Positions 1 to 64,000 of a DNA stretch of 64,000 nucleotides are shown one piece after another. The stretch covers positions 1 through 64,000 of the IMG/VR virus record IMGVR_UViG_3300017917_002068; one strand, written 5' to 3'. Within the stretch, counting starts at the first letter, position 1, and each line of letters begins with the position of its first letter. The notes below the pieces were generated by a model. The model did no database searches. It worked only from the letters and a program-made list of their open reading frames with translations, and was not told where the DNA came from. A program made the position numbers and the translations under genes. The stretch comes from a virus.

Positions 1-864
1 CTGTAGGCGGTTCGCCGCTTACGAAGAATAACTGTGGTGACACAGCCAACGGATGTATGCCTACATAAGTCCGCCAGCAATGGTTCATTTAAGCAAGCCG
101 GCTCACTAGGGCGACCTAGCGATCACTGATAAGACCGGTGGTTGTAACAGCAAAGCTGATGTATGGGAAAGAACGCAGTTCGACGTGCCGCAAGGAACAC
201 GGGACTGTGAAAAGTAACAGGTGGTGCTGACTTCCATACGAAACCAATCAGTTAGTTGGTATGAGAAAGGGTAGTGTTTGGTTCCGAGGGGTCGCTCCTA
301 AGGGGTCAAGCGCAATGTTAGTGGTTAGTGGTTCTGTTGTGAAACAGAGACATTGATCGCGAAACATCACTGAGTAGCTCGCGAGGCAAAAGGTACGTGG
401 TGTGTTGTATTCTGTATCTAACAAGATATAGAGCAACTGAGGCAGCACATCGCAGTAGGTTGATATAGGCTAATGGTAGGCCAATTCCCTGTTAAGGAAT
501 AGACTGTTGGTTCGACTCCAACTATCTTACAAAAATGCAAAGACTGCCTCGGTCATGTGTGAAAAGCATCTAACACTCAAGGCACAAGCTAATTGAGTTT
601 AGTGAAGCTCGCAAGGTAACACTAATTTGTGAATGGGGGTTCGTAACTGTTTAGCGACAGTGAATAGCTCGCAAGGCTAACGGAATGGATTTCACAGAGT
701 AGCACATGATGACAAGACTACTGCCTGTCTTTAAAAACGGCGATGCTGGTAACAGACTAGGATACCGCAAGGGTCTTAGTGGATGTCTAGAGAAGCTATA
801 CTCGCAAGGTGTAGTATAATGCTAGAGGTGTTACTGGCTTAGGGTGTAATCTCAACCTTAGGCA
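1..864 (+). ncRNA. Large highly structured ncRNA, GOLLD-like (5' end probably upstream of the window)
   Basis: About 860 nt with no credible ORF. Many GNRA-capped hairpins (recurrent CGCAAGG), long-range helices such as GAGGCAG 439-445/CTGCCTC 544-550, and a 3' hairpin. It abuts a phage tRNA array and contains a tRNA-like insert; both are reported features of GOLLD RNA. Confidence 0.7.
459..530 (+). ncRNA. tRNA-Asn(GTT)-like module embedded in the large ncRNA
   Basis: D arm GGCT/GGCC, anticodon arm ATTCC-CTGTTAA-GGAAT, T arm GTTGG-TTCGACT-CCAAC. Only 4 acceptor pairs (GATA/TATC) and no CCA. Confidence 0.75.
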
Positions 865-953
865 CTATTATAAAACACATTGTAGCGGGTTCGTAAGTAT
901 GAGTCGCATTCCAAAGAGTGCCCTTGAACTGAATATAGTGTGTTTCATAATAG
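865..953 (+). ncRNA. Small structured element closed by a 20-bp imperfect stem
   Basis: CTATTATAAAACACATTGTA pairs with TATAGTGTGTTTCATAATAG; inner hairpin GCATTC-CAAA-GAGTGC. Confidence 0.55.
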
Positions 954-961
954 AAAATTTG

Positions 962-1036
962 GCATCGATAGCTCAGCGGTAGAGCAACGCCCTTACAAGG
1001 CGAAGGTCCTAGGTTCGATCCCTTGTCGATGCACCA
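962..1036 (+). tRNA. tRNA-Val(TAC)
   Basis: Cloverleaf; acceptor GCATCGA/TCGATGC; anticodon loop CTTACAA; encoded CCA. Confidence 0.93.
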
Positions 1037-1042
1037 CACAGC

Positions 1043-1134
1043 ACCCCTGTAGTTTAATGGTAAAACAGCGGATTTATATCCCGTGTGCAACAGATAATTG
1101 GCCAATGTGGGTTCGACTCCCGCCGGGGGTACCA
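1043..1134 (+). tRNA. tRNA with TAT (Ile) anticodon and a 22-nt variable region
   Basis: Acceptor ACCCCTG/CGGGGGT; loop TTTATAT; variable region 1085-1106; T arm GTGGG-TTCGACT-CCCGC; ACCA end. Confidence 0.8.
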
Positions 1135-1141
1135 ATTAAAT

Positions 1142-1231
1142 GGAAGGTTGGCAGAGTCCGGTTTATTGCACCTGTCTTGAAAACAGACGATCCGAAAGGG
1201 TCCGTGAGTTCGAATCTCACACCTTCCACCA
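1142..1231 (+). tRNA. tRNA-Ser(TGA)
   Basis: Class II cloverleaf; loop CTTGAAA; long variable arm; CCA. Confidence 0.93.
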
Positions 1232-1237
1232 AATTAC

Positions 1238-1330
1238 GGAGAGTTGGCTGAGCGGCTGAAGGCAGCGGTTTGCTAAACCGTCGATCGTTTTATAAGCGGT
1301 CCGAGGGTTCGAATCCCTCACTCTCCACCA
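1238..1330 (+). tRNA. tRNA-Ser(GCT)
   Basis: Class II cloverleaf; loop TTGCTAA; CCA. Confidence 0.93.
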
Positions 1331-1361
1331 AGTACTAGAACTATATACAATACTATAAAGG

Positions 1362-1547
1362 ATGAATATGCTTAGACCTACAGCAAATTATAAAATGAGC
1401 AAGCCAACAAAAACTGGTTTAGCTCTACACAAGTTTAAAGATGCTCACTCTCGTGGGGCATGGAAACGTGCTATGATTCAAGCAGAGCTTAGTGCTGCAA
1501 TACAACCTAAACGTGAAAAATCTCGCAGAGAACCTGCAGGAGAGTAA
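1362..1547 (+). CDS. Small basic hypothetical protein (start may be the internal ATG at 1396)
   Basis: ORF track; fills the gap between tRNA genes; abuts the next ORF. Confidence 0.55.
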   Translation: MNMLRPTANYKMSKPTKTGLALHKFKDAHSRGAWKRAMIQAELSAAIQPKREKSRREPAGE

Positions 1548-1548
1548 T

Positions 1549-1734
1549 ATGGGAGACGGTGGCAAGGGTTCTAGACCGAGACCATTTAGTGTCAGCCAAG
1601 AAGAATTTGATAATAGATGGAATGTTATTTTTAATAAGAAGAAAAAAACAGACACAGAAAAGTTCGACGATTCTGTAATGAAGAATGAATATTATGATCA
1701 GGATATCGATCCCGAAAACCCTGATAAAGATTAA
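1549..1734 (+). CDS. Hypothetical protein (MGDGGKGSRPRP...)
   Basis: ATG at 1549 preceded by AGGAG; in frame with the 1492..1734 ORF. Confidence 0.65.
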   Translation: MGDGGKGSRPRPFSVSQEEFDNRWNVIFNKKKKTDTEKFDDSVMKNEYYDQDIDPENPDKD

Positions 1735-1735
1735 T

Positions 1736-1811
1736 GGGGGTATAGCTCAGATGGGAGAGCAGTAGCTTTGCAAGCTAAAGGTCGTCAGTTCGATCCTGAC
1801 TATCTCCACCA
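1736..1811 (+). tRNA. tRNA-Ala(TGC)
   Basis: G3:U70 pair; loop TTTGCAA; CCA. Confidence 0.93.
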
Positions 1812-1829
1812 AATATATAGAGGAAAAAT

Positions 1830-1997
1830 ATGTCAAAAACAAGTATGCTAACTAAAACAGGTAAGACTAGACTAGGTCCTCTGAGCCTAGCACAGTTAAA
1901 AGATCTTCTAGAAAAAACATCTAGAGCCAAAGATAAAGGCAAGATCATGAATCGCATCCGCGAACTAGAATCTCGAGTAAGTAAAACAGCTATTTGA
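1830..1997 (+). CDS. 55-aa hypothetical protein (MSKTSMLTKTGKTRLGPL...), not in the ORF track
   Basis: GAGG RBS; fills the gap between tRNA-Ala and tRNA-Thr exactly. Confidence 0.6.
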   Translation: MSKTSMLTKTGKTRLGPLSLAQLKDLLEKTSRAKDKGKIMNRIRELESRVSKTAI

Positions 1998-2006
1998 AAA
2001 TTTTAA

Positions 2007-2080
2007 GCCGCTTTAGTTAAATGGTATAACAGTTGCCTTGTAAGCATCAATCGTTGGTTCGATTCCATCAAGCGGCACCA
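2007..2080 (+). tRNA. tRNA-Thr(TGT)
   Basis: Acceptor GCCGCTT/AAGCGGC; loop CTTGTAA; CCA. Confidence 0.9.
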
Positions 2081-2087
2081 GATCAAT

Positions 2088-2162
2088 TCCAGTGTAGCAC
2101 AGCGGTAGTGCAGGTGACTGTTAATCACTTGGTCGTTGGTTCGATCCCAGCCACTGGAGCCA
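2088..2162 (+). tRNA. tRNA-Asn(GTT)
   Basis: Acceptor TCCAGTG/CACTGGA; loop CTGTTAA; GCCA end. Confidence 0.93.
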
Positions 2163-2187
2163 ATTTTGCTAGTTTCTTAAAACTAGC

Positions 2188-2431
2188 CGGAGAAGTAAAG
2201 GGTAGATGAGGATAGACACCGTGTGGCTTCATGCCGCATGACTTAATTCTGGCAAACAGTCTTGAAAACTGTTCGTACTTGTATGACCCAGTCTAAACTA
2301 TTCGACCTTGTGATTTGACAACTGGAAATACACAAGTCTCTGTGCCTTGTGCCTTGTGACTTGTTTAGAGAAACTTTACAGTATCTCGATTTGCATTTTG
2401 TCCGGTCTATTACTTGACCTTTTACTATCCG
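2188..2431 (+). ncRNA. Unassigned structured RNA of about 245 nt
   Basis: Terminal helix 2188-2203/2417-2431; ATAGAC/GTCTAT; hairpins CGTGTGGC-TTCAT-GCCGCATG and AACAGT-CTTGAAA-ACTGTT; no ORF. Confidence 0.55.
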
Positions 2432-2507
2432 TCATTATTTTGGTAAGATAGACGTTGTGTCTGTCTTGTTTTATTGTTATAATTAATCATTGAAAAAAGA
2501 GATACAA

Positions 2508-3080
2508 ATGAATATCACACTTCGCAAAGCAAACGCACTTCAAAACAGCATCAACGATACTATTAAAAGTATCAAGTTTGATACTGTGGTTAAAGTAAAT
2601 GAATTCCAAGATCCAGAAGCAGTTATCAAGACTGCTGAAGTTGAGTTCGCTCGCAACATGCAAAGACGCGACAGTCTTTATGCAGTTCTTTACGAAATTC
2701 GTAAATTAGTCGGCAGAGGCAATGATGCCTCTGGTATTAGCCAAAGACTAGCGGATGTTGCGCATCTAGAAAAACAAATCCAGTTTTTTGGCGACCTTGC
2801 CTCTAAGGAAGTTCGAGAGGATGGAAAAGTCATCGCTGGCAAATTGGATAAGATCCGTAATGAAAAAGGTGAGAGTCGTAGAACTATCTACGGTTACAAT
2901 GACGAAGTATCTACTTCTATCCTAGACAAAGAGGAAGTAGAAGGCTTTAAAAAATTAACAGTAGCCTCTAAGAAAAACAAACAGAAACTCCAAGATGAAA
3001 TTCTTGAGTTGAATGTTAGAACTGAAATCGAACTCAGCGAAAAAGCTGTAGCGATTTTAACATCTGAAGGCTTACTGTAA
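2508..3080 (+). CDS. Hypothetical helical/coiled-coil protein inside the tRNA island
   Basis: 190-aa ORF from ATG 2508; TGnTATAAT just upstream. Confidence 0.8.
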   Translation: MNITLRKANALQNSINDTIKSIKFDTVVKVNEFQDPEAVIKTAEVEFARNMQRRDSLYAVLYEIRKLVGRGNDASGISQRLADVAHLEKQIQFFGDLASKEVREDGKVIAGKLDKIRNEKGESRRTIYGYNDEVSTSILDKEEVEGFKKLTVASKKNKQKLQDEILELNVRTEIELSEKAVAILTSEGLL

Positions 3081-3082
3081 CA

Positions 3083-3278
3083 GACCCCGGTTACACTTTT
3101 CCGGAAGAAAGTGCGCCATTACCAAGCGATAGAAGGTACGGTGCGTAGGATCTACCGCAAGGCCCTCTTTAGGGGCGACTTGAGAAATCTTAGGTACGAA
3201 CTGTAACGGCACCAAAAGCAAAATACAGCGGACAGGGTAACAACTCAGTCTAGGGCGGGACGGGAACCGTGGCTAGAC
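3083..3278 (+). ncRNA. Structured RNA of about 195 nt with a 5' pseudoknot (manA-motif-like candidate)
   Basis: CCGG stem whose loop CACTTT pairs with downstream AAAGTG; GCCCTC-TTTA-GGGGC; 3' GTCTAG...CTAGAC hairpin. Size and tRNA-adjacent phage context fit the manA motif; the family name is unverified. Confidence 0.5.
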
Positions 3279-3366
3279 ACTTTATCGAAGTGCATTACAA
3301 AACATCGGCCAGTTTAAGGTGGACCTGGGTGCTAGCAAGAAAACCTTTAGTGTGCTTCAATAAAGT
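3279..3366 (+). ncRNA. Small structured element closed by a 19-bp imperfect stem (second copy of the 865-953 architecture)
   Basis: ACTTTATCGAAGTGCATTA pairs with TAGTGTGCTTCAATAAAGT. Confidence 0.55.
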
Positions 3367-3375
3367 AAGAACAAT

Positions 3376-3449
3376 CGCGGAATAGAGAAAAGGTATCTCG
3401 AGAGTCTCATAAGCTCTAGTTCTTGGTTCGATTCCAGGTTCCGCAACCA
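3376..3449 (+). tRNA. tRNA-Met(CAT), initiator-like
   Basis: C1xA72 mismatch; A11:U24; loop CTCATAA; CCA. Lacks the three G:C anticodon-stem pairs. Confidence 0.85.
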
Positions 3450-3454
3450 AACAT

Positions 3455-3530
3455 GCGGGAGTAGCTCAGTTGGTAGAGCACTTGCCTTCCAAGCAAGATG
3501 TCGCGAGTTCGAGACTCGTCTCCCGCTCCA
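3455..3530 (+). tRNA. tRNA-Gly(TCC)
   Basis: Cloverleaf; loop CTTCCAA; TCCA end. Confidence 0.95.
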
Positions 3531-3535
3531 AATAT

Positions 3536-3614
3536 CCGGGTGTAGCTTAGTCTGGCTTAAAGCGCCTGCTTTGGGAGCAGGAGATCGTGAGTTCGAATCC
3601 CACTTCCCGGACCA
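3536..3614 (+). tRNA. tRNA-Pro(TGG)
   Basis: Loop TTTGGGA; CCGGG/CCCGG acceptor; CCA. Confidence 0.9.
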
Positions 3615-3623
3615 AAAAAATTT

Positions 3624-3698
3624 ACCCCCGTCGTTCAATGGAGAGGACAGGAGTCTTCTAAACTCTAAATGGAGGTTCGATTCCTTCCGGGGGTGCCA
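3624..3698 (+). tRNA. tRNA-Arg(TCT)
   Basis: Loop CTTCTAA; ACCCCCG/CGGGGGT acceptor; CCA. Confidence 0.92.
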
Positions 3699-3705
3699 GA
3701 ATTAA

Positions 3706-3780
3706 CTCGCTATAGTTCAATGGACAGAACGAGTTCCTCCTAAGAACTAGATCCAGGTTCGATTCCTGGTGGCGAGGCCA
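3706..3780 (+). tRNA. tRNA-Arg(CCT)
   Basis: Loop CTCCTAA; CTCGCTA/TGGCGAG acceptor; CCA. Confidence 0.92.
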
Positions 3781-3783
3781 AGT

Positions 3784-4023
3784 TATTGATGGTGATGAAA
3801 GATCCGATCAACGACCGAAAGGCGATACCGAGCGGGTGGAACTGCAGAGTTGGTGCATCGTAGATACATCGTTGGCTGCAATATGATCCAAGGCTTTTTA
3901 CAGGGTGACTGGATTGCGTGGTAACGGATTCCATGTTGGGCTGGACCATAGAAGCAGGCGCTGTAATGCCTGGGCGGCCAGGAGCTTCGAGCTTAAACCA
4001 AAACTTCATTATTACTGTCAATA
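3784..4023 (+). ncRNA. Unassigned structured RNA of about 240 nt between two tRNAs
   Basis: About 15-bp terminal helix 3784-3798/4009-4023; internal CAACGA/TCGTTG, CC-GAAA-GG, GAAGC/GCTTC, CCTGG-GCGG-CCAGG; GC-rich and non-coding. Confidence 0.6.
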
Positions 4024-4026
4024 CTA

Positions 4027-4100
4027 GCCCAGGTAGCCGAATTGGTATAGGCACTACGTTGAGGTCGTAGGTTTTGTGAGTTCGAATCTCACCCTGGGTA
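4027..4100 (+). tRNA. tRNA-Leu(GAG) lacking the long variable arm; CCA not encoded
   Basis: Acceptor GCCCAGG/CCTGGGT; CTACG-TTGAGGT-CGTAG; 5-nt variable loop GTTTT; T arm GTGAG-TTCGAAT-CTCAC. Confidence 0.85.
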
Positions 4101-4113
4101 CAAAGGAGACAAT

Positions 4114-4272
4114 ATGAAACTTTGGGAAGCAACTATTAGAGATCCTGGTCCGGGCACTGAAGAACGCAAGGTTCGAATCGGTGCCGACTCAGCAGAAGAA
4201 GCTCGCAAGCTTCTGCAACAACTCTACGGCCCTAGATCTGTTCCTTATCTACCTAAACAAATTCCTCAATAA
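4114..4272 (+). CDS. 52-aa hypothetical protein (MKLWEATIRD...), not in the ORF track
   Basis: Strong RBS AAAGGAG; resembles the 58338..58523 product. Confidence 0.7.
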   Translation: MKLWEATIRDPGPGTEERKVRIGADSAEEARKLLQQLYGPRSVPYLPKQIPQ

Positions 4273-4286
4273 TTGATGTTATGTCA

Positions 4287-4315
4287 TTGACAACATTTGA
4301 TATTGGATATATAAT
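4287..4315 (+). promoter_or_regulatory. Sigma70-type promoter
   Basis: TTGACA-17 nt-TATAAT, perfect consensus; the next ATG is only 6 nt downstream (leaderless). Confidence 0.8.
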
Positions 4316-4321
4316 GTTGTA

Positions 4322-4540
4322 ATGTATAAAGTAGAATGGAAGGACACAGCGGGTAGAGGCTGTGTGGAAGAAGTAAAAGATCTATCAGCGGCAATATCAT
4401 TTGCCACAGAATTAGGAATACCGGTTACCATAAACGGTGGTGGTATGGAAATCGTAGGCGTGTTCGGCGCCGATTCAATAAACAACGGTCTGTTACCAAA
4501 CGGTGATAGATACAGTTGGTACAAACGTAGAAAGCCCTAA
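4322..4540 (+). CDS. Hypothetical protein
   Basis: ORF track; directly after a consensus promoter. Confidence 0.75.
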   Translation: MYKVEWKDTAGRGCVEEVKDLSAAISFATELGIPVTINGGGMEIVGVFGADSINNGLLPNGDRYSWYKRRKP

Positions 4541-4551
4541 AAGGAAAAATC

Positions 4552-5091
4552 ATGGCACCATGGATTCAAAACGTATCGCTCAGCGATGTTAAGAAAGGCC
4601 ATCATATTGATGCTGGCATTAATTCCATGCTGATCCAGATCGTTGATCCGGCTATGGAGTTTCCTACACCTAGTTATCAGTTTAAAGAAACTCATCAATT
4701 TGAGTTTCTCGATCTAGAAAAAAGTGACGACTGTATCAACGACGATTGGAAAATTTCCGACGCACAGGCTGAGCAACTTGTAGCCCTTCTACAACGAGCA
4801 TTTGAGAATCATATGAACGTTGTTGTTCATTGTGTAGCAGGTGTTTGTCGTTCGGGTGCTGTAGCAGAAGTTGGTGTGATGCTAGGTTTTCGCGATGCTG
4901 AGACTTTTCGCTCACCTAACCTGTTGGTCAAGCACAAGATGATGAAGTGCCTAGGTTGGACCTATGACGAGCAGGAGCCTCACACAATCAATGGGGTGGC
5001 TCTTGCTGAAGATTGGACTAACGATAACGAAAAAGTCTTTATGCTGGCTGCAGAACGCAGGGCACGTAGAGAACGTGAGGGCGACATTTAA
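4552..5091 (+). CDS. Cys-based (PTP/dual-specificity-like) phosphatase
   Basis: VHCVAGVCRS matches the HCX5RS motif. Confidence 0.8.
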   Translation: MAPWIQNVSLSDVKKGHHIDAGINSMLIQIVDPAMEFPTPSYQFKETHQFEFLDLEKSDDCINDDWKISDAQAEQLVALLQRAFENHMNVVVHCVAGVCRSGAVAEVGVMLGFRDAETFRSPNLLVKHKMMKCLGWTYDEQEPHTINGVALAEDWTNDNEKVFMLAAERRARREREGDI

Positions 5092-5109
5092 CTGTTGCGG
5101 TTTTACCAC

Positions 5110-5159
5110 AATGCCCTGTCAGTTTTAGAATTGACAGGGCATTCTTTTGAGTGTATAAT
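5110..5159 (+). promoter_or_regulatory. Sigma70 promoter with its -35 box inside a 12-bp inverted repeat
   Basis: TTGACA 5131-5136, TATAAT 5154-5159; inverted repeat AATGCCCTGTCA/TGACAGGGCATT. Confidence 0.75.
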
Positions 5160-5164
5160 ATATT

Positions 5165-5713
5165 ATGATGAGAACATTTATAACTAGCGACCTACACTTC
5201 GGACATAAGAACATAATGAAGTTCTGTCCGCAGACCCGAGGACACTACAAAGACACAGATGAAATGCGTGAAGATATGATACGCATTTGGAATAGTCAGG
5301 TGCAAGACGGAGATTTGATTTATATTTTGGGAGATGTGGCATTTCTACCTGCCGTGGATGCTGTTAAAATCATGCGCAGACTTATCGGTCGTAAAATACT
5401 TGTAGAAGGTAATCACGATCGCAAGCTGCTGAATGATCCGGCGTTCCGTGATTGTTTTGAAGAAATACACAAGTATCTTTGGATCAATTACGAAGGCACA
5501 CAGGTAGTGATGTTTCATTATCCCATTTGGGAATGGGATCAAATGCACAGAGGTTCAGTACATTTTCATGGTCATCTTCACGGTAACCCAAACGGTATGG
5601 AAAAGTACCGTGCTCGCGATGTAGGGTGTGATGCTACTGGACAGGTTGTTTGGTTAATGGAAGATGCTATCAAGGACGCTCTCAAGGGAGAGATTAGGGG
5701 TCATCATGTCTAG
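5165..5713 (+). CDS. Calcineurin-like metallophosphoesterase
   Basis: Motifs SDLHFGH, LGD, GNHD, HYP, HGHLH. Confidence 0.9.
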   Translation: MMRTFITSDLHFGHKNIMKFCPQTRGHYKDTDEMREDMIRIWNSQVQDGDLIYILGDVAFLPAVDAVKIMRRLIGRKILVEGNHDRKLLNDPAFRDCFEEIHKYLWINYEGTQVVMFHYPIWEWDQMHRGSVHFHGHLHGNPNGMEKYRARDVGCDATGQVVWLMEDAIKDALKGEIRGHHV

Positions 5714-6167
5714 AGTTTATGTGTTAGTCGGAGTGCCTGGTGCAGGAAAAAGTACTTGGGTTGAAAATCAACTGTGGGCCAAAGACTGTGTTTATATCAG
5801 TTCAGATCAATTAGTTGAAGAAGAAGCAACACGCCAAGGAAAGACCTACAACGATGTATTCAAAGATTATATCAACGAAGCTGTTTCCTTGATGTTAGAT
5901 CAAGTTATCGCTGCTCGTGAAGAAGGTAAGGATATCATCTGGGATCAAACTTCTGTAAGCATAAAAAGTCGAAAGAAAAAATTCTCGATGCTGCCCGACT
6001 ATGAACACATCGCTGTGGTATTTGATACACCGCCGGCCTGCGAATTAATGAATCGTTTAGCCAGCCGACCGGGGAAAAAAATTCCCTGGGAAGTTGTTAG
6101 TAGTATGATCAAAAATTTTGAAATGCCCTCTGAAGAGGAAGGCTTCAAGGAAATTTGGAGAACATAG
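5706..6167 (+). CDS. P-loop kinase, polynucleotide-kinase-like (AAA_33)
   Basis: GVPGAGKST Walker A, DQT and RxxxR lid; ATG 5706 overlaps the upstream stop. Confidence 0.85.
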   Translation: MSRVYVLVGVPGAGKSTWVENQLWAKDCVYISSDQLVEEEATRQGKTYNDVFKDYINEAVSLMLDQVIAAREEGKDIIWDQTSVSIKSRKKKFSMLPDYEHIAVVFDTPPACELMNRLASRPGKKIPWEVVSSMIKNFEMPSEEEGFKEIWRT

Positions 6168-7048
6168 TGTTCAAAGACGAATTAAAAAAATACATCGCTG
6201 AATCTGGACTAGTGAATATGAAGTCTGCCGGCGATGGAATCTTCGTTCTAAAATATAAGAAGAAAGTGTTCTACGATAACTTATGGAATGATTATATTGC
6301 AGAGTGTCGTGGTACTATTGTTGATTCTGATTTCGAATTAGTAAGTTATCCTTTTACTAAAATCTATAACTATGGTATCGAAAAGGCTGCACCAGTTCTT
6401 TCCGACGATGTTGCTGTAACCGCATTCCGTAAAGTTAATGGCTTCATGGTCGCTATCACTTGGCATAATAATGATCTTTTGATCTCTACTACCGGTAGTA
6501 CTGACAGTGATTTCGTTGCCATGGCTCGCGAAATGATCGATGAAGATCGTTACAAAGAAGTGCTGAGAAAATATGAAAGCCATACTTTCATGTTTGAATG
6601 CGTACATCCCAACGATCCTCATATCATTCCGGAGGAATTTGGCATGTATCTTTTAGGTTATCGTATCAAGTCCTGGAACAGTGCCGTAGAAACTGAAGAG
6701 ATCGAACGTATCGCTAAAGACCTAGGTTGCCGTGTTCCAGAAAAATACGAAACAACTATGGGCAAACTATTAGCATCAGTAAAGACTGTCAAACATGAAG
6801 GATATGTATTCTATACCAAAGACGGTGTAAGTGCCAAAATCAAATCACCATACTACTTGACCTCAAAGTGGGTCGCTCGCAATCCACGCACAGACAAATT
6901 AGTAGATTTAAATCGGGACATCAAGCACAACCTAGATGAAGAGTATTACCCGCTCGTAGATGCTATCCGTGCTAACATCGTTGAATACACAGCTATGGAC
7001 GAGCAGGCTCGCCTAGCATGGGTCCGTAACTATATGGAGGCTATATGA
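6155..7048 (+). CDS. RNA ligase 1 (T4 RnlA-like)
   Basis: ECRG, PFTKIYNYG, KVNG (motif I), FE, EGYV and KIK motifs. Confidence 0.85.
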   Translation: MENIVFKDELKKYIAESGLVNMKSAGDGIFVLKYKKKVFYDNLWNDYIAECRGTIVDSDFELVSYPFTKIYNYGIEKAAPVLSDDVAVTAFRKVNGFMVAITWHNNDLLISTTGSTDSDFVAMAREMIDEDRYKEVLRKYESHTFMFECVHPNDPHIIPEEFGMYLLGYRIKSWNSAVETEEIERIAKDLGCRVPEKYETTMGKLLASVKTVKHEGYVFYTKDGVSAKIKSPYYLTSKWVARNPRTDKLVDLNRDIKHNLDEEYYPLVDAIRANIVEYTAMDEQARLAWVRNYMEAI

Positions 7049-7224
7049 AAGACGAAAGTCATTTACCAGTAAGCCAGCAGAGTCTCGTGTTCCGGCTGCG
7101 TAAGCGGGCAGAGATCCGTAGGCAGATCAAAGATCGTAAATCGGTACAAGAAGGAGCGCCTGATCGTATCGCAGATCTTTTAGAAGAAGCAGCTGATCGC
7201 ATAGAATCGCTCGAATCAAAATAG
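7045..7224 (+). CDS. 59-aa hypothetical protein (MKDESHLPVSQQ...), not in the ORF track
   Basis: GGAGG RBS; ATGA overlap with the ligase stop; followed by a terminator. Confidence 0.7.
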   Translation: MKDESHLPVSQQSLVFRLRKRAEIRRQIKDRKSVQEGAPDRIADLLEEAADRIESLESK

Positions 7225-7246
7225 GACCTCAGGGTCCTATTTTTTT
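7221..7246 (+). terminator. Intrinsic terminator
   Basis: ATAGGACC-TCAG-GGTCCTAT followed by a T run. Confidence 0.75.
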
Positions 7247-7297
7247 AGGTTTTGTGCCAAATCAATAAATACGCATATAACTAACCGGAGAAGTAAA

Positions 7298-7849
7298 ATG
7301 TTGTTGCGCCTAGGTGACCCAGAGTTTAAGGAAGATTGGCTTAAACTCTTAGAAATGGATCCAGTACATCCATCAATTCCAATCGAAGAACGCACACAAG
7401 GTGGTCGTACTGTGTTCGCTCTTGAAAGCGGAGGAGCTCCTATGGCTCTGATCTGCGCCAAATTGTCCGACCATATGAATCGCAGTATCCAAGAAATCCT
7501 TACTCCGGAACAGCAGAATCTAGTAGCTATGTTTTACACAGTGTTTAGATTGCCAGGTGCTGCTGGAGGTGTTGGTGTTGATATCATCAGAGAAGTTATT
7601 GACTACTGCCGAAACAAAGGTATAGATCAGCTTTACACACTGAGTCCAATTCCCACACTGAGGAAACACTTTTCAGAAATGCCCACTGAGGAACAGGTGC
7701 GAGAATATATAGAATTACGAAAAGATCCTGTGGCCAGGTTCCATTTGGGCAACGGTGCTAGACTTCATTCTGTAAATTTCAACGCTGACCAAAGCGCAAA
7801 CCGTCAAGAAGAAAGTTGGGGCATCATGGTCAATTACAATTATTCGTAA
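7298..7849 (+). CDS. Malonyl-CoA decarboxylase catalytic-domain protein (minimal)
   Basis: Motifs AMFYTV, TLSPIP, DPVARFHLGNGA and GIMVNYxY of the MCD C-terminal domain. Confidence 0.8.
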   Translation: MLLRLGDPEFKEDWLKLLEMDPVHPSIPIEERTQGGRTVFALESGGAPMALICAKLSDHMNRSIQEILTPEQQNLVAMFYTVFRLPGAAGGVGVDIIREVIDYCRNKGIDQLYTLSPIPTLRKHFSEMPTEEQVREYIELRKDPVARFHLGNGARLHSVNFNADQSANRQEESWGIMVNYNYS

Positions 7850-7865
7850 TTGATCCTCCAAAACA

Positions 7866-7896
7866 AGAAAAAGGCCTTAGGGCCTTTTTTCTTTTT
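7866..7896 (+). terminator. Intrinsic terminator (bidirectional-looking)
   Basis: AAAAAGGCC-TTAG-GGCCTTTTTT. Confidence 0.75.
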
Positions 7897-7906
7897 CATA
7901 AACGTT

Positions 7907-7954
7907 ATTGATTTTTCCTATAAGCGTCATTAAAAAATATTAGGTAAAATCTAT
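7907..7954. promoter_or_regulatory. OxyR-type binding site upstream of ahpC
   Basis: ATTG-N7-CTAT-N7-ATTA-N7-TTAG-N7-CTAT, just upstream of TTGATT...TATAAT. Confidence 0.6.
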
Positions 7955-8048
7955 TAAAATTACTTGATTTATAGGATAATTAAATTATATAATAGTTACA
8001 TAGAACACACAGTTCTAAAGTTTTCAACACACACAAAGGAGATTGTAA

Positions 8049-8582
8049 ATGAAAACAGTTGGTCATAAATTAGAAAAATTTGCCGTAACAGGCGTTAATC
8101 CGGGTAAAGATGATTTCTTTACTATCACAGACGAATCTTTCGCAGGTAAGTGGAAGGTGATCGTTTATTATCCAAAGGACTTTACATTCGTATGCCCAAC
8201 AGAAATCGTTGCCTACGATAAGCTGTACAATGATTTCGCGGATCGCGATGCAGTGTTACTAACTGGTTCTACTGATAATGAGTTCTGCAAATTAGCATGG
8301 CAGGCCGCTCACGAAGACCTCAAGAAGATCAAACACATTCAATTCGCTGACACACAACGTAATGAGTTGAGTCTTATCGATCAGCTAGGAGTATTCTACG
8401 CTCCAGCAGGTGCTGCTCTACGTGCCACCTTCATCGTTGATCCAGATAACGTTATTCAACACGTTACTGTGAATAATCTAAACGTTGGTCGCTCACCTGA
8501 AGAAACACTTCGTGTTCTAGATGCGCTACAAACTGGCGAACTATGTGCTTGTAATCGTACAGTCGGCGGAGAGACACTATAA
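8049..8582 (+). CDS. ahpC: Peroxiredoxin AhpC
   Basis: YPKDFTFVCPTE, RATFIVDP, VGRS and resolving LCAC. Confidence 0.95.
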   Translation: MKTVGHKLEKFAVTGVNPGKDDFFTITDESFAGKWKVIVYYPKDFTFVCPTEIVAYDKLYNDFADRDAVLLTGSTDNEFCKLAWQAAHEDLKKIKHIQFADTQRNELSLIDQLGVFYAPAGAALRATFIVDPDNVIQHVTVNNLNVGRSPEETLRVLDALQTGELCACNRTVGGETL

Positions 8583-9088
8583 TGGCATTCATCGACGCTA
8601 TCAAAGAAGCGTTGCCAGACTACGCCAAGGACACCAAGTTAAATCTTGATGCTGTTCTTGTGCGTAGTACATTAGATGCAGATGTGGCCATGGGTTGTGC
8701 TGTGGCAGCACTTGCCGCAACTGGCAACGGTAAAGTGTTGGCTGTAATGTTAGCTGACAATCCTGTACATGCAGAGTCGGCGATGACGGCTGCAAGTATC
8801 ATGGCACAGAACAACGTATGGTATCCATATGTTGAGATGGCTGACGATGAAAATCTAAAAGGCTTGCCGGCACAGCTACGCATGAATGCTATCATGAATC
8901 ATGGCGGAACTACCAAGGCAAACTTTGAAGCATTTAGTTTGGCTGCTAGCATTGTTGGCAAGTGCCATTTCTGTGTCAAGGCACACTACGACACACTTAA
9001 GAAGGAAGGCTACACAGTAGAACAACTTCGTGACATTGGCCGTATTGCCGCAGTGATGAACAGTGTTGCTAAAGTTTTAAACAGTTAA
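8582..9088 (+). CDS. ahpD: Alkyl hydroperoxide reductase AhpD
   Basis: LPDYAKDTKLNL, MAQNNVWY and CHFCVKAH; coupled to ahpC. Confidence 0.92.
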   Translation: MAFIDAIKEALPDYAKDTKLNLDAVLVRSTLDADVAMGCAVAALAATGNGKVLAVMLADNPVHAESAMTAASIMAQNNVWYPYVEMADDENLKGLPAQLRMNAIMNHGGTTKANFEAFSLAASIVGKCHFCVKAHYDTLKKEGYTVEQLRDIGRIAAVMNSVAKVLNS

Positions 9089-9097
9089 TTAAATCGT

Positions 9098-9124
9098 AAA
9101 GCCCACTTCGGTGGGCTTTCTTTT
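9098..9124 (+). terminator. Intrinsic terminator whose T-tract runs into the next promoter (TTGACT 9123, TATAAT 9146)
   Basis: AAAGCCCAC-TTCG-GTGGGCTTT-CTTTT. Confidence 0.85.
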
Positions 9125-9172
9125 GACTAAAAAATCTATCAGTGTTATAATTAATTCCTTTAGGGAGAGTTT

Positions 9173-9586
9173 ATGTTAGAATGTTTAATTATTGGCGATA
9201 GTATTGCTGTTGGTACAGCAATGGCTCGCCCAGAATGCACCAGTTATTCTCGAGGTGGATGGAATAGTTGGCAATGGAACAAAGATTATCTTGACAAGGC
9301 GTCAGGTCGTCCTGCCAAAACTGTTATCATTAGTTTGGGTGCTAACGATCATAAAGGCGTTAAAACTGAAGCAGAGCTTCGCAAGATGCGCGAATCTATC
9401 AAAGGAGATCGTGTATTTTGGATCAGTCCAGGTTTCGAAAGAAAACCAATCCCACAACAGGCTATCGAAAAGATCGCCAAAGAGTACGGCGATGTAATAT
9501 TGCCAAGACCCGAAGCACATATGAGCAAAGACGGTGTCCATCCTACTGGAAAAGGATATAGAGTCTTGGCCGATCAAACTCGTTAA
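9173..9586 (+). CDS. SGNH/GDSL hydrolase
   Basis: GDSI, LGAND and DGVHP motifs. Confidence 0.85.
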   Translation: MLECLIIGDSIAVGTAMARPECTSYSRGGWNSWQWNKDYLDKASGRPAKTVIISLGANDHKGVKTEAELRKMRESIKGDRVFWISPGFERKPIPQQAIEKIAKEYGDVILPRPEAHMSKDGVHPTGKGYRVLADQTR

Positions 9587-9636
9587 TTTAATCAATTATT
9601 CTTGCTTTTGCACGTTATAGGTTATATAATAGTAAT

Positions 9637-9746
9637 GTGGTCGTGAGCAAACTGGGAAAGCTCCCGCCGTGCCCATAGCACGGAATGGGGACGGGGCGTA
9701 GGCATAGCCGTAGCCTTTGCAGGTTCGGATCCTGCCGACCACACCA
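9637..9746 (+). ncRNA. tRNA-like RNA with an enlarged, non-canonical anticodon arm and a long variable arm
   Basis: Perfect acceptor GTGGTCG/CGACCAC-ACCA; T arm GCAGG-TTCGGAT-CCTGC; own promoter TTGCTT(9602)-17-TATAAT(9625). Confidence 0.8.
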
Positions 9747-9789
9747 ATTACTTTTATAAGTAACTGACAATTATTAAAAGGAAAATGTT

Positions 9790-9990
9790 ATGTCAAATAC
9801 AGTAGAACAAATTAAACAGCACTTTGATGCTTTTCTAGCAGAAGATGGTAAATTTACTTCAGGCAATTCTGCTGCCGGCACTAGAGCCCGTAAGGCACTT
9901 GCTGAATTAGCCAAAGCTGTTAAAGTTCGTAGAAATGAAATCACAGCGGAAAAGAATGCCCGCAAAGAAGCCAAAGCAGCAGGCAAGTAA
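9790..9990 (+). CDS. Small basic histone-H1-like (Hc1-type) protein
   Basis: GNSAAGTRARKAL.EL.K..K..R motif; RBS AAGGA. Confidence 0.65.
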   Translation: MSNTVEQIKQHFDAFLAEDGKFTSGNSAAGTRARKALAELAKAVKVRRNEITAEKNARKEAKAAGK

Positions 9991-9991
9991 T

Positions 9992-10441
9992 ATGGATAAG
10001 TTGTCTGCCGATCCGTTAGGTCCTATAACGATCGATCTAGGCGACATCGGTGCCAGTGGCTCTACATATATCAGTGGGGGCTACGGCGCCGATACTATTA
10101 CTATAGATCCGTCCTGGACTACTGGTAGTGTTACTGCTCCTTCTACTCTAACGTGGAGTCAAGACTACTCTATCACCAGTAACGGATACGGATATAATAG
10201 TCCTTCGGTTGTTATTGACAACAACGGTCTTGATGTCAAAGAAGGTGGAGACATTAAGATAGGAGGGAAGAGCCTATCCGAAGCCATTGAAAAGATCGAA
10301 GAACGATTAGGCATACTAAAACCAAATCCCGAACTAGAAGATCGATGGGAACAACTAAAATCATTGCGTAAGCAATATATGGACTTAGAAAAAGATCTTT
10401 TAGAAAAAGAAAAAATCATGGAAATTCTTAAAAAAGAATAG
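9992..10441 (+). CDS. Hypothetical protein
   Basis: ATG right after the upstream stop; C-terminal coiled coil. Confidence 0.75.
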   Translation: MDKLSADPLGPITIDLGDIGASGSTYISGGYGADTITIDPSWTTGSVTAPSTLTWSQDYSITSNGYGYNSPSVVIDNNGLDVKEGGDIKIGGKSLSEAIEKIEERLGILKPNPELEDRWEQLKSLRKQYMDLEKDLLEKEKIMEILKKE

Positions 10442-10442
10442 T

Positions 10443-10826
10443 ATGGATGAAGAAGTAAAACAGTTCTGCGAAAACTACGAAGTCCGTGTCCTAAACGATA
10501 CTAAGCGTAGAGCACGGTACCATCCTCCTAGATTCTTTACAGATCCCGAACGTGCTGATATTATTCGCAATGACATCGTAGAATACGAACACGAGCGAGT
10601 GATCACTATGGAGATTCCCGAAGGTCGTCTTCGAGCTTTGGTAGAATTAGAAAAGCGGTTTTATAAATGGCAAAGACATACCAAAACTGAAATCGATATG
10701 TTTGAAACACTGATGAATAAAGAAAGAGAAGAGGCCTTTCATCGCAATACCAATCCGGCTGTGCAAAAAGCCTATGAACAATATTCAATCATGCTTAACC
10801 TAGCAGGCTATCAAAGAAAGTTTTAA
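10443..10826 (+). CDS. Hypothetical protein
   Basis: Tightly packed ORF. Confidence 0.8.
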   Translation: MDEEVKQFCENYEVRVLNDTKRRARYHPPRFFTDPERADIIRNDIVEYEHERVITMEIPEGRLRALVELEKRFYKWQRHTKTEIDMFETLMNKEREEAFHRNTNPAVQKAYEQYSIMLNLAGYQRKF

Positions 10827-10827
10827 A

Positions 10828-11664
10828 ATGCGCGACTACTGGACCTGTTCAAAATTTGCCGACTGGCTTCGTGGAACTATGAAACCACGTTCTGCCACAG
10901 GCAAAGGATGGAACACTTGGAAAAAAGAAGCTGAAGCAGCACATCCATTCCGTTTTTGGTTAGCCGAAGAAGGACTAGATAAGCTACAAGATATCTGGTG
11001 CTATATACCAGAAAGGATCAATGATGTTCGATATTACATTAACAACCGCTGGGTTAGTCATACTCATGCTCTTACCGCTCATCCCCGCGACATACCGCGT
11101 GGCGAGTGGAGAGACGTGGGGAACCGCTTTCTGCCTTGCCTATTCAATGAGTTGGTTGATTTTGTTGAGATAGAACAGGCGTGGCATCATGTCATGTGGG
11201 ATGAAACAGCACGTAAGCGTTTTGAAACACCGTGGTGGCAACAGCATTGGATGTTTCGGTGGGGTAATAAATGGCGCTGCCCCGATGCCGGTATCGAATA
11301 TTTGATTTGGGCCAGCGGACTTAAAATAGATGAAAGCATGGGTGTAAGCAAAGGCGAAGAAGGATTCGGAGAACCTACTCATCAAGCCAAAGCTGCCCGA
11401 GAAATTCTCGAACTATATCGTTGGTGGAGAGAAGTTTATCCAAATCGCCCTGATCCCCACGATGCAGGTGGTTGGTCAGAGTACTGCGATATGAAACGTA
11501 AAGACGGAAGAGATTTTCTAGACTTTGAAGATAGGAACGAAGAAGAGCGAGAAATGAGTCGTGTTGCCTTAAGCAAGACGCAAGAAATCGAAGAAGCTTA
11601 CGAAAAAGAAGATGAAGAAATGATGATTCGTCTAATTAAAATCCGTCAATCATTATGGACCTAA
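10828..11664 (+). CDS. Trp-rich hypothetical protein
   Basis: 278-aa ORF in the operon. Confidence 0.85.
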   Translation: MRDYWTCSKFADWLRGTMKPRSATGKGWNTWKKEAEAAHPFRFWLAEEGLDKLQDIWCYIPERINDVRYYINNRWVSHTHALTAHPRDIPRGEWRDVGNRFLPCLFNELVDFVEIEQAWHHVMWDETARKRFETPWWQQHWMFRWGNKWRCPDAGIEYLIWASGLKIDESMGVSKGEEGFGEPTHQAKAAREILELYRWWREVYPNRPDPHDAGGWSEYCDMKRKDGRDFLDFEDRNEEEREMSRVALSKTQEIEEAYEKEDEEMMIRLIKIRQSLWT

Positions 11665-11822
11665 ATGGAAAATATCACCACTGCGGTAGTGAAAAGCAGT
11701 ACAATCAACAATACGATTCAATTTATTGCGAGCTCTGTAACGAATGGTTAGAAAGGACCTGCGATGACCCAAAATGTGAATTCTGCTCTCAGCGACCAGA
11801 AAAACCAAGTCAGTGTATTTAG
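11655..11822 (+). CDS. 55-aa Cys-rich putative zinc-binding protein, not in the ORF track
   Basis: MDLNGKYHHCGSEKQYNQQYDSIYCELCNEWLERTCDDPKCEFCSQRPEKPSQCI; fills the gap between neighbours. Confidence 0.65.
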   Translation: MDLNGKYHHCGSEKQYNQQYDSIYCELCNEWLERTCDDPKCEFCSQRPEKPSQCI

Positions 11823-11979
11823 GATTTGGGTTAATAATATCTGGATTCAAAACTGTGAAGAACACTTGACATACGGAGAAAATCCCTATATACTAAAAGA
11901 TTATTGGGCCAAGTTTAAATGGTTTCTTAAGAAAAAATATAAAGAACAAAGGAAAATCGATGTCTCAAAAACACGATGA
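11764..11979 (+). CDS. Hypothetical protein (true start possibly downstream)
   Basis: ORF track. Confidence 0.55.
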   Translation: MTQNVNSALSDQKNQVSVFRIWVNNIWIQNCEEHLTYGENPYILKDYWAKFKWFLKKKYKEQRKIDVSKTR

Positions 11980-12178
11980 GCTATATAAAAAATATATGTC
12001 TTTTAATGAAATCATGTTGGAAGAATATACACCAATGGAAGTAGCTGCTATTATGACAGCACAGGCTCTAAGTTTATATAAAACAGTATTGTCGGAAGAA
12101 GAATATCATAAAATGATTGATTTTATCTACGACCGAAAAGACGATGTACAAATATTTCAAGGACCTAATATACAATGA
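11960..12178 (+). CDS. Hypothetical protein
   Basis: ORF track; RBS AAGGA. Confidence 0.7.
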   Translation: MSQKHDELYKKYMSFNEIMLEEYTPMEVAAIMTAQALSLYKTVLSEEEYHKMIDFIYDRKDDVQIFQGPNIQ

Positions 12179-12648
12179 AAGCAGAAACTCCAGCAGAAGG
12201 TATTATGAAAACCGGCGAATACGGTGACTCAAAGTTTTACAAAGTAGTCTGTGGTTGCGGTCAGCCCGATCACGATCTTGATTTTGAAGTATCTGCTGAA
12301 GAAACCGGCATCAATGTTAATACCTATGTTACTGCCAAAACTGATTATTGGACTGAAGCGGTTAAGAAACGCTACGATATCGATAATCCTTATTGGCAAG
12401 AGTTGGACTGGACTGTAAAAGATATCATTAATGGATTCATTACTAGGTTAAAACTCACTTGGTGTATTTGGATTAAGGGTTATATCAAAACTGAAACTAC
12501 TATCGCTATGAGCGAGCAGCAGGCACTTAACTATGCAGATACTTTAAAAGCTGCTATCAAAGATGTTAAAGATTTCAAAAAGACTGAAAAGGTTTCTAAA
12601 GAAAATAAATTAGTTTCTAAAATGGCGGAGCAGGGAGATTGTGTCTAG
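12175..12648 (+). CDS. Hypothetical protein (CGC..H motif)
   Basis: ATGA overlap with the upstream gene. Confidence 0.8.
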   Translation: MKAETPAEGIMKTGEYGDSKFYKVVCGCGQPDHDLDFEVSAEETGINVNTYVTAKTDYWTEAVKKRYDIDNPYWQELDWTVKDIINGFITRLKLTWCIWIKGYIKTETTIAMSEQQALNYADTLKAAIKDVKDFKKTEKVSKENKLVSKMAEQGDCV

Positions 12649-13531
12649 CCTCTGTCCTATCGTTGTTGTAAGCTGTCTTAGAGACATTAAACTTCTAGCA
12701 TTACAAGCCCAAAGTATTCATGTATGGTTAGACAAACCACATGATATCTATATTTTAGTAAATGAGATTCGATTTGTTGAAGAATGGCAACGAGAATTTG
12801 ATTTACATTGCCGATCGTGGTATCAAAAACATAATTTAAAAATAATCTATAAAACAGAGTTTGATTGCTTCTGGAGTAAAAATTCTAGTCTGCACTGGGC
12901 CGGATGGGACGATCAGCAGATACTAAAATTAGCGATCGCTACTAAATTAAATTCTGATAGATATTTTGTTTTAGATTCTCAAAATTTTCTAATAAATTCC
13001 TGGAGTACTGATAATTATCCAATCATAGACAGCCGTTGCCCGGGAAGAAAAAATCTATATAGTATGAACAAGAATACCTGGGAAGAATATTCTCGAGAGT
13101 TTGGTCTCGATATTTCTATTCCTAATACCCCCGTGATGACTATTTCGACTCCCATCTATCTTAGATCCGACAATATTTTATCTTTAATTCAAAATTGGGT
13201 TGATCTCAAAAGATTCACTCAATGGTTTACCGGAACTTCTTCGAGTTTAAGTGAATTTGTTTTATATTACCTTTGGTTAGAAAAATGTGGAGGGTACGAT
13301 ACATTCCATTATGATGTTGGTTTTAATAACACATGGAACGGACCTATGATGAGATTAAAGGAAAACAATACTGTTGCCGAAAGATCTTTTTCTTTCTTTT
13401 TATCACAATTTGGAAAAAGAAAAAATGAAGCATGGGTGAGCATTACTCATAAGTCATGGAGTTTATTTTCGTCAAACGAACTAAAAGATTTGTCAAATCT
13501 GCTGAAAACTCGCAATCTTGTTCTAGAATGA
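12641..13531 (+). CDS. Putative GT-A-like glycosyltransferase-related protein (DUF6492-like)
   Basis: GWxxQQILKL, FVLDS and SEFVLY motifs; more AT-rich than its neighbours. Confidence 0.5.
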   Translation: MSSLCPIVVVSCLRDIKLLALQAQSIHVWLDKPHDIYILVNEIRFVEEWQREFDLHCRSWYQKHNLKIIYKTEFDCFWSKNSSLHWAGWDDQQILKLAIATKLNSDRYFVLDSQNFLINSWSTDNYPIIDSRCPGRKNLYSMNKNTWEEYSREFGLDISIPNTPVMTISTPIYLRSDNILSLIQNWVDLKRFTQWFTGTSSSLSEFVLYYLWLEKCGGYDTFHYDVGFNNTWNGPMMRLKENNTVAERSFSFFLSQFGKRKNEAWVSITHKSWSLFSSNELKDLSNLLKTRNLVLE

Positions 13532-13546
13532 ATATATAATAGCAGC

Positions 13547-14110
13547 ATGAAAAAAGTTTCTTCAAGCCCCGACAGGCATACCTTTCAACAAAAAGCATAC
13601 ATAGACAAAATGAAAAAAGCAGATGATCGAGACAAGATAGACGATCTTCAAGCTATGATTGACTTGTATGATCAGTTCAAAATTGATGCCGAACGACGAA
13701 TACACGATCCCCAGTGGCAAAAGAATAACATGGAATACGATATGCGTATCTGCGATTGGATTTTGAAAAAAGTTCGCGAATCAGATACCTATGCTCAAAA
13801 TTTATATGCAGCAATGTGTAATAACGATTTCCAAAAACTAGATGTACTTCCTATACTCAAAGACGAGACTTGGGGTGCGTCATGGCGTTCAGCTGGCGGA
13901 ATTATCGCTGATATGCGCCAAGAAGGAGATTACATCGATTGGTACTGTTCGGGTATCCGAGGTGGGCCGCTGGGTGGTGCTAGCGATGAAAACGATTGGG
14001 ATAAAAAGAGATATGTACCCGAAGGATATATTACCGACGAGATCCGGAATGATCTCCAAAGTCTTGGCTGGGCAGTGGTGCCTGGGGGAGATTGGGAAAA
14101 GTTTGTTTAA
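13547..14110 (+). CDS. Hypothetical protein
   Basis: 187-aa ORF with motifs YAQNLYAAMCNN and YIDWYCSG. Confidence 0.85.
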   Translation: MKKVSSSPDRHTFQQKAYIDKMKKADDRDKIDDLQAMIDLYDQFKIDAERRIHDPQWQKNNMEYDMRICDWILKKVRESDTYAQNLYAAMCNNDFQKLDVLPILKDETWGASWRSAGGIIADMRQEGDYIDWYCSGIRGGPLGGASDENDWDKKRYVPEGYITDEIRNDLQSLGWAVVPGGDWEKFV

Positions 14111-14133
14111 TCTAAAGGAGAATATTTTCTAAA

Positions 14134-14325
14134 ATGAGCTGGGAACTTTATGAAGTTTGGTCAGAAGACGATGACGGTCACGAAGAGTTAGTAGATACTA
14201 CTCGAAGTCTTAAAGAAGCTAAATCACTAGCCCAAAAGACTATAAACGAAGGTGCTGTGGCAGTTTGGATCAATCAAGAAACGGGCGATGGCGATTTTAG
14301 AGAAATTGATAGATTGACAGCTTGA
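14134..14325 (+). CDS. Small acidic hypothetical protein
   Basis: ORF track; AAGGAG upstream. Confidence 0.7.
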   Translation: MSWELYEVWSEDDDGHEELVDTTRSLKEAKSLAQKTINEGAVAVWINQETGDGDFREIDRLTA

Positions 14326-14342
14326 TCTATTGGTGCTATAAT
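14314..14342 (+). promoter_or_regulatory. Sigma70-type promoter
   Basis: TTGACA-17-TATAAT with an extended TG. Confidence 0.8.
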
Positions 14343-14373
14343 AACTATATTAATTAACAAATAGGAGCATTAA

Positions 14374-15567
14374 ATGGCTAAGGTAGCGACCAAAAAAACT
14401 CGTGTCACTGCAAAACAAATCGCAGAACATCGTACTAAATCGACCCGAGATTTGAGTCCGAAATGGGATGGTCACGAAACTTGGGATGCCGATCAATTTA
14501 GTCGATTCTTCCGCCGTTCAATGGACTATTATCGTTTAGAATTTAGCGGCAAAGATCTTAAACCTAAAGTCATCAATTGGATGAGTGCTAACGGTTATAC
14601 CAAAGATCAAATCAAATCATTCAAAGATACCAAAGACAATCGTTGTAATCTAACCACCGGTGCTATTGCTGCTAACCTACTGCGTGGTATGCCAGCGGTT
14701 CGCGCAGACTTTAACGAAGGCCGTAATACCGCACAGTGGTTGGGATCTCAAATTGCCAAAATCATTGAAGAAGGTAAGAATGATGAACAAGTCGATGACG
14801 ATGCTGTCGATACCAAGCCGCTCGTTCCTCAAATTTCAATCCAGGATCGTGTTCGTGAAGCTACTTATCCGATGACCGAAGAGATTGAAGATGCACTAGA
14901 ATCATTTTCACAAGATGCAGAATCTTTTGATCCTAAAGCATTTAAATTATTGAATCTTCTTAGAGGCAAACAGGCTAAAGCCGCTCATGCTCGAATCATC
15001 AAAGATTTTTACAAGCGTCAGCATGATGAATATCTAGAACTACAAGAAGGCAAATGCGAACAGCTTAAAGAAGCTTATAGTCATTTGACAAAAGCACAGG
15101 TTAAAAAAATCGTAGCGTTCTATCACGAGATTCTCTCAGCCTGTGACATGCTGATGCAAGAAGCTAAAGTAAATCGTAAGCCACGTGCTAAGAAATCTAA
15201 ACCTGCAGAAAAAATCGTCGAGAAGTTGAAATATCTTAAACAAGACGACAAGCTCAAACTGGTTTCTATTAATCCTACTGACATCATCGGAGCCAAAGAA
15301 CTCTGGGTGTTTAACATCAAGACACGGAAACTAGGAAAGTATGTAACGGTTGAGTATCAAGAACTTGGAGTCAAAGGTACTTCTATCACAGGATTTAATG
15401 AAAATGCTTCAGTGCAAAAGACTTTGCGCAAACCAGAAGAACAGTTGAAAGAATTCAAAGCTGCGGGTAAGGTACAGCTACGCAAGTTCCTAGAGGATAT
15501 CAAAGCTGTAGATATCAAACTCAACGGACGTATCAACGAAGATACTATTCTACTTAAAGTAGCTTAA
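14374..15567 (+). CDS. Hypothetical protein (basic, 397 aa)
   Basis: AGGAG RBS and its own promoter; function not recognised. Confidence 0.9.
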   Translation: MAKVATKKTRVTAKQIAEHRTKSTRDLSPKWDGHETWDADQFSRFFRRSMDYYRLEFSGKDLKPKVINWMSANGYTKDQIKSFKDTKDNRCNLTTGAIAANLLRGMPAVRADFNEGRNTAQWLGSQIAKIIEEGKNDEQVDDDAVDTKPLVPQISIQDRVREATYPMTEEIEDALESFSQDAESFDPKAFKLLNLLRGKQAKAAHARIIKDFYKRQHDEYLELQEGKCEQLKEAYSHLTKAQVKKIVAFYHEILSACDMLMQEAKVNRKPRAKKSKPAEKIVEKLKYLKQDDKLKLVSINPTDIIGAKELWVFNIKTRKLGKYVTVEYQELGVKGTSITGFNENASVQKTLRKPEEQLKEFKAAGKVQLRKFLEDIKAVDIKLNGRINEDTILLKVA

Positions 15568-18500
15568 ACTACCATTCCAACAATATTACCGTTAGCATTC
15601 CAAACTGTAATGACTGCCGTGCCGCTAGTGGCAGCTAGTGTAACTGAAGTAGCACTTATCTGTCCAGCGGCATTTGCTCCTACAAAATTTCCTGCTAAAT
15701 TCACTGCAGAGAATCCTACAGTAGTTGTGCTAGCAGTTACGTTAATTTGAGTAATAGTACCGCCGATATTTCTTATATATACTTGAACTTTTCTCCCCGC
15801 TGTTAGAGATCCTATTTGCAATGTTCGAGTAATACCAGTAAAGCCGGCTATCCAAGATGCCAATGAAATTTGATCGGCCAGAACAAGAAAATCGGCATTA
15901 GCTGCTGTAACCGATGTATTACCAAAGGTAGGAGAAGTTAAACTTGGGTTCGTACCAAATACTAACGATCCGCTACCTGTTTCGTCGCTGATAACACCTG
16001 CCAACTGAGCACTGGTAGTTGCAGCAAATTGACTTAAATTTCCTGTAGTAGCAAGAGTACCTGTAGTTGGTAATGTAACATTTGTTGCTGCGGTGGTAGT
16101 TAATGTTAATGCAAAATTACCAGATGTATTAAAATCGTTGGCAGTATCAATATTACCACCTAGAGCTATAGATCTGTTAGCATTTTCAACATTAAAGGTT
16201 AATGTTCTACCCGCGGTAAGAGCTGGGTTCGAAGTTGCTACAAGTGTTACATCAAACGCCGCAGAGGTATCTCTTACAGATAAGCTAGTCAAACTATCAA
16301 CAGTACCTGCGTTAATATCTGGTGTTGCGATCACAGGGGAAGTTCCAAATACCAATGATCCAGATCCTGTTTCATCGCTGATAACTCCAGCAAGTTGAGA
16401 TGATGTAGTTGAAGCAAATTGATTTAATCCCGAACCGGTGATAGCTAAAGTACCGCTTGTAGGAAGAGTAACGTTTGTTATACCGGTTGTAGTCAATGTC
16501 AATGCAAAATTACCGCTGGTTGAAAAATTATTAGCTATATCAATGTTACCAGCCAGGGAAATAGTTCTATTAGCATTTTCAACGTCAATAGTTAGTGTTC
16601 GATCCGCGGTAAGTGCCACAGATGAATTAGAAGCAAAGAATAGATCAAAGTTAGTAGTTGTTGTATCTCTTACTTCTAATGTTGTAAAACGTCCAGTTGA
16701 TGCAGTCGTAGATCCAATGCTGATGTTGTTAATTGTGCCGGCGGTTACTGGATTTATAGTAACCGTTCCGGTACCTGTAGGACTAATAGTAACAGAAGCA
16801 TTCGCCGGACTTAGGCCAACAGTTGAGTTAGCATCTAAAGTTGTGAAATTTCCTGCTGCTCTGGTCGTTGTCCCAATAGGAGTGTTTTGAAGACTAGTTG
16901 CCGTTAATAACTTATTGAAATTCCAACTATCGTTCGACGAAGCATACAATAATGTCGCTGATGCACCATCTACAGATAAACCTGCCCCATTGGCGGCAGT
17001 AGCATTTAAGGCGCCTTTGGCTACGGTAATGTTTAAATCTTCGACGTCTAATGTTGTTGTGTTTAATGTAGTGGTAGTCCCATTAACAGTTAAATCACCA
17101 GTAACAGTGAGATTATTATTAACAGTAGTAGTTCCGCTCGGAGCACCAATACTAACAACAGTTCCAGCAGCGGCTATGTTTGCTGTTGTCGCAGCTCCGA
17201 AAGCATTGATTGTTGTCGCAGTAGTGTTTAATAGATTGAATGTAGTCTGATCGGTTGTTAAATCTCCACCTCGTATTTCTACATCGGATTTGAATATTGC
17301 ATTACTATCTACAGTCAAAGTGGAATTACCGAGTATTCCTCCTCCAACTGTTAATGATCCGGTTATTTCTGTGCTACCTGTTACAAACAGATCTTGTGTT
17401 ATTTCTGTGTTACCTGTTACAAACAGATCTTGTGTTACTCTTATATCATTTTCTACATTAAGGTCGCTATTCAATGTAACTGCAGGAACAAACACAATCC
17501 CCGACGAATCGTCTGTATCAATAACGCTGCCGTTTAATGTAAAATTTCCTAACTGTATTGAAGAAGCATTAGTGGCTATTACCGCAGTATTGGCGGCGCC
17601 GAATGCATTAACTGTAGTTACAGTAGTGTTTAATAGGTTGAATGTCGTTTTGTCAGTAATTATGTCCCCACCACGGACTGTTAAATCTCCCGATATATCA
17701 GTATCGGCAATAACAACTAGGTCGCCAGTGCCATTCGGTCGTATATTAATATCCGAGTTAGAAGTATTTCCGTCGATATTATTTTCAAATATTCGTATGC
17801 CCTCGAAATTAAGAGTTTCTACGATACCGATCGTTCCTCTAAGATTTACAGTTCCACTTGAAGTTCCTAGTGTCAATACTTCAGTATCAGTATCTGTTAG
17901 AATAATTTCGTTACCGGCGATCGGCTCTACTTCGTAAGTTAAACGAACTCGATAATTTACGTATTCTGTATTTCCAGTCCAATCGAACTTTATTCGATAA
18001 TTTACAGGACCTGCATCTAGTTCAGCATATATATTTTGAATTTCGTATGATGTTCTTGTTAATGTACCTGAAAGATAATCTAAAATTTCCCAAGCTAATG
18101 TTGAAGGGTTTTGTCTTTCTAATTGAACATATCCGGTAGTTAGTGCTGCTGAAGATCTATAAATAGCGACGTAATTTAATGTCCCTGGACTCGGAGAAGA
18201 AAAATTTAATGTAACTGTATAAACAGCATCTGTCCTCTGGCTTTCGTCTGGACTGAATACCAAAGGATCATCAAGTGTGCCATTACCGGTAAAAGCATCA
18301 CCCGATGAAACTGACACATTGATAAAACCATCTATTCCTGGGGTTGATTGGATTTTTCCAACCAACAGATTATTCATAACTAGATCATTAGAGGTTAAAT
18401 TTCCTCTACTGGTAACAGTATGTAAAGTATCAGTTTCAGTTACACCAAAGCTTTCAAATTCAATTTCGTTGTTAGCAACTCGATCAATTCGTATTCCTCG

Positions 18501-19076
18501 GAATGAAGTTAATTTCAAATCCTGAGATTCGACTCCGGTATTTTCTAATCTTATTGATGCACCGTTGCTAACACCTGTTGGAGAATAGATATCGTAGTCA
18601 GGTCCGTTGATAGTGATGGTATCGATAGGTCCTGTGCTAGGATCGCTGAAAACTATATTATCGCCACCTATTATGGTTAGAGTATCACGAACATTATCAG
18701 CTTCGATAGTATAGCCGTCGGGATCTACGATTCCTGTACCAATGAATCTAAATTTTCTAAAGAAGTCATAATAGGCAGCAGAATTTGGATATGTGTTGTC
18801 ATTAGTGATCGTATGGTTTGACCCAGTTCCTGTAGCAATCAAATCAACCGCAGTTCCTGCTCTAGCCTCTACTTCAGTGTTGGCTAATTTTATCGTGTTT
18901 AAATTAACAAAAATAACGTAATATTTGAACCCGCTAACGAGTCCTCCGACACTGTTACCATTGTTATTATTATAAACCACACCCTGGCTATTAACGAACC
19001 CGTGATTTGGTATCGAGATCGAATTATCTACTAGATTTACGTCTGATACAGGGTTAAAAGTCTTAGAAACTGGCAT
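15564..19076 (-). CDS. Tail-fibre-like virion protein with internal repeats
   Basis: 1170 aa, Thr/Gly/Asn-rich; duplicated blocks (SDETGSGSLVFGT x2, RGGD..TD.TTFNLLNTT x2); ATAAATA upstream. Confidence 0.75.
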   Translation of the reverse strand: MPVSKTFNPVSDVNLVDNSISIPNHGFVNSQGVVYNNNNGNSVGGLVSGFKYYVIFVNLNTIKLANTEVEARAGTAVDLIATGTGSNHTITNDNTYPNSAAYYDFFRKFRFIGTGIVDPDGYTIEADNVRDTLTIIGGDNIVFSDPSTGPIDTITINGPDYDIYSPTGVSNGASIRLENTGVESQDLKLTSFRGIRIDRVANNEIEFESFGVTETDTLHTVTSRGNLTSNDLVMNNLLVGKIQSTPGIDGFINVSVSSGDAFTGNGTLDDPLVFSPDESQRTDAVYTVTLNFSSPSPGTLNYVAIYRSSAALTTGYVQLERQNPSTLAWEILDYLSGTLTRTSYEIQNIYAELDAGPVNYRIKFDWTGNTEYVNYRVRLTYEVEPIAGNEIILTDTDTEVLTLGTSSGTVNLRGTIGIVETLNFEGIRIFENNIDGNTSNSDINIRPNGTGDLVVIADTDISGDLTVRGGDIITDKTTFNLLNTTVTTVNAFGAANTAVIATNASSIQLGNFTLNGSVIDTDDSSGIVFVPAVTLNSDLNVENDIRVTQDLFVTGNTEITQDLFVTGSTEITGSLTVGGGILGNSTLTVDSNAIFKSDVEIRGGDLTTDQTTFNLLNTTATTINAFGAATTANIAAAGTVVSIGAPSGTTTVNNNLTVTGDLTVNGTTTTLNTTTLDVEDLNITVAKGALNATAANGAGLSVDGASATLLYASSNDSWNFNKLLTATSLQNTPIGTTTRAAGNFTTLDANSTVGLSPANASVTISPTGTGTVTINPVTAGTINNISIGSTTASTGRFTTLEVRDTTTTNFDLFFASNSSVALTADRTLTIDVENANRTISLAGNIDIANNFSTSGNFALTLTTTGITNVTLPTSGTLAITGSGLNQFASTTSSQLAGVISDETGSGSLVFGTSPVIATPDINAGTVDSLTSLSVRDTSAAFDVTLVATSNPALTAGRTLTFNVENANRSIALGGNIDTANDFNTSGNFALTLTTTAATNVTLPTTGTLATTGNLSQFAATTSAQLAGVISDETGSGSLVFGTNPSLTSPTFGNTSVTAANADFLVLADQISLASWIAGFTGITRTLQIGSLTAGRKVQVYIRNIGGTITQINVTASTTTVGFSAVNLAGNFVGANAAGQISATSVTLAATSGTAVITVWNANGNIVGMVV
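17362..17437. repeat. 36-bp in-frame tandem repeat (2 copies, 1 mismatch)
   Basis: GTTATTTCTGTG(C/T)TACCTGTTACAAACAGATCTTGT x2, encoding TQDLFVTGxTEI. Confidence 0.9.
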
Positions 19077-19093
19077 AAATGATCCTCATCCTT

Positions 19094-19126
19094 AGTATTT
19101 ATTGCTTTCCACTTAAGGATAAATAT
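19094..19126. promoter_or_regulatory. Divergent pair of T4-late-like promoters
   Basis: TATTTAT (ATAAATA on -) and GATAAATA on +, between two divergent structural genes. Confidence 0.6.
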
Positions 19127-19133
19127 TGGTACT

Positions 19134-20552
19134 ATGAAACAAAACGACCTAGATCAAATCCTTGGCCATCTTGGCACAGCCATAAAAACCATGGCAGATA
19201 AGCAGCCGCCTACCGTAGATTATCAAGAAATCATTAAAAATATACCACAGAGATCACTGTCAGCTGATCTTTTACACGGCGGAATAGCTAGAAACTTTGC
19301 CAGCACAGGTATCAAGGATTCCGCATCAGTTACTATATTAACTGTTAAAGATACAGGAATCGAAGTTCAAAGAGCAGCTATTCCTAAGCTATTAGGATCA
19401 GTTGATATCGAAAACAGATTAACTGCTGAATCTGCTGTTATTACTAAAGACCTTACAGTATCTGGAGTTCTACGAGCTAATATCGATCTAGACTATTTTG
19501 AATTAGTAAAACAGATTCCTAAAAGAGCCCTCAGCGGAGATTTAATCGCAGGCGGTACAATTAAGAATTTTGCCAGTTCAGGAATTAAAGATTCTGCAAC
19601 TTCTGTAAAATTAAACATAACTGACGATAAAATCTATATAGACGATCTAGAAGTTAAAACTTTAAAAGGTTCTGTATCTGTTGAAAAAGATCTATCAGCA
19701 GAAAATATTTCTGTATCGGGAACTATCAAAGCAAGCAGGATCGAAGTTCAAGAACTAAAAGCTGATCTTAGATTAGAAAAAACTACACCTTTAGAATTTA
19801 AAACTAGTGCAGAAAATTCAGTATATGGTAAAGGATTAATTTGGACTGGTACTGGTGGTACAAAACAACTGCTACTACAAAAAGATCCTGACAGAATCTA
19901 CACCACAGAAAATTTCGATCTACTGGCTGGTAAATCATATATGATAGATCGAGTAAAAATAATCGATCAAAATAGTCTAGGACCCACGGTAGTTAAAAGT
20001 AATCTAAAAGAAATTGGCAGTCTAAGGAAATTAGTAGTTCTCGGCGATGTAAATTTTAACGATGTGTTGTTTTTCAATTCATCAACGAATAGATTAAGTT
20101 TTGGAACAGAACAGCCTAATGCCACTTTTTCTATCGTAGAAAATAGCATAGAATTGATGTTGGGCATAAAAGATAAAGCATCGGCGGTTATCGGAACCTA
20201 CGGATATCATAACGTAGATATTGTCACAGACGGAACTTCAAGAGTAACCATCGGAAATAACGGTAATATACTATTAGGTAATAAAAATAATAATCCTATA
20301 CAAGTTTCAGTTCATGGTAAGTTATCTGTTGGTGTTAATAATCCAGACCCTAGTGTTGATTTACATATCAACGGATCTGTAAGATTTAATAACAAGTTAC
20401 AGACACATGGAGTCACTCCACCAAGTAGTGGCTTTTATAATGTTGGAGATATCGTTTGGAACTCAGAACCTAAAAAATCTCAACCAGTTGGATGGGTATG
20501 TACTAGATCCGGAACCCCCGGTGATTGGAATCCGTTCGGCATTATAGCATGA
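19134..20552 (+). CDS. Putative virion structural/fibre protein
   Basis: Internal duplication (IPxRxLSxDLxxGGxxxNFASxGIKDSA x2); C-terminal GDIVWN..GWVC..GTPG.W..FG motif. Confidence 0.7.
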   Translation: MKQNDLDQILGHLGTAIKTMADKQPPTVDYQEIIKNIPQRSLSADLLHGGIARNFASTGIKDSASVTILTVKDTGIEVQRAAIPKLLGSVDIENRLTAESAVITKDLTVSGVLRANIDLDYFELVKQIPKRALSGDLIAGGTIKNFASSGIKDSATSVKLNITDDKIYIDDLEVKTLKGSVSVEKDLSAENISVSGTIKASRIEVQELKADLRLEKTTPLEFKTSAENSVYGKGLIWTGTGGTKQLLLQKDPDRIYTTENFDLLAGKSYMIDRVKIIDQNSLGPTVVKSNLKEIGSLRKLVVLGDVNFNDVLFFNSSTNRLSFGTEQPNATFSIVENSIELMLGIKDKASAVIGTYGYHNVDIVTDGTSRVTIGNNGNILLGNKNNNPIQVSVHGKLSVGVNNPDPSVDLHINGSVRFNNKLQTHGVTPPSSGFYNVGDIVWNSEPKKSQPVGWVCTRSGTPGDWNPFGIIA

Positions 20553-21133
20553 CTTCATCATTAGTGATCGGGAATGGCGAAAGCCGTTCCCAAGTAGATC
20601 TATCAAAATTTTTAGAAAAATTTATTACTATCGGTTGCAACGCTATTTCTAGAGATCACAGAGTTGATCATTTGGTATGTTGTGATAGGAGAATGGTTTT
20701 AGAATCTATTTCAAGAAACATTTCGAACATTTACACACGAAAAGATTGGTATAGGTCTTTTAATTTACCATGTGTTAAACAACTTCCCGAACTTCCATAT
20801 CAAGGTGATAAACGATCCGATGATCCGTTTCATTGGGGTAGCGGACCTTACGCAGTTTTATTAGCTACAGATTTTGTCGATGATATTCATTTGTTAGGTT
20901 TTGACCTTTATGGTAAAAATAATGACGTCAATAATATCTATAAAGGCACTGCTAACTATTCAAAGACAGATTCCAGAGCAGTAGATCCTAGCTATTGGAT
21001 ATATCAGATTTCTAAGGTGTTCGACTGTTTTCCAGATAAGTATTTTACAGTTTATAATGTTGAAAATTGGTCTATGCCAGACAGTTGGAAATTGAACAAC
21101 GTTTCATTTAAAACTATTGACAAACTTCTTTAA
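20549..21133 (+). CDS. Putative nucleotide-sugar/pyrophosphotransferase-fold protein (DUF115/GT-like)
   Basis: VIGNGESR, IGCNA and LLGFD motifs. Confidence 0.55.
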   Translation: MTSSLVIGNGESRSQVDLSKFLEKFITIGCNAISRDHRVDHLVCCDRRMVLESISRNISNIYTRKDWYRSFNLPCVKQLPELPYQGDKRSDDPFHWGSGPYAVLLATDFVDDIHLLGFDLYGKNNDVNNIYKGTANYSKTDSRAVDPSYWIYQISKVFDCFPDKYFTVYNVENWSMPDSWKLNNVSFKTIDKLL

Positions 21134-21153
21134 TTGTTATAAACTGTTGCAAT

Positions 21154-21201
21154 AGTGGTCTTCAATGGCATTCATCCCACTCTAAATATTCTGCATGTCA
21201 T
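21154..21201 (+). promoter_or_regulatory. Pseudoknotted 5' leader of queD (riboswitch-like candidate)
   Basis: AGTGG/CCACT stem whose loop ATGGCAT pairs with ATGTCAT; promoter TTGACA(21117)-17-TAAACT just upstream. Confidence 0.5.
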
Positions 21202-21233
21202 CAAACTTGCTACTTTTCAAAAGGAGACTAGAG

Positions 21234-21758
21234 ATGGCAAATTATCTTTCTACAAAAACATACGGCAACGATAGAGGTCTTAGTTGCTGTTTTAGACAAT
21301 GGCGTTCAACACACAGCCATTGTTCATTGCTACACGGTTATTCAATCGGCATCAAACTAATCTTTGAAAGTCACACACTCGATGATCGTAACTGGGTCAT
21401 GGACTTTGGCGGACTCAAGGCATTTAAAGAGTGGTCAGAATACATGTTCGATCACACATTAGTAATTGCTGAAGATGATCCTCATCGTGCTATGTTCGAA
21501 AAAATGGCGGAACTGGGATTACAAGACCAAGGTGGAGTCTGTGATATTCGTATCGTTCCTGCTGTAGGTTGTGAAAAGTTTTCAGAACTTGCTTACAAAG
21601 AAATGGATAAGATTCTCAAAACTTATCAGCGTGGAGAATCTTATACCTTACCAAACGGTAAGACATTCGAAGCAAGATATCCTGTAGGAAAATTCGTTCA
21701 TCTTCGTTCTGTAGAAGTTTTTGAACATGCTGGTAATTCGGCAGTATATGAAGGATGA
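21234..21758 (+). CDS. queD: 6-carboxy-tetrahydropterin synthase / PTPS family
   Basis: CSLLHGY, VMDFG, FDH, GCE and VEVFE motifs; RBS AAGGAG before ATG 21234. Confidence 0.85.
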   Translation: MANYLSTKTYGNDRGLSCCFRQWRSTHSHCSLLHGYSIGIKLIFESHTLDDRNWVMDFGGLKAFKEWSEYMFDHTLVIAEDDPHRAMFEKMAELGLQDQGGVCDIRIVPAVGCEKFSELAYKEMDKILKTYQRGESYTLPNGKTFEARYPVGKFVHLRSVEVFEHAGNSAVYEG

Positions 21759-21946
21759 ATAGTTTTGAAAAGATATGGGCCCGGGCAACTGGGCACCTAA
21801 TGGGGCAAACGGACACCGATCGTCCTGATGTCCCTATCCTAACCGTCCGTGAAGCAAGGATAGCACTATTCTTAAAAACATTTTGGGTGATCATTCATGT
21901 GATCACCTGTCTGTTCATTATTGCTAATGTAGTAAGACACTGGTAA
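21755..21946 (+). CDS. Small membrane protein
   Basis: C-terminal hydrophobic helix; overlaps both neighbours. Confidence 0.7.
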   Translation: MNSFEKIWARATGHLMGQTDTDRPDVPILTVREARIALFLKTFWVIIHVITCLFIIANVVRHW

Positions 21947-22641
21947 TGCTAAATGTTATTTGTTTAAAACACGGTACCAAATACGGTCCCGATTATGTTA
22001 ATAAACTGTACAACATGATTGAGAGGAATCTTACGGTTCCTCATCGATTCGTTTGTTTTACGGACGACGAAACAAATTTAAATCCGCAAATTTTAATTAA
22101 AAAACTACCTAACATCTCTATTCAAGGTTGGTGGTGGAAACCCTATATCTTTAAACAAGGCCACTTTGATATCGGAGATGTTAATTTATTTTTCGATCTA
22201 GATATGATTATTGTAAAAAATATAAATCATTTTTTAGATTTTGAGCCTAATAGTTTTGTAGGTCTTCGAGATGTGGGTAGAGTTTTTAGACCAGGTTATA
22301 AAAAATTAGGTAGTGCTGTTATGCGCTGGCCAGCGGAACAATTTTCATATATCTGGAACGATCTAGAAAAAGATTTAAATCAGACCAGGAGGTTCCAGGG
22401 AGACCAAGATTGGATCTGGCACATAGCAAAAGATCATATAAAATTTTTTCCTAACGATTGGATTAGAAGTTATAAGTGGGAAATTAGATCCAGAGATGAA
22501 TTATCTGGTTTTGGGCCTAGATCTGTTTTTAGATCGGTTAGAAATCCGGTGATTCCTAGAGATACCGCAGTATTAGCATTCCACGGACACCCGCATGTTC
22601 ATACTGTTCAGGATCCTGTGATTTTGGAAAACTGGAGATAA
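21946..22641 (+). CDS. Glycosyltransferase (GT-A)
   Basis: CLKHGTKY, CFTDD, WW.K, FDLD, GDQDW and FHG.P motifs. Confidence 0.8.
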   Translation: MLNVICLKHGTKYGPDYVNKLYNMIERNLTVPHRFVCFTDDETNLNPQILIKKLPNISIQGWWWKPYIFKQGHFDIGDVNLFFDLDMIIVKNINHFLDFEPNSFVGLRDVGRVFRPGYKKLGSAVMRWPAEQFSYIWNDLEKDLNQTRRFQGDQDWIWHIAKDHIKFFPNDWIRSYKWEIRSRDELSGFGPRSVFRSVRNPVIPRDTAVLAFHGHPHVHTVQDPVILENWR

Positions 22642-23450
22642 TTCAGTAGATATTCTTGAGGCACCCCATTAGATATCTCATCTAATGTCCATTCAGTCCA
22701 TGCTAGATCATTTAACCACTGTTCTCTGTCAGGTCTTAACGGATTTTCAATTCTAGACAAATCTAAATTAGCCACTGGTGCTGCAAGGCTTTTAGGACCT
22801 ACAAATGCAGGAATACCATGTAAAATAGATTCTATTCCGGGATTAGAGCTATAATTAATCACAGCCCACGCATTTTGAAATTCGTCTAAAATATTTTTTT
22901 CCGTACTTCTCTGAACATTTTTTTCAGAAAAATTAAAAGAGTACGGACATCTTGGGTGCATTCTTATTTTTATCGGTCTATCTGAATATTTTCTTATTTC
23001 ATTAACTATTGAATGCGTCCAATCTTTCAATGAAGGATTGGATTCCCATTGAAGGCTTCGATCGTGTTGATTACAAATTAATAAATGATTACCGGAATTC
23101 TTCCACGGAGCAAGACTCATTCCTAACAATTTTCTACGTTCATCATTTTTATCTTGGGAAAAATATGAGCCTGAGTTTATTCCATTGATTCCAATCTTCC
23201 ATGTTACTTCTCTTTTGATAGCACCAATTTCTAAAACTATTACAGGCTTTTTATTATTTCTATAAAGATTCCAAACAGATTTATTTCCGACCATTCTTCC
23301 TGCCCAAAGAACGCTCCATATCACAGCAATGTCTCCGAGACCCGAATGTTCATGCACCGAGTGTCCATGTTTTTTTAAACCTCGTCCAAATGCTTCAAAG
23401 ACTGCTGCGCTATTCAACGCACCAAATTTATTATAGAAATCAAAAATCAT
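22608..23450 (-). CDS. Capsule-polysaccharide-biosynthesis-like (GT-B) protein
   Basis: IRMHP and SSNPGIESILHGIPAF motifs; likely start ATG 23450. Confidence 0.6.
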   Translation of the reverse strand: MIFDFYNKFGALNSAAVFEAFGRGLKKHGHSVHEHSGLGDIAVIWSVLWAGRMVGNKSVWNLYRNNKKPVIVLEIGAIKREVTWKIGINGINSGSYFSQDKNDERRKLLGMSLAPWKNSGNHLLICNQHDRSLQWESNPSLKDWTHSIVNEIRKYSDRPIKIRMHPRCPYSFNFSEKNVQRSTEKNILDEFQNAWAVINYSSNPGIESILHGIPAFVGPKSLAAPVANLDLSRIENPLRPDREQWLNDLAWTEWTLDEISNGVPQEYLLNYLQFSKITGS

Positions 23451-23495
23451 ACAGTATATATTGACTTTTTCTATAAGAGGTAGTATAATAAGACT

Positions 23496-24518
23496 ATGAC
23501 TAAACGTATCGGCTTCGCTTGCAAATGGATCGACCATCCCGGTCAGGTAGATGGTATCAAACCCAAAGACGACTGTAAAAAATATAACACAGGTAGTACC
23601 ACTGTAGCCTGGTTAAATAGACAGAGCAAGGATGTGGCAACGGAAAAGCTCTGGTCATTAATGGAACAGAATATCGAATCGTGCCGCCTGCTTGTTAATC
23701 GAGTGGGAGAATTGGATGAAAATCTTAGAATGGTACGACTTAGCAGTGATATCCTTCCTGTCTATACTGAGCCAACTTGGGGCTGGTTTTGGCGGACTGC
23801 CGATGTGCGATCAGCTTGCGAAAAAGGATTTCAGCAAATCGGAATGGCGGCTCGTAAGAATAATGTTCGGCTTAGCTTTCATCCTGGTCAGTTTTGTGTG
23901 TTGGCTAGCGATAATCCAGATATTGTCAATCGATCGATAGAAGAATTTGAATATCATGTAGATATGGCTCGATGGATGGGATACGGGCAGTCTTTTCAAG
24001 ATTTCAAGATCAACGTCCATATCGCAGGCAGATTGGGCCCAGATGGCATACGTGCAGCATTATCTCGAATGACGCCCGAAGCAAGAAATACCCTTACAAT
24101 TGAAAACGACGAAATGACTTGGGGTATCGAGCATAGCCTCGAATTAGTCAAAGACTGTGCCCTGGTCTTAGACATTCATCATCACTGGGTAAAAACTGGA
24201 GAATATATTGAAGCTACTGACGACCGTGTTAAAAGGATTATTGATAGCTGGCGTGGTATTAGGCCTGTCATACATTATAGTGTTTCACGGGAAGAGCATC
24301 TTACTGACCATCCCACAGACACCCTTCCCTCCCTTGATACGTTAATGGAGAGCGGCCATAAAAAAGCAAAACTCAGGGCGCATTCAAACTTCTACTGGAA
24401 TACAGCAGCGAATGAATGGGCACTGAGTTTTAGGGATCAGTTCGATATCATGTGCGAGAGCAAGGCTAAGAATCTAGCATCGTTCGCACTGTACGAACAG
24501 GCTAAGCAGATTACTTAG
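23496..24518 (+). CDS. uvsE: UV damage endonuclease UvsE/UVDE
   Basis: RLSSDILP, HPGQF, IENDE, DIHHH and HYS motifs; promoter TTGACT(23461)-17-TATAAT. Confidence 0.9.
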   Translation: MTKRIGFACKWIDHPGQVDGIKPKDDCKKYNTGSTTVAWLNRQSKDVATEKLWSLMEQNIESCRLLVNRVGELDENLRMVRLSSDILPVYTEPTWGWFWRTADVRSACEKGFQQIGMAARKNNVRLSFHPGQFCVLASDNPDIVNRSIEEFEYHVDMARWMGYGQSFQDFKINVHIAGRLGPDGIRAALSRMTPEARNTLTIENDEMTWGIEHSLELVKDCALVLDIHHHWVKTGEYIEATDDRVKRIIDSWRGIRPVIHYSVSREEHLTDHPTDTLPSLDTLMESGHKKAKLRAHSNFYWNTAANEWALSFRDQFDIMCESKAKNLASFALYEQAKQIT

Positions 24519-24819
24519 CTTTTGGTTTGCGACCGCGACCTGTTGTTTTTTTAGCAACAGTATCTTTGGCCTTAGTAGCTGCTTTTTTGGCACCTGCTTT
24601 GGCCTTGGTAGCAACAACCTTTACATCTTCAGCATCGAGCTTGCCATCTTTATTAACATCGGCAGTGGCTTTAACACCTTCTACCGCATTTTGGACAGCA
24701 GCTTTAGCATCGTCTGCATCTACTTTGCCGTCTTTATTGATATCGAGACTTTTAGAACTTCTATTAAAATAAACTAAAGCTCCAATCACAACAACGGCAG
24801 CAATGATTAAAATTTCCAT
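24511..24819 (-). CDS. Membrane-anchored protein with two EF-hand-like DxNxDG loops and a Lys/Ala tail
   Basis: N-terminal TM; DINKDGKVDADD and DVNKDGKLDAED; RBS AGGAGG. Confidence 0.75.
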   Translation of the reverse strand: MEILIIAAVVVIGALVYFNRSSKSLDINKDGKVDADDAKAAVQNAVEGVKATADVNKDGKLDAEDVKVVATKAKAGAKKAATKAKDTVAKKTTGRGRKPKAK

Positions 24820-24896
24820 GGATAATATCCTCCTGTGATTTATTTACAATAAATATCGATATATGTTAAAATTTCTGGAATATTACGGAGAATAAA

Positions 24897-25295
24897 ATGG
24901 CCTATAGCGATAAAGTTATCGACCACTATGAAAACCCAAGAAATGTAGGATCATTTGCCAAAGACGACCCTGAAGTAGGCACTGGTATGGTAGGGGCTCC
25001 CGCCTGCGGTGATGTTATGAAATTACAAATCAAAGTAAATGAGGATGGTATTATCACTGATGCGAAGTTTAAGACATACGGTTGTGGTAGTGCTATTGCT
25101 AGTTCTAGCCTCGCTACAGAGTGGCTCAAGGGGCGCACACTGGATCAGGCAACCGCGATCAAAAACTCAGATATCGCTGAGGAACTTGCGCTACCGCCCG
25201 TTAAGATACACTGTTCAATATTGGCAGAGGACGCTATCAAGGCTGCTATAAAAGATTACAAAGCTAAACAGGAAGAAGTCGTTAAAGCAGCATAG
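24897..25295 (+). CDS. iscU: Fe-S cluster scaffold IscU
   Basis: YSDKVIDHYENPRNVG, GAPACGD, GCGSAIAS and LPPVKIHC. Confidence 0.97.
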   Translation: MAYSDKVIDHYENPRNVGSFAKDDPEVGTGMVGAPACGDVMKLQIKVNEDGIITDAKFKTYGCGSAIASSSLATEWLKGRTLDQATAIKNSDIAEELALPPVKIHCSILAEDAIKAAIKDYKAKQEEVVKAA

Positions 25296-25382
25296 TTTGA
25301 CGTATGCTGTCTAGCATATGATTTTCATAGTCGATCCTGTATAATTATTATTGCAACATGATAAATTATATAGGAGATTAAG

Positions 25383-25577
25383 ATGAAAAGTTTAGTTTTA
25401 TTATTACCGTTGATTATGTTAAACACACCTGCTCTAGCAGACAAGGAAGTAAAGACGGAAACAAAAAAAGTAGAGGTTAAAAAAGAAAATCCTCATAAAA
25501 ACTTACATTTGTATTTTTTAGATAGAAGACCTTATACAGCACCAAAAAATGATAACACTAACAGAACTAGCAGCTAA
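25383..25577 (+). CDS. Small secreted hypothetical protein
   Basis: AGGAG RBS; signal peptide ending ALA. Confidence 0.65.
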   Translation: MKSLVLLLPLIMLNTPALADKEVKTETKKVEVKKENPHKNLHLYFLDRRPYTAPKNDNTNRTSS

Positions 25578-25869
25578 GAAAGTAAAAAGTCATCTAGAGC
25601 ATAGAGGCAAGGGCTATGGAATTAAAATTGCTGTGAAGACCACAGGGTGTTCTGGCCTTTCTTATGTTTTAGAATACGTAGATGATCCAATAAATGAATC
25701 TGTAAGTTTTGTTGATAAAGGAATACATATTTTTGTGGATCCACGAGCACTACCGTATGTGAATGGTATGACTATGGATTGGATGAAAAAAGGATTAAAC
25801 GAAGGATTTGATTTTATTAATCCTAACGAAAAGGATCGCTGCGGGTGTGGCGAATCTTTTAGAGTGTGA
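25549..25869 (+). CDS. iscA: A-type Fe-S carrier IscA
   Basis: TGCSGLSY and CGCGESF. Confidence 0.93.
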   Translation: MITLTELAAKKVKSHLEHRGKGYGIKIAVKTTGCSGLSYVLEYVDDPINESVSFVDKGIHIFVDPRALPYVNGMTMDWMKKGLNEGFDFINPNEKDRCGCGESFRV

Positions 25870-25870
25870 G

Positions 25871-25961
25871 ACACCTACCTTAGGACGTTATCGTTACTTT
25901 AGGTGTGCCCGGCTGCTGGGCAGAGCGTTATGGGAGTCGTGCCCCGGAATGGCGCTCTAAG
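25871..25961 (+). ncRNA. GC-rich three-hairpin structured element
   Basis: ACACCTA/TAGGTGT, GCCCGG/CTGGGC and GAGCGTTAT/ATGGCGCTC; possible CTTAG/CTAAG pseudoknot. Confidence 0.55.
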
Positions 25962-26620
25962 TGAGCATTTTCTTTAAGTCAATGCCAACTATAGCAATAT
26001 TTTTGCATCATCCGTTATGTGCTGTCGATTCTGTAAATGGTATTATCGAAGCATTATCACCGAATTACAAATTTAAAATATTCACTAAACACGATGTAGA
26101 AGATACATATTTTGACGATGTAGATATCGTGTGTTTTCCAGGAGGTCTAGGTGATAGTGACAGATTTGATGTTATTCTTGACAGGCATGTTGATACCATA
26201 CGTGCTTGGATTAAGGCAGGGGGACGGTATCTTGGTATTTGTCTTGGTGCTTATTGGGCTGATCAATATTACTTCGATATTCTCGAACCAGGTACCAGAG
26301 TCCAACAATATATCAAACGACCAGGTACTGATACACACAGGCCCCACGCCAAAGGGCAGCTGGTAAATTGGCAGGGGCAGCTAGAAAGGATGTACTTCTA
26401 TGACGGCGCTTGTATTATTGGCGATAATATGGATGTTGTGGCTACCTATAGCAACGGTGACCCTATGGCTGTTATACAAGGGAAAATTGGGCTGATCGGT
26501 TGTCATCCTGAAAGTCAAAAAGTTTGGTACGAATATCATTCTTGGATGCCCAGGCATTGGCATCACGGCAAACATCATAAACTGCTACTAGAATTCGTGA
26601 ATCAATTAATGACACGCTAA
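25961..26620 (+). CDS. Class I glutamine-amidotransferase-like (BPL_N-type) protein; start may be ATG 25982
   Basis: FPGG, YLGICLGAY nucleophile elbow and HPE. Confidence 0.8.
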   Translation: MSIFFKSMPTIAIFLHHPLCAVDSVNGIIEALSPNYKFKIFTKHDVEDTYFDDVDIVCFPGGLGDSDRFDVILDRHVDTIRAWIKAGGRYLGICLGAYWADQYYFDILEPGTRVQQYIKRPGTDTHRPHAKGQLVNWQGQLERMYFYDGACIIGDNMDVVATYSNGDPMAVIQGKIGLIGCHPESQKVWYEYHSWMPRHWHHGKHHKLLLEFVNQLMTR

Positions 26621-26904
26621 TATTTGCCTACAGGTAGTGTAGAACTAGCTGGCATGTCCCATATCGTTTTCTTATCAATTCCTCTCTTTTGAGCGAATCT
26701 TTTTGAATCACATTCTGAGCAACAATGGAAATAATTGTTGCTGAGCCTTCGATGATCCATGTGTTTTAGATCTCTTTCAAAAATACTTCCGCAGTTGTCG
26801 CAGCGAAACGTAGCCACGGTCTTTTCCCGCCGATAGCGATGCTCCTTACCTAATTTACTGGTACGAATGTATTCTTGTATTTTTGTTTCACGTTTAAGGA
26901 ACAT
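26617..26904 (-). CDS. Zinc-finger hypothetical protein
   Basis: CDNC...CCSEC. Confidence 0.75.
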   Translation of the reverse strand: MFLKRETKIQEYIRTSKLGKEHRYRREKTVATFRCDNCGSIFERDLKHMDHRRLSNNYFHCCSECDSKRFAQKRGIDKKTIWDMPASSTLPVGKY

Positions 26905-26976
26905 AACATTATTTACATTCGGCTTGTAGAATTTTGGGCTAAATATTTGATAATAAGTTTTTATCGGAGCTTCTAA

Positions 26977-29900
26977 ATGCCAAGAAAAGAGATTAATATC
27001 GGTATCGAAGGAAACGACGGTACCGGTGACAGTATTCGCGATTCGTTTTCAAAAGTCAATGACAATTTTAGAGAACTTTACAGTTCGTTGGGTCTAGGCG
27101 AAGCCTTATCCTTTGTAGGTTTATCTGACACTCCAAACGTAATTAACGAATCCGATGATAACAAAGTTTTAGCCGTAGATGGTATTAACGAAACCATAGT
27201 TTTTAAAGAAATCATCGGTAGTAGTACTATTGTTATCGATCATGTTACTATCGACGGAAATCCAAAGATTAGAATTAACTCTTTAGCATCGGCTCTAGTA
27301 AATGACGCTACTCCGACGCTGTCTAGGTACTTAGACGCCGCTGGCAAAAAAATACAAAACTTAGAAGATCCGGAACTTGCGCAAGATGCTGTAACAAAAA
27401 TATATGCCGATACAAAGTTAAGTATTTTCGGTGTCGATGCTATAGATCCGGAAAATAATCAACAAAATACTGCATGGGGTACCATGCAGGGTCCGCTAAT
27501 CCTTTCAAGAGATCCCGTTGATAATGACGATATTCTATATCAAGGTAAAATTGCCGCTACTAAATCTTATGTTGATAGCAAGAGCTATTCTGCTGCGTTC
27601 TCATTATACGTAGCTACCAACGGTGATGATGAAAGACTTAACATTCCAGCTACCCAAAGAGGAAGATCTCCAGCTGCTGCTTACAAAACTATTCAAAAAG
27701 CTTTAGAGGTTGCTGAAGAATTAATCAATGCTGCTCCTCTAGAGTTAGGTCCATATCAAAAAACATTAACTTTCAATAACGGCACACAAGATTGTACATT
27801 AACTAATATTGTAGAATCTCCGCTTTCTGGTCGAGGAGCCAAAGCCGTAGCAAGGTTAGGTCTAGAATCTTTAGAGATTGTCAATACAGGTACTGGATAT
27901 ATTCAAGGACAAGAATTAACACTGGTGGGTGGTACATTTACAACTCCTGCTAGGATCGAAGTTACGACCACTAACTTTGCGGGTTCAATATTACAATTTA
28001 ATATTATCGATCCAGGAAGTTATAGCGTGTTGCCAGATCCGATCACAAATATCGGACTCAGCGGTGGTGCGAATAGTGGGGCTAGTATATCCGGATTATT
28101 TAAAGTTGTATCAGTCACAGTTACAGACGAAGGCGGTGCTAAATCAGTAAGCATCTCTGGAGCAACAAAAACTAATCCGGTTGTTATCACAACATCCGCA
28201 GATCACAATTACGATTCAGGAGATTATATAGAAATTTCCGATGTTGCTGGAATGACACAGCTTAATGGCAATGAATACTATATCAGAGTATTAACTAACA
28301 ACACCTTCGAAATATTCTTTAACGCAGACCTTACTAATTCTGTAAATGGTACTGCATACGGCACTTATACCAGCGGTGGTACTGTGGTAGAAGGTAGAGA
28401 CTTTGGATCTGCTTCAGTTATCTTCATAGGAGGCGGCGGCTCGGGAGCTGAAGCTAGAACCACAGAAGTCGGTGGAAAGATTAGAGAAATCACTGTAGTC
28501 AATGGCGGATCTGGTTATACTGCATTCCCAACTCTAGAAATTTACCTACCGAGGTTGTTAATCAATACCGATAACAAAGGTACAGATTTCTTCGATGATC
28601 TTAGAGAAGGTATGTTAATCAAGGGTCTAGATTCGGGGGCTATCTGTAGAATTGTCAGTCACGACGGAACACGAATCGGTGACGATGAAGTTTTTGATGT
28701 AGAGCTCTTAACTGGTGTATTTGACTTTGGCGAAACTCTGCAATACGGTGAGCCAGCCATCGAAAGACAAATTACTGTATTTGTTGAATCAGGATTCTAT
28801 TATGAAAACTATCCTTTACGTCTAGCGAGAAATATTTCTCTTAGAGGTCAAGATTTTAGAAGAACTATTGTAAGACCTAAACCCGGTGTTAGTGAATCTC
28901 CTTGGGCGAGATTGTTTTTCAGAAGAGATCCGGTTATTGACGGTATTAGAGTTTCTACTGTCGAATATGGTTATCACTACTTAACTGATCCTCTCGATTT
29001 TTCAAGCACTCCAAAAAACAACGACGAGATGGACGTATTCTTATGTAACGATGCTACTCGAGTATATGATATGTCCTGCCAGGGCCATGGCGGATTTAAT
29101 ATGGTTCTTGATCCTGAAGGTCAGATTCTTTCTAAATCGCCTTACTATCAAGTCGGATCAAGTTTTTCTAAGAGTATAAATCAAAAGACTTTCGCTGGGG
29201 GACAATTCATCGATGGTTTCTCTGGAAATCTACAAGGAGTACTACTCAGCGGTGTTAATGAAAGTGACGAACAGGTTATTATCGGCGGTCTTTTAAGAGA
29301 ACCACAGTTACCAACTTCGTTTATCATCGATGGCGAAATCTTTAGAATCAGCTTGGTTAATAAACTAGAAACTGAATATTTCAGTGCCAAGTTATTATTA
29401 GAAGCCAATCGAAGATTCCTGCAAGAAGAAGTAGTAGCTTATGTAAATGCAGAATTTCCAGACCTAGATTACGATCAAGCAAAGTGTTTTAGAGATGTAG
29501 GCTTAATCGTTGATTCTGTCGTTGAAGACGTTCTGTATGGCGGATACGCCAACAGTGCCCAGGCAGGAAGATTATATTTTGCCAATGGTGCTACGGTTAT
29601 TGGTGGTCAAGTTACTCAGACCATTGAGGCTATTGACGAAGCAAAAAGGCTCGCGGTGGCTGTTCTAGTTCAAAACGTACAAACTCCAAGAAATACAAAT
29701 GGTGTTAGTCAAGTTACCATTAACAGTATCACCGACGGAGGTGCTGCTGAATCTGTCGTCGAAACTTGTTTCGACATCATTGCCAACATCGTAGAAAAAG
29801 GCGAAGATATCTATGCTGCCAAAGATCTATTACAACAGAATAAAGAATACATCCAAGAAGAAGTAATACAGTATATCAACGAAACTTATGTATTTGATTA

Positions 29901-32900
29901 CGACGAAACGAAATGTCGAAGAGATCTAGCATACATTTTTGATGCTATCAGATATGATCTCATGTTTAATTCAAACTTCTTGTCTATACAATCAGCATTA
30001 GCTTATTATAGAAAATCCGGATTAGTAGCGATAACTGGAATTGAAAAGACTGCTATTATAGCAGCCATGGGAGAATTAAAAACTCTAGTTCAGGCAGAAC
30101 TGGTTTCTAATGCTACAGCTAGGACCAGAGCAGGAGCATTAATAGATATTATTGTTAATATTATTACTAACGGTACTGGTGTTACTCCGGCATATTCGTT
30201 ATCTAGTCCTACAAATTACAATACTTCATATCTAGCCGGATACGGTGATGCTAAAGCACAATTAATTGCCAATAAAGAATTTATCAAGGCGGAAATCACT
30301 GCTTGGATCGCAGTGCAGGTAGCAGGAACAATATCTCCATTTACCGCCGACTTCTACTACGATGAAGAAATTTGTGCCAGAGACGTGGGTTATATTGTTG
30401 ATGCTTTAACCTACGATTTGACCTATGGCGGAAATCTTGCCACACAAATCGCTAGTCGGGCATATTTTGCAGGTACAGCATATCAGGGCGGCCCCAATGA
30501 AAAATTACAGACATTGGCTGCATATCTCAGATTAAAAACAATCGTAGGTCAAATCATATTAGAAACATCTGTTACTAAATCTGCAGGTAATGCTCTAACA
30601 CAGAATACAGCTGGTACAGCAGGATCTGCAGGATCTGCAACATTCGCCGAAGCAAGAATACAGGAAATCTACGATACTATTTTAGTAAATGGTAACGAAA
30701 CCGCAGTATTAGGTGCTCCTACTGGTGTCGGTACAGAAGTTTGGGCAGCTACATATCCGGCAGAAATTTTACCAGATACAACTTGGGTTGCTTCTTTAGG
30801 CACAGGTTTAGTAACTGCCGCTGGTCTTTTGACCACAGCCGAGTCTGATATCATCAATGATGTTATAGATTTTATCGATACTAATTATCTCGATACCACA
30901 TTAGTCTATGACTCTGCTACTTGCAAGAGAGACGTCGGTTATATCATCGATGCACTATCGATCGATATATTCGGTGACTTTAACAATTCAGTAAGGGCAG
31001 GTTATTCTTATTATAAGAAAGGTGGAAGATATATTCCGGCTGATCAATTAGCTGAAACTATTGACGCTATTAACTATGCTAAAACTTTGGCTCTTAATAT
31101 CGTTAAGAGCGAACCATTTGCTAACATAAGAACTACAAAAACATTTTCACCGTCTATAGCTATTGACCAAGCATCTAATATATTCACAATTCCTAATCAC
31201 GGTTTCACATCAGGAAGTAGAGTTGTATATTCCAACGGAGGAGATATTGACATTCCGACACAAGGTAATGTTCTACAAGATGGTGGAATTTATTATACCT
31301 TGGTCATCGACGGACAACAATTTAGACTTTTTGATAACTTAGATCTTTTAATATCAGCAGAGCGAACAGAGACCACTGGATTAGAAATTGACATTGTTAG
31401 TACTCCAGGCGCTCTCAGATATATTGGAAATAATCATAGCTTTAGTTTCCATCAGATCACTGATCCTAGCTTAACTACTCCGGAGCTAACTGATGCTGGT
31501 GTTATTTCAAACATTAACACAGGTATTGGTTACATTAATACTATATTATCGGGAGGTGATAGTAGTGCTGTTCCTAGTGTGTATCCTCAGTATGAATGTA
31601 TTTTAGATACCCCATACACCTATACATATCCAAGCAAGGTGGTACTGGGTACTGCTGGTAACAAATCAATGTTAGCTAACGATTACACACAGATCAACGA
31701 CATGGGATATGGTATATTCGCTACTAACAACGGTTTGTCAGAACAGGTATCAACTTTTACCTACTATTGCTATACAGCGTTCTACGCCCTAAACGGTGCT
31801 CAGATTAGATCGTTGAACGGTTCATCAGCACACGGAGTATATGGTCTAAGATCTGAGGGTGCGGATCCTGTAGAAATTCCAGATAGGGTCACATTAAAGT
31901 TTCCTGTAGTTCAAACAGCCAAGGTCTATGAAAATATCGGACTAGATGTTAGAAATCTAGAAGAAGCTTTAGAAATATATGTATATGATTGGCAATACCT
32001 ACCACTTAACGGATCATTAATCGACGTTAATCACACAGGCGATCCGGGAGCTCCATCTAGATTAGGAGTGGAAACATATCAGGTTACTTCTGTTTCTACT
32101 GATAATCTTCCTTCAGGTGTAGCACAGTTAGGACTAGCTGCAACAGGAACACCGGTAGGTTTGAAACTAGATGTTCCTGCTAACAAACAGGTAATCATTA
32201 GATGTAACGACGAAGTAGTTCTTTCTAATAAAGAAAATATTGTTGCTACCAGACCTTCAACAGCTTTGATATGGGATGAAAACAGAAATAACGTTACTCG
32301 TGTTTTAAGTTTCGCTACTTTCTTAGGTCAAGATAATCTAGAAGCAGACGTTGTTACTACTAGCCGAGATGGATTTGATTATGTCTCTATGGTGATTCCT
32401 AGAGCAAACAATCTTTCGATCCAGCCGCCAGGACACGGTGGAGTAGGCGATACTAGAATTGCTATCGATTCTCTAAACTTCGAAGATGCTAATAGATTGC
32501 TATTTCCTACAACAGGACAGATGATCTATGACGGTTCTACTATTGGAACCGGTGGCATGATATTCGGTTGGGGCGATAGCATCTATGAAATAACAAATTA
32601 CGAAGTCATCAATCCTGGAGATCCGGATAACGAGTATGGCCGAGTTACATTTAGAAATGTAACATTGACTCTAGCAGAAAATCCAAGTCAAGGTTTAACA
32701 ACCGCAATTACAGGGATTCCTGGTAACCTTGAACTTTATGCAGGTCTTAGAGCCGGAGCTACTGGTGATGTAACAGTTAATATTTCTACTATGAGAGCTA
32801 CTGGTCACGATTTCTTAGATATCGGAACAGGTTCTTATGCTGACACAAATTACCCAAGTAACATTTATGGTCCGCCAAGGAATTCAGTTAATCAAGAAAA

Positions 32901-34806
32901 CGAAGCTGTGGAAGTTGGTAAAGGACGTGTTTTCTACGTATCTACCGACCAATCAGGAAACTTTAGAGTAGGTCAGTTGTTTGGTATTGATCAAGGTACT
33001 GGAGTTGTTGATCTTGGTGCTAGAATTTCTCTAACTAACGTTCAAGCTCTGCGACTTAAAGCTGGTGCTCAGGTAGTTGAATTCTCAACAGATATTACAT
33101 TAGGTGGTACAGGACCAGCTGCTAACGATCAAGTACCAACAGAGAATGCTGTTAGAACATATATCGATAAACGTCTTGGTCTAAGGCACACAGGAGGTGT
33201 ATTAGGAACTGGCTTGATTGGTCCTGGATTCTTACCTCTAGACGGTAGTGTAGGCATGAAAGCGCCGATCGACATGGACAACTTCACTATTAAAAATTTA
33301 CCGTTGCCGGTTAATAATCGTGATGCTGCTCCGAAAGATTTCGTAAGGTTAGCTAATCTAAGAGACGCACCTAGCGATTGGTTAGATCCTACTCCTGCGT
33401 ACAACACCGTTGATGCTCAAATCTTAGCATTTACTGGAAGCGGAGCAGGATTTATCAACGTGACTGTAGCAGGAGACATCACTGTTTCTAGATCGAGTAG
33501 AACACTAACGGCTACCTTAAGTAACAGTGTTGTTAGCAATGCAAATGTAAATGCAGCAGCGGCTATCGCGCAATCTAAATTAGCTCTTAATTTAGCTGAA
33601 TCTAGGTCAGCTGCTCCGACCGGAACTGCTGCTCAGAAACAAGCATTAAGTGGGTTATCTAGTTTCGATGAAACACAATTTACAGTCACCGACGGATACG
33701 TGACCGTAAAAACATCAACCGGAATAACAGACGGTATTCCAATCACCAAAATTACACACATCGATCCTACAGTGATCAACGTTACTGATAACAGCAGTTT
33801 AGCTACTACCGGTAAGGTGTTAGGTCGAAGAAGAGGCAGCTCTACCGGAGCCATTGTTCCAATTGATTTTAGAACTGTCATTGAAGACGGTGACGGTCTT
33901 GCTAGAAATGAAGTGCCTAGTCTGGGTGTCGTTGCTCGACTTGATACAGGCGTCGGGTCTGGAAAATTTGGAACCATTAGCTACGGTAATGGAAATAATA
34001 ACGGACATATCGTACAGCGAGACACTACAGATGGTGGATTTTCTGCAGGTACTATAAATGCTATAGCGGTAGGCGTTACAGGAAATATTACAGCAGCGGC
34101 CTTAAGGATTACTAGAGGAACAACTACACAAACTGTAATTGAAAGAATAGCAGATGGCGCACTAACTGGAGATCACTATACACAAATCAATGACGGCAAC
34201 GGAGCTATAGGAATTAGAATCAACACATCAGTTGGTGGATCTGGCGACACTGCTAAACAATATACAGATTATTATGCTCGCATACATAACTTCAGAGATA
34301 AAGCAGGTGGAGCTGGAACTGTTAATGTTGGATCAGGTGGTAAATTAACTACCGGATCTACGGCCAACGGTGGCACTATTGAAGGTCAATGGAGTCTAGG
34401 TTCTGGATCTCGAATGCAGGCTACTTGGGCTGACTTAGCTGAATATTATACTGCGGATCACGACTATCAGCCTGGTACAGTTCTAGTTTTTGGCGGAGAT
34501 GCCGAGGTTACTACGACTAACAAAAAAGCAGATACAAGAGTAGCTGGGGTAGTTTCGGAAAATCCTGCATATCTAATGAATGCAGAGTGTCCGGGGACTA
34601 GGGTAGCCGTAGCTCTACAAGGTCGTGTTCCATGTCAGGTTATGGGCAAAGTCAAAAAAGGTGACCTAATGATCAGTGGAAATATGCATGGTGTAGCTGT
34701 TTCTGCGGGCTCAAAAGCACAAGCAGGAACGATTATAGGTAAAGCATTAGAAGATTACGATTCCGATGAAGTGGGTGTAATCGAAGTTGCTGTAGGAAGA
34801 TTATAA
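26977..34806 (+). CDS. Very large virion structural protein (baseplate/fibre) with a C-terminal intramolecular-chaperone-like domain
   Basis: N-terminus INIG..NDGTGDS.R..F.KVN.NF.ELY as in T4 gp9/gp10; four CxRD helical repeats; C-terminal ADLAEYY...VALQGRVP (peptidase G2-like). Confidence 0.85.
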   Translation: MPRKEINIGIEGNDGTGDSIRDSFSKVNDNFRELYSSLGLGEALSFVGLSDTPNVINESDDNKVLAVDGINETIVFKEIIGSSTIVIDHVTIDGNPKIRINSLASALVNDATPTLSRYLDAAGKKIQNLEDPELAQDAVTKIYADTKLSIFGVDAIDPENNQQNTAWGTMQGPLILSRDPVDNDDILYQGKIAATKSYVDSKSYSAAFSLYVATNGDDERLNIPATQRGRSPAAAYKTIQKALEVAEELINAAPLELGPYQKTLTFNNGTQDCTLTNIVESPLSGRGAKAVARLGLESLEIVNTGTGYIQGQELTLVGGTFTTPARIEVTTTNFAGSILQFNIIDPGSYSVLPDPITNIGLSGGANSGASISGLFKVVSVTVTDEGGAKSVSISGATKTNPVVITTSADHNYDSGDYIEISDVAGMTQLNGNEYYIRVLTNNTFEIFFNADLTNSVNGTAYGTYTSGGTVVEGRDFGSASVIFIGGGGSGAEARTTEVGGKIREITVVNGGSGYTAFPTLEIYLPRLLINTDNKGTDFFDDLREGMLIKGLDSGAICRIVSHDGTRIGDDEVFDVELLTGVFDFGETLQYGEPAIERQITVFVESGFYYENYPLRLARNISLRGQDFRRTIVRPKPGVSESPWARLFFRRDPVIDGIRVSTVEYGYHYLTDPLDFSSTPKNNDEMDVFLCNDATRVYDMSCQGHGGFNMVLDPEGQILSKSPYYQVGSSFSKSINQKTFAGGQFIDGFSGNLQGVLLSGVNESDEQVIIGGLLREPQLPTSFIIDGEIFRISLVNKLETEYFSAKLLLEANRRFLQEEVVAYVNAEFPDLDYDQAKCFRDVGLIVDSVVEDVLYGGYANSAQAGRLYFANGATVIGGQVTQTIEAIDEAKRLAVAVLVQNVQTPRNTNGVSQVTINSITDGGAAESVVETCFDIIANIVEKGEDIYAAKDLLQQNKEYIQEEVIQYINETYVFDYDETKCRRDLAYIFDAIRYDLMFNSNFLSIQSALAYYRKSGLVAITGIEKTAIIAAMGELKTLVQAELVSNATARTRAGALIDIIVNIITNGTGVTPAYSLSSPTNYNTSYLAGYGDAKAQLIANKEFIKAEITAWIAVQVAGTISPFTADFYYDEEICARDVGYIVDALTYDLTYGGNLATQIASRAYFAGTAYQGGPNEKLQTLAAYLRLKTIVGQIILETSVTKSAGNALTQNTAGTAGSAGSATFAEARIQEIYDTILVNGNETAVLGAPTGVGTEVWAATYPAEILPDTTWVASLGTGLVTAAGLLTTAESDIINDVIDFIDTNYLDTTLVYDSATCKRDVGYIIDALSIDIFGDFNNSVRAGYSYYKKGGRYIPADQLAETIDAINYAKTLALNIVKSEPFANIRTTKTFSPSIAIDQASNIFTIPNHGFTSGSRVVYSNGGDIDIPTQGNVLQDGGIYYTLVIDGQQFRLFDNLDLLISAERTETTGLEIDIVSTPGALRYIGNNHSFSFHQITDPSLTTPELTDAGVISNINTGIGYINTILSGGDSSAVPSVYPQYECILDTPYTYTYPSKVVLGTAGNKSMLANDYTQINDMGYGIFATNNGLSEQVSTFTYYCYTAFYALNGAQIRSLNGSSAHGVYGLRSEGADPVEIPDRVTLKFPVVQTAKVYENIGLDVRNLEEALEIYVYDWQYLPLNGSLIDVNHTGDPGAPSRLGVETYQVTSVSTDNLPSGVAQLGLAATGTPVGLKLDVPANKQVIIRCNDEVVLSNKENIVATRPSTALIWDENRNNVTRVLSFATFLGQDNLEADVVTTSRDGFDYVSMVIPRANNLSIQPPGHGGVGDTRIAIDSLNFEDANRLLFPTTGQMIYDGSTIGTGGMIFGWGDSIYEITNYEVINPGDPDNEYGRVTFRNVTLTLAENPSQGLTTAITGIPGNLELYAGLRAGATGDVTVNISTMRATGHDFLDIGTGSYADTNYPSNIYGPPRNSVNQENEAVEVGKGRVFYVSTDQSGNFRVGQLFGIDQGTGVVDLGARISLTNVQALRLKAGAQVVEFSTDITLGGTGPAANDQVPTENAVRTYIDKRLGLRHTGGVLGTGLIGPGFLPLDGSVGMKAPIDMDNFTIKNLPLPVNNRDAAPKDFVRLANLRDAPSDWLDPTPAYNTVDAQILAFTGSGAGFINVTVAGDITVSRSSRTLTATLSNSVVSNANVNAAAAIAQSKLALNLAESRSAAPTGTAAQKQALSGLSSFDETQFTVTDGYVTVKTSTGITDGIPITKITHIDPTVINVTDNSSLATTGKVLGRRRGSSTGAIVPIDFRTVIEDGDGLARNEVPSLGVVARLDTGVGSGKFGTISYGNGNNNGHIVQRDTTDGGFSAGTINAIAVGVTGNITAAALRITRGTTTQTVIERIADGALTGDHYTQINDGNGAIGIRINTSVGGSGDTAKQYTDYYARIHNFRDKAGGAGTVNVGSGGKLTTGSTANGGTIEGQWSLGSGSRMQATWADLAEYYTADHDYQPGTVLVFGGDAEVTTTNKKADTRVAGVVSENPAYLMNAECPGTRVAVALQGRVPCQVMGKVKKGDLMISGNMHGVAVSAGSKAQAGTIIGKALEDYDSDEVGVIEVAVGRL

Positions 34807-34843
34807 TCCAAAAGTTGGTAAATATAGGATATAGAGTAAAAAT

Positions 34844-35530
34844 ATGGCGATACAAACTATCAATTTAGGAAATGTTGTAAATGACGGTTTAGGCGACGAT
34901 CTACGCACGGCATTCCAAAAAGTTAATAATAACTTTGCTTCTTTAGAAGCAGAATTGTCTGCGACTGGAGAAAATATTGGTAGTTCGGGCATAGGTATTT
35001 TTAAACAAAAATTAGAAGAAAAATTACAGTTTAAAAAACTTGCAGCCGGTGACTCTACTGTGATCATAACCGATGATACAGTAACTAACACTGTAAAAAT
35101 TATCGCACCGTTACAAAATACATTCACTACTATTGTAGCAGGCGGCGAGAATGTATCTGCTTCAACACCTACTAGTTCTGTGTCTTTTGTAGCAGGAGAT
35201 AATATTTCTATTACCAAAGCTGGACAAAATATCACAATCTCAGCTTCAAGATTATCATCATTAGATGGTGATCTTAATTTAAACAATTTTGATATAGTAG
35301 GTCTCGGTGATATTAATATCAATGGCACTGTTACTGCTAATAATTTTCTAGGCACAGTCTATGGCGAAGATATAAGACCTATCAGCGATGCTGTCTTTGA
35401 TTTTGATTTCGGGCAGATTGTTAGAGGTAGTTACAACAATGTTACAGAATTTTTATTAAGCAACGGTGATTACGACTTTGGAACTATTACATCACCATCG
35501 GATCTAGAATTAGAACTAGGAACCATATAA
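34844..35530 (+). CDS. Baseplate protein with a gp9/gp10-like N-terminus
   Basis: INLG..NDGLGDDLRTAFQKVNNNF. Confidence 0.8.
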   Translation: MAIQTINLGNVVNDGLGDDLRTAFQKVNNNFASLEAELSATGENIGSSGIGIFKQKLEEKLQFKKLAAGDSTVIITDDTVTNTVKIIAPLQNTFTTIVAGGENVSASTPTSSVSFVAGDNISITKAGQNITISASRLSSLDGDLNLNNFDIVGLGDININGTVTANNFLGTVYGEDIRPISDAVFDFDFGQIVRGSYNNVTEFLLSNGDYDFGTITSPSDLELELGTI

Positions 35531-35542
35531 CGGAGAACTCGA

Positions 35543-36931
35543 ATGGCATTAAAACTAAGAAAAGGTACTGACGCAGAAAGATCATTGGTGACTTTCTCCG
35601 AAGGTGAATTAATTTATACAACTGACACTAAACAGATATTCGTAGGTGACGGTTCGACTGTTGGAGGCGTGTTTGTTGGTCCAGCGAGTTCTGAAGCATT
35701 TTCGTTAGGTGGAAATTTAACACTTAATGGCTACGATATCGTAGGAACCGGAAATATTAATATTAACGGAAATATAACAGCATCCGGAACTATTAATTTA
35801 GGTGATAATGCCAGCGACAATGTTGTATTCAATGCTGATGTAAATTCCGATATTATTCCTAATACTAATAACACATTTGACCTAGGTAGTTCTAGCGCAA
35901 GATGGGCTGAAGGTTGGATCAACACGATTACTGCTACATCAATCAACGCCGGGACCATATCCGGTAATTTAACAGGAAGTGTAGTAGGAGATATTAAAGG
36001 TAGCGTATTTGCCGATGACTCATCTATATTAGTAGATTCAACGAATGGTGTATTACGAGGAACTCATATTGGTAATGTTACTGGTAATGTTACTGGTAAT
36101 GTTTTAGCTACAGATAATTCAACTATGGTGAATGCTACTTTAAAGACATTCACTGGAAATCTCACTGGAAATGTCACTGGTGACTTAAACGGTACCGTTA
36201 CTGGAGCATTTTCTGGACAATTATTAAACGGTGCGGGAGAGGTATTCTTAGATACTACCAGCGGTATAGTTCCAACATTACCGGCCAACATCATCGGTGA
36301 TGTTGAGGGATCTGTGTATTCAGATGCTAGCACTATGTTAGTAGATGGAACTAACGGTAGGATTATGTTAGATGGTACTGTTGATACCAATATCATTCCT
36401 CAAAATACCAATGTACATTCTATTGGTTCAAATGCTTACAAATTTAATAATGCCTATTTAAATGGTACTTTAACCATCGGCGACAAAACAATCAGTTCTA
36501 GCGATGAAAGCTTATTATTTAGAGGGCTACTATCAACTCGCTCTCCTGTAACTGTAACATTAGATGGCGATATCGTTGGAACTAGCATTACTTCTTTCAA
36601 AGTCAATGACACTCTAGGAATCGAAAATGGTGCGGTATTTTATCTCCCAGGAACAGGATTATTAACTGTACAATCTACCAGCGGTGGAGATACCGTTAAT
36701 ACAACAACATCATTTACAGCATCTGATGCTGGAGATGGTGACGAAGTGATTTTTTATAACCCGGAGATCAGAGTAGCTTCTTATAGAAATAGTACTCCGT
36801 CTCAACAGGGCCAACCCGGAGATGTTAAAGGAATGGTCTATGCCGATACCAGTTATATCTATGTATGTTATGCTGATTACACCGACGGTCTTAATCCTAT
36901 CTGGTCAAGATCTGCTATAACATCATGGTAA
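35543..36931 (+). CDS. Tail fibre protein with an Mtd-N-like N-terminal domain
   Basis: LRKGT...EGELIYTTDTK..FVGDG; GNVT repeats. Confidence 0.75.
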   Translation: MALKLRKGTDAERSLVTFSEGELIYTTDTKQIFVGDGSTVGGVFVGPASSEAFSLGGNLTLNGYDIVGTGNININGNITASGTINLGDNASDNVVFNADVNSDIIPNTNNTFDLGSSSARWAEGWINTITATSINAGTISGNLTGSVVGDIKGSVFADDSSILVDSTNGVLRGTHIGNVTGNVTGNVLATDNSTMVNATLKTFTGNLTGNVTGDLNGTVTGAFSGQLLNGAGEVFLDTTSGIVPTLPANIIGDVEGSVYSDASTMLVDGTNGRIMLDGTVDTNIIPQNTNVHSIGSNAYKFNNAYLNGTLTIGDKTISSSDESLLFRGLLSTRSPVTVTLDGDIVGTSITSFKVNDTLGIENGAVFYLPGTGLLTVQSTSGGDTVNTTTSFTASDAGDGDEVIFYNPEIRVASYRNSTPSQQGQPGDVKGMVYADTSYIYVCYADYTDGLNPIWSRSAITSW

Positions 36932-36943
36932 TAGGAATTGACT

Positions 36944-39565
36944 ATGTCTATAAATTGGACCACTCCCCAGGGTAGTCTAGCAACCATCCAGGAACGAACA
37001 AGACAAGACATAGAACTTGTAGCAACTTCAACTTCCGGTACTGTTAATTTTAGCCTTCAAGCAGGCAATCTTCCAATCGGACTAAGACTTGAAGGTAATA
37101 GAATAAAAGGAACTGCATTAGAAGTTAGAAAAACTACAACTTCTAGATTTGTTATTAGAGCCGAAGATGCTGAAGAAAAGAAAGATCGAACCTTTTCGAT
37201 CACTGTAGAAGGCGCCGACGCTCCTATCTGGGTCACACAGGAAGGTCTATTACCAGTAGGTCCCAATTCAACGTTTTTTGTATTAGATAACGACAAAGTC
37301 GATTTTAGATTAGAAGCACTAGATCCAGACATTCCAGCAGGTGATGAATTAGAGTATTACATTCCATGGAATGGTGGAGAGCTACCACCAGGTCTTTCTC
37401 TTTCAAGCGACGGTAGAATTTCTGGTTTCACTGATCCTATATTTGCTATAGATTACGACATTTATAGCGGTAACTTTGACGAGCAGTTATTTGATTCTGC
37501 TCCTTACGATCTAGGCATAAGACCAACTAACGGTTATGATACATTCGGCTTCGACGAACAAAGCTTTGACTATTTTGATTCGAACGTTTTTCCGAGAAGA
37601 CAGACTAGATATTATCAATTTGTAGTAGTAGTATCTGATGGATTGAACGAAACTAGAAGAAGTTTTCAGATCTATGTTGTCAGCGAAGATTTTTTAAGAG
37701 CAGATAACACCATAATACAAGTAGGAACAGGTATCTTCCGAGCAGATAATACCTACATTAGAAATCCTATTTGGATCACTGAACCAGATCTTGGTATGCG
37801 TAGAGCTAACAACTACGTAACTGTATATCTAGAAGTTTATGATCCGCCCACATTACCTGGAACTATATCATATCGATTTGAAATCGTCAATCCGGAAATG
37901 ACAGCAACACTGCTAGAAAGAGCAGTCGATCAGCAAGATTATTTTGATGTAGAAATCAAACCAAATATCAAAGGCGAATATGCTGTTCCGAAAAGAAATC
38001 AGAAGGTCGCTATTGCCGAAGTATATAATTTTATCGACAGCACACTAGGTGCTTACACTATAAGAACTGTTCAAAATATATCAGCTAATAGATATAGGTT
38101 ATATATAGATCCCGATGTCACTGCTCGAGTCCGTAGCGGTGCTGAATTAATCATAGGAACACCTAGCGAATTACCTCCAGGATTAGAACTAGACACTATT
38201 ACCGGAGAACTTACTGGTAAGATTCCGTACCAACCTAGAATAACTAAAACTTATAATTTTACTGTAACTGCTACTGCATTCAATATTGATGCAGAAGCTA
38301 GAGCCTCTACTCCTAGAACATTTACAATTGATATTATCGGCGAAATAGAAAGTGGAGTCCAATGGATCAGTCCTCCGAGACTAGGTACTATAAGACCAAA
38401 TAAGGATAGTATGCTATTTGTCGAAGCAATTTCAAAACTTCGAGGCGGAGCGGTGTTATTTGAGTTAGAGTCTGGAAAACTACCTCCCGGATTAAAATTG
38501 TTACCTTCGGGAGAAATAATAGGAAAGGTCAATCAATTTGGTTCAGGTACCGTTGAAGGTCTTACTAGATTTTATGAATGTGACCCTAGAGATTCGGTAA
38601 CAAAAGAATGTTTAATTGATTCGAATAAAAATTACAACTATGTATATGATAGCGGTAAAACTACTTTCGATAAAAAATATACTTTTGTTGTCAAAGCTAA
38701 AGATATTTTTAACTATGCAGAAAGTTCTAAAACTTTCCAAATAGAAGTAGTTTCTGAAGCAGACAGTGTTTTTGCTAATCTATTTGTCAAAGCCTTCCAG
38801 AAAAAATCTAAAAGAAATACCTGGTATAATTTTATTTCAGATTCTGCAGTATTTGTTCCTGAAAAAATTTATAGATACGGAGATCCAGCATTTGGAGTGC
38901 AATCCGAAATTAAAATGCTATTGTACGCTGGTATCGAAAGTGTAGAAGCTATTAACTACATACAGGCCATGAGCCGAAACCACTACCGAAAAAAATTACG
39001 TTTCGGTAATGTAAAAAAAGCCGTGGCTAAAGATCCCATAACTCAGGAAATTATCTACGAAGTTGTGTATGTAGATATCATCGATAACTTACAAAAAAAC
39101 GGTGTAAGCATCTCCGAAACTGTCAATTTGCCAAATCGAATAAGCAGTCCTGTATTAGTAAGCGGAGATTCTATCACTGTAGATAGTGATATTCCTTTTA
39201 TCAGCGATCGAGATCATCAAAGAATATTTCCAAACAGTATTAAAAACATGAGAAACCGTTTAAAAAATATTGTTATAAATGAGGATGACTCTACATCAAG
39301 AAACATAGACAGAGATCGAACATATTTTCCTCTCTGGATGAGGAGCATACAGCCCAACAGTTTCGTTGAACCTGGATTTGTAAGTGCGTTACCTTTGTGT
39401 TATACTAAGCCAGGACAGGCAGATAGCATAATTTTAAATATTAAAAATAGTGGATTTGATTTTAAAATATTGGATTTTGAAATCGACAGATACCTAATCG
39501 ACGCCATTGACGGTGTTTTAGAGGATAAATATCTAGCATTTCCGCAACGTGGAGAAAAAGAATAA
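36944..39565 (+). CDS. Virion protein with putative Ig (He_PIG-like) repeats
   Basis: Four LP(P/I)GLxL...G.I.G repeats. Confidence 0.8.
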   Translation: MSINWTTPQGSLATIQERTRQDIELVATSTSGTVNFSLQAGNLPIGLRLEGNRIKGTALEVRKTTTSRFVIRAEDAEEKKDRTFSITVEGADAPIWVTQEGLLPVGPNSTFFVLDNDKVDFRLEALDPDIPAGDELEYYIPWNGGELPPGLSLSSDGRISGFTDPIFAIDYDIYSGNFDEQLFDSAPYDLGIRPTNGYDTFGFDEQSFDYFDSNVFPRRQTRYYQFVVVVSDGLNETRRSFQIYVVSEDFLRADNTIIQVGTGIFRADNTYIRNPIWITEPDLGMRRANNYVTVYLEVYDPPTLPGTISYRFEIVNPEMTATLLERAVDQQDYFDVEIKPNIKGEYAVPKRNQKVAIAEVYNFIDSTLGAYTIRTVQNISANRYRLYIDPDVTARVRSGAELIIGTPSELPPGLELDTITGELTGKIPYQPRITKTYNFTVTATAFNIDAEARASTPRTFTIDIIGEIESGVQWISPPRLGTIRPNKDSMLFVEAISKLRGGAVLFELESGKLPPGLKLLPSGEIIGKVNQFGSGTVEGLTRFYECDPRDSVTKECLIDSNKNYNYVYDSGKTTFDKKYTFVVKAKDIFNYAESSKTFQIEVVSEADSVFANLFVKAFQKKSKRNTWYNFISDSAVFVPEKIYRYGDPAFGVQSEIKMLLYAGIESVEAINYIQAMSRNHYRKKLRFGNVKKAVAKDPITQEIIYEVVYVDIIDNLQKNGVSISETVNLPNRISSPVLVSGDSITVDSDIPFISDRDHQRIFPNSIKNMRNRLKNIVINEDDSTSRNIDRDRTYFPLWMRSIQPNSFVEPGFVSALPLCYTKPGQADSIILNIKNSGFDFKILDFEIDRYLIDAIDGVLEDKYLAFPQRGEKE

Positions 39566-40164
39566 TGGCAAGTGAAATTATATTCAGCACAATAGACGAA
39601 GAATTTCCTGCAGCTGGGCAGGACAACGATACCCAAGGTTTTAGAGATAATTTCAGTATTATCAAAGCTGCTTTGGCTAAGGCTTCAATCGAGATCGGTA
39701 CGTTACAAAATAACACTGCCGGGCTCGAACTTAGCGAAATCGAAGGAGGTAGTGATTTCAATGAAAATCTTATTTCTAATGCAACGTTAAAAGGCAACAT
39801 AGAATCATTAGTGAGTCAAGGTTCTAGAACTGGATCTGTAGAACTTAATTTTGGTAACGGAAACTATCAAGTCGTTAAGGTCGAAGGAGGAAATATTGAT
39901 TTTAACGTGGTTGGTTTCCCTCAAGAAGGTGCTGCAAAGATTACTCTCGAATTATTCGGAGACGGAACTGCAAGAACTGTTACGTTCTCAACTACCGATG
40001 CAGGACTAGTTACATTCAAAAAAAGTAGCGGATTTCCCGGAACCTTACAAGTTACCAGCGCAGATAATCCTGTATTAATCGAAATTTATACAAGAAAGAA
40101 AAATGCAGATCCTGGTCTTTTGCCAAGGATTATATTTCTTAATTATCTAGGACAGTTTGCATAA
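39565..40164 (+). CDS. Putative virion structural protein
   Basis: FPAAGQDNDTQGFRDNF N-terminus; in the structural operon. Confidence 0.75.
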   Translation: MASEIIFSTIDEEFPAAGQDNDTQGFRDNFSIIKAALAKASIEIGTLQNNTAGLELSEIEGGSDFNENLISNATLKGNIESLVSQGSRTGSVELNFGNGNYQVVKVEGGNIDFNVVGFPQEGAAKITLELFGDGTARTVTFSTTDAGLVTFKKSSGFPGTLQVTSADNPVLIEIYTRKKNADPGLLPRIIFLNYLGQFA

Positions 40165-40409
40165 TGGATTTTCATCCGCTCGGCGGAGATATCGGCACTA
40201 TGAAAGATGCCGAAGTCGAAGCCAAATTACAAGAACTAACCAAAAAATACTTCCAGGCGCAACGTTTGGGCAATTATCAGCTATTGACACAGCTCTCAAC
40301 TTTTGTTAATATATACAGAACAGAGTTAAACTTGAGATATCAAAAAGCAGCAAAAGCATCTCAAGGTAACTATGACGGAGATCTGGATCAACTGATAAAT
40401 GTGGATTAA
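40164..40409 (+). CDS. Hypothetical protein
   Basis: Coupled ORF. Confidence 0.75.
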   Translation: MDFHPLGGDIGTMKDAEVEAKLQELTKKYFQAQRLGNYQLLTQLSTFVNIYRTELNLRYQKAAKASQGNYDGDLDQLINVD

Positions 40410-40887
40410 CACTGACAAAGACCTAATAAAAGGATTACTCAATCACGGACCTACAGTATTAGAAAATGCTGTAGTTTCTGAGATCAGTGATAACTTTTCA
40501 AATTATCTAGATAGGATAGTAGTAGAAAAATTAAACTATCCTAAACCAATCACTGTAGATAAAATTCCAATAACTAGAAGGTGGTTTATTCCTTCGGAAT
40601 ACAAAACCATGGACATACAGAAATATTTGGTAGATCTATGTCCAAAAGAAAACTACGATAGATTACATACAGAATTAAACCTATATCGCGAATACGATAT
40701 GCTAGATGTGCTTTGTGCTATGAAATATATCGTAGATACACTAAGATCTAATAACATCGTCTGGGGTGTCGGACGTGGATCTAGCGTGGCCAGTTATGCA
40801 CTCTATTTGATAGGGGTTCATAAGATAGACAGTGTTAAATACAATCTACCAATAGAGGAATTCTTCAAAGGAGAAACAAATGGGTAA
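40399..40887 (+). CDS. DnaE (Pol III alpha) palm-fragment-like protein
   Basis: RLxxEL, GVGRGSSVASYxLYLIGVHKID and YNLxxExF; ends before the PDxD motif. Confidence 0.75.
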   Translation: MWINTDKDLIKGLLNHGPTVLENAVVSEISDNFSNYLDRIVVEKLNYPKPITVDKIPITRRWFIPSEYKTMDIQKYLVDLCPKENYDRLHTELNLYREYDMLDVLCAMKYIVDTLRSNNIVWGVGRGSSVASYALYLIGVHKIDSVKYNLPIEEFFKGETNG

Positions 40888-41110
40888 AATTTATAAAACC
40901 ATGCAGGGCAAAGAAATTGACATGGAAAAACTAGCACTAAAGAACGAAATGGTGCAGGCTGTAGGAAACGCTAGAGTAAATGCTCGAGGCGACGAACTAG
41001 GTCCGGGCGGTCAAGTTATTAGGAAAAGAGAAGATATTCTATCAGAATATTATTCTAAGAATCCTAGAACAGTAAAAGAAGAGACACCAAAGAAAAAGAA
41101 AGGTCAATAA
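40880..41110 (+). CDS. Hypothetical protein
   Basis: AAGGAG RBS; AVGNxxVNARGD motif. Confidence 0.8.
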   Translation: MGKIYKTMQGKEIDMEKLALKNEMVQAVGNARVNARGDELGPGGQVIRKREDILSEYYSKNPRTVKEETPKKKKGQ

Positions 41111-41490
41111 TGGCAAAAGTTAAAGGAAATATCAAGCCTCTCCACAAACGAGTTGCGGTTACAGATATGGAGTTTGGTGAAAAAATTAGTTCTTCTGGTT
41201 TGATCATTCCTAGCACGGACGGAAAAAGCAGCGGAGTTCATCCTCGCTGGGGCAAAGTTTATGCCAAAGGAATCGAAAACACTGACGATTTTGATATCGG
41301 GCATTGGATTCTTGTTGAACACGGTCGATGGACTAGAGCTATCACTGTTGAACAAGACGACGGGTCTGAAATCAAAGTATGGGTTGTTGATGAGAACGGA
41401 ATTATCGGTTGGTCAGAAGATGAGCCAGAGGAGATGTTAGTCGGAGATTTAAGTGTCGGAGTTGCACCACCTGTTAATTTAGAAGGTTAA
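41110..41490 (+). CDS. GroES-like co-chaperonin
   Basis: IKPLHKRV, SSGLIIP and GKVYAKG. Confidence 0.75.
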   Translation: MAKVKGNIKPLHKRVAVTDMEFGEKISSSGLIIPSTDGKSSGVHPRWGKVYAKGIENTDDFDIGHWILVEHGRWTRAITVEQDDGSEIKVWVVDENGIIGWSEDEPEEMLVGDLSVGVAPPVNLEG

Positions 41491-41491
41491 A

Positions 41492-41863
41492 ATGAGTAAT
41501 CCATTTCGCGATCAAGAAAAGTTCATGCGAGCCTGTGACCAATCAGTCGAAGGCTTCAACCAAGAACAATTTAATTTGTATGTTAAACTCATCGATGAAG
41601 AGTTCAATGATGAACTAAAAGCTGCCATAAGTAATAACGACCCTGTAGAAACACTAGATGCACTCTTAGATATACTAGTTGTAACTATCGGTGCAATACA
41701 TAGTATGGGTGCAGACGGTGAAGGTGGCTGGAAAGAAGTCATGCGAACCAACTTTGCTAAGATTGACAAAGAAACAGGCAAGGTTCGCAAACGCGAAGAT
41801 GGTAAGGTTCTTAAACCTTTGGGTTGGACTCCTCCGGATCTCAAACCTTTTATTACCAAATAA
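41492..41863 (+). CDS. MazG-like/PRA-PH NTP pyrophosphohydrolase
   Basis: LIDEE..E, DALLD, VMRTNFAK and REDGKVLKP. Confidence 0.85.
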   Translation: MSNPFRDQEKFMRACDQSVEGFNQEQFNLYVKLIDEEFNDELKAAISNNDPVETLDALLDILVVTIGAIHSMGADGEGGWKEVMRTNFAKIDKETGKVRKREDGKVLKPLGWTPPDLKPFITK

Positions 41864-41867
41864 ACAC

Positions 41868-41903
41868 AAAGGGCTTGACTAGCCCTTTTTTAACCTGTAT
41901 AAT
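41868..41903 (+). promoter_or_regulatory. Fused terminator and sigma70 promoter
   Basis: Hairpin AAAGGGCT/AGCCCTTT with TTGACT spanning its loop; TATAAT 17 nt later. Confidence 0.7.
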
Positions 41904-41909
41904 TTTTAA

Positions 41910-42359
41910 ATGAAAATCGGTTTCACATGTTCAACGTTTGATCTGTTTCATGCAGGTCATATCATGATGCTCAAAGAAGCAAAAAGCCAATGCGATTACC
42001 TTATAGTAGGTTTGCAGACAGATCCTACTATTGATCGACCTAAAGAAAAAAATAAACCTGTACAAAGTGTATTTGAACGATTCGTGCAGCTACAGGCCTG
42101 CAGGTATGTCGATGAAGTTGTCGTATATGCTACAGAAAAAGAACTAGTAGATATATTGCTTTCCTATCCTATCAATGTTAGAATATTAGGCAATGAATAT
42201 GAACATAAAAGTTTTACCGGAAGAGCCGAGTGCGTTTCTCGTGGAATAGAGTTTTATTTCAATAATAGATCGCATAGTTTTTCCACTACAGAATTACGGC
42301 AGCGTGTTATAGATGCCGAAGCAGACAAATTTTTAAAAAAGGTAGATAATAATGAATGA
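41910..42359 (+). CDS. Cytidylyltransferase (TagD-like)
   Basis: STFDLFHAGH and FSTT motifs. Confidence 0.88.
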   Translation: MKIGFTCSTFDLFHAGHIMMLKEAKSQCDYLIVGLQTDPTIDRPKEKNKPVQSVFERFVQLQACRYVDEVVVYATEKELVDILLSYPINVRILGNEYEHKSFTGRAECVSRGIEFYFNNRSHSFSTTELRQRVIDAEADKFLKKVDNNE

Positions 42360-42615
42360 ATATGAAAAAAATATAGAAATAATGAAAGATTTAAAAAATC
42401 GTTTAGATGCTGTGATTAACAAAGAAGAGTCAAAAGAACCAGCAGCCGATGTTAATTATAAACATCCCGATCCCATCAAACACAAATATATTAGTTTTGC
42501 CAAAAGTGGTTTTAGGATTTTAGCAGGTATTGCACTATGCTATAGTATGTTTTGGCATGCTGGCGGTCTTTTAATTCTAGCAGAAGTTTTAGGAATTGCT
42601 GAGGAAATGGTATGA
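42352..42615 (+). CDS. Small membrane protein
   Basis: C-terminal hydrophobic segments. Confidence 0.7.
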   Translation: MNEYEKNIEIMKDLKNRLDAVINKEESKEPAADVNYKHPDPIKHKYISFAKSGFRILAGIALCYSMFWHAGGLLILAEVLGIAEEMV

Positions 42616-43535
42616 AGGAATTATGGGTTGAAAAGTATCGCCCTAGTAAAGTCGATGGATATGTCTGGCGAGATGAGAATCAAAGAAAACAAGTAGAATC
42701 TTGGATCAAAGACAAAAGCATTCCGCATCTATTACTGAGCGGTAGTCCAGGTATAGGTAAAACAACCATGGCTAAGATGCTGATCCACGAAATCGGAATC
42801 GAAGATTATGATGTTTTAGAAATCAACGCATCGAGACAACGAGGTATCGACGAAGTTAGAGATAAAATTACTCAGTTTATCTCTATGATACCATTTGGTC
42901 CGTTCAAAGTTGTACTCTTAGACGAGGCTGATTATCTAACTCACGAGGCCCAGGCTGCTATGCGTGGTGTTATGGAGGAATATGCTAGTACCAGCAGATT
43001 CATATTAACCTGCAATCATCCTAATAAGATAATTCCAGCCATCCATAGTCGCTGCCAACAATTTCACTTTGAAAAGATCGATCAAACAGAATTTACCGCT
43101 AGGGTAGCAACTATCTTAGTCGAAGAAAGTATTGAATTTGATCTTGATGTTCTAGATCGATTTGTTTCTACGACATATCCAGATCTTAGAAAATGTATCA
43201 ACCTTGTACAACAAAATGTCACAGATGGGAAATTGTTATCTCCTAATCAGAATGATGCAGGTATGTCTGACTGGAAATTTAACATGGTGGATCTTTTCAA
43301 AGCAGGAAAAATCAACGAAGCACGTAAAATGTTATGCGGCAAACTCCGTGCTGAAGAGATGGAAGGTGTTTATCGATGGCTGTATGATAACATTTCATTG
43401 TTTGGAGATGAAAAAACTCAAGACTCAGTTATCATGGCCATTAAACAGGGGCTAGTAGATAATACTCTAGTAGTCGATCCAGAAATCAATCTTTCTGCTA
43501 CATTAATTAAAATTGCTAGGCTTGTGGAAAAATGA
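42612..43535 (+). CDS. Clamp loader subunit (RFC/gp44-like)
   Basis: [26 protein letters not shown] and SRC. Confidence 0.93.
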
Positions 43536-43855
43536 CCTATCTAGTTACAGAAAACTGTATCAAATGCAAACACACAGACTGCGTTACAGTGTGTCCTGTA
43601 GATTGTTTTTACGAAGGCCCTAATTTCTTAGCGATCAATCCAGACGAATGCATCGACTGCGGTGTGTGCGTTCCCGAATGTCCTATCGATGCGATTGTTG
43701 CCGATAACAATCGAGACATTGATGTTATTTTTTGGACTGACTTAAATCGTAGGTTGAGTAATAAATGGCCCAACATCACTAAAAAGAAAGATCCGTTACC
43801 AAATCACAAAGATTGGGATGGAAAAGAAGACAAATTAAAATTGCTAGAGGAATAA
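43532..43855 (+). CDS. fdxA: 7Fe ferredoxin (FdxA-like)
   Basis: [18 protein letters not shown] and [12 protein letters not shown]. Confidence 0.92.
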
Positions 43856-44098
43856 ATGGAAGGTAGATATATGATCGTCAGCTATCTCCAAAAACCTAAC
43901 GGTAAATGGGATGAGCTAACCGAATTTAAGAAGCACTATAGAATGAAACACATTCAAAGTGCTAAGGTAATCTTAGACCTTAAAGAAAAAAAAGTTATTA
44001 AAAACGGATTGAACCCCAGCGCATCCTATGAAGATATGCTGGAGTTCTACAAACGTGTATTAGGTCCTAAACTAGATCCTCACCTCCCATCTGAATAA
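43856..44098 (+). CDS. Hypothetical protein
   Basis: Adjacent ORF. Confidence 0.7.
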   Translation: MEGRYMIVSYLQKPNGKWDELTEFKKHYRMKHIQSAKVILDLKEKKVIKNGLNPSASYEDMLEFYKRVLGPKLDPHLPSE

Positions 44099-44823
44099 TC
44101 TTTGTAAATTTTAAGAATTTCTTTTACAGCATCGTGACGCTCAACGTCCTTTGCTGTAAAGTGACAGACATCGACATGTACATGATTCTTAAATTCATCA
44201 AACAAGCCTAAAAATTCTAAAAGACCGTTCGATGTCGGTCTATCAGCTTGTTGAAGATCCCCAGTCACTACCATTCTTGAATCGTCTCCTATTCTAGTTA
44301 ATAGCATCTTCATCTGACTTGGTGTTGCGTTCTGCATTTCATCAGCAATTATAAAACTGTTTTTAAAGGTCCTTCCTCGCATGTAGGCCAACGGACTAAT
44401 TTCAATCACCCCCTCTTTAATCATTTCTTCGATTTCGTTGGCATAGTAGTACTCTTCAAAAACGTCAAAAATCGGCCTAGTCCAGGGTTCCATCTTCTGC
44501 TGAAGCGTTCCTGGTAGAAATCCGTGTTGTTCATCTACGCTTACAGCGGGACGAGTAACCACAATCTTATCAACTTCCCCTTCTTGGAACAGTTTAACTG
44601 CCCATTGACAGGCTAGCATAGTTTTGCCCGTGCCCGCAGGCCCTATAGCAAATACTATGTTTTTCTGTTCATCTTGGAGTTTTAAGAGATAGTTCTCTTG
44701 ATTGAGGTTCTTAGGATATACTAGAACTCGATTTTTCTTTTTTGGAAGGAATTTATTTAGTTGTACTACGTTATCATATGGCTTAGTTGCCAGGTTTTTT
44801 GCTGATTTTCTTTGTTTCCTCAA
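44080..44823 (-). CDS. phoH: PhoH family ATPase (likely TTG start at 44823)
   Basis: GPAGTGKT, GFLPG, YMRGRTF, DEMQN and GDLQQ; RBS AGGAGG 7 nt before the TTG. Confidence 0.92.
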   Translation of the reverse strand: MRKQRKSAKNLATKPYDNVVQLNKFLPKKKNRVLVYPKNLNQENYLLKLQDEQKNIVFAIGPAGTGKTMLACQWAVKLFQEGEVDKIVVTRPAVSVDEQHGFLPGTLQQKMEPWTRPIFDVFEEYYYANEIEEMIKEGVIEISPLAYMRGRTFKNSFIIADEMQNATPSQMKMLLTRIGDDSRMVVTGDLQQADRPTSNGLLEFLGLFDEFKNHVHVDVCHFTAKDVERHDAVKEILKIYKDYSDGR

Positions 44824-44969
44824 AGGATAGCCTCCTAATAAAGTGAGCGGCACGGACCTTCGAACCCGTAGTGTCCGCACCGGACACAAAGTTATTTAAC
44901 AGCTTCCGTCCAAAATAATAACTTACTATATCGATTATAACGAAATAAATAAGTGTAGGGAAAATCAAC

Positions 44970-45491
44970 ATGCGCGATATCAAAGATATATTACATAACA
45001 TTGAAAACATATACGGTTCTAACAACGCTCTTAATACGCTAAAAGACTTTGAGCGTGTTTTAGACGAATTAGACGTATATGTGTATGACAACTGGATCGA
45101 CGGAGAGCTAGTTGAAGGCCCTGTTGAAAGCAGATACTGGGTAACCTGCACTTTTATGTGGTCCTACGAAAACATGCCGGATCCTGCAGGTGGGCAGCGT
45201 TTGTTAGATTACGGCTGCAAGGTAGCTTTTTACAAAGATAAAGTATCAACAGTAAGAAAAATTAAAACACCCGACGATATTCGTCCAGGTACAAGAAAAG
45301 GCAAGATCGATCTTAAAAATGTGTGGATGGTAGAGATCAAGATTCCTAAAAAACTAATGTTTGATATTAATAAGGGTTACAAAGATCTATCTAAAAATAA
45401 GATTTCCCAAGACGAGATAAAAATCGCTGATACTGAAATGATGGCAGAACCTGCAGATCAGCAACTAACACAAAACATGGCAGGACAATAA
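44970..45491 (+). CDS. Hypothetical protein
   Basis: ATAAATA upstream; 173 aa. Confidence 0.85.
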   Translation: MRDIKDILHNIENIYGSNNALNTLKDFERVLDELDVYVYDNWIDGELVEGPVESRYWVTCTFMWSYENMPDPAGGQRLLDYGCKVAFYKDKVSTVRKIKTPDDIRPGTRKGKIDLKNVWMVEIKIPKKLMFDINKGYKDLSKNKISQDEIKIADTEMMAEPADQQLTQNMAGQ

Positions 45492-46231
45492 TGACAGAAA
45501 GAATACTAAGAGAAGGTCTCAGACCTAACGATCTAGAAGATATGGTTTATAATGTCTTTGAAGTCGATGCATTCCAATCAAAGATGGGAGATGATCGAGA
45601 CGTTTGTGTGTTGAGCTTTCGTGTTAAAGATAGATCTCCTGCTAGAGATATGATGGAATTTATCGAGAAAGGCTATAGTTATGTATTAGATGCCGATGTA
45701 AGCGCAGGTGAAGATCGTCACGGAAATTATCATGTTTTTGTAGAATTACCGAGAGGACAGCGATTACCCGAGTATATCCAAGAAATTACTAGCGGAGTGA
45801 AAAGACTAACCGGTATTGAAGAATGGAAATTTCGTCACTACAAAAGTTTCAAGAGCCACGACTTGTCTGAAGAAAGTTTGTCTATAATTCCTCAGACTCC
45901 TGCAGACTATGATATGATGCTAGAAAATATCAGAGTCGAAAGCATACAGAAATTTTTCTCTAAAACATATAAAGAAGAACTTATCGTCGAAGGTAACAAA
46001 GTTATTCTTAAGAAACCATTCGGAATACAGTTCAGTTTTAACATACAAGATTTCGGAAAGATTGATGAAATTCAAAAAAACATTACCGAAACAATGAAAC
46101 TAGATACAAAGAGCATGGCTGAAGTTATGTGGCTCACTAAAGTGTTAGGTGACTTCAACATAAACAAGTATGGTGATACATTCGTTCTCGAGGACGGAAA
46201 GAAAACCATGATCATTAAAATGGAGAATTAA
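45491..46231 (+). CDS. Hypothetical protein
   Basis: Coupled ORF, 246 aa. Confidence 0.85.
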   Translation: MTERILREGLRPNDLEDMVYNVFEVDAFQSKMGDDRDVCVLSFRVKDRSPARDMMEFIEKGYSYVLDADVSAGEDRHGNYHVFVELPRGQRLPEYIQEITSGVKRLTGIEEWKFRHYKSFKSHDLSEESLSIIPQTPADYDMMLENIRVESIQKFFSKTYKEELIVEGNKVILKKPFGIQFSFNIQDFGKIDEIQKNITETMKLDTKSMAEVMWLTKVLGDFNINKYGDTFVLEDGKKTMIIKMEN

Positions 46232-46233
46232 TA

Positions 46234-46866
46234 ATGAGCGGATTTACATTTGAGTTTAAAAAAGAGCATCTAAAAGAAATTATCGGACCGAATCCTTATT
46301 TGGATTATTGGTACAATGCTATTTGCGAAATCCTTCCAGTATATGAAATCCATACACCAGAACGTGTAGCAGCATTTCTAGCCCAGTGTGCGCATGAAAG
46401 TGGTAACTTTAAATTCCTAAAAGAAAATTTAAACTATCGTGCAGAAAGTCTAACAAAAACATTTTCTAAATACTTTCCAGATCTAGCCACAGCGAAACAA
46501 TATGAAAAACAACCAGAAAAGATCGCCAACAAGGTCTATGCTAATCGTATGGGCAACGGAGACGAAGCCAGCGGTGATGGATTCCGTTATTTAGGTCGTG
46601 GTCTTATTCAATTAACTGGTAAAAACAATTATACATTGTTTGCTGCCGCGATCGATACACCATTAGAACAAATTCCAGAGTACCTACAGACATTTGAAGG
46701 TGCTATACAATCAGCTTGCTGGTTCTGGGAACAGAATAATTTAAATCAATGGGCAGATAAAAAAGATATTCTTACACTAACCAAACGTATCAATGGTGGT
46801 ACTATTGGTCTAGCAGACAGAGAAAAACATTATAAACACGCATTACATATGTTCGGGATTCATTAA
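46234..46866 (+). CDS. Endolysin, glycoside hydrolase family 19
   Basis: FLAQCAHES, ENLNY, GRGLIQLTG..NY and INGG. Confidence 0.9.
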   Translation: MSGFTFEFKKEHLKEIIGPNPYLDYWYNAICEILPVYEIHTPERVAAFLAQCAHESGNFKFLKENLNYRAESLTKTFSKYFPDLATAKQYEKQPEKIANKVYANRMGNGDEASGDGFRYLGRGLIQLTGKNNYTLFAAAIDTPLEQIPEYLQTFEGAIQSACWFWEQNNLNQWADKKDILTLTKRINGGTIGLADREKHYKHALHMFGIH

Positions 46867-46868
46867 TC

Positions 46869-47369
46869 ATGTTCGGAATCGGTGGCGCCATTAAAGCAAT
46901 CGTAGCACTTATTATAGTGCTTGTAGTCGCTGTTGGCGGGTATTTTTTAATTAACCTTAAAGCAGATCTAGCCATAGCTCAACAAAATGCCAAAGCTCTA
47001 GAAGACGGAGTTAAAGCACAACAAGAAACCATGGCTCAGATGAAAGCAGACCAACAAAAAATCAAGGAGCTGAATAATGAACTTAACACCACAATTAAGC
47101 TACAAAACAAAGATATGGAGAATCTTAAAGATAGGTTCTCAACAACTGCCAGTGGTGAGAAGCGCGACTTTGGTAAAACGGCAGCAGCCAAACCAACTTC
47201 ATTAGAACGTGCTGTAAATCGTGGAACCCTAAATGCTATGCGCTGTCTAGAAATAGCCAGCGGAGCAGAATTAACGGAAGCTGAAAAAAATGCAACTAAA
47301 CCAAGTGAGATCAATCGTGAATGCCCCTCGTTGGCTAACCCTAACTACAAGCCTGCTGCTGGTAACTAG
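46869..47369 (+). CDS. Inner-membrane spanin (Rz-like)
   Basis: N-terminal TM plus coiled coil; follows the endolysin. Confidence 0.7.
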   Translation: MFGIGGAIKAIVALIIVLVVAVGGYFLINLKADLAIAQQNAKALEDGVKAQQETMAQMKADQQKIKELNNELNTTIKLQNKDMENLKDRFSTTASGEKRDFGKTAAAKPTSLERAVNRGTLNAMRCLEIASGAELTEAEKNATKPSEINRECPSLANPNYKPAAGN

Positions 47370-47724
47370 TCTTACCGGCTGTGCCAGTTTCGACTTCTTA
47401 GGGAAGCGTGAGAAGCCTATTGAGATCACAACTAAGGCAGCAGAAAAAACTCCATTAGATATTGCACAACCAGATCCTTTAAAATTAAAACCGATCGAAT
47501 GGGTTTTAGTAACTCCGGGCAATCAAGAAGAAGTATTTAAGAAATTAGAAGAAAAAGGCAACGACCCGGTGATATTTGCATTAACCGCCGACGGTTATCA
47601 ACAGTTGGCTGTAACTATCGCTGAATTAAGAAACCTAATCAACACACAACGTAATATTATTATCAAATATAAAGAGTATTACGAACCTAAGAAAGAAGAA
47701 ACTAAAACCGAAGAAAAGAAATGA
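47290..47724 (+). CDS. Outer-membrane spanin lipoprotein (Rz1-like)
   Basis: Lipobox LTGC; overlaps the 3' end of the i-spanin. Confidence 0.7.
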   Translation: MQLNQVRSIVNAPRWLTLTTSLLLVTSLTGCASFDFLGKREKPIEITTKAAEKTPLDIAQPDPLKLKPIEWVLVTPGNQEEVFKKLEEKGNDPVIFALTADGYQQLAVTIAELRNLINTQRNIIIKYKEYYEPKKEETKTEEKK

Positions 47725-47939
47725 ACAATGAAGTAAAGGAAATCAATTGGTGGCAGAAATTTCTTAGAAAAAAAGCTAAACTAACTTATTGGCTGGGCTC
47801 ACAGGTCTATGTTATTGAAGTTTGCGATTTTACCGAGAAGTCACCAGAATGTATAGTTTTCAAAGATTATTATACTAAAAAAGCTATTATGGTCAAACAT
47901 AATATTCCTATTACCTATGTGTTGGAAGAAGTAAAATGA
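47721..47939 (+). CDS. Hypothetical protein
   Basis: ATGA overlaps at both ends. Confidence 0.65.
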   Translation: MNNEVKEINWWQKFLRKKAKLTYWLGSQVYVIEVCDFTEKSPECIVFKDYYTKKAIMVKHNIPITYVLEEVK

Positions 47940-48373
47940 GTAATGAAGGAGCGACAAACATGGGGAAAAGATTACAGGCAGAATCTTTTTACGATCAATT
48001 TGACATAAATCAAGACGGTATCGTTTGTGATGATGAGATGGCAAGAGCAGAACAAATGATGATGATCGAAAATGAAGATAAAAAACAAGATGCTCAAAGG
48101 AATATGGCATGGTTCGCATTAGGCGGTATGTTGCTATATCCTTTTGCTGTAGTACTCGCTATATGGTTGGGTTTAGAAAAGGCCGGCGAGATTTTAGGAG
48201 ATATGGCTGCTACATATTTTGTATCAGTGGCAGCTATCGTAGCAGCGTTTTATGGTAAAGAAGCTTTCGTGGCAAAAAATAATCCACCGGCTCCTGCGCC
48301 AACAAGAACTTTTGGGGCAGCACCTAGGCCAGCACCGAAGGGACCTGCACCGCAGCAGGATCAAGAAATCTAA
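47936..48373 (+). CDS. Putative holin (2 TM) with an N-terminal EF-hand-like loop
   Basis: DINQDGIVCDDE; two hydrophobic helices; within the lysis cluster. Confidence 0.55.
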   Translation: MSNEGATNMGKRLQAESFYDQFDINQDGIVCDDEMARAEQMMMIENEDKKQDAQRNMAWFALGGMLLYPFAVVLAIWLGLEKAGEILGDMAATYFVSVAAIVAAFYGKEAFVAKNNPPAPAPTRTFGAAPRPAPKGPAPQQDQEI

Positions 48374-48383
48374 GGAGATTAAT

Positions 48384-48659
48384 ATGAAATTATTTGCAAC
48401 AGCGTTATTCGCAGGTATGATGGTGATGGGCACAGCCGCATGTGCTAAAGAAGAACCAAAAAAAGAACCGGTAAAAGCCGAAGAAGTTAAAAAAGATGCG
48501 GCAGCGCCTCAATATAAGACTGTCTGTTTAGATGTACAGGGCAAAGACGGAAAACCAGTGATCGATGCTAAGACCGGTAAGCCAAAACAAAACTGTACCA
48601 AAGTTCGTGTCAGAGAAAAGTTTGAAGGCACTAAAATCGAAGACGCTAAGAAAAAATAA
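48384..48659 (+). CDS. Secreted/lipoprotein-like hypothetical protein
   Basis: AAGGAG RBS; signal peptide MKLFATALFAGMMVMGTAAC. Confidence 0.7.
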   Translation: MKLFATALFAGMMVMGTAACAKEEPKKEPVKAEEVKKDAAAPQYKTVCLDVQGKDGKPVIDAKTGKPKQNCTKVRVREKFEGTKIEDAKKK

Positions 48660-48666
48660 TCACTCT

Positions 48667-48713
48667 TTGACATTTTAAGAAAGGTATAGTATAATTATTA
48701 CTATACCTTTTTT
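48667..48713 (+). promoter_or_regulatory. Sigma70 promoter whose -10 box sits in a 12-bp inverted repeat/terminator
   Basis: TTGACA 48667, TATAAT 48690; AAAGGTATAGTA/TACTATACCTTT. Confidence 0.7.
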
Positions 48714-48718
48714 CATCT

Positions 48719-49525
48719 ATGACAGATTATTATAAAATATTAGGCATTAATAAAAATGCCACAGCAGAAGAAATCAAAAAGGCATATCGCGGTCTTGCGA
48801 TGAAGCATCACCCCGATCGTGGCGGTGATGAAAAAAAATTCAAAGAGATCGAAGAAGCTTATAGAATTTTGAGCGATCCTGCACAAAAAGCCAATTACGA
48901 TAATCCAAATCCGTTTGGCAGCGGGAATATAAACGAGGAAGTTTTCGAGCAGTTTTTTAGGAATCCTTTTGGATTCGGTAACGGTTTTAGATCCTCTCCA
49001 AAAAATCCTAGCATACATGTAACCATTGACATAACTTTAGAAGATGCGTTTCGAGGAAAAACTATAGATGCAGAAATAGGATTGTCAAATGGAAAAACTA
49101 AATTAGTGTCTATTAATATTCCTCCCGGGATTGAAACAGGAATGCAGGTAAAATATAACGGCATGGGCGAAACCATACACCCAAAGTTACAACCCGGAGA
49201 CCTGATAGCTACTATCAGAGTTATGAATCATAAAATATGGCAGAGGCAGGGCGATCATCTTATCTACGAAAAAAGTATTTCTGCTTGGGATGCCATGTTA
49301 GGATCAACTTTAACAATAACAACTATAGATGGAAAGATGTTAAGTATTAATATACCATCCGGCACACAGCCAGAAACTACGCTAAGTTGCAAAGGTGAAG
49401 GAATGCCTAATGTAAGATCAGGACAAAGAGGGAATTTATTAATTAAAATTAAAGTTGAAATACCGAAAAACATTAACAAAGAACAGGCAAAATTAATCGA
49501 GGATATAAAAAAGTATGGAATTTAA
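48719..49525 (+). CDS. DnaJ-class chaperone without a zinc finger (CbpA-like)
   Basis: J-domain with HPD, G/F stretch and DnaJ C-terminal domain. Confidence 0.92.
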   Translation: MTDYYKILGINKNATAEEIKKAYRGLAMKHHPDRGGDEKKFKEIEEAYRILSDPAQKANYDNPNPFGSGNINEEVFEQFFRNPFGFGNGFRSSPKNPSIHVTIDITLEDAFRGKTIDAEIGLSNGKTKLVSINIPPGIETGMQVKYNGMGETIHPKLQPGDLIATIRVMNHKIWQRQGDHLIYEKSISAWDAMLGSTLTITTIDGKMLSINIPSGTQPETTLSCKGEGMPNVRSGQRGNLLIKIKVEIPKNINKEQAKLIEDIKKYGI

Positions 49526-50009
49526 ACTAGGGCCTCACGAAACATTAGTGCAGGTTAGTACGACATGGGAGTTTGATAAAGATCAGAATGCCGAACAGCT
49601 TGAAAAGGCTATGTGTGAATTTATGATTCAGGAAGGTGGTATTGGTTTAGCAGCAAATCAAATCGGATTATCAAAACGTGTATTTGTTATGGGTAGCAAC
49701 AAAATCGAAGGATTCCCGACTCCGTTTGCATTGTTTAATCCAGAAATTTTAGAAGCTAGTGAAGAACAATCATTAGACAAAGAAGGTTGTCTAAGTTATC
49801 CAGATTTGTGGATAAATGTAAAAAGGCCAGCTGTGATCAAGGTAAGGTATCAAAACAGCAAAGGCGATGTCATCGAAGCTGGTATGAGTGGATTGATCGC
49901 TAGATGCTTTCAACACGAATTAGATCATCTTAATGGCATTTGTTTTATAGACAAAGTCAGTCAGATGAAGTTACAATTAGCAATGAAAAAACTTAAAAAG
50001 AGAAAGTAA
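49515..50009 (+). CDS. def: Peptide deformylase
   Basis: GIGLAANQ, EGCLS and QHELDHL. Confidence 0.95.
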   Translation: MEFKLGPHETLVQVSTTWEFDKDQNAEQLEKAMCEFMIQEGGIGLAANQIGLSKRVFVMGSNKIEGFPTPFALFNPEILEASEEQSLDKEGCLSYPDLWINVKRPAVIKVRYQNSKGDVIEAGMSGLIARCFQHELDHLNGICFIDKVSQMKLQLAMKKLKKRK

Positions 50010-50011
50010 TT

Positions 50012-52360
50012 ATGTTAGAACCAAGTGAAAAATTACAAGCGGTTTTTGAAAAAGCGATTGACATCGCTCAAAGACTAAATCACGAATACATTACCTTAGA
50101 GCATCTTACTTTCGCTATAATGTGTGATGACGAGATTTATAATAGTCTAGGTGAGTTTGGTGCTAACAGCGAATTCATTAAAACTAATCTAGAACATTTT
50201 CTAAAAAATCAACTTAACGATATTGTTAATCCTGAAAATAAAAATAAACCACGCAGAACTAATTCTGTCGAACGTGTATTGAATCGATCATTTACACAGG
50301 TATTATTTTCTGGAAGGCAAAGAATTGAAGTTGAAGATGTATTAGTTGCCGTATTATCAGAAAAGAAAAGTTTTGCATATTTTTATCTAACAAAAGCAGG
50401 AGTAGTTAAAGATAAACTGTTGCAATTCTATCAAGGAAAATTTGAACACGAAGAAGAAGAAGGAACTAGAGCGGTGGCAGTACATCCTAACCAAATAGAA
50501 AAAATCCTAAACGCATACTGTACTAATCTGTCACTGATGGCTAAACAGAAGAAAATTGATCCAGTTATTGGCAGAGATGTTGAAATTGAAAATATTCAAT
50601 TGATTCTGGCTCGAAGATCTAAAAGCAATGTTCTGTTAGTAGGAGATCCCGGCGTTGGTAAGACTGCTATCGCAGAAGGTCTAGCACGTAAGATTTTTGA
50701 AAAGAAAGTTCCTAAGTTTATTCAGGATCATCAGGTTTATACTTTAGACATCAGTTCGCTGTTAGCTGGTTCAAAGTATCGTGGTGATTTTGAGGAAAGA
50801 ATGAAAGCAGTTCTTTCTGCCTTAGAAAAGAAAGGAAAGATCATCCTGTTCATTGACGAAGCACATATGATGAACGGTGCAGGTGCTGCTAATGGTTCTG
50901 CAAACGATATGGCCAATATGTTGAAGCCTATGCTGACCAAAGGTACTATGAAGGTTATCGCTTCAACTACTTGGGAAGAATATCGTAAGCACTTTGAAAA
51001 AGATCGCGCACTAATGCGCCGTTTCCAGCGTGTAACTATCGACGAACCCACACCAGAACTTACTGTTAAAATTCTTAAAGGTGTAAAGAAATACTACGAG
51101 CAACATCATAATGTTAAGATTACTGATGCTGCGATTGAACAGGCAGTTAAATTATCTATCAAATATATGCCGGATAAAAAATTACCCGATAAGGCAATTG
51201 ATATATTAGATTGTGCTGCTGCTCGTTATAAAATCAAAGATTTTGACGGATCGGATTCAGATATTATTAACTTTGTTGATCTCGAACAAGTCATGTTTGA
51301 AGTTGGTAAAATGGTAAATCTTCCGTTAGAGTCTGTGGCAGAAAGAGAATCAAAAAATCTAGCCAATCTAGAATCTTCTATGAAAAATTCAGTATTTGGT
51401 CAAGACGATGCTGTTGATAATCTTTTAGATAAAATTTTTGTTGCTCAGGCAGGAATGAAGGCTCCTAATAAACCTATTGGCTGTTTCTTATTCGTGGGCC
51501 CTACCGGCTGCGGTAAAACAGAAACTGCTAAACAATTAGCAGAAAAAATGAGTATGCCTCTTGTACGTTTCGATATGAGTGAGTATCAAGAGAAGCACAG
51601 TGTTGCACGATTGATCGGTGCTCCTCCTGGCTATGTAGGCTACGAAGAAAACGCAGGACAATTAATTACCAAACTGCAGGAAACTCCAAACTGTATTCTA
51701 CTGTTAGACGAAATTGAAAAATCACATCCAGATGTTTCTAATATTCTGTTACAGTTCATGGATAATGGGTTTGTTACAGGTTCTAACGGGAAACAGGCCG
51801 ACGGCAGAAACACTATACTTATTATGACATCGAATCTAGGTGCGTCTGATAACGAAAAGAATACTATCGGTTTTGGAGATCTAGCTAAAGAAGGTGAAGA
51901 TGATAAAGCAGTTAAAAAATTCTTTCCGCCAGAGTTTCGCAATCGCTTAGATGCTATTGTTAAGTTTGGAAAACTTTCTCAAGATACTGTTAAAGTTATC
52001 GTTGATAAATTCGTCCGTGATCTTAATAATCAAATCAAAGACAAGCATGTTGAGATTGTTCTAGATGAAAGTTCTAGAACATGGTTAGCTGAAAGAGGAT
52101 ATGACGCTAAAATGGGTGCTAGGCCGCTGGCTAGACTTATTGACAATGAAGTTAAATCTCCCCTTAGTAGAAAAATCCTGTTCGGGGATCTTAAAGAAGG
52201 AGGAAGAGTTTTTATCAGTGCTATCGATAATAAACTAACCTTTACTATTAAAAATCTCGGAGATGAATTATCGAAACTTGAAAAACGAGCCTTTAAGCAT
52301 CAGAAAAGAATCCAAGACGGTCAACCTCTCTTAACAAATGAACAAAGTCAAGCAAACTAA
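50012..52360 (+). CDS. clpA: ATP-dependent Clp chaperone ClpA
   Basis: Clp N domain; two AAA modules (GDPGVGKT, GPTGCGKT); IGF loop; no M-domain. Confidence 0.92.
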   Translation: MLEPSEKLQAVFEKAIDIAQRLNHEYITLEHLTFAIMCDDEIYNSLGEFGANSEFIKTNLEHFLKNQLNDIVNPENKNKPRRTNSVERVLNRSFTQVLFSGRQRIEVEDVLVAVLSEKKSFAYFYLTKAGVVKDKLLQFYQGKFEHEEEEGTRAVAVHPNQIEKILNAYCTNLSLMAKQKKIDPVIGRDVEIENIQLILARRSKSNVLLVGDPGVGKTAIAEGLARKIFEKKVPKFIQDHQVYTLDISSLLAGSKYRGDFEERMKAVLSALEKKGKIILFIDEAHMMNGAGAANGSANDMANMLKPMLTKGTMKVIASTTWEEYRKHFEKDRALMRRFQRVTIDEPTPELTVKILKGVKKYYEQHHNVKITDAAIEQAVKLSIKYMPDKKLPDKAIDILDCAAARYKIKDFDGSDSDIINFVDLEQVMFEVGKMVNLPLESVAERESKNLANLESSMKNSVFGQDDAVDNLLDKIFVAQAGMKAPNKPIGCFLFVGPTGCGKTETAKQLAEKMSMPLVRFDMSEYQEKHSVARLIGAPPGYVGYEENAGQLITKLQETPNCILLLDEIEKSHPDVSNILLQFMDNGFVTGSNGKQADGRNTILIMTSNLGASDNEKNTIGFGDLAKEGEDDKAVKKFFPPEFRNRLDAIVKFGKLSQDTVKVIVDKFVRDLNNQIKDKHVEIVLDESSRTWLAERGYDAKMGARPLARLIDNEVKSPLSRKILFGDLKEGGRVFISAIDNKLTFTIKNLGDELSKLEKRAFKHQKRIQDGQPLLTNEQSQAN

Positions 52361-53009
52361 AAGGTCCTTTTACGGTAAGTGGTTTTATAAAATCAGTCTT
52401 AGCTTAGAGGGATCCTTCATTCTAAGGAATAAAGAGTTATGCGAAATATCCTCTTATATTTCTTCTATGAAGGGAATAGCCTACAATACACATAGTTCAA
52501 ACTATAAAATCCTTAAAAACAAAGATAACCTTATAAAGATAGCAGAGTTCCTTTTACCGTACCCTAAAGATCTTTACGGAATGAGAAGTGAAACAGGAAT
52601 TATTGATTTTTACACCAACGACAAAGCTTTCTACGAACATCTTATCGACGAATTCAAAGATATAGTACGAATCTGCTATCAACCAGATACTGAAAATCTT
52701 GACGTTCTAAAAGAAAAGAAAAATATCATAGTTAGAAAGTTACCTCACGATAGATACAGATATAAGATTTTTTTACTTCCTCATAAAATCAAAGATGATC
52801 ATCAGAAAGAATCCTTTTTATCCTGGATTGAAACACAAGATGGCAAGATAACTTTAACACCAGCTGTTAAAGAATGGTTTATGGCCACTAGGTGGAACTG
52901 GGATCGTAGATATGTATTAGTCGAAGATGAAAAAACCCTCTTAATGCTTAAGCTAAGAGGCCCCGAAGCAATAGGCTCGATTTACGATTACGTTATTTCT
53001 GATAAATAG
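52338..53009 (+). CDS. Hypothetical protein
   Basis: 223-aa ORF. Confidence 0.8.
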   Translation: MNKVKQTKRSFYGKWFYKISLSLEGSFILRNKELCEISSYISSMKGIAYNTHSSNYKILKNKDNLIKIAEFLLPYPKDLYGMRSETGIIDFYTNDKAFYEHLIDEFKDIVRICYQPDTENLDVLKEKKNIIVRKLPHDRYRYKIFLLPHKIKDDHQKESFLSWIETQDGKITLTPAVKEWFMATRWNWDRRYVLVEDEKTLLMLKLRGPEAIGSIYDYVISDK

Positions 53010-53012
53010 TTG

Positions 53013-53360
53013 ATGTCCAAAGAAACCACCATTTTACTTGAAAATATAACCGTCGAATCGGTAAATTCTGATCTAATCTATTCTGAAAAACAGAAGGGTT
53101 CTGGGTATCATAAACTCGACGACGGCTTGCATACCTATGTATATTCAGTGGATAGTTTCGTTGGTTCTATAAAATTGCAGGGTACTCTAGAACTTTATCC
53201 CGGTGATAACGACTGGGTTGATATCGATGGAACTGTTTTCGACGGTGACAGCACTATATCTAGCGATCCAACTGGCAATTTCGTTGGTAATTTCATTTGG
53301 ATCCGTGCCGCTTACAATCTGCAAGACGGTACTATTCAGCAAATCCGTTATAATCACTAA
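53013..53360 (+). CDS. Hypothetical, probably virion, protein
   Basis: GATAAATA upstream; beta-rich. Confidence 0.75.
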   Translation: MSKETTILLENITVESVNSDLIYSEKQKGSGYHKLDDGLHTYVYSVDSFVGSIKLQGTLELYPGDNDWVDIDGTVFDGDSTISSDPTGNFVGNFIWIRAAYNLQDGTIQQIRYNH

Positions 53361-53404
53361 GTACTAATCAACGATAAATATAGTATTGCTCCACGAGGAA
53401 TACT

Positions 53405-54154
53405 ATGAGAGACATATTATCTAAATTAGACGCTTTAATAAGCGAAACCGCACTTCGAGACAAAGAAGATCTAGAAGCTAAAAGACAGGCTCTAGCTGAT
53501 CTAGAAGCCGATCCGATAGCTAGTCAAGACCCAGAAATTTCAGCAGCCATCGATCAGCGCAAAGCTGATCTAGAAAAAGAGGCTAAATCTAAAGGATTTA
53601 CAGAAGACGAAGATCTTTATCAGATCGGAGACGATTTTGGTATCAGTTTTTCTGAAGATTTCGAAGTTGGAACTGAAATCGTAGATATCGTAGAAGACGG
53701 TATCGTTATCGATCTAGACGAAACAGCGTTCGAATATCTAACACAAAATGGTTTTACATTCGAAGAGATACAGTTAGACGAAGAAAAACAAAAAGGTCTA
53801 GATGGCAAAGCCTGCTGGAAAGGTTACAAGCGTATGGGCACTAAAATGAAAGGTGGCAAACGTGTAGATAACTGTGTTAAGATGGGCGAAGATATTGACG
53901 AAGAACAAACAGATGAAGCCAAATATCAAGGACGTGAAGTTCCATTAGGCAAGCCCATGAAAGGTGATGTCAAGAAATCTAAGGTCTATGTTAGAAATCC
54001 GCAAGGCAATGTTGTAAAAGTTAATTTCGGCGACAAGAAGATGCGTATTAAGAAATCTAATCCTAATCGCCGCAAGAGTTTCCGTGCTAGACATAACTGC
54101 GCCAATCCAGGTCCAAGACATAAAGCACGTTATTGGTCATGTAGGGCTTGGTAA
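53405..54154 (+). CDS. Modular acidic/basic protein, candidate internal head protein
   Basis: GATAAATA upstream; modules CWKGY..NCVK and V.FG...FRARHNC...YWSC. Confidence 0.8.
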   Translation: MRDILSKLDALISETALRDKEDLEAKRQALADLEADPIASQDPEISAAIDQRKADLEKEAKSKGFTEDEDLYQIGDDFGISFSEDFEVGTEIVDIVEDGIVIDLDETAFEYLTQNGFTFEEIQLDEEKQKGLDGKACWKGYKRMGTKMKGGKRVDNCVKMGEDIDEEQTDEAKYQGREVPLGKPMKGDVKKSKVYVRNPQGNVVKVNFGDKKMRIKKSNPNRRKSFRARHNCANPGPRHKARYWSCRAW

Positions 54155-54155
54155 T

Positions 54156-54521
54156 ATGAAATTAATAGAATTATTTTCTCGTCCAGATCCGGACAGTGAT
54201 GACAAAAGAAAAGATCCTAGATTAGATCATGAGATCAATTATGCCGATGATTTAAAATATTTCATCGACAACGAAGATACTGTTTTATCAAAGTTTTTCT
54301 TTCCAGCTATCGACAAACAAAAAAGAATGAATGATCAAGAAGGTTCTTTTAAATTGTATATAGATCCTGTTTCTAAATCAGTTGATATATATTGCAAAAA
54401 ATTTAAGCTAGATGATATTAGAGATAAGATCTTTAATAAAGAAATAATTTCTGATGTTGCTAAAAAAATCGCCAGTGAGCAAAGCGAGCATATCAAGAAA
54501 AAGGCCTACGACGAAAAATGA
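54156..54521 (+). CDS. Hypothetical protein (MKLIELF...)
   Basis: ATG immediately after the upstream stop. Confidence 0.75.
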   Translation: MKLIELFSRPDPDSDDKRKDPRLDHEINYADDLKYFIDNEDTVLSKFFFPAIDKQKRMNDQEGSFKLYIDPVSKSVDIYCKKFKLDDIRDKIFNKEIISDVAKKIASEQSEHIKKKAYDEK

Positions 54522-55678
54522 AACTAAGACAGCTATTTGAAAGTTCTGGTAAAACAGCGGCAGTCACATTTGGCCGATTAAATCCCCCTACCATTGGACA
54601 TCAAAAATTAGTCAATGCTGTATTAAAGCAAAAAGCCGATGCACATTTTTTGTTTGTTTCGCAGACAACTAAAACTACAGGAAAAAATGCTACTCGTCTT
54701 GCAAATCCTATACCTTTCGATATTAAATTAGGATTTGTACAAAAAGCTTTTCCGAATATTAACATCGGTGATACATCAGTAAAAACAGTAATAAGTATGC
54801 TACAGTTTTTAGAACAACAAGGTTATGAAAATGTTATTTTTGTAGGCGGATCAGATCGTGTTGCAGACTTTGAAGAATTGTTTAATAAACAAAATGGTAT
54901 CGATTACAATCTTAAATCAATTCAAGTAGTATCGAGTGGTGAAAGAGATCCGGATGCAGAAGGTGCAGAAGGTATGAGTGCTAGTAAAATGCGGGCTGCG
55001 GCCATTGCTGATGATTTTAAATCGTTCAAAACCGGATTGCCTTCCGGCTTGCAAGGAGATGCTGAAGAAGTATTTTCCGCTGTTAAACAAGGATTAGAAC
55101 CTTGGCTTGAACAAAAAGTAGGTGAAGGCGTCAAATCAAAAATTGCAGGAGCTGCGTTGGCCGCTGCTAATTTACTAGGCAGTCCAGCACAGGCAGCAGA
55201 AGAACCTGCTAAGCCTATTACTATTGCCTATGTAATGATTGACGGAGAAGTAAGAAAATATAATTTAGGTGATAAATTTAACAATGCTCGTGATGCTGAA
55301 GAATTTATTAGCAGCGTTTTAGATAAAAAAGGACTATCAGGTTACACGCTAGATATCAAACACGGTTATCCTAAAAAGAAAGATGTTAAGGAAGCACCTA
55401 TAGAATTTGATCCAGACGAGCCGATGAATCCGATGATCTACGGTGCCGGTGGCAATCCTGCTAAACTACAATATAGAATGATGCGGGCTGCTAATCAATT
55501 AAAAGATCTAGCATCAAGATCAGAAAAAGCATCTCCTGCCGAATGGCAAACTATTTCTAGACAATTTGACGAGCTGTCTATGAACATCGGTCAAATTAAA
55601 CACGGCTTAGAAGAATTAGCCAAGCAACGAAAGAAAGGCGGAGTTCGTAGCCGAGGCATTGATCCAACCATAGGTTAA
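54518..55678 (+). CDS. HxGH-type nucleotidyltransferase-like domain fused to extra modules
   Basis: FGRLNPPTIGH, GSDR and MSASKMR; C-terminal modules follow VGE and VKE. Confidence 0.75.
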   Translation: MKLRQLFESSGKTAAVTFGRLNPPTIGHQKLVNAVLKQKADAHFLFVSQTTKTTGKNATRLANPIPFDIKLGFVQKAFPNINIGDTSVKTVISMLQFLEQQGYENVIFVGGSDRVADFEELFNKQNGIDYNLKSIQVVSSGERDPDAEGAEGMSASKMRAAAIADDFKSFKTGLPSGLQGDAEEVFSAVKQGLEPWLEQKVGEGVKSKIAGAALAAANLLGSPAQAAEEPAKPITIAYVMIDGEVRKYNLGDKFNNARDAEEFISSVLDKKGLSGYTLDIKHGYPKKKDVKEAPIEFDPDEPMNPMIYGAGGNPAKLQYRMMRAANQLKDLASRSEKASPAEWQTISRQFDELSMNIGQIKHGLEELAKQRKKGGVRSRGIDPTIG

Positions 55679-55681
55679 ATT

Positions 55682-55891
55682 ATGGATTTAAATGATTTAA
55701 AAAAATTAGCAGGGATTAACGAGTTCAAAGGTTATAAACCATATGAAGGTAGTAACGTTTCTATCACAGGTATGGAAAAGCAAGAATTAGAAAAAAAACA
55801 TAATATCAAACCCGGAACTCCCGAATGGTTCCAGCTATGGTTTTCAAAACCTTATCTAACCGGAGAACCACCAGTAGGTAAAAGAAAATGA
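55682..55891 (+). CDS. Hypothetical protein
   Basis: LKKLAGI and [12 protein letters not shown]. Confidence 0.75.
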
Positions 55892-56214
55892 TCGAAATTA
55901 CAGAAGCAGCTAAACAAAAAGTCATAGATTTATTAATCGATGAAAATAATCCTAATTTAAAACTTCGTACCTTCGTTCAAGGTGGAGGTTGTTCTGGTTT
56001 TCAATATGGCTTTACATTTGACGAAGAACAGAACGAAGATGATTTCGAGATTATGCTTAACGACAAATATAAATTGTTAATAGATGCTATGAGCATGAAT
56101 TACATGCAGGGTGCCGTGATAGACTTTAACGATGATATCATGGGATCTAATTTTAATATTAAAAATCCTAATGCACAAACAACTTGTGGATGCGGAAGTA
56201 GTTTTTCGGTGTGA
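55888..56214 (+). CDS. erpA: A-type Fe-S carrier ErpA-like
   Basis: [11 protein letters not shown] and [13 protein letters not shown]. Confidence 0.88.
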
Positions 56215-56218
56215 TATT

Positions 56219-64000: not shown

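What the first reader, a model, noticed from the sequence alone, without database searches (positions are those of the whole stretch)
1..7224. RNA island: large ncRNAs displaying anticodon-like loops, interleaved with tRNAs and followed by an RNA-repair gene set
Seen: 13 tRNAs interspersed with at least six non-tRNA structured RNAs. Two of these carry canonical 7-nt anticodon loops, Asn CTGTTAA (489-495) and Ser CTTGAAA (2261-2267), identical to loops of real tRNAs in the same island. A third has a weaker Tyr-like CTGTAA loop (3961-3966). A phosphatase, phosphoesterase, kinase and Rnl1 ligase follow directly. Known: T4 Pnk/Rnl1 repair PrrC-cut tRNA-Lys, and phage tRNAs counter host anticodon nucleases. 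Inference: a layered counter-defence of replacement tRNAs, non-chargeable anticodon decoys on large RNA scaffolds, and repair enzymes.
Basis: partly seen in the sequence, partly recalled or inferred. Interest (0 to 1): 0.85.

Follow-up and report, generated by a model that had tools for sequence, protein, structure and literature searches.

The report
Phage tRNA island with giant RNAs
The start of this large uncultured lake phage holds 13 tRNA genes mixed with a known giant cage-forming RNA (GOLLD) that carries a built-in tRNA look-alike, three further conserved folded RNAs of no described family, and a set of RNA-mending enzymes; the idea that the RNAs act as decoys for tRNA-cutting host defences is untested.

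Summary
Position 1-858 is a GOLLD RNA (Rfam 197.6 bits), cut at its 5' end by the contig end. The "Asn decoy loop" is the anticodon loop of a tRNA-shaped domain in the GOLLD linker, which is a published feature. In 17 unique relatives this domain keeps its D, anticodon and T arms. Its loop reads CU-NUU-AA (Asn 11, Lys 6), and it never has a full acceptor stem.

The "Ser loop" sits on hairpin P4 of a ~280-nt RNA matched by no Rfam family. That RNA occurs in at least 119 IMG/VR stretches and shows strong covariation. It lies beside one 190-aa helical protein gene in 78 of 79 assessable contexts. Two more RNAs (3081-3375 and 3781-4026) are also conserved and covary. The "Tyr" loop there has 6 or 8 nt, not 7. 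Two supposed RNA gaps encode small conserved proteins.

The phosphatase, phosphoesterase, kinase and Rnl1 genes are confirmed.

The decoy function is neither shown nor excluded. In the solved GOLLD cage the linker lies inside.

This scan has already noted both the GOLLD tRNA-like domain and the RNA-protein pair on other DNA.

The parts
1..396 (+). GOLLD RNA, 5' domain. It is cut by the contig end; relatives have up to about 190 more nt between the preceding tRNA and this point.
   Evidence: 71-89% identical to the DNA directly 5' of the GOLLD match in 21 loci. Alignment A5 of 12 sequences gives 113 predicted pairs, 50 with compensatory changes. Fold z-score is -4.3. Window position 1 is contig position 1.
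397..858 (+). GOLLD RNA: the hairpin before the linker, the linker and the conserved 3' domain (the Rfam RF02032 match).
   Evidence: 197.6 bits against a gathering score of 150, E 6e-55, model positions 1-416 of 416.
460..530 (+). tRNA-shaped domain in the GOLLD linker with anticodon GTT (Asn). Its loop CTGTTAA lies at 489-495. The acceptor stem has only 4 pairs in the canonical register (462-465 with 523-526), and no CCA is encoded.
   Evidence: ARAGORN. Rfam tRNA 55.6 bits, model positions 4-67 only. Sequence read. Comparison of 17 unique relatives.
859..961 (+). Unassigned tail after GOLLD. A weak promoter-like site lies at 924-951, before tRNA-Val.
   Evidence: 91-94% identical over 93 nt in 4 loci, directly after their GOLLD; only the first 23-24 nt match in 2 more. 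Promoter scan. Not studied further.
962..1330 (+). tRNA-Val(TAC), tRNA-Ile(TAT) with a long variable arm, tRNA-Ser(TGA) and tRNA-Ser(GCT).
1362..1734 (+). Two small protein genes (1362-1547 and 1549-1734, 61 aa each). This interval is not RNA.
   Evidence: tblastn finds them conserved as proteins in 61 and 20 loci, at 38-79% and 54-68% aa identity. Ribosome-binding sites were read.
1736..1811 (+). tRNA-Ala(TGC)
1830..1997 (+). Small protein gene, 55 aa.
   Evidence: Conserved in 12 loci at 62-84% aa identity.
2007..2162 (+). tRNA-Thr(TGT) and the free-standing tRNA-Asn(GTT).
2162..2440 (+). Conserved ~280-nt RNA of no Rfam family (here called RNA-A). It has a P1 hairpin (2168-2187) and a long closing helix (about 2195-2217 with 2400-2426). 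P3 is a hairpin at 2220-2240. P4 spans 2255-2273 and carries the loop CTTGAAA at 2261-2267. P5 and P5a follow. Four TGT words lie at a period of 7 (2341-2364).
   Evidence: The 18-mer of the 3' strand of the closing helix occurs in at least 119 IMG/VR stretches. There are 76 unique homologues. In alignment A2 of 38 sequences, 95.1% of cells pair, 30 of 44 pairs show compensatory change, and 0 of 500 shuffles reach this. No Rfam match at E<=1.
2442..2470 (+). Terminator-like hairpin between RNA-A and the 190-aa gene. In the alignments this insertion is seen only in the window.
2508..3080 (+). Gene of a 190-aa helical protein (p190), the constant neighbour of RNA-A.
   Evidence: Among 83 unique RNA-A contexts, the gene lies directly after the RNA in 40, after one small ORF in 32 and upstream in 6. 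Four contexts hold too little DNA and 1 has none. No Pfam, PHROG, NCBIfam or PDB match. The Atlas gives viral hypothetical proteins and a weak DUF6847 lead.
3081..3375 (+). Conserved structured RNA (RNA-B). The core is 3081-3285; a further long hairpin runs to about 3366 and is shared with locus L072. It ends at the 5' end of tRNA-Met.
   Evidence: blastn matches in 59 of 132 loci and in 46 of 65 further loci found with its motif. In alignment A4 of 19 sequences, 96.1% of cells pair, 21 of 35 pairs are compensatory and 0 of 500 shuffles reach this. No Rfam match.
3376..3780 (+). tRNA-Met(CAT), Gly(TCC), Pro(TGG), Arg(TCT) and Arg(CCT).
3781..4026 (+). Conserved ~245-nt structured RNA (RNA-C), bounded by tRNA-Arg and tRNA-Leu and closed by a long terminal helix. 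The hairpin at 3955-3972 carries CTGTAA (3961-3966).
   Evidence: 20 loci plus 7 confirmed of 48 motif loci. In alignment A3 of 11 sequences, 94.3% of cells pair, 31 of 62 pairs are compensatory and 0 of 500 shuffles reach this. CTGTAA is kept in 10 of 11. No Rfam match.
4027..4101 (+). tRNA-Leu(GAG)
4114..4540 (+). Two small protein genes (4114-4272 and 4322-4540), with a perfect sigma-70-like promoter at 4287-4315 between them.
4552..5091 (+). Dual-specificity-phosphatase-like protein with the HCxxGxxRS signature.
   Evidence: PF00782 1.7e-6, below the curated cut-off. Signature read. Found in 80 of 132 loci.
5165..5713 (+). Metallophosphoesterase, the first gene of the unit between the promoter at 5131-5159 and the terminator at 7218-7243.
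   Evidence: PF12850 1.8e-6. phrog_547 9e-51. Motifs DxH, GD, GNHD and GHxH read. Promoter and terminator.
5664..6167 (+). P-loop polynucleotide-kinase-like protein.
   Evidence: PF13671 1.4e-20. phrog_505 polynucleotide kinase 5.8e-13. TIGR04075 bacterial Pnkp kinase part 1.2e-7.
6155..7048 (+). Rnl1-family RNA ligase, 297 aa.
   Evidence: PF09511 2.3e-11. phrog_562 5.1e-51. T4 Rnl1 structure 2c5u 2.4e-8, with query residues 24-245 aligned to chain residues 28-261. KVNG motif read.
7045..7224 (+). 59-aa protein, the last gene of the ligase unit.
   Evidence: Conserved in 18 loci, together with the ligase in most of them.

Best explanation
This is the RNA gene island of an uncultured freshwater jumbo phage. 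The record is 128 kb and CheckV estimates it 37% complete.

Shown:
- 13 ordinary tRNA genes.
- One GOLLD RNA whose variable linker carries a permanently tethered tRNA-shaped domain. Here its anticodon is Asn; in relatives it is Asn or Lys.
- Three further conserved, covarying RNAs matched by no Rfam family. RNA-A travels with the gene of a 190-aa helical protein. RNA-B usually starts right after that gene's stop codon, but it also occurs without the gene. RNA-C sits between two tRNAs.
- Five small protein genes.
- A phosphatase gene, then a promoter-to-terminator unit of metallophosphoesterase, polynucleotide-kinase-like protein, Rnl1 ligase and a 59-aa protein.

Inferred:
- The island is transcribed as long precursors, and tRNA processing sets the ends of the RNAs that abut tRNAs. 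RNase P would cut at tRNA 5' ends and 3' trimming would act at tRNA 3' ends. RNA-A starts at the 3' end of tRNA-Asn, RNA-B ends at tRNA-Met, and RNA-C fills the space between tRNA-Arg and tRNA-Leu. In relatives a sigma-70 promoter sets the 5' end of RNA-A instead.
- The tRNAs keep phage translation supplied, and the enzymes heal and seal broken tRNA ends as T4 does.
- GOLLD assembles into the published cage, with its tRNA-like domains on the linker.
- RNA-A works with p190, either as an RNA-protein pair or as its structured leader.

The 'anticodon-like loops' are therefore two different things. One is a true tRNA-like anticodon arm built into GOLLD. The other is a conserved hairpin of RNA-A whose constant letters are (C)U(U)GAA.
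For: GOLLD. Rfam gives 197.6 bits over the full model. The 5' region is contiguous, conserved and covarying.

Linker domain. The tRNA-shaped domain is published for GOLLD (passages of PMC12286853, the preprint, and PMC6582537). In 17 unique relatives the D, anticodon and T stems change by compensation. The loop reads CT-NTT-AA in 16 and AT-GTT-AA in 1 (GTT 11, TTT 3, CTT 3). The acceptor stem has 4-6 Watson-Crick pairs of 7 in the best register, and none has 7.

RNA-A, RNA-B and RNA-C. Covariation exceeds all 500 shuffles, and the slid-partner controls fall to 32-46% cells paired against 94-96% for the true structures.

RNA-A and p190. They lie near each other in 78 of 79 assessable unique contexts. 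RNA-B starts within 60 nt of the p190 stop in 57 of 59 loci.

5' end of RNA-A. It follows either TTGACA-17-TATAAT or a tRNA 3' end (alignment).

Enzymes.. The same enzyme genes lie in the held flanks of relatives: 80, 82, 19 and 18 of 132 loci.

Known roles. Passages of PMC10264068 and PMC11455837.
Against: No expression or processing data exist for this phage. tRNA-guided release of the RNAs and cage formation by this GOLLD are inferences.

The GOLLD 5' end is missing, so its full architecture cannot be checked.

RNA-A is detached from p190 in 6 of 83 unique contexts (the L002-L010 type). RNA-B occurs without p190 in 45 of 49 loci found through its own motif. The three-part module is therefore not obligatory.

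The phosphatase match is below Pfam's cut-off. The ligase is 77 aa shorter than T4 Rnl1 (297 against 374-375 aa) and was aligned only over its catalytic part. Its substrate is unknown.

All alignments come from MAFFT with RNAalifold. No R-scape-type test was available.
Confidence: 0.75

Rival explanations
1. The tRNA-like arm in GOLLD and hairpin P4 of RNA-A are non-chargeable baits. They would titrate or misdirect host anticodon nucleases (or other anticodon-binding factors), acting together with replacement tRNAs and repair enzymes.
For: The linker domain keeps an invariant anticodon loop (U33, U35, U36, A37 and A38 in 17 of 17) while its stems drift. It lacks a full acceptor stem in 17 of 17. 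In the held DNA of 5 of 17 phages, the window included, it is redundant with a free-standing tRNA of the same anticodon. Its anticodons are Lys and Asn. tRNA-Lys is the target of PrrC and of PARIS AriB. From recall, Asn is among the colicin E5 targets. P4 has a 5-6-bp stem and a 7-nt loop with U33 and A37, and its stem covaries (helix 4: 5 of 7 pairs compensatory). Repair genes lie next to the island.
Against: In the solved GOLLD cage the linker lies in the interior (PMC12286853), which would shield it from a nuclease unless the cage opens. The same loop conservation is expected for a working tRNA, and for recognition by AsnRS, LysRS or the t6A37 enzymes. The P4 loop is not one anticodon. Across 76 unique homologues the strict script found CTTGAAA 36, CTGAACA 12, CTGAAAA 2, TTGAACA 1, CTCGAAA 1 and 1 spurious call. 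It found no 7-nt loop on a stem of at least 4 bp in 18, and most of those, by eye, hold CTTGAAA in a 9-nt loop. In 5 the script found no anchor; by eye the hairpin is missing in L017 and L023. C at position 37 in CTGAACA is unlike tRNA. RNA-A is tied to a protein gene, not to defence genes. The third loop is not 7 nt. No host, no nuclease and no cleavage data are available.
Confidence: 0.12
2. The element at 460-530 is an ordinary tRNA-Asn gene that merely lies inside GOLLD. It would be cut out and used in translation.
For: ARAGORN and Rfam both call it. In relative L004 the linker tRNA-Lys matches the whole tRNA model (62.5 bits, positions 1-71). CCA can be added after transcription.
Against: The window copy has 4 acceptor pairs in the canonical register, and the Rfam match lacks positions 1-3 and 68-71. 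None of the 17 unique relatives has 7 Watson-Crick acceptor pairs. A normal tRNA-Asn(GTT) exists at 2088-2162. Excision would cut GOLLD into two pieces. For a mycobacterial GOLLD pseudo-tRNA no expression was detected (PMC6582537, passage).
Confidence: 0.1
3. RNA-A and RNA-B are only the structured 5' leader and 3' end of the p190 mRNA. They would provide stability or translational control inside a heavily processed tRNA transcript and would have no role of their own.
For: RNA-A ends 37-93 nt before the p190 start, or before a small omega-like ORF that precedes p190, in 72 of 83 unique contexts. RNA-B begins at the p190 stop in 57 of 59 loci. A ribosome-binding site follows RNA-A directly.
Against: In 6 of 83 unique contexts RNA-A lies about 1.26 kb downstream of p190, between two tRNA-Met genes. 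In the window a terminator-like hairpin separates RNA-A from p190. RNA-B occurs without p190 in 45 of 49 motif-found loci, behind other genes. A closed ~280-nt fold with 6 helices is large for a leader.
Confidence: 0.3
4. The anticodon-identical loops are coincidences in A/T-rich hairpins.
For: A 7-mer match to one of 13 loops is not astronomically rare. 3.3% of shuffles of the gaps give one.
Against: Both loops are conserved across diverged homologues while their stems covary.
Confidence: 0.03

Closest known systems
GOLLD RNA (Rfam RF02032; Weinberg et al. 2009, recalled; cage structure in Kretsch et al. 2025, PMC12286853, passages read)
   Same: It scores above the family threshold over the whole model. 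It lies in a phage beside tRNA genes. It has a less conserved 5' domain, a variable linker and a conserved 3' domain, and a tRNA sits in the linker.
   Different: The 5' end is missing at the contig end. In this clade the linker domain is always tRNA-shaped with an NUU anticodon (Asn or Lys) and an incomplete acceptor stem (17 of 17 unique). I did not find this stated in the passages I read.
ROOL RNA (Rfam RF03087) and other large phage RNAs near tRNA islands
   Same: RNA-A, RNA-B and RNA-C are conserved, multi-helix RNAs of phages located among tRNA genes, and their function is unknown.
   Different: There is no Rfam match at E<=1. They are smaller (about 200-290 nt). RNA-A is linked to one protein gene. 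Nothing is known about multimer formation.
T4 tRNA gene cluster with the stable 'species 1 and 2' RNAs (recalled, no call)
   Same: Small stable RNAs are encoded between phage tRNA genes and are released by the tRNA-processing machinery.
   Different: No sequence relation was tested. Here the RNAs are larger and more numerous.
T4 Pnkp plus Rnl1 repair of PrrC-cut tRNA-Lys (passages of PMC10264068)
   Same: An Rnl1-family ligase and a P-loop polynucleotide-kinase-like protein are encoded together in a tRNA-rich phage.
   Different: The kinase is not fused to a HAD-type 3'-phosphatase. A separate metallophosphoesterase stands in, as in bacterial Pnkp of Clostridium thermocellum (recalled). There is an extra DSP-like phosphatase. 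The ligase is shorter than T4 Rnl1. No Stp or PrrC context is known.
Phage tRNAs that resist or replace nuclease-cut host tRNAs (T5 tRNA-Lys against PARIS, PMC11455837; PMC10264068; listing only for PMC11555353)
   Same: A large phage tRNA set, with Lys and Asn anticodons prominent.
   Different: Those are free, chargeable tRNAs. The domain here is tethered inside a giant RNA.
Bacterial Y RNA YrlA (Rfam RF02553; PMC4201824, listing only)
   Same: A non-coding RNA that contains a tRNA-like module.
   Different: YrlA mimics the acceptor/T/D part and lacks an anticodon arm. The only YrlA match here (27.3 bits against 69) falls on tRNA-Met and tRNA-Gly.

Membership tests
GOLLD RNA (RF02032) | Covariance-model score at or above the curated gathering score | tested here: met
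   197.6 bits against 150, model positions 1-416 of 416, E 6e-55.
GOLLD RNA (RF02032) | Two-domain build: a less conserved 5' domain, a variable linker and a conserved 3' domain | tested here: inconclusive
   Positions 1-396 are conserved and covarying and lie directly 5' of the match, and the linker holds the tRNA-like domain. However, the 5' end is cut by the contig end.
GOLLD RNA (RF02032) | Phage or prophage location near tRNA genes | tested here: met
   It is an IMG/VR virus record, and 13 tRNAs lie within 3.3 kb.
GOLLD RNA (RF02032) | Homo-oligomeric cage | not testable with these tools
   This needs cryo-EM or native gels.
tRNA (for the element at 460-530) | D, anticodon and T arms with a 7-nt anticodon loop | tested here: met
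   ARAGORN calls Asn(gtt). Rfam tRNA gives 55.6 bits. The arms covary in 17 relatives.
tRNA (for the element at 460-530) | Seven-pair acceptor stem with free ends | tested here: not met
   There are 4 pairs in the canonical register. The Rfam match covers only model positions 4-67. Across 17 unique relatives the stem has 4-6 Watson-Crick pairs of 7.
tRNA (for the element at 460-530) | Aminoacylation and a 3' CCA end | not testable with these tools
   CCA is not encoded, but it can be added by an enzyme.
T4-type RNA repair set (Pnkp plus Rnl1) | Rnl1-family ligase with the motif I lysine | tested here: met
   PF09511 2.3e-11. phrog_562 5.1e-51. 2c5u 2.4e-8. KVNG read. That this is motif I is my reading.
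T4-type RNA repair set (Pnkp plus Rnl1) | P-loop 5'-kinase | tested here: met
   PF13671 1.4e-20. phrog_505 5.8e-13. GVPGAGKST read.
T4-type RNA repair set (Pnkp plus Rnl1) | HAD-type 3'-phosphatase fused to the kinase, as in T4 Pnkp | tested here: not met
   The kinase protein has 167 aa and only a kinase domain. The TIGR01663 match covers just residues 17-51. A separate metallophosphoesterase (PF12850) precedes it.
T4-type RNA repair set (Pnkp plus Rnl1) | Activity on anticodon-loop breaks | not testable with these tools
   This needs enzyme assays.
   Met for 489-495 and 2261-2267. Not met for 3961-3966, where the loop has 6 or 8 nt.
   The GOLLD linker loop changes only at position 34 (G, U or C), apart from one A at position 32. 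The P4 loop is CTTGAAA in 36 of 76 by the strict script, and 54 of 76 hold the word. Variants keep GAA.
   No host or nuclease is known.

The most novel reading that the evidence does not exclude
GOLLD cages of this phage clade would carry a dozen or more covalently tethered, non-chargeable tRNA-Lys or tRNA-Asn anticodon arms as bait. The bait would capture or saturate a host factor that reads NUU anticodon loops, such as a PrrC-, RloC- or AriB-type nuclease. The neighbouring RNA-A would offer a second anticodon-arm mimic, and the adjacent kinase, phosphoesterase and Rnl1 unit would mend what is still cut. That would give GOLLD its first function.
Probability: 0.12. Interest if true: 0.9.

Novelty: new variant of a known kind. 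Interest (0 to 1): 0.6.

Why it matters
GOLLD has had no known function since 2009. Its cage structure raised the question of what the linker, and the tRNAs sometimes found in it, are for.

In one clade the linker element is always tRNA-shaped. It never has a complete acceptor stem. Its anticodon loop is fixed except at the wobble position (Asn or Lys). This points to recognition of the anticodon arm as the selected property. That idea can be tested directly with synthetases, t6A enzymes, RNase P and anticodon nucleases.

The same island also yields three conserved, covarying phage RNAs that Rfam does not hold. One of them is tied to a single helical protein, which makes it a candidate new RNA-protein pair.

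Together with an Rnl1-type healing-and-sealing unit, this island is a compact place to study how large lake phages manage tRNA and RNA damage.

Tried and rejected
Rfam at E<=1 over 1-7300 gave nothing for 2163-2507, 3081-3375 or 3781-4026. The weak hits (YrlA, sX4, plastid UTR models) all lie on tRNAs. Rfam and ARAGORN found nothing at 7000-64000.

Megablast of 1-7300 against isolated phages matched only tRNA genes.

I considered a kissing contact between the P3 loop (TTCAT) and the P4 loop (TGAA) of RNA-A. By eye, on the alignment, P3 loop variants are not matched by P4 changes, so I dropped the idea. No formal test was run.

I considered that TTGACC at the 3' end of RNA-A is only the -35 box of a p190 promoter. 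It is part of the covarying closing helix. A promoter role on top of that is not excluded.

The 18-mer of RNA-A gave 8 hits in genome contigs. Only 3 of the 8 gave any blastn match, each of 22-26 nt, and none holds p190, so these are chance hits. About 35 chance hits would be expected by my arithmetic.

The RNA-C motif scan gave 67 stretches. Of the 48 that were new, only 7 were confirmed by blastn; the rest are chance matches of a pattern with 14 fixed bases.

The RNA-B motif matched two IMG/VR records whose lengths equal those of Caulobacter phages CcrPW and CcrColossus. However, the gap after the remote p190 homologue gp272 of CcrColossus lacks the motif and does not align convincingly. I did not look at where the motif lies in those records.

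There was no NCBIfam hit at E<=0.01, no PDB hit at E<=1 and no PHROG hit.

Expression: no RNA holder was listed. The one run offered (X1, lake water, labelled RNA-Seq; that it is RNA is a guess) holds contigs of relatives. When laid at 85% likeness, contigs touch GOLLD, the tRNAs, 2164-2542 and 3799-3941, and none covers 2652-3133. This is not evidence of expression or of silence.

The family counts are therefore lower bounds from one exact word and blastn. Supplements of PMC12286853 are closed and may list linker tRNAs.

Full report
What the window is. The window is the first 64 kb of a linear IMG/VR virus record of 128,003 bases that CheckV estimates to be 37% complete. It is therefore probably a fragment of a jumbo phage. 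Window position 1 is the end of the contig. Megablast against isolated phages matched only tRNA genes.

Check of the observation. ARAGORN finds 14 tRNA-type genes on the + strand between 460 and 4101. Thirteen are free-standing and one is tRNA-Asn(gtt) at 460-530. Rfam's tRNA model finds the same 14. CTGTTAA at 489-495 equals the loop of the free tRNA-Asn at 2088-2162. CTTGAAA at 2261-2267 equals the loop of tRNA-Ser(tga). CTGTAA lies at 3961-3966. In 2000 dinucleotide shuffles of the non-tRNA gaps, a loop identical to one of the 13 tRNA loops on a stem of at least 4 pairs arose 0.034 times per shuffle. The four enzymes exist. They are a DSP-like phosphatase (below the Pfam cut-off), a metallophosphoesterase, an AAA_33 / polynucleotide-kinase-like protein and an Rnl1 ligase. 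The ligase matches PF09511, phrog_562 at 5e-51 and the T4 Rnl1 structure 2c5u at 2.4e-8.

The first 'scaffold' is GOLLD. Rfam places GOLLD (RF02032) at 397-858 with 197.6 bits against a gathering score of 150, over the whole model. The 396 bases before it are 71-89% identical to the DNA directly 5' of the GOLLD match in 21 related loci. They fold into 113 predicted pairs, 50 with compensatory changes, in 12 sequences. This region is the less conserved 5' domain, and it is cut by the contig end. In relative L004 about 190 more bases separate it from the preceding tRNA. The tRNA call at 460-530 falls in the unstructured stretch of the model between the first hairpin and the 3' domain, which is the linker. 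tRNAs in the GOLLD linker are in print. [quoted passage not shown] A pseudo-tRNA inside a mycobacterial GOLLD was reported, with no detectable expression of its own (PMC6582537, passage).

What the linker element looks like across relatives. I compared 26 GOLLD linkers from the held loci, of which 17 are unique. ARAGORN calls a tRNA in 12 of the 17. The other 5 still show the three arms by pattern. The anticodon stem, T stem and D stem differ between sequences by compensating changes. The loop reads CT-NTT-AA in 16 and AT-GTT-AA in 1, with GTT (Asn) in 11, TTT (Lys) in 3 and CTT (Lys) in 3. The acceptor stem has 4-6 Watson-Crick pairs of 7 in the best register, and none has 7. No copy encodes CCA, and the 3' side runs straight into conserved GOLLD sequence. 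In the window the canonical register gives 4 pairs (462-465 with 523-526), and the Rfam tRNA match covers only model positions 4-67. A free-standing tRNA with the same anticodon lies in the held DNA of 5 of the 17 phages, the window included. The other flanks are partial. The element is therefore a selected, tRNA-shaped, probably permanently tethered domain. Its anticodon loop is under sequence constraint except at the wobble base.

The second 'scaffold' is a widespread RNA that is not in Rfam. The 190-aa ORF at 2508-3080 brought in 13 related IMG/VR loci. The stretch 2163-2507 aligned to them from the very end of the preceding tRNA, with visible compensating changes. Of 130 occurrences, 76 are unique with enough flank, and 39 remain at under 85% identity. 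RNAalifold on 38 of them gives a hairpin P1, a long closing helix whose 3' strand is that 18-mer, hairpin P4 and helices P5/P5a. P3 and a variable P6 are visible by eye but poorly aligned. On this structure 95.1% of cells pair and 30 of 44 pairs show changes on both sides. No shuffle of 500 reaches the observed values, and sliding the partners drops pairing to 32-44%. The 5' end follows either a TTGACA-17-TATAAT promoter or, as in the window, the 3' end of a tRNA. Rfam has no match at E<=1.

The P4 loop. The word CTTGAAA is present in 54 of 76 unique homologues. A strict script (7-nt loop, stem of at least 4 pairs) finds CTTGAAA in 36, CTGAACA in 12, CTGAAAA in 2, TTGAACA in 1, CTCGAAA in 1 and one spurious call. 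It finds nothing in 18 and no anchor in 5. By eye, most of the 18 hold CTTGAAA in a 9-nt loop closed by A.C, C.A or A.A. L017 and L023 lack the hairpin. The P4 stem covaries (5 of 7 pairs). The loop is therefore conserved, but the most constant letters are GAA and not one anticodon. C at the position that corresponds to tRNA position 37 in CTGAACA is unlike tRNA.

Link of this RNA to a protein gene. There are 83 unique contexts. The 190-aa gene starts directly after the RNA in 40, after one small ORF in 32, and within 3.5 kb upstream in 6. Four contexts have too little DNA, and one has no such gene nearby (one search gives the same picture on 129 copies that were not de-duplicated). The small ORF tested (L049) is an RNA-polymerase-omega-like protein (PF01192, 3.3e-13). 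The others share its N-terminal sequence in the alignment but were not scanned. p190 has no Pfam, PHROG, NCBIfam or PDB match. The Atlas gives only viral hypothetical clusters and a weak DUF6847 lead. tblastn finds remote homologues (23% identity) in Caulobacter phages CcrColossus and CcrPW.

The third and fourth RNAs. The stretch 3081-3375 begins at the p190 stop codon. blastn finds it in 59 of 132 loci, and it starts within 60 nt of the p190 stop in 57 of those 59. On 19 sequences, 96.1% of cells pair and 21 of 35 pairs are compensatory, with 0 of 500 shuffles reaching this. A motif scan found 65 further loci, 46 of them confirmed by blastn. Across all the newly fetched loci, 49 hold this RNA, and in 45 of the 49 no p190 lies on that strand; other genes precede it. 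It is thus a family of its own. The stretch 3781-4026 fills the space between tRNA-Arg and tRNA-Leu. It occurs full-length at 78-87% identity in 16 held loci, with partial matches in 4 more, and in 7 of 48 loci from a motif scan. On 11 sequences, 94.3% of cells pair and 31 of 62 pairs are compensatory, with 0 of 500 shuffles reaching this. Its hairpin at 3955-3972 keeps CTGTAA in 10 of 11 sequences with a covarying stem. The loop has 6 nt if the G.U pair forms and 8 nt if it does not, so it is not an anticodon loop.

What is not RNA. The gaps 1331-1735 and 1812-2006 hold ORFs of 61, 61 and 55 aa with ribosome-binding sites. tblastn finds them in 61, 20 and 12 loci, down to 38% amino-acid identity. 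Two more small genes lie at 4114-4540. 'At least six' structured RNAs therefore becomes four verified units plus an unassigned 103-nt tail (859-961).

The enzyme set. A perfect sigma-70-like promoter (5131-5159) and a terminator-like hairpin (7218-7243) frame the metallophosphoesterase, kinase, ligase and a 59-aa gene. The sequences show the metallophosphoesterase motifs, the P-loop GVPGAGKST, KVNG in the ligase and HCxxGxxRS in the phosphatase. The naming of these motifs is from recall. The kinase is not fused to a HAD phosphatase as in T4 Pnkp. Homologues of the four genes lie in 80, 82, 19 and 18 of the 132 held loci, which are limited by their flanks. From recall, the combination of kinase, metallophosphoesterase and ligase matches the three activities of bacterial Pnkp-type end healing and sealing.

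How it most likely works. The identities above are shown. The following steps are inferred. The island is transcribed in long precursors, and tRNA processing sets the ends of the RNAs that abut tRNAs. The tRNAs and the healing and sealing enzymes protect phage translation against tRNA depletion or cleavage, a role documented for other phages (passages). GOLLD forms its cage. RNA-A acts with p190.

The decoy idea. Two facts fit it: the linker domain is non-canonical at its acceptor end, and its anticodons are Lys and Asn. Three points speak against it. In the solved cage the linker is inside. The same constraints would hold for recognition by synthetases or t6A enzymes. The P4 loop behaves like a GAA-centred contact motif in an RNA that is tied to a protein gene. 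I put the decoy reading at about 0.12.

Earlier notes of this scan. The GOLLD tRNA-like domain and the RNA-protein pair were both reported before on other DNA. My counts were made independently on this window's relatives and agree with those notes. One wording, 'DIP1984-like', was not reproduced.

Expression. No RNA holder was listed. One lake-water library of uncertain kind holds contigs of relatives over parts of the island. I treat this as no evidence either way.

Noticed in passing
window 1043-1134; also L011 535-626, L012 and L013 3478-3569: tRNA-Ile with anticodon TAT and a long, class-II-sized variable arm (92 nt). It is conserved in three related loci, which stand for one or two phages.
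   Followed up: no
window 2341-2364: Four TGT words at an exact period of 7 (TGT-N4, four times) in RNA-A. In relatives the same columns keep YTG/TTG words. This may be a repeat site for a multimeric RNA-binding protein such as p190.
   Followed up: partly
L049 1066-1308 and the equivalent place in 32 of 83 unique RNA-A contexts: A small RNA-polymerase-omega-like gene (PF01192, 3.3e-13) sits between RNA-A and the p190 gene in many relatives. The window lacks it at this place.
   Followed up: partly
window 439-445 with 544-550: A 7-bp helix (GAGGCAG/CTGCCTC) could close the GOLLD linker around the tRNA-like domain. Relatives show GAGTCAG with CTGACTC, a compensating change seen by eye. It overlaps the 3' strand of the Rfam P1 hairpin, so it may be an alternative or pseudoknotted pairing.
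   Followed up: no
window 859-961: A 103-nt tail after GOLLD is conserved at 91-94% in 4 loci, and only its first 23-24 nt match in 2 others. I could not tell whether it belongs to GOLLD, is a terminator or is a separate small RNA.
   Followed up: no
window 4287-4315 and 5131-5159: Two perfect 12-of-12 sigma-70 consensus promoters (TTGACA-17-TATAAT). The second overlaps a 15-pair terminator-like hairpin at 5110-5143.
   Followed up: no
window 7298-9088: A 183-aa protein matches the C-terminal domain of malonyl-CoA decarboxylase (PF05292, 1.2e-20). It is followed by AhpC/TSA (PF00578) and carboxymuconolactone-decarboxylase/AhpD-like (PF02627) genes.
   Followed up: no
L227 3253-4677 (- strand), and 2 similar loci: In three loci RNA-B follows a 475-aa DUF2828 + DUF7788 protein instead of p190. 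RNA-B therefore associates with more than one kind of gene.
   Followed up: partly
L008 2400-2942: In this relative RNA-A is followed directly by an RNA-C homologue (L024/L008 2699-2942). In the window the two are 1.3 kb apart. The RNA units are shuffled between phages like cassettes.
   Followed up: partly

Follow-up and report, generated by a model that had tools for sequence, protein, structure and literature searches.

A tRNA-shaped module without an acceptor end in the linker of a phage GOLLD RNA, a putative tRNA mimic

Nucleotides 459–530 of the window, the 64,000-nucleotide stretch of viral DNA analysed here, form a tRNA-shaped module within the linker of a GOLLD RNA. Comparison with related sequences points to a putative tRNA mimic that is tethered in the linker and cannot be charged, rather than to a tRNA gene, and we put the probability of this reading at about 60%. 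The analysis below establishes the anatomy of the module, shows that its shape is under selection and documents that every feature of the acceptor end has been lost. GOLLD, known since 2009 and as a cage-building RNA since 2025, is an RNA of ~800–900 bases in two domains, the 5′ one variable and the 3′ one conserved, with a linker between them; Weinberg et al. 2009 is reportedly a source on GOLLD RNAs with a tRNA in the variable linker. To our knowledge GOLLD has no known function, and should the linker domain prove to be a tRNA mimic maintained by selection for that role, that function becomes experimentally approachable through the binder of the domain, its excision and phage growth under tRNA-targeting defences.

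An Rfam covariance-model scan matched RF02032 (GOLLD) at 397–858 with 197.6 bits (gathering score 150, E 3.2e-54), aligning this segment to model positions 1–416 of 416. The original prediction had anticipated a GOLLD match over about 1–864 and had named the lack of one as the outcome that would speak against it; the match is present and exceeds the curated cut-off, but it spans only 397–858, because RF02032 holds only the conserved 3′ domain. In a blastn comparison of 1–1000, related loci align from position 1 to ~881 at 74–82% identity, and 1–396 corresponds by homology to 5′ portions of GOLLD relatives. Conservation among relatives reaches ~22 bases upstream of position 1, which is base 1 of the virus record; the 5′ end of this GOLLD is clipped there, with ~22 bases missing. 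The features on which the argument draws are as follows.

1–396, plus strand: GOLLD 5′ (variable) domain, clipped at the contig start (blastn homology with relatives)
397–858, plus strand: GOLLD conserved 3′ domain (the RF02032 match)
397–455, plus strand: first hairpin of the Rfam GOLLD model (cmscan alignment, model positions 1–62)
439–445, plus strand: linker-closing helix, 5′ strand GAGGCAG (perfect complement of 544–550; covariation)
455–461, plus strand: conserved 5′ connector GUAGGUU (shared by most loci that had a module in the first, unbiased scan)
462–465, plus strand: acceptor stub, 5′ strand, tRNA positions 4–7, pairing with 523–526 (sequence, ARAGORN, covariation)
468–482, plus strand: D arm GGCU/AAUGGUA/GGCC, stems 468–471/479–482, preceded by U8 and A9 at 466–467 (ARAGORN, covariation)
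484–500, plus strand: anticodon arm, stems 484–488/496–500, loop CUGUUAA, anticodon GUU at 491–493 (ARAGORN, Rfam, covariation)
501–505, plus strand: variable loop AGACU, of class-I length (sequence)
506–522, plus strand: T arm GUUGG/UUCGACU/CCAAC, stems 506–510/518–522 (ARAGORN, Rfam, covariation)
523–526, plus strand: acceptor stub, 3′ strand, tRNA positions 66–69 (pairing with 462–465; covariation)
527–543, plus strand: A-rich 3′ connector (UUACAAAAAUGCAAAGA), without CCA; position 530, the discriminator place, is C (sequence)
544–550, plus strand: linker-closing helix, 3′ strand CUGCCUC (complement of 439–445; covariation)
2088–2162, plus strand: ordinary tRNA-Asn(GTT), the comparator (ARAGORN; Rfam 65.1 bits, model 1–71)

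ARAGORN calls a tRNA-Asn(gtt) at 460–530, and the Rfam tRNA model matches 462–526 with 55.6 bits (cut-off 29, E 2.9e-9); sequence, ARAGORN and Rfam agree on a cloverleaf at 459–530 with anticodon GTT, its D, anticodon and T arms intact as predicted. The Rfam match spans only model positions 4–67 of 71, while the 13 free tRNAs match 1–71, and the acceptor ends are therefore absent. Within the acceptor arm (459–465/523–529), pairs form only at 462–465/523–526 (GAUA/UAUC), four of the possible seven, and the outer three positions are G.A, U.U and U.U. Positions 530–537 read CAAAAAUG, with C at the discriminator place followed by AAAAAUG and no encoded CCA, which bears out the earlier description of a four-pair acceptor lacking CCA. 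The last three bases of the 5′ connector fill tRNA positions 1–3 unpaired, in-register pairing there being at or below chance. The folding energy of 437–552 is not significantly below that of shuffles (z -1.72), 16 of 200 of which do equally well, and the 4-bp acceptor stub is absent from the minimum-energy structure. The structural support for the module comes from covariation and not from folding energy.

To assess conservation, we compared the module with 57 distinct cloverleaf modules that occupy this position of the linker in related GOLLDs from phages, these being 62 parser matches minus five that were judged by eye not to be cloverleaves (L160, L185, L118, L114 and L116). Covariation was scored in an alignment (A1) of 55 sequences, with L177 and L075 excluded as cut loci. 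In a sample unbiased for the linker, strict parsing finds a module in 22 of 50 readable GOLLD-positive loci (24 matches minus L012 and L016, dropped by eye) and no cloverleaf in 26 of 50; in a second scan, both the flanks and the length of the linker were set by the search pattern. As about half of the sampled GOLLDs carry no module at all, the module is not needed for the cage. Across the 55 sequences, 98.8% of cells are paired, as opposed to 74.9% in shuffles and 30–40% when partner columns are slid, and both partners have changed in 306 cells (84.7 in shuffles), although the 57 modules are mutually related and the cell totals should not be taken as numbers of independent events. All four D-arm pairs change on both sides with 99.5% of cells paired, all five anticodon-arm pairs and all four pairs of the acceptor stub covary, and 97.1% of T-arm cells are paired. 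The bases and lengths typical of the tRNA core are likewise retained: UA at positions 8–9 and GG in the D loop each in 54 of 57 modules, UUC at the start of the T loop in 57 of 57, and a five-base variable loop in 50 of 57. The linker is closed by a perfect 7-bp helix, 439–445 with 544–550, in which 99.7% of cells are paired among the 55 sequences and four of seven pairs change on both sides, so the earlier claim that this helix encloses the module stands. As 439–445 sits in the 3′-strand internal loop of the first hairpin, the closing helix is pseudoknotted relative to that hairpin.

The mimic, or displayed-domain, reading predicts that the accepting end is systematically missing while the core of the L shape and the anticodon loop are kept, and this is the pattern over the 57 modules. 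Pairs 4–69 to 7–66 are present in 53–54 of 57 modules, a level that 0 of 2000 shuffles reach, and pairs 1–72, 2–71 and 3–70 are present in 24, 27 and 23 of 57, against shuffle means of 29.3, 30.4 and 28.4. When the modules are set against the 791 free tRNAs of class I in these loci (a set that omits 176 calls of the long class II and 84 that failed to parse), CCA is encoded by 0 of 57 as opposed to 684 of 791, and all seven acceptor pairs, G.U counted, are present in 4 of 57 as opposed to 616 of 791, a contrast that is conservative in that the free set still includes a few linker modules with other flanks (e.g. L047 and L053). Within the window, 12 of the 13 free tRNAs encode CCA. The discriminator G73 is an identity element for AsnRS; it is found in 1 of 26 GTT modules versus 33 of 33 free tRNA-Asn(GTT), and the window module has C in its place. 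The original prediction had also pointed to a normal tRNA-Asn(GTT) at 2088–2162, 1.6 kb downstream of the module, and this gene is indeed complete, with acceptor UCCAGUG/CACUGGA forming 7/7 pairs and followed by GCCA (G73 and CCA).

The modules constitute a lineage of their own. A module's best match among the other modules has a median identity of 0.91, and its best match among free tRNAs one of 0.74; the window module, which shares 60% identity with this phage's tRNA-Asn over 53 core positions, is no recent copy of it. Identical modules are found on GOLLD backbones that are only 66–82% identical, and the modules of L107 and L021 are alike at all but 1 of 53 positions, the same body carrying either G34 or U34. 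Modules move between GOLLD backbones like cassettes. The description of the module as grafted into the GOLLD holds as to its place in the linker, but the term understates the case, as this is a dedicated lineage exchanged between GOLLDs.

The anticodon loop follows the consensus C32-U33-N34-U35-U36-A37-A38 in 51 seven-base loops, with C32, U33, U35, U36, A37 and A38 each kept in 44–50 of 51 and position 34 varying; the free tRNAs of the same loci have no such bias at positions 35–36. G34 is present in 26 of the 51 loops, and an involvement of queuine and tRNA-guanine transglycosylase (TGT) fits only this subset. In 6 of 57 modules the loop has six or eight bases instead, and G33 occurs among the odd loops of some relatives.

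These loop data bear on the possibility that the module is purely architectural, a rigid L-shaped spacer or folding aid that is never read by a tRNA-binding factor, which we consider quite unlikely. Such a role would suit a variable linker in which, by strict parsing of the unbiased sample, many GOLLDs have no cloverleaf, cassettes that are interchangeable between backbones, and a linker that is disordered in the solved env-38 cage according to the accessible part of PMC12286853. A spacer, however, needs no tRNA-type loop, yet six loop bases are kept while position 34 varies, the elbow tertiary-contact bases are also kept, and the free tRNAs of the same loci lack a comparable bias at 35–36.

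Very unlikely, in our estimate, is that GOLLD stores a genuine tRNA-Asn precursor, which RNase P and 3′ nucleases would release on cage opening for CCA addition by the host and decoding of AAY. The intact cloverleaf core and canonical loop CUGUUAA would be expected of such a precursor, GOLLD-linker tRNAs and storage are discussed in the accessible text of PMC12286853 and PMC12990946, and one GOLLD subclade (the L013 group) carries a near-complete tRNA-Lys(CTT) with 6/7 acceptor pairs and UCCA, so real tRNAs in GOLLD linkers may exist. Against storage stand the mismatched outer acceptor positions of the window, which are at chance over the 57 modules, the missing CCA, the C in place of the discriminator G, the 6- or 8-base anticodon loops and the single module body that occurs with G34 or U34. 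In addition, a complete tRNA-Asn lies in the same island, and the module does not complement a missing free tRNA-Asn, as no substitution pattern is seen in the loci compared: of the 26 loci whose module is GTT, 13 have a free tRNA-Asn(GTT), as do 11 of the 25 whose module is of another type (partial loci), and module anticodon and free tRNA of the same anticodon are not associated (Fisher p 0.25–1.0; fetched loci partial). The 128-kb record, itself a fragment (CheckV 37%), contains no match to PolyA_pol/CCA-adding enzyme (PF01743), which also counts against storage, nor to RtcB (PF01139) or RNA_ligase (PF09414), although in a fragment such gaps do not indicate that the genes are missing from the phage.

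Contigs from RNA libraries touch on excision as well. X18 record 29 (262 bases, 369–630, 7 differences) spans the module and both junctions, and three other RNA-library contigs each bridge one junction, the bridging contigs being of low depth (3.5–4.4) and assembled, a form in which RNA ends cannot be revealed. Contig joints from 461/462 to 527–531 probably come from relatives with other cassettes and not from excision. Contig depth is high over 1–800 and near zero over the adjoining coding stretches, and provides no usable evidence.

That the module is a pseudogene in decay, descended from a tRNA gene inserted in the variable linker and now drifting without function, is scarcely tenable: the degenerate acceptor end, the odd loops of some relatives (6- or 8-base, G33) and the T-arm-like remnant that is all phage DSS3P8, with no cloverleaf in its GOLLD linker, appears by eye to keep would fit decay, but all four remaining helices covary with 97–99.5% of cells paired, tertiary bases are conserved, the same design recurs in 57 distinct sequences, and identical modules persist on diverged backbones.

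Under the preferred reading of a tethered, non-chargeable mimic, 459–530 would be a tRNA-shaped domain belonging to the GOLLD RNA. Its D and T arms keep the bases that make the tertiary contacts of the tRNA elbow, its anticodon loop has the canonical seven bases, and its acceptor arm is cut to a 4-bp stub leading directly into GUAGGUU on the 5′ side and the A-rich tail on the 3′ side. The covarying helix 439–445/544–550 seals the entire linker. The domain would stay covalently tethered, would not be excised and would never be charged. By analogy with published GOLLD cryo-EM, it may lie inside a cage of 10 to 14 chains, where many copies of an NUU (Asn/Lys-type) anticodon arm and elbow would be presented to a putative tRNA-recognising factor; candidate partners include an anticodon-directed host nuclease, a tRNA-modifying enzyme and the ribosome. 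A more specific and, we think, unlikely proposal is that large aquatic phages use their GOLLD cages as multivalent decoys of non-chargeable Asn/Lys-type mimics, which would sequester or mislead a host factor acting on the tRNA-Asn or tRNA-Lys anticodon loop, either attacking or modifying it. The factor could be a defence-system anticodon nuclease or, for the G34 forms such as the window module, TGT, for which (PF01702) no match was found in the 128-kb record, a negative of little weight in a fragment. If the decoy proposal is true, the fast turnover of cassettes and of the base at position 34 would reflect an arms race.

Mimicry of tRNA within a larger RNA has precedents. YrlA and the bacterial Y RNAs (RF02553) are larger non-coding RNAs, often phage- or prophage-linked, that bear a non-decoding mimic of the tRNA D/T elbow; YrlA mimics the acceptor/T/D part, and an Rsr-binding Y-RNA stem replaces the tRNA anticodon arm. 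The GOLLD RNA resembles YrlA in being a larger non-coding RNA with a non-decoding, elbow-mimicking domain, but its module keeps the anticodon arm and loses the acceptor end. The tRNA-like domain of tmRNA and the 3′ tRNA-like structures of plant viruses mimic the acceptor/T half and are aminoacylated; the GOLLD module is the complementary case, with elbow and anticodon arm kept and the chargeable end absent. Finally, mascRNA (MALAT1) and similar RNAs, which like the GOLLD module are cloverleaves within a long non-coding RNA, have a full acceptor stem and are excised by RNase P and RNase Z before CCA is added, whereas the GOLLD module lacks the outer acceptor pairs and RNA-library contigs cross its junctions (weak evidence).

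Within the GOLLD family, RNA-only homo-oligomeric cages are known for env-38 and S. agalactiae GOLLD (PMC12286853, PMC12990946; accessible parts), and the linker (J13/15) lies inside the cage, with tRNAs "sometimes present" there, according to the accessible text of Kretsch et al. 2025 (PMC12286853). For a mycobacterial GOLLD whose insert is termed a pseudo-tRNA, Northern blotting detected no separate RNA (accessible part of Behra et al. 2019, PMC6582537), and the accessible part of the review PMC12990946, citing Morgado et al. 2020, takes up GOLLD-linker tRNAs and the idea of storage ("inhibited storage"). Nesting of tRNAs in the GOLLD variable region had thus been reported, as the original prediction held, and in the accessible parts of these three sources the inserts are treated as tRNAs, covalently linked cargo or stored precursors. 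The RNA described here belongs to the same family by curated score, has its insert at the same place, between the first 3′-domain hairpin and the rest, and likewise lies in a phage tRNA island; the modules differ from the published inserts in forming their own lineage with a 4-bp stub, no CCA and no matching discriminator, and in their NUU-type loop, free position 34 and cassette-like exchange. The presence of tRNAs, and of a pseudo-tRNA, in the linker of GOLLDs is already published, but no paper on a conserved acceptor-less design or on GOLLD acceptor stems was found in a search whose scope did not extend to Weinberg 2009 and Morgado 2020, which may detail embedded tRNAs.

The GOLLD lies on a 128-kb virus contig beside 13 free tRNAs at 962–4101, that is, in a phage tRNA island. 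The window has no Rfam match besides GOLLD and tRNA, and 2150–3400, where an ORF of 196 aa occupies 2490–3080, has none at E 0.1. By blastn, 1–4200 shows only tRNA-level similarity to cultured phages (at most 9% of the query, ~73% identity). A scan of genome contigs with a 15-base 3′ motif returned at least 120 loci, but none among those listed has blastn similarity to 1–881 at E 1e-5, and we rejected them as GOLLD relatives or a clue to the host, as hits to so short a word are most likely due to chance.

Standard tools call such modules tRNA genes, which inflates phage tRNA counts. Phaeobacter phage MD18 provides an example of such miscalling, its "tRNA-Arg" annotation lying within an unannotated GOLLD.

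The original prediction, made by a model from the sequence, described a tRNA-Asn-like domain with a broken acceptor stem in a GOLLD-like RNA, and its anatomy (cloverleaf, four acceptor pairs, no CCA, enclosing helix 439-445/544-550) is correct by ARAGORN, Rfam and direct sequence reading. ARAGORN identifies 14 tRNAs in the window, calling tRNA-Asn(gtt) twice, at 460-530 and at 2088-2162; the Rfam gathering-score scan returns one GOLLD match and 14 tRNA matches, 13 of which span the full model (positions 1-71). These include the normal tRNA-Asn(GTT) that had been placed at 2088-2162; the remaining match, at 462-526 with 55.6 bits and E 2.9e-9, is limited to model positions 4-67. The discriminator place, 530, is a C followed by AAAAAUG, so the cloverleaf (hereafter the module) carries no CCA, and 439-445 (GAGGCAG) is exactly complementary to 544-550 (CUGCCUC).

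Features of the window module, read from the sequence in the tRNA frame
459-465/523-529: acceptor arm, paired at 462-465/523-526 only; outer three G.A, U.U and U.U
466-467: U8 and A9
468-482: D arm
484-500: anticodon arm, loop CUGUUAA
501-505: variable loop
506-522: T arm, loop UUCGACU

The expected Rfam GOLLD match was found above the cut-off of 150 (RF02032, 197.6 bits, E 3.2e-54) but spans 397-858, beginning at 397 instead of 1 because the Rfam model describes the 3' domain alone. Window positions 1 to ~881 align with related viral loci at 74-82% identity and conservation in these relatives extends ~22 bases upstream of window base 1, indicating a GOLLD unit of ~0.9 kb whose 5' tip is clipped by the contig end. 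In the Rfam alignment 439-445 falls within a 9-base internal loop of the first model hairpin and 544-550 lies past the variable region, making the closing helix a pseudoknot that shuts the linker. Thirteen free tRNAs, ordinary genes outside GOLLD, follow at 962-4101, with CCA encoded in 12 of them. The exception, tRNA-Leu(GAG) at 4027-4101, has ACAA after its acceptor stem and, at 75 bases by ARAGORN, falls below the usual length of a bacterial class-II tRNA-Leu; tRNA-Ile(TAT) at 1043-1134 is 92 bases long, with a ~20-base insertion in its variable region and a full-model Rfam match of 54.8 bits.

Relatives were gathered by two scans. The first searched viral contigs with the GOLLD 3'-end motif, which carries no bias for the linker, and gave 85 loci; among 68 non-redundant records, 56 matched GOLLD with an E of at most 0.001 (48 above cut-off), and the linker was readable in 50 of those GOLLD-matching records. 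By a strict cloverleaf parser, 24 of the 50 have a module where the window has its own; rejection of two by eye left 22, and inspection added L044 and L048, both degenerate, and L018, which is circularly permuted. The second scan used both connector motifs, the conserved flanks of the module, with a gap of 62-92 bases, a pattern that fixes flanks and length and does not require a cloverleaf, and yielded at least 119 stretches. Together the scans provide at least 57 distinct modules after removal of 5 false parses. Every module was parsed separately in the tRNA frame, and 791 distinct free class-I tRNAs of these loci served for comparison.

Acceptor end of modules (counts among the matches listed) and free tRNAs
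Pairs 1-72, 2-71, 3-70: modules 24, 27, 23 of 57 (shuffle means 29.3, 30.4, 28.4); free tRNAs 89-97% per position
Pairs 4-69 to 7-66: modules 53-54 of 57 (reached by 0 of 2000 shuffles); free tRNAs 91-95% per position
All seven acceptor pairs: modules 4 of 57; free tRNAs 616 of 791
Encoded CCA: modules 0 of 57; free tRNAs 684 of 791
G at discriminator place, anticodon GTT: modules 1 of 26; free tRNAs 33 of 33

The features that have gone are exactly those required by RNase P, the CCA enzyme and the synthetase, and the part kept is the elbow and anticodon arm. We favor the reading, at a probability of roughly 0.6, of the module as a tRNA mimic under selection that cannot be charged, acts within GOLLD and is read by a putative tRNA-recognising partner. 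A recent structural study locates the GOLLD linker within a 14-chain cage (Kretsch et al. 2025, PMC12286853). Each chain of the cage would show one copy of the elbow and anticodon loop to the partner.

Selection on shape was assessed in a MAFFT alignment of 55 modules with flanks, counting the closing helix, the 4-bp acceptor stub and the D, anticodon and T stems. Pairing is retained in 98.8% of 1357 cells versus 74.9% in shuffles (reached by 0 of 500) and falls to 30-40% with the partner columns shifted by 1-3. Both sides vary in 20 of 25 pairs, and both-side changes occur in 306 cells compared with 84.7 in shuffles, cell counts that are not independent events because the sequences share kinship. 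Every counted helix is supported. Among the matches listed, UA at positions 8-9 and GG in the D loop are each present in 54 of 57 modules, and a T loop with UUC in all 57.

The 51 seven-base anticodon loops among the matches listed are strongly biased (C32 in 45, U33 in 50, U35 in 44, U36 in 48, A37 in 48, A38 in 46), and free tRNAs have no comparable bias at positions 35-36; in six further modules among these matches the loop is 6 or 8 bases long. A bolder and improbable reading takes the module as a decoy for a host enzyme directed at anticodons. The original prediction's proposal of TGT suits the window module, whose U33-G34-U35 loop fits, but extends poorly to its relatives, as position 34 is G in only 26 of the 51 listed loops (U 18, C 6, A 1). 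No TGT-family gene was found in the 128-kb IMG/VR record (CheckV completeness 37%) of which the window is the first 64 kb. Some other modules read CTA or TTA at the anticodon place, and the L017, L047 and L134 linkers carry TAG ('Leu' by ARAGORN) with a variable loop of 4-5 bases, unlike bacterial tRNA-Leu. A purely architectural fold seems somewhat less probable still.

Modules are exchanged between backbones much like cassettes. On a tree of 48 GOLLD backbones from which the module was left out, at least 21 changes of anticodon label occur, and module and backbone identities correlate weakly (Spearman 0.29). Identical modules occur on backbones 66-82% identical, and backbones 89% identical bear modules just 53-66% identical; L107 (GTT) and L021 (TTT) modules differ at 1 of 53 positions. 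Median best identity, among the matches listed, is 0.91 to another module versus 0.74 to any free tRNA, and the window module is 60% identical to the window tRNA-Asn over 53 core positions. In the loci fetched, free tRNA-Asn(GTT) accompanies 13 of 26 GTT modules and 11 of 25 others among the matches listed; there is no complementarity between module anticodon and free tRNA-Asn(GTT).

Storage of a true tRNA precursor has precedent in the "inhibited storage" idea, raised in a 2026 review (PMC12990946) that also mentions a Mycolicibacterium GOLLD with tRNA-Phe in its J13/15. Behra et al. 2019 (PMC6582537) term a mycobacterial GOLLD insert a pseudo-tRNA and saw no transcript of its own from it. 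Relatives were found in four metatranscriptome runs, as contigs only: one (X18 record 29; 262 bases, 369-630, 7 differences) spans the module and reaches more than 31 bases past it at either end, and a single junction is bridged by each of three others (X15 record 7, X16 record 13 and X16 record 14). These contigs show an uncut form in RNA libraries, where a cut form may coexist and DNA carry-over is possible. With the acceptor end degraded across the modules, storage is unlikely. A decaying relic is very improbable.

Embedded tRNAs in GOLLD are thus already known from the published linker cases. The conserved acceptor-less design, NUU loop bias and cassette exchange of the modules were not found in the literature searched: 'GOLLD' alongside 'acceptor stem' gave no paper in full-text search, and 'GOLLD' with 'tRNA-like' gave other subjects only, judging by titles and abstract openings.

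Unannotated GOLLDs above the Rfam cut-off are present in two cultured roseophages, Phaeobacter phage MD18 (169.6 bits) and Roseobacter phage DSS3P8 (150.7 bits). The annotated 'tRNA-Arg' of MD18 (record 22670-22743; 1560-1633 of locus L324) is its GOLLD linker module; its loop is CGUCUAA (G33), two of its acceptor pairs are mismatched and it lacks CCA. In the DSS3P8 linker (L323) no tRNA was called and no cloverleaf was seen by eye. Immediately 3' of both GOLLDs lies a tmRNA gene of the permuted alpha-proteobacterial type, which Rfam scores at 107-119 bits and for which ARAGORN gives tag peptides.

The linker of L018 (L079 is the same sequence) holds its permuted tRNA-like fold ~425-285 bases before the GOLLD 3' motif, in the order T arm, 7-bp acceptor hairpin with ACCA in the loop, D arm and anticodon-like arm, the hairpins being drawn by minimum-energy fold (-37.5 kcal/mol). 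L013 (same sequence in L049, L072 and L076), from a different GOLLD subclade, has a near-complete tRNA-Lys(CTT) in its linker, with 6 of 7 acceptor pairs and then UCCA; given this near-completeness, real, possibly releasable tRNAs may coexist with mimics in the GOLLD family. In each of records G062 (L077) and G064 (L080), another match to the GOLLD model lies ~1 kb from the main match and scores lower (69-87 bits), which suggests tandem GOLLD-like RNAs. Between tRNA-Asn and tRNA-Met, window 2150-3400 contains a 196-aa ORF (2490-3080, TTG start) and matches nothing in Rfam at E 0.1. Hairpin cassettes of ~90 bases with long AT-rich closing stems flank GOLLD, at 865-953 in the window and also upstream of GOLLD in relatives, several of which hold a T-arm-like CAGGTTCAACTCCTG in the cassette interior.

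Follow-up and report, generated by a model that had tools for sequence, protein, structure and literature searches.

Organization of the locus

The window analysed here is a 64,000-nt stretch of DNA that starts at base 1 of a 128-kb viral record (IMG/VR IMGVR_UViG_3300017917_002068), and all features described below lie on its plus strand. It opens with a GOLLD RNA. Positions 1–396 correspond to the probable variable 5′ domain, assigned from its location directly upstream of the Rfam GOLLD match and cut by the contig start. The conserved 3′ domain follows at 397–863, with the RF02032 match spanning 397–858 (197.6 bits, gathering score 150; E = 3.2e-54) and a tRNA-Asn embedded at 460–530 according to ARAGORN. 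This domain closes with P27, the last GOLLD hairpin (837–863, loop GUAAUCUCA), whose pairing was read from the sequence and covaries among relatives. A further hairpin, cassette 1 (865–953), begins 1 nt past the close of P27 at 863 and, with the Rfam model already ending at 858, lies outside the modelled GOLLD.

A second hairpin, cassette 2 (3279–3366), directly abuts another structured RNA of about 200 nt (~3081–3278), an unnamed conserved element that we call ncRNA2. Its conserved 3′ core GGACAGGGUAACAACUC occupies 3230–3246 and its terminal hairpin 3248–3278. At least 119 viral stretches contain the core pattern, and the element is conserved after a 190-aa gene in nine of 13 related loci, while a comparison with Rfam gave no match at E ≤ 5. 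As the earlier note on this DNA had proposed, each cassette lies directly 5′ of a tRNA gene: tRNA-Val(UAC) (962–1036; ARAGORN, Rfam tRNA 66.8 bits) starts after an 8-nt gap and tRNA-Met(CAU) (3376–3449; ARAGORN, Rfam tRNA 55.1 bits) after a 9-nt gap. Its companion claim, that each cassette sits 3′ of a large non-coding RNA, holds in the window for GOLLD and ncRNA2 but does not define the element, which is most often found between two tRNAs. Although 1228 cultured phage records were matched, all matches ran through tRNAs and none extended over 80% or more of the query, which left no cultured relative from which to annotate the locus.

Structure of the two hairpins

Both hairpins exist as first described, their closing stems being reproduced by RNAfold exactly as read from the sequence. 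In cassette 1 the 5′ arm (865–884) and the 3′ arm (934–953) enclose an interior at 885–933. An outer helix of 7 bp (C865–G953 to T871–A947) is followed by an A872·C946 mismatch, corresponding to pair 8 of the family-wide helix, and by an inner helix of 12 pairs (A873–T945 to A884–T934) that includes T880·G938 and G882·T936, giving 19 pairs and one mismatch in all. In cassette 2 the arms (3279–3297 and 3348–3366) enclose an interior at 3298–3347; here the 7-bp outer helix (A3279–T3366 to T3285–A3360) is followed by a C3286·A3359 mismatch and 11 pairs up to A3297–T3348, three of them G·U, giving 18 pairs and one mismatch. Predicted folding energies are −29.4 kcal/mol for cassette 1 (z = −5.97, with none of 200 shuffles equal or better) and −24.5 kcal/mol for cassette 2 (z = −2.40, two of 200 shuffles), and both minus strands are less stable (−20.7 and −19.8, respectively).

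The proposal that the two stems share an A/C mismatch at one position was borne out in that it lies 7 bp from the base in both; the polarity, however, is opposite, with A on the 5′ arm of cassette 1 and C on that of cassette 2, and its distance from the apex differs by one pair between the two. The literal stem signature offered at the outset fits both cassettes with one base of register slack, but without slack cassette 1 is one base off. As a search tool the signature was rejected as insufficiently specific: allowing at most one mismatch, its 3′ part matched cassette 2 alone (one match against 0.47 expected), and its 5′ part matched cassette 2 and ten other sites against 7.8 expected, missing cassette 1. 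An intrinsic terminator, in the sense of a GC-rich hairpin plus a U tract, was not found at these stems, the GC content of which is 0.24–0.27; the sequences that follow them are AAAAUUUG in cassette 1 and AAGAACAAU in cassette 2, with the tRNAs 8–9 nt downstream. Neither ARAGORN nor the Rfam tRNA and tmRNA models made a call at 865–953 or 3279–3366, and no Rfam family was matched by the cassettes.

A hairpin family defined by one conserved stem

The two hairpins are genuine copies of one large family of tRNA-sized RNA hairpins, found in tRNA gene clusters of phages that are uncultured and mostly large. A search for the stem across the full record and its relatives recovered only the two core-motif cassettes in the record itself and, from related viral contigs totalling about 2 Mb, 281 distinct core-type cassettes, only four of which have an interior shorter than 20 nt. 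The stem core common to the family is AAAYAYAUU / ARURURUUU. Block shuffling of the ~2 Mb of retrieved loci left 43 long stems with at least 17 of 18 pairs, where the real sequence has 817; helix length clusters at 18–21 bp, and the stems are AU-rich compared with the interiors (GC 0.24–0.27 versus 0.47).

Covariation was assessed on 70 cassettes with distinct 5′ arms over a 17-bp helix. In this set 96.3% of cells are paired, a figure that holds partly by construction since the cassettes were chosen by pairing. Changes on both sides occur at 12 of the 17 pairs, and the covariation score of 0.468 compares with 0.187 in shuffles (none of 500 reaching the observed value) and with 0.05–0.16 when partners are slid. 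Departures from pairing are concentrated at pair 8, at the centre of the helix, which is unpaired in 31 of 70 cassettes (A·C in 21, U·U in five, C·A in two and three other combinations once each); the terminal pair 1 is unpaired in ten, and the remaining 15 positions in none or one each. Pair 16 is U·G in 52 of 70, A9, A10 and A15 are invariant, and U17 is present in 69.

The strand on which the structure forms could be read from the wobble pairs. On the strand of the neighbouring tRNA, 258 G·U stand against 122 A·C; counted per hairpin, G·U exceeds A·C in 119 cases, A·C exceeds G·U in 38 and the two are equal in 100, which establishes an RNA structure on the tRNA sense strand. The central claim of the earlier note, a repeated closing-stem handle with variable inner RNAs, is thus strongly supported by hundreds of distinct cassettes, stem covariation, a mismatch tied to one position and the exchange of interiors within identical flanks.

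The family appears to be undescribed so far. Within the parts of the literature covered, which included PMC12286853, PMC5737381 and 10.64898/2026.07.01.735769, we found no description of such hairpins.

Genomic context

Cassettes are confined to tRNA islands and lie on the tRNA strand, and their position within the islands follows recurrent rules. In 193 of 205 cases the following tRNA lies −4 to +10 nt from the end of the stem, and the end of an upstream tRNA overlaps the stem by 2–6 nt in 117 of 131. The tRNA–cassette–tRNA arrangement was found in 70 distinct cases. GOLLD 3′ ends of the P27 type seen in the window carry the handle on 15 of 15 occasions, and with the upstream sequence inspected the hairpin was present in 40 of 43 distinct contexts retrieved with the 5′ arm. 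Downstream of ncRNA2, 60 of 120 distinct 3′ ends are followed by the stem, mostly flush, compared with five of 120 control positions. Among distinct tRNA–tRNA spacers of 50–300 nt in the sampled loci, 89 of 592 are closed flush by such a stem; the notion that every long spacer is stem-closed was rejected on this count, the handle being common but no rule.

Outside the islands the signal fades. In a complete 355-kb relative, total hairpin matches are at noise level (11 versus eight after shuffling), and its tRNA island accounts for the only two that are cassette-like or tRNA-adjacent. Elsewhere between the genes of the window's 128-kb record, no core-motif cassette occurs. In prokaryote genomes a gapped 18-base pattern returned at least 120 stretches, nearly all of them chance matches, with outer pairing distributed as in random sequence (mode 3/8); among the matches listed, L234 and L313 alone look like true cassettes.

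Variable interiors

Interiors are mostly 30–90 nt long and fall into many unrelated families, and those of the two window cassettes are, as had been noted, unrelated to each other. Phages with identical flanks carry unrelated interiors. This is exemplified by loci L074 and L080, in which the upstream 200 nt are 100% and the downstream 90 nt 93% identical but the interiors are only 46% identical, against 49% for shuffled interiors. Modular exchange is therefore a property of the family, whose principle is one conserved long stem within which inner sequences are freely exchanged. Some interior families are nevertheless conserved across contexts, and a cassette family at the equivalent position in relatives bears a T-arm-like element.

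The handle of cassette 1 recurs in 39 distinct cassettes, and its interior belongs to a family of five members in three contexts. Cassette 2 is a row of alignment A1; its interior has no other copy in IMG/VR, and a putative pseudoknot of 4 bp and 5 bp within it would be topologically possible. Antisense matches of both window interiors in the 128-kb record reach at most 10–11 nt, against 11–13 nt in shuffles. As a class the interiors fold no better than shuffles (median z of −0.43 and +0.20), and many may accordingly be neutral filler and not functional RNAs; the idea that all interiors are structured RNAs is unsupported, z being about 0.

Interpretation and alternative explanations

The best overall explanation, to which we assign a probability of roughly 0.55, is that the stem is an RNA handle packaging variable small RNAs as end-paired units within a polycistronic tRNA transcript. 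Each unit consists of an AU-rich conserved helix of 17–20 bp and a variable interior, mostly of 30–90 nt, making the whole approximately tRNA-sized; the helix carries the core 5′-AAAYAYAUU...ARURURUUU-3′, has U·G as its penultimate inner pair and is weak or mismatched at pair 8. Transcribed, on this reading, within the tRNA-island transcript, the handle starts flush with GOLLD P27, with the ncRNA2 terminal hairpin or with a tRNA CCA end drawn into the helix, and ends a few bases before the next tRNA. The tRNA-processing enzymes, and perhaps host RNase III, would free or trim the units. An RNase P cut at the downstream tRNA would set the 3′ side (for cassette 1, at the 5′ end of tRNA-Val). In 117 of 131 cases the duplex takes up the CCA of the upstream tRNA, whose maturation logically requires either that the duplex be cut or that cleavage fall precisely behind the CCA; we infer that the end of this tRNA is freed by a duplex-cutting endonuclease, for which host RNase III acting close to the weak central pair is the likeliest candidate, with precise cleavage after the CCA as the alternative. 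Whether released or retained, the small RNA would then owe its stability to its paired termini, and the conserved arms may supply the homology for recombinational swapping of interiors. Counting against this reading are the lack of an RNase III gene in the six phage records examined, interiors that as a class fold like shuffled sequence, the minority of tRNA–tRNA spacers that a stem closes and the solitary interior of cassette 2.

A narrower proposal makes the stem a host RNase III site, in which a dimer centred on the ~18-bp helix would cut both arms near pair 8, so parting the interior hairpin from the ncRNA or tRNA upstream and from the tRNA downstream and leaving the interiors as by-products or released small RNAs. 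We consider it possible but less than probable. A helix length of about two helical turns, the AU-rich stems, the central mismatch hot spot and the upstream CCA lying within the duplex all favour it, and the stems may be likened to rRNA leader–trailer stems and phage T7 sites. Against it stand the conservation of the inner core (A9, A10, A15, U17 and the U·G at pair 16), which goes beyond the usual requirements of RNase III, the roughly half of ncRNA2 copies that lack such a stem, and the lack of a phage-encoded enzyme: PF14622 found no RNase III gene in the window's own record or in five large relatives, three of them at least 98% complete, so any RNase III acting here would be the host's. 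The RNase III proposal amounts to a sharper version of one step of the handle explanation. The family could also be a plug-in system, in which a universal ~18-bp handle is read by one dedicated factor (host RNase III or a phage protein recognising the core, the U·G and the weak pair) and carries interchangeable payloads swapped by recombination at the handle; we regard this as speculative and rather doubtful. Were it true, phages would load, process and stabilise tRNA-sized payloads such as decoys, anti-defence RNAs or accessories of the GOLLD cage.

Two further readings assign the hairpins to something other than a processing unit. For cassette 1, the 1-nt distance from P27 and the presence of the hairpin on all 15 GOLLD copies of this P27 type, as in 40 of the 43 contexts retrieved with the 5′ arm, would suit an extra 3′-terminal GOLLD helix, 'P28', forming a peripheral nanocage domain with a protruding variable tip, and the GNRA-like loops of the cassette 1 interior (CGUAAG; CGCAAG in relatives) could make tertiary contacts. 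This is unlikely, because handle, core and mismatch all recur away from GOLLD, between plain tRNAs in 70 distinct cases and after ncRNA2, the Rfam model stops at 858, and, in the portion of the published account consulted, GOLLD comprises P1–P27 and an 833-nt RNA builds the 14-mer cage without such a helix (PMC12286853). Least probable of all, and in our view very unlikely, is a selfish origin, with the cassettes as non-autonomous mobile DNA hairpins that home to tRNA islands, either MITE- or REPIN-like or recognised in single-stranded form, and with their arms serving as recombinase or transposase sites. Such elements would account for the multiplicity of copies in which conserved but imperfect inverted arms flank a variable centre, for the recombination of interiors and arms in differing combinations and for presence/absence polymorphism after ncRNA2 (60 with and 60 without among 120), but not for confinement to tRNA islands and absence from other intergenic regions of the 355-kb genome and the 128-kb record, for co-orientation with tRNAs and the sense-strand G·U excess, for boundaries flush with functional RNA ends, CCA included, or for about two convincing copies among the 120 prokaryote matches listed.

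Relation to known RNAs

RNase III stems, such as rRNA leader–trailer helices and phage T7 intercistronic hairpins, join the ends of an enclosed RNA in a polycistronic transcript through a long helix of about two turns, often with an internal mismatch or loop near the cut. The cassettes share the long terminal helix of about two turns, the internal mismatch and the polycistronic setting, and their stems likewise provide near-uninterrupted dsRNA of that length. They differ in that the enclosed RNA is small (30–90 nt) and interchangeable, the core sequence is conserved over hundreds of copies and the tRNA CCA end lies inside the helix. The tRNA cluster of phage T4 encodes species 1 and 2, stable non-tRNA RNAs of roughly tRNA size that are co-transcribed and co-processed with tRNAs; compared by description, the cassettes resemble them as roughly tRNA-sized non-tRNA RNAs in a phage tRNA cluster.

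REP/REPIN elements and MITEs also occur in many copies, as hairpins of ~100 nt with conserved imperfect inverted repeats and a less conserved centre, features that the cassettes reproduce. Unlike these elements, the cassettes are not dispersed through the genome, as seen in the 355-kb relative and in the window's own record, but keep to the tRNA strand and abut RNA processing sites, and whereas REP/REPIN and MITE centres are merely diverged, cassette interiors bear no relation to one another. YrlA (RF02553) likewise pairs a variable or tRNA-like module with a long closing helix interrupted by a mismatch or bulge. A Y RNA/Ro origin was rejected: RF02553 gave no match on the cassettes, its weak matches (27.3 and 19.8 bits; gathering score 69) falling on true tRNAs, and the 128-kb record (37% complete) lacks Ro/TROVE and RtcB genes.

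GOLLD, as described in the part of the cryo-EM study consulted, is built of stems P1–P27 and forms a 14-mer cage (PMC12286853). Cassette 1 is tied to it by being appended 1 nt past its last hairpin, on the same transcript and in the same phage tRNA-island habitat, but lies outside both the Rfam model and P1–P27 and is also found without GOLLD. That one handle is joined both to GOLLD and to ncRNA2, itself widespread and unnamed, suggests a concrete hypothesis for how the GOLLD 3′ end is formed and for which RNAs accompany it.

Phage tRNA islands are usually annotated as tRNAs with unexplained spacers. A sizeable share of those spacers (89 of the 592 sampled) can now be described as ordered, conserved RNA units on one handle, a newly defined RNA family with hundreds of members that is easy to search for. 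The cassettes also provide a natural case of modular RNA payload exchange, and the handle, if portable, could serve as a scaffold for small-RNA expression from tRNA arrays.

Transcripts and a third stem-closed unit

An RNA-library contig of 309 nt (depth 655) runs from a GOLLD 3′ end through a cassette-1-like hairpin into a tRNA-Pro, although in such contigs transcript ends are not visible and DNA may be included. Positions 1–840 of the window are covered at high depth by RNA-library contigs of relatives; the drop in depth past 840 was discarded as a signal, since these contigs come from relatives with differing interiors, which could not align to the interior of the window's own cassette, and cannot show ends.

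The window also holds a third stem-closed unit of 246 nt (3781–4026), which takes up the whole spacer from tRNA-Arg(CCU) to tRNA-Leu(GAG) and is a candidate member of the family. Its stem sequence differs from that of the cassettes and its interior is larger. A stem scan found 16 of 18 pairs at 3784–4023, and in the RNAfold prediction, at an overall z of only −0.69, the closing helix spans the entire spacer.

Two stem-closed cassettes in the tRNA island

The window covers the first 64 kb of an IMG/VR viral record that spans 128,003 nt (37% complete by CheckV estimate), and the tRNA island, at bases 1–4100, carries 14 tRNAs, all on the plus strand. The earlier note had described two cassettes of ~90 nt in this island, closed by a common stem that forms a handle around different interiors; both are borne out, whereas the literal stem consensus needs one base of slack. 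Cassette 1 (C865–G953, plus strand) follows a GOLLD RNA (Rfam RF02032; 397–858, plus strand, scoring 197.6 bits where the gathering threshold is 150, and enclosing a tRNA-Asn) whose last hairpin, P27, closes at 863 on the same strand as read from the sequence. Its stem comprises 7 bp, an A872.C946 mismatch and 12 further pairs, the predicted fold reaches −29.4 kcal/mol (z −5.97) and tRNA-Val lies 8 nt downstream. Cassette 2 (A3279–T3366, plus strand) is flush with the terminal hairpin (3248–3278) of a conserved RNA of ~200 nt that we refer to as ncRNA2; it comprises 7 bp, a C3286.A3359 mismatch and 11 pairs including three G.U, folds at −24.5 kcal/mol (z −2.40) and has tRNA-Met 9 nt downstream. 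The A/C mismatch noted earlier as shared is present in both cassettes, but with opposite polarity. Minus-strand folds of both are weaker than the plus-strand ones, and within the record the core motif of the handle (AAAYAYAUU/ARURURUUU) occurs only in these two cassettes.

A third stem-closed unit fills the whole 246-nt spacer from tRNA-Arg(CCU) to tRNA-Leu(GAG) (3781–4026), with 16/18 pairs, a different stem sequence and an overall fold z of only −0.69. Its segment 3800–3979 is matched by RNA-library contigs of relatives.

The same stem behind GOLLD in related viruses

Through the 190-aa gene at 2508–3080, 13 related viral loci were reached, four of which contain GOLLD. In these four, the gap from GOLLD to the tRNA holds the same stem with the same A.C mismatch and a compensatory A-U to C-G change, despite completely different interiors. 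Scanning IMG/VR with the 5′ arm returned 77 stretches and 78 occurrences including the window. A matching 3′ arm was present in 59 of the 78, the other 19 lying in unrelated, mostly coding-looking sequence. The 59 reduce to 39 distinct cassettes with interiors of 29–99 nt, and a tRNA of one of seven different isotypes begins within 25 nt downstream in 27 of them. Inspection of upstream context in 43 distinct cases identified GOLLD P27 in 40, the ncRNA2 3′ end in two (loci L030 and L083) and another context in one. A stem-independent scan, using the P27 type of the window as the pattern, gave 28 stretches; the stem was present (17/18 pairs) in 15/15 cases with GOLLD-like upstream sequence (window included), where 5′-arm variants were transitions only and pairing was kept. 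The other 14 cases were unrelated sequence and had no stem.

ncRNA2 and the stems that follow it

ncRNA2 (3081–3278 in the window; also loci L002–L010 and L092–L207) has a conserved 3′ core, GGACAGRGUAACNRCUC, and a covarying terminal hairpin. No fewer than 119 viral stretches contain this core; the 5′ part varies by subtype, the AGACCC-type start of the window being found in 24/126 distinct copies among the matches listed. Rfam yields no family for the window copy at E ≤ 5, nor any for ncRNA2 or the cassettes in relatives.

Among the matches listed, 120 distinct ncRNA2 3′ ends had enough downstream sequence for analysis. A stem of at least 16/18 pairs follows 60 of them, mostly flush and including two that are actually tRNA pairs, against 5/120 at random positions in the same loci. 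Within this sample, the stem ends within 30 nt of a tRNA in 41 of the 60 stem-bearing cases, mostly at 0–4 nt, and 27 of the 60 stemless ends reach a tRNA directly (≤15 nt). The stems differ in sequence yet covary, as in ACUUUAUU.../...AAUAAAGU and ACCAUAUU.../...AAUAUGGU.

A hairpin family across tRNA islands

All fetched loci, about 2 Mb, were scanned for stems of at least 17/18 pairs, yielding 817 against 43 after block shuffling. Strand merging left 446 distinct hairpins, and 12 with a tRNA inside were set aside. By flanking context, 70 hairpins lie between two tRNAs, 39 between a tRNA and another sequence, 39 between another sequence and a tRNA, 29 between ncRNA2 and a tRNA, 27 between GOLLD and a tRNA, 12 between GOLLD and another sequence and 11 between ncRNA2 and another sequence; 22 adjoin another cassette, and 185, noise included, have no recognized flank. 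Where a tRNA precedes, the 5′ arm opens with that tRNA's own (A)CCA (for example UACCAUAUAAAAACACAUU ... AGUGUGUUUCUAUAUGGUA), and these cassettes share the inner core and the A.C at pair 8 with cassette 1. Upstream, stem and tRNA end overlap by 2–6 nt in 117/131 cases; downstream, the distance from the stem end to the following tRNA is −4 to +10 nt in 193/205. A purine/pyrimidine-level core motif defines 281 distinct cassettes, whose interiors peak at 40–60 nt and fall below 20 nt in only four. Flush closure by such a stem was found in 89 of 592 distinct tRNA–tRNA spacers of 50–300 nt, against one after shuffling; the handle is not universal among these spacers. Tandem cassettes, with handle hairpins back to back before the next tRNA, were seen at L096, L176, L038/L065/L123 and L080.

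Covariation was assessed on 70 cassettes with distinct 5′ arms. Across the 17 pairs, numbered from the base of the helix, 96.3% of cells are paired, a percentage that is partly by construction because rows were selected by pairing; the covariation and the 19-fold excess over shuffles are not. Both sides change at 12/17 pairs. The alignment scores 0.468 for covariation; shuffled alignments give 0.187 (0/500 reach 0.468) and slid partners 0.05–0.16. Unpaired cells concentrate at pair 8 (31/70: A.C 21, U.U 5, C.A 2, three others once each), with ten at the terminal pair and none or one at each remaining position. Pair 16 is U.G in 52/70 rows; every row has A9, A10 and A15, and 69/70 have U17. The stems, mostly 18–21 bp, are AU-rich (GC 0.24–0.27, versus 0.47 in interiors). 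Counted on the same strand as the adjacent tRNA, G.U pairs number 258 and A.C pairs 122, an excess of G.U that fits selection on the sense transcript.

Modular interiors

Interior identity is unrelated to flank identity, and the interiors are modular. Loci L074 and L080 are 100% identical over the upstream 200 nt and 93% over the downstream 90 nt; between their interiors, of 48 and 35 nt, identity drops to 46%, compared with 49% for shuffled interiors. One 29-nt interior occurs both behind GOLLD and behind ncRNA2. The 95 distinct cassettes following either RNA form 41 clusters, 28 of them singletons, and as a class their interior stability is at shuffle level (median z −0.43 and +0.20). The cassette 2 interior, in which the earlier note had proposed a possible pseudoknot, has no second copy in IMG/VR. 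Antisense matches of the two window interiors in the 128,003-nt record do not exceed chance.

Some interior families are conserved across contexts. That of cassette 1 spans five loci, where it either follows GOLLD, under two different outer stems, or separates two tRNAs; the interior is near-constant, and the outer stem carries compensatory changes. In most relatives, the site corresponding to cassette 2 holds a member of a conserved tRNA-like family (16 distinct) that includes a T-arm-like element. The family members (L002:2619–2755, L009:1228–1364 and 14 others; 130–139 nt) have outer and inner stems of 8 bp each, separated by an internal loop of 3 nt, with the T-arm-like element immediately before the 3′ strand, an acceptor/T-arm mimic; neither ARAGORN nor Rfam calls them.

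A C-AUA-G hairpin (AUA triloop closed by C-G on a stem of at least 4 bp) occurs in 16/155 non-redundant interiors versus 2.2 expected. CATAG itself is found in 28/155 versus 7.7 expected, and the hairpin appears in otherwise unrelated interiors (L024, L026, L038, L057, L066, L094, L101 and others).

Distribution and RNA libraries

The complete 355-kb relative (G002) has only two cassette-like or tRNA-adjacent hairpins, both inside its tRNA island, and its other hairpin hits are at noise level (11 hits in all versus 8 after shuffling). Species-representative prokaryote genomes gave almost only chance matches among the matches listed, and cultured phage records resemble the region through tRNAs only. 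RNA-library contigs of relatives, which record presence in a library rather than RNA ends and may include DNA carry-over, heavily cover GOLLD; one of 309 nt, at depth 655, links the 3′ end of GOLLD to tRNA-Pro across a cassette-1-like hairpin and five further letters.

Proposed processing model and alternatives

Our analysis shows a cassette helix that is conserved on the sense strand, lies flush between RNA processing sites, takes in the upstream CCA and encloses interchangeable interiors. We favour, at a probability of about 0.55, a reading in which tRNA-processing enzymes cut out or trim the handle-bearing unit, ends paired, and RNase P probably acts at its 3′ side. Burial of the upstream tRNA's CCA in the duplex would call for endonucleolytic cleavage within or at the helix. 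The most economical candidate would be host RNase III acting around the weak pair 8, although no phage-encoded RNase III gene was found in the record or in five large relatives, and we hold this specific enzyme only tentatively. Pairing of the termini may shield the product from exonuclease attack, and for interior swapping the conserved arms could offer 17–19 nt of homology.

A structural helix specific to GOLLD would place the stem within that RNA's own architecture, which conflicts with the contexts and distribution of the cassettes and is improbable; a mobile DNA hairpin conflicts with the same data and seems more doubtful still. The nearest likenesses are the stems processed by RNase III in rRNA operons and phage T7, the small stable RNAs of the T4 tRNA cluster, REPIN-type hairpins and Y RNA-like RNAs. 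Tested for membership of GOLLD, YrlA, tRNA/tmRNA, terminators and dispersed REP-like elements, the cassettes qualified for none. A literature search, its reach stopping short of supplementary alignments, returned no description of these hairpins, and they are absent from the accessible parts of PMC12286853 and PMC5737381. We rate the handle as a probable processing or stabilizing terminal helix, unusual in its modular, family-wide use.

Other RNA features of the islands

The tRNA-Ile(UAU) at 1043–1134 measures 92 nt and has its anticodon and T arms separated by a long insert, which is unusual for an Ile tRNA. Between tRNA-Asn and the 190-aa gene, the non-coding segment 2163–2500 may represent a leader or a further ncRNA; in L014, a distant relative, similar sequence lies downstream of the homologous gene, and RNA-library contigs of relatives fall on 2187–2289 and nearby (depths 98–306, up to about 2100 at one joint). 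The tmRNAs of related contigs (L100:13913–14302, L147:6826–7224, G002:50318–50763) score in Rfam as betaproteobacterial or permuted, ARAGORN also calling a permuted tmRNA in the 355-kb relative, and these types may hint at the host group. In that relative, ARAGORN labels G002:318225–318298 tRNA-Pyl, i.e. with an amber-reading anticodon; it is possibly a suppressor, which would hint that this phage recodes a stop codon.

Follow-up and report, generated by a model that had tools for sequence, protein, structure and literature searches.

A compact family of tRNA-shaped RNAs without an anticodon loop in uncultured phages

Small tRNA-like RNAs have long been annotated in the tRNA gene clusters of the phages T4 and T5, and to our knowledge no function has been assigned to them. 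Those of T5, RNA1 and rna2, are entered as misc_RNA features in AY692264, and the species 1 and 2 RNAs of T4 correspond to rnaC and rnaD in AF158101. Our literature search returned nothing on the T5 RNAs, and the accessible part of PMC9693318 does not mention rnaC. Phage tRNA-like stable RNAs of this kind are defined by a tRNA-like closing stem and a T arm in the absence of an anticodon. By eye, T5 RNA1 combines an acceptor-like stem, a leucine-type D arm (CCG-GAAUUGGUAGA-CGG), a hairpin at the place of the variable arm and a T arm, the anticodon arm being replaced by unrelated sequence; T5 rna2 and T4 rnaC likewise end in a T arm and a closing stem.

Here we describe a 110-nt RNA from a large uncultured phage, encoded within a stretch of 64,000 nucleotides that was analyzed as a whole (the window). 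It, too, joins a tRNA-like closing stem to a T arm without an anticodon, and the T4 species 1 and 2 RNAs and T5 RNA1 are its closest published relatives. All of these RNAs are phage-encoded, those of T4 and T5 lying among or beside tRNA genes. No sequence kinship with T4 rnaC and rnaD or the T5 RNAs was detectable: our family model, R1, gave T5 rna2, T4 rnaC and T5 RNA1 only 16.0, 15.7 and 14.5 bits, respectively, and real tRNAs in those loci score higher. The T4 and T5 RNAs are longer (119–144 nt) and carry large inserts, whereas the RNA described here is compact, with a plain hairpin as its insert, and T5 RNA1, T4 rnaC and T4 rnaD have no CCA at their annotated ends. Unlike them, the 110-nt RNA has its own promoter placed for a start at nucleotide 1 and is usually tied to a gene for an Hc1-type protein; tRNA genes follow it in 4 of 63 family members.

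Three other systems invite comparison. With class-II tRNA-Leu the RNA shares a 7-bp acceptor stem, A73, CCA, a long variable arm, a standard T arm and a D arm with a 3-bp stem and an A14-A15...G18-G19 loop. It differs in that the anticodon loop is missing, the arm in its place is longer and exchangeable, and a 3x3 internal loop divides the variable arm into two tiers. The tRNA-like domain of tmRNA (SsrA) is a chargeable, anticodon-less mimic that works through its acceptor/T-arm half. Charging with alanine requires a G3-U70 pair; in our family, G3-C70 is invariant (62/62). In contrast to tmRNA, the 110-nt RNA possesses a genuine D stem as well as a variable arm, lacks a tag reading frame and pseudoknots, and is too short for a tag. 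In the YrlA-type bacterial Y RNAs, the RNA ends form the Ro-binding stem, whereas those of the 110-nt RNA form an acceptor stem with ACCA. According to the accessible part of PMC7824862, YrlA RNAs are non-decoding, possess a tRNA-like elbow and are present in some phages. We looked for a TROVE-domain gene (PF05731) in five related records, of which one is 100% complete, and found none.

The RNA gene and its distribution

The element begins with G1 and ends with an encoded CCA (Table 1). Its acceptor stem, D arm, T arm with a T-Psi-C loop, tertiary nucleotides and NCCA end are those of a canonical tRNA; its anticodon region is not, as it offers no 5-bp stem closing a 7-nt loop with U33 and a purine at position 37. 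An initial sequence-only reading had noted the perfect acceptor stem, the T arm, the ACCA end and the missing 7-nt U33 loop, and our analysis agrees on every one of these points. tRNA finders pass the element by. ARAGORN called 14 tRNAs in the window, none of them at 9637-9746, and its tmRNA search was silent. Rfam at gathering score gave no match at 9637-9746, the tmRNA models included, and at E≤10 a single minus-strand match (E 3.2) that we read as chance. The tRNA model RF00005 produced no match at E≤10 in the window, nor at E≤1 for four other members of the family.

Table 1. Features of the RNA gene and its surroundings, numbered from the first nucleotide of the window.
Feature	Position	Strand	Remarks
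-35-like hexamer TTGCTT	9602-9607	+	3/6 matches; 17 nt upstream of the -10 box
-10 box TATAAT	9625-9630	+	ends 6 nt before G9637
tRNA-shaped RNA, 110 nt	9637-9746	+	G1 to encoded CCA; R1 111.6 bits, E 1.2e-23
Acceptor stem, 5' strand GTGGTCG	9637-9643	+	perfect pairing with CGACCAC 9736-9742
U8, G9 and D arm	9644-9662	+	AGC 9646-9648 / GCT 9660-9662; 11-nt loop with A14, A15, G18, G19
Long arm replacing the anticodon arm	9663-9689	+	base CCC 9663-9665 / GGG 9687-9689
Long arm, 1x3 internal loop	G9666 / AAT 9684-9686	+	
Long arm, distal 6-bp hairpin	9667-9672 / 9678-9683	+	loop CCATA 9673-9677
Unpaired linker G-A-C, long arm to variable arm	9690-9692	+	variable columns 69, 71 and 72 of alignment A4
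Variable arm	9693-9717	+	outer helix GGGGC 9693-9697 / GCCTT 9713-9717; 3x3 internal loop
Variable arm, inner helix	GGC 9701-9703 / GCC 9707-9709	+	triloop ATA 9704-9706
Single T between variable arm and T arm, position-48-like	9718	+	invariant 62/62
T arm GCAGG-TTCGGAT-CCTGC	9719-9735	+	100% paired; 1/5 pairs covaries; TTC invariant
Acceptor stem 3' strand; discriminator A; CCA	9736-9742; 9743; 9744-9746	+	
A/T-rich short hairpin TTACTT-TTAT-AAGTAA	9748-9763	+	contains the conserved word ATAAGTA; no T tract
Hc1-type histone-H1-like gene, 66 aa	9790-9990	+	Pfam PF07432 Hc1, E 2.6e-14

We found 62 further distinct homologues, every one in uncultured phage contigs, which brings the family to 63 distinct sequences. 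Homologues were absent from a collection in which 185,579 prokaryote species are represented by a single genome each, and distant-mode blastn searches with the window element and with a typical member as queries gave no match among 50,697 GenBank phage records. A T-arm pattern search recovered at least 120 viral stretches and no genome contig, and an exact search of viral contigs for the window's own T arm and acceptor returned nothing. R1 scores members at 92–122 bits and real tRNAs at 42.3 bits at most. The element is single-copy in the window's own record and in three related records (G001, G003 and G004), and a fourth, G002 (79% complete), holds no copy. A custom script for other anticodon-less RNAs with a tRNA frame found none credible in the window, although it misses the G58-bearing element itself, and in about 1.6 Mb of related loci it found none beyond the family and one match judged to be coding sequence. 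tRNA finders and Rfam overlook this kind of phage RNA gene, which occurs in well over a hundred uncultured phage contigs. Our literature search turned up no description of this RNA; the thousands of candidate phage RNAs in the supplement of PMC10690425, which was accessible in part, may include the motif.

The tip of the long arm varies between sub-families. It is C-YCAUA-G in 19 sequences, the window's among them, and a GNRA loop in 32; CUAG and UUUUU types also occur, and one copy (L180, 97 nt) carries a UUCG loop on a 4-bp stem. In 44 of the 63 members, the loop is incapable of being an anticodon. Because the hairpin at the anticodon position can be exchanged in this manner, the RNA cannot decode, and we are highly confident that 9637-9746 is a real, non-decoding, tRNA-shaped RNA gene. 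The window copy and its relative L088 form a small variant with G instead of A at T-loop position 58, a feature that the sequence-only reading had passed over; the other 60 of 62 sequences have A. In a single sequencing run, whose RNA label is a guess (share 0.04), we saw only relatives 80–95% alike, and the run is silent on expression and RNA ends.

Covariation and the two folds of the long arm

Folded as a single sequence, 9638-9746 is within the range of chance (z = -1.83, with 8 of 200 shuffles equally stable), and the evidence for a real structure is therefore comparative. Across the family, 93.6% of 1924 cells are paired, both sides have changed in 20 of 32 pairs, and 178 cells are double changes. 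None of 500 shuffles reached these values, and slid controls were only 27–48% paired. Covariation supports the acceptor stem, the base of the long arm, the distal 6-bp hairpin, the two-tier variable arm and the T arm. All seven acceptor pairs are formed in each of 62 sequences, with both-side changes in five, and the first base pair of the long arm has changed from CG to GC or GU in 6 of 62. In the variable arm, the outer helix is 99.7% paired (3/5 pairs covary) and the inner helix 100% (2/3 pairs, 31 double-change cells), beneath an N-U-A triloop with U in 58 and A in 60 of 62 sequences. The variable arm had been noted earlier as GGC..GGC-ATA-GCC..GCC; it is real and extends further outward to the full helix given in Table 1. 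The tested D-stem pairs are without variation, and covariation therefore has nothing to say on the D stem. Likewise, the hairpin of the GNRA sub-family hardly varies: in the 22 of 32 sequences tested, rows with duplicate arm segments being left out, it shows 3 double-change cells, a number reached by 130 of 500 shuffles.

Two mutually exclusive folds had been proposed for the long arm of the window copy, a 6-bp hairpin with a CCATA loop (fold 1) and an extended CCGT.CCCAT / ATGGG.ACGG helix (fold 2), with homologue covariation as the means of choosing between them. Both folds can be drawn, with almost equal energies in the window copy (-45.6 versus -44.9 kcal/mol for folds 1 and 2); a switch between them finds no support, and covariation favors fold 1. 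In the 19-member C-YCAUA-G sub-family, pairing in fold 1 together with the CCC/GGG base reaches 99.3% and 27 double changes occur, values that none of 500 shuffles equals; its distal hairpin is 99% paired and 4 of its 6 pairs covary. Fold 2 is 82.6% paired in the same sub-family, two of its pairs being broken in 8 and 11 of the 16 distinct rows, and 48 of 500 shuffles match its paired cells, double-change cells and covariation score. Fold 1 is the more stable in all 19 members, by 1.4–13.8 kcal/mol in the 18 other than the window copy, and the sub-families with GNRA, UUCG and other tips cannot form fold 2. On these grounds, we rejected fold 2 as a conserved alternative. The larger claim of a stand-alone, non-decoding tRNA-like RNA is upheld by the compensatory changes and by the replacement of the anticodon-place hairpin with GNRA, UUCG and other tips.

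Promoter and the neighboring Hc1-like gene

The sequence-only reading had also noted a promoter that would set +1 at about the mature 5' end. Its sigma-70-type -10 box stands at a conserved distance from the RNA: in 56 of 63 distinct homologues, exactly 6 nt separate the end of such a box (at least 5/6 matches, with A2 and T6) from nucleotide 1, and transcription would accordingly be predicted to start at G9637. A -35 element with at least 4/6 matches at a spacing of 16–18 nt accompanies it in 30 of 63 homologues, several of which have TTGACA. A consensus promoter scan called no promoter for the element; it was silent because the window's -35 hexamer matches the consensus at only half of its positions.

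Downstream, the ATGTCAA... start of the Hc1-like gene lies 25–65 nt beyond the RNA in 59 of 63 distinct homologues, and the gene is probably co-transcribed with the RNA. By eye, hairpins bearing ATAAGTA and similar to that at 9748-9763 stand 3' of most homologues; the window's hairpin fails the terminator rule of our scan. The possibility that ATAAGTA serves as a second -10 box was set aside, since its sixth base is G and a -35 element is lacking. A pairing of the CAUA loop with the start-codon region of the Hc1-like gene, weighed by eye, was likewise dropped, as members with GNRA loops share the same start context. A tblastn search of GenBank phage records with the Hc1-like protein gave no match.

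The association is not obligatory. In the remaining four homologues (L009, L015, L067 and L180), the RNA with its own promoter is followed by tRNA genes (tRNA-Arg, tRNA-Cys or another tRNA) and not by Hc1, which indicates that the RNA is independent of Hc1. Conversely, 35 of 80 Hc1-related loci bear no trace of the element. Hc1 is kept behind a 5'-truncated copy of it at one locus (L185), and at another (L113), which is cut at the contig start and gives no model match, the 3' end of the element is still visible.

Possible aminoacylation and rival explanations

What is the RNA likely to do? The nucleotides that shape the tRNA core are conserved throughout: all 62 of 62 sequences have U8, A14, A15, G18, G19, the U48-like residue, T54-T55-C56 and A73. 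From general tRNA knowledge, we take the U48-like T9718 to be the partner of A15. The encoded CCA is complete in 60 of 62 (C74 in 61, C75 in 61 and A76 in 60). Under R1, which includes the long variable arm and hence favors class-II tRNAs, the top real tRNAs are tRNA-Leu (31.8–42.3 bits; L066, L049, L078, L004, the window, T4 and T5), ahead of tRNA-Ser (23–28 bits) and tRNA-Tyr (26.6 bits). The leucine likeness is not exclusive, as T5 tRNA-His scores as high (34.0 bits) as T5 tRNA-Leu (33.8 bits), and A73 is not diagnostic in the window's phage, whose two tRNA-Ser and long-arm tRNA-Ile(UAU) share it.

The sequence-only reading had judged the RNA probably chargeable, and the evidence points both ways. 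For the leucyl-tRNA synthetase (LeuRS) of Aquifex, the accessible part of PMC2377443 reports a crucial part for A73 and the D/T tertiary core and no contribution from the anticodon loop; removing the entire anticodon arm lowers affinity about 2.5-fold and leaves kcat unchanged. A73, CCA, the invariant tertiary core and the leucine-type D loop of our RNA count for chargeability. In the same source, how the variable arm is oriented matters while none of its bases is an identity element, and the conserved shape and N-U-A triloop of our variable arm are therefore only partly explained by LeuRS. The source also describes A58G as significantly harmful to leucylation; the G58 of the window copy accordingly counts against leucylation of this particular member. 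We regard charging in vivo, most likely with leucine, as a tentative proposition, a little short of an even chance. Partner enzymes of phage origin were found in none of the five related records, the 100% complete one included, whether a class Ia synthetase (PF00133), a Leu/Phe-transferase (PF03588), a CCA-adding enzyme (PF01743) or a FemAB protein (PF02388).

We propose the following model. The RNA would arise as a primary transcript with a 5'-triphosphate, requiring no RNase P, and would usually be made jointly with the Hc1-like gene, its 3' end being trimmed back to CCA. It would fold into the tRNA L-shape and act through its tRNA-like upper body. The likeliest partner would be the host LeuRS, which requires A73 and the D/T-arm core and not the anticodon, and the RNA would then bear leucine and yet read no codon. 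Charged or not, it could serve downstream as a donor, a competitor or a decoy. For the whole chain, that of an anticodon-less RNA of the class-II tRNA-Leu type that works through its upper body and has LeuRS as its most probable partner, we see the chances as evenly balanced; the tight Hc1 linkage, which also fits a role in cis, counts against it. A broader generalization is conceivable and, in our estimate, doubtful: phages may widely make non-decoding tRNA-Leu frames that are charged by host LeuRS, chosen because this enzyme ignores the anticodon, with the frame itself being active. If this were true, the Hc1-linked lineage, with its bare hairpin and start at nucleotide 1, would show that the frame rather than the insert is the active part, and possible roles would include an extra-ribosomal carrier or donor of leucine, a competitor retuning LeuRS or EF-Tu, and a bait for immunity directed at tRNA ends. 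Leucine charging, if confirmed, would add a new case in which a virus uses aminoacylation for something other than decoding. The family is a very compact natural version of such RNAs, in a single copy with its own promoter and a plain hairpin for the anticodon, and it lends itself well to experiment. Should its conserved acceptor end, elbow and long arm prove sufficient for function, assays of charging, of partners and of defense systems would be simple to set up.

The same conserved surfaces would suit an RNA that is never charged, a mimic of the acceptor end, elbow and long arm of a class-II tRNA that soaks up host proteins attacking or sensing tRNA, for instance defense enzymes modifying or cutting either tRNA 3' ends or class-II tRNAs, or that occupies tRNA-processing enzymes, aminoacylation being irrelevant. 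The conserved parts are exactly those facing end- and elbow-binding proteins, the window copy tolerates G58, a high copy number would follow from the strong, early-type promoter that is predicted, and the phage invests in tRNA warfare, with its 14 tRNA genes and a phosphatase, kinase-like and Rnl1-type RNA-ligase set in the window. Such a decoy or sponge is nevertheless unlikely in our judgment: it has no known target, a pure shape mimic needs neither a leucine-type D loop nor an invariant A73, and an RNA without an anticodon loop would go unrecognized by the anticodon nucleases against which the ligase set is directed. The Hc1 linkage points elsewhere, to a 5' module acting in cis on the Hc1 mRNA, in which the tRNA shape is a processing or punctuation signal, or a stabilizer that sets the 5' end and lifetime. 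The short distance to Hc1 in nearly all members, the conserved ATAAGTA hairpin 3' of the CCA and the lack of a terminator or a convincing second promoter between RNA and gene are in keeping with this role, which we rate as rather improbable in the face of the four own-promoter members that precede tRNA genes instead, the many Hc1-related loci devoid of the element and the retention of Hc1 behind a truncated copy in L185. Moreover, a punctuation signal needs no invariant A73, encoded CCA or exact start at nucleotide 1.

The remaining alternatives concern the long arm and the integrity of the gene. That the arm alternates between its two folds, making the RNA a switchable tRNA mimic, is very improbable: although the folds of the window copy lie only 0.7 kcal/mol apart, its single-sequence minimum-energy structure uses fold 2 and the inner CCCAT/ATGGG pairs are possible in 12–16 of the 16 sub-family rows, the shuffle test, the broken pairs, the stability of fold 1 throughout the sub-family and the inability of fold 2 to form elsewhere all argue against it. 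We find it just as hard to credit that C-Y-C-A-U-A-G opens to a 7-nt anticodon loop on an extended arm, making the RNA a real decoder with the anticodon CAU (UAU in L171). The loop is conserved in its 19 sequences, a U33-like U is present in 7 of 16 distinct rows and A follows CAU; yet the flanking C-G pair is invariant, C occupies the place of U33 in 9 of 16 rows, the arm is longer than a tRNA anticodon arm by about four stacked layers, most of the family carries non-anticodon loops, and ARAGORN and Rfam reject the element. Least credible of all is a decaying tRNA pseudogene or a tRNA with a spliced-out insert, the two outcomes that the sequence-only reading had named as fatal to its proposal. 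The element is missed by tRNA finders and its relative L185 is truncated, as decay might predict, but random decay is excluded by the homologues, which keep the structure. For the insert region of about 27 nt, no excision that restores a normal anticodon arm could be drawn from the sequence. The 62 full-length relatives preserve the fold through compensatory changes, with the tertiary-core nucleotides invariant and the promoter spacing conserved.

Conserved structure of a tRNA-shaped phage RNA

A genuine, conserved RNA gene of the phage lies at 9637-9746 (+), and comparison with its relatives shows it to be non-decoding and tRNA-shaped, with a Leu-type frame. The acceptor stem, T arm, ACCA end and -10 placement described in the sequence-only reading are all present in the window sequence. 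ARAGORN made no call at this position and Rfam gave no match to the region at gathering score; the one match at E<=10 (E 3.2, opposite strand) is read as chance. Folding of the window copy on its own is not beyond chance (z = -1.83, with 8 of 200 shuffles folding equally well in a test run one base short), and its minimum-energy structure contains the longer of two mutually exclusive arm folds, so that sequence alone cannot pick the fold, whereas relatives can.

Features of the RNA gene and its surroundings in the window
Feature	Position	Remark
GOLLD RNA	397-858	197.6 bits; tRNA-Asn-like unit nested within, 460-530
GDSL/SGNH-type hydrolase gene	9173-9586	flanks RNA gene on one side
-35-like TTGCTT		17 bases further upstream of TATAAT
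-10 box TATAAT	9625-9630	six bases before G9637
Acceptor stem GTGGTCG / CGACCAC	9637-9643 / 9736-9742	perfect pairing
D arm AGC-11 nt-GCT	9646-9662
T arm GCAGG-TTCGGAT-CCTGC	9719-9735
3' end A + CCA	9743-9746	directly after acceptor 3' strand
Hc1-type histone-H1-like gene	9790-9990	66 residues; flanks RNA gene on other side

Covariation was tested on 62 full-length sequences aligned with R1, a covariance model of the family built from 34 distinct sequences. Being fitted to R1, the alignment is biased towards the proposed structure, which is 93.6% paired over 1924 cells, with 20 of 32 pairs changing on both sides and 178 double-change cells, values equalled by 0 of 500 shuffles; with partners slid by 1-3 columns as a control, pairing falls to 27-48%. 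An unguided MAFFT/RNAalifold analysis recovered the acceptor, arm-base, outer variable-arm (V) and T helices, with covariation at 10 of 20 pairs. In the 62 sequences the acceptor stem (covarying at 5 of 7 pairs) and the T arm are 100% paired, as is the inner V helix (9701-9703 with 9707-9709; 31 double changes), and the outer V helix (9693-9697 with 9713-9717) reaches 99.7%. At the base of the long arm (9663-9665 with 9687-9689), the first pair is normally C-G but reads G-C or G-U in six sequences; the D stem is invariant and thus uninformative. U8, A14, A15, G18, G19, T54-T55-C56, A73 and a single U before the T arm are each found in all 62, and a complete CCA in 60. A58 is likewise present in 60, the window copy and one other carrying G. 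Folded alone, the long arm and V arm give the same outline in every member.

Fold and tip of the long arm

Does the long arm switch between two folds, as had been proposed from the sequence? The candidates are a 6-bp hairpin (fold 1, 9667-9683) and an extended arm (fold 2, 9667-9694). The window's sub-family, with 19 members and 16 distinct arm segments in a gapless alignment, supplied the homologue covariation by which the choice was to be made, and it favours fold 1. Fold 1, taken with its CCC/GGG base, pairs in 99.3% of cells and shows 27 double-change cells, a result equalled by 0 of 500 shuffles. For fold 2 the paired share is 82.6%, two of the outer pairs break in 8 and in 11 of the 16 rows, and 48 of 500 shuffles equal it in paired cells, double-change cells and covariation score. 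The energies are nearly degenerate in the window copy (-45.6 versus -44.9 kcal/mol), with fold 1 more stable in all 19 members, the margin being 1.4-13.8 kcal/mol for the 18 besides the window copy; in the remaining sub-families fold 2 is impossible. We therefore reject a conserved switch on pairing, shuffles, energies and the other sub-families.

The tip of the arm differs by sub-family. The C-YCAUA-G type on a 6-bp stem occurs in 19 sequences, and a CGUU-GNRA-AACG type (GCGA, GUGA, GGGA, GAGA, GCAA or GUAA) in 32; others have CUAG or UUUUU loops on A/U-rich stems, or a 10-bp stem of the GCUAAGG type, and in one 97-nt RNA (locus L180) the arm is just four pairs capped by UUCG. Because the GNRA hairpin is nearly invariable, covariation is weak there (3 double-change cells, equalled by 130 of 500 shuffles), and the case for a hairpin comes from covariation in the window's sub-family and from the way one hairpin type takes the place of another across sub-families. 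In the window copy the loop contains the word CAU, which has the appearance of an anticodon and would make the RNA a decoder, but the loop is flanked by a C-G pair that never changes, the U33 place is taken by C in 9 of 16 rows, and the arm exceeds a tRNA anticodon arm by about four layers. These comparisons uphold the earlier non-decoding reading and indicate that the arm is not an anticodon arm. One homologue (L171, 3927-4037, minus strand) has UAU instead of CAU, in the loop C-C-U-A-U-A-G. If anticodons, CAU and UAU would both stand for the isoleucine codon AUA; this single case may be chance.

Distribution, promoter and downstream gene

Queried with both flanking proteins, viral contigs yielded 160 loci, 47 of which contain the element by blastn. 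R1 places it in the window, in 44 of 80 Hc1-related loci and in 5 of 80 hydrolase-related loci; one of the 36 Hc1-related loci lacking a match is cut at the contig start and retains the element's 3' end. Full-length members score 92-122 bits and a 5'-divergent copy 69.8, against at most 42.3 bits for any real tRNA. A degenerate T-arm pattern matched at least 120 viral stretches and no contig among the genomes of 185,579 prokaryote species, taken at one per species; of 80 loci returned, R1 confirmed 79, and the last has the pattern at its very start. The 63 distinct sequences include an apparently decayed member (L185, 6074-6170, minus strand; 59.5 bits) which lacks the acceptor stem's 5' strand and some of the D arm and still precedes an Hc1-like gene. 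The window's own record and three related ones (G001, 100% complete, G003 and G004) have one copy each; a fourth, G002 (79% complete), has none, and we found none in 50,697 GenBank phage records.

In 56 of the 63 sequences a -10 box (5 of 6 matches or better, including A2 and T6) has its end exactly six bases ahead of nucleotide 1; most of the other seven have theirs at 5-9 bases. This conserved spacing suggests that transcription should start at the mature 5' end. In 30 of 63 there is a -35 that matches at 4 or more of its 6 positions; the window's TTGCTT matches just 3 of 6, which explains why a consensus promoter scan called no promoter ahead of the RNA. The Hc1-like start lies 25-65 bases downstream in 59 of 63, across a short hairpin that carries the word ATAAGTA and lacks a T tract, so co-transcription is likely. 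A cis role for the Hc1 message would fit this arrangement, but four members are followed after 2-10 bases by tRNA genes in place of Hc1 (L009, L015, L067, L180), which argues for a unit of its own rather than a mere Hc1 leader; we consider such a role unlikely. The hairpin (9748-9763 and homologues) follows the CCA end and precedes the Hc1 ribosome-binding site; the register of its stem shifts between homologues while the word stays constant, and it could be a processing site or operator. In L180, within a large tRNA array, a sequence 44 nt upstream of the family member (5581-5665) scores 45.9 bits on Rfam tRNA-Sec, below the cut-off of 47.

Charging, partners and genomic setting

Under R1, which includes a long V arm and so favours class-II tRNAs, the best real tRNAs are tRNA-Leu of the window, four homologous loci (L066, L049, L078, L004), T4 and T5 (31.8-42.3 bits), with tRNA-Ser at 23-28 bits, tRNA-Tyr at 26.6, and T5 tRNA-His, at 34.0, level with T5 tRNA-Leu. 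For bacterial (Aquifex) LeuRS, PMC2377443 describes A73 and the D/T core as crucial, A58G as harmful and the anticodon loop as contributing nothing; deletion of the anticodon arm lowers affinity about 2.5-fold and leaves kcat unchanged. By that account typical members would carry the LeuRS requirements, and the window copy, with its G58, may serve less well as a substrate. Charging with leucine is conceivable, at somewhat short of even chances. The RNA would fold into the tRNA L-shape and meet proteins that read tRNA ends and elbows; that it does so as an uncharged decoy seems unlikely. Since five related records yielded no gene for a class Ia synthetase, Leu/Phe-transferase, FemAB, CCA-adding enzyme or Ro, any partner is probably supplied by the host or is a phage protein not recognised as such.

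The family is a compact newcomer among the tRNA-like stable RNAs of phages, a class long known and still enigmatic. T4 rnaC/rnaD and T5 RNA1/rna2 are annotated small RNAs within those phages' tRNA clusters, and by eye T5 RNA1 shares the closing stem, Leu-type D arm, V-arm-like hairpin, T arm and the plan of a foreign middle. At just 14.5-16 bits under R1, however, these RNAs are analogues, not demonstrable relatives. Defining features of tmRNA (ARAGORN, Rfam, pair 3-70) and of Y RNA (no Ro/TROVE gene in five related records) fail, and both were rejected. We found no published description of this RNA; supplementary motif tables of PMC10690425 may list it.

The source record spans 128,003 bases (estimated 37% complete), the window being its first 64 kb, with 14 tRNA genes by ARAGORN. 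The four consecutive genes at 4552-7048 have matches to a dual-specificity-phosphatase fold, a metallophosphoesterase, an AAA_33 kinase-like P-loop protein and a T4 Rnl1-type RNA ligase, a set that looks like a tRNA-repair set. Over 7298-7849 and 8049-9088, an AhpC-type peroxiredoxin gene and a CMD/AhpD-type gene follow a short ORF that matches malonyl-CoA decarboxylase in its C-terminal domain only. The 75-nt tRNA-Leu(GAG) (4027-4101) has neither a long variable arm nor an encoded CCA, and differs in these features from the other 13 tRNA genes listed. The tRNA-Ser(UGA), tRNA-Ser(GCU) and long-variable-arm tRNA-Ile(UAU) genes (1043-1134, 1142-1231, 1238-1330) have A rather than G before CCA, which is unusual for tRNA-Ser and invites the question which synthetase would charge these tRNAs.
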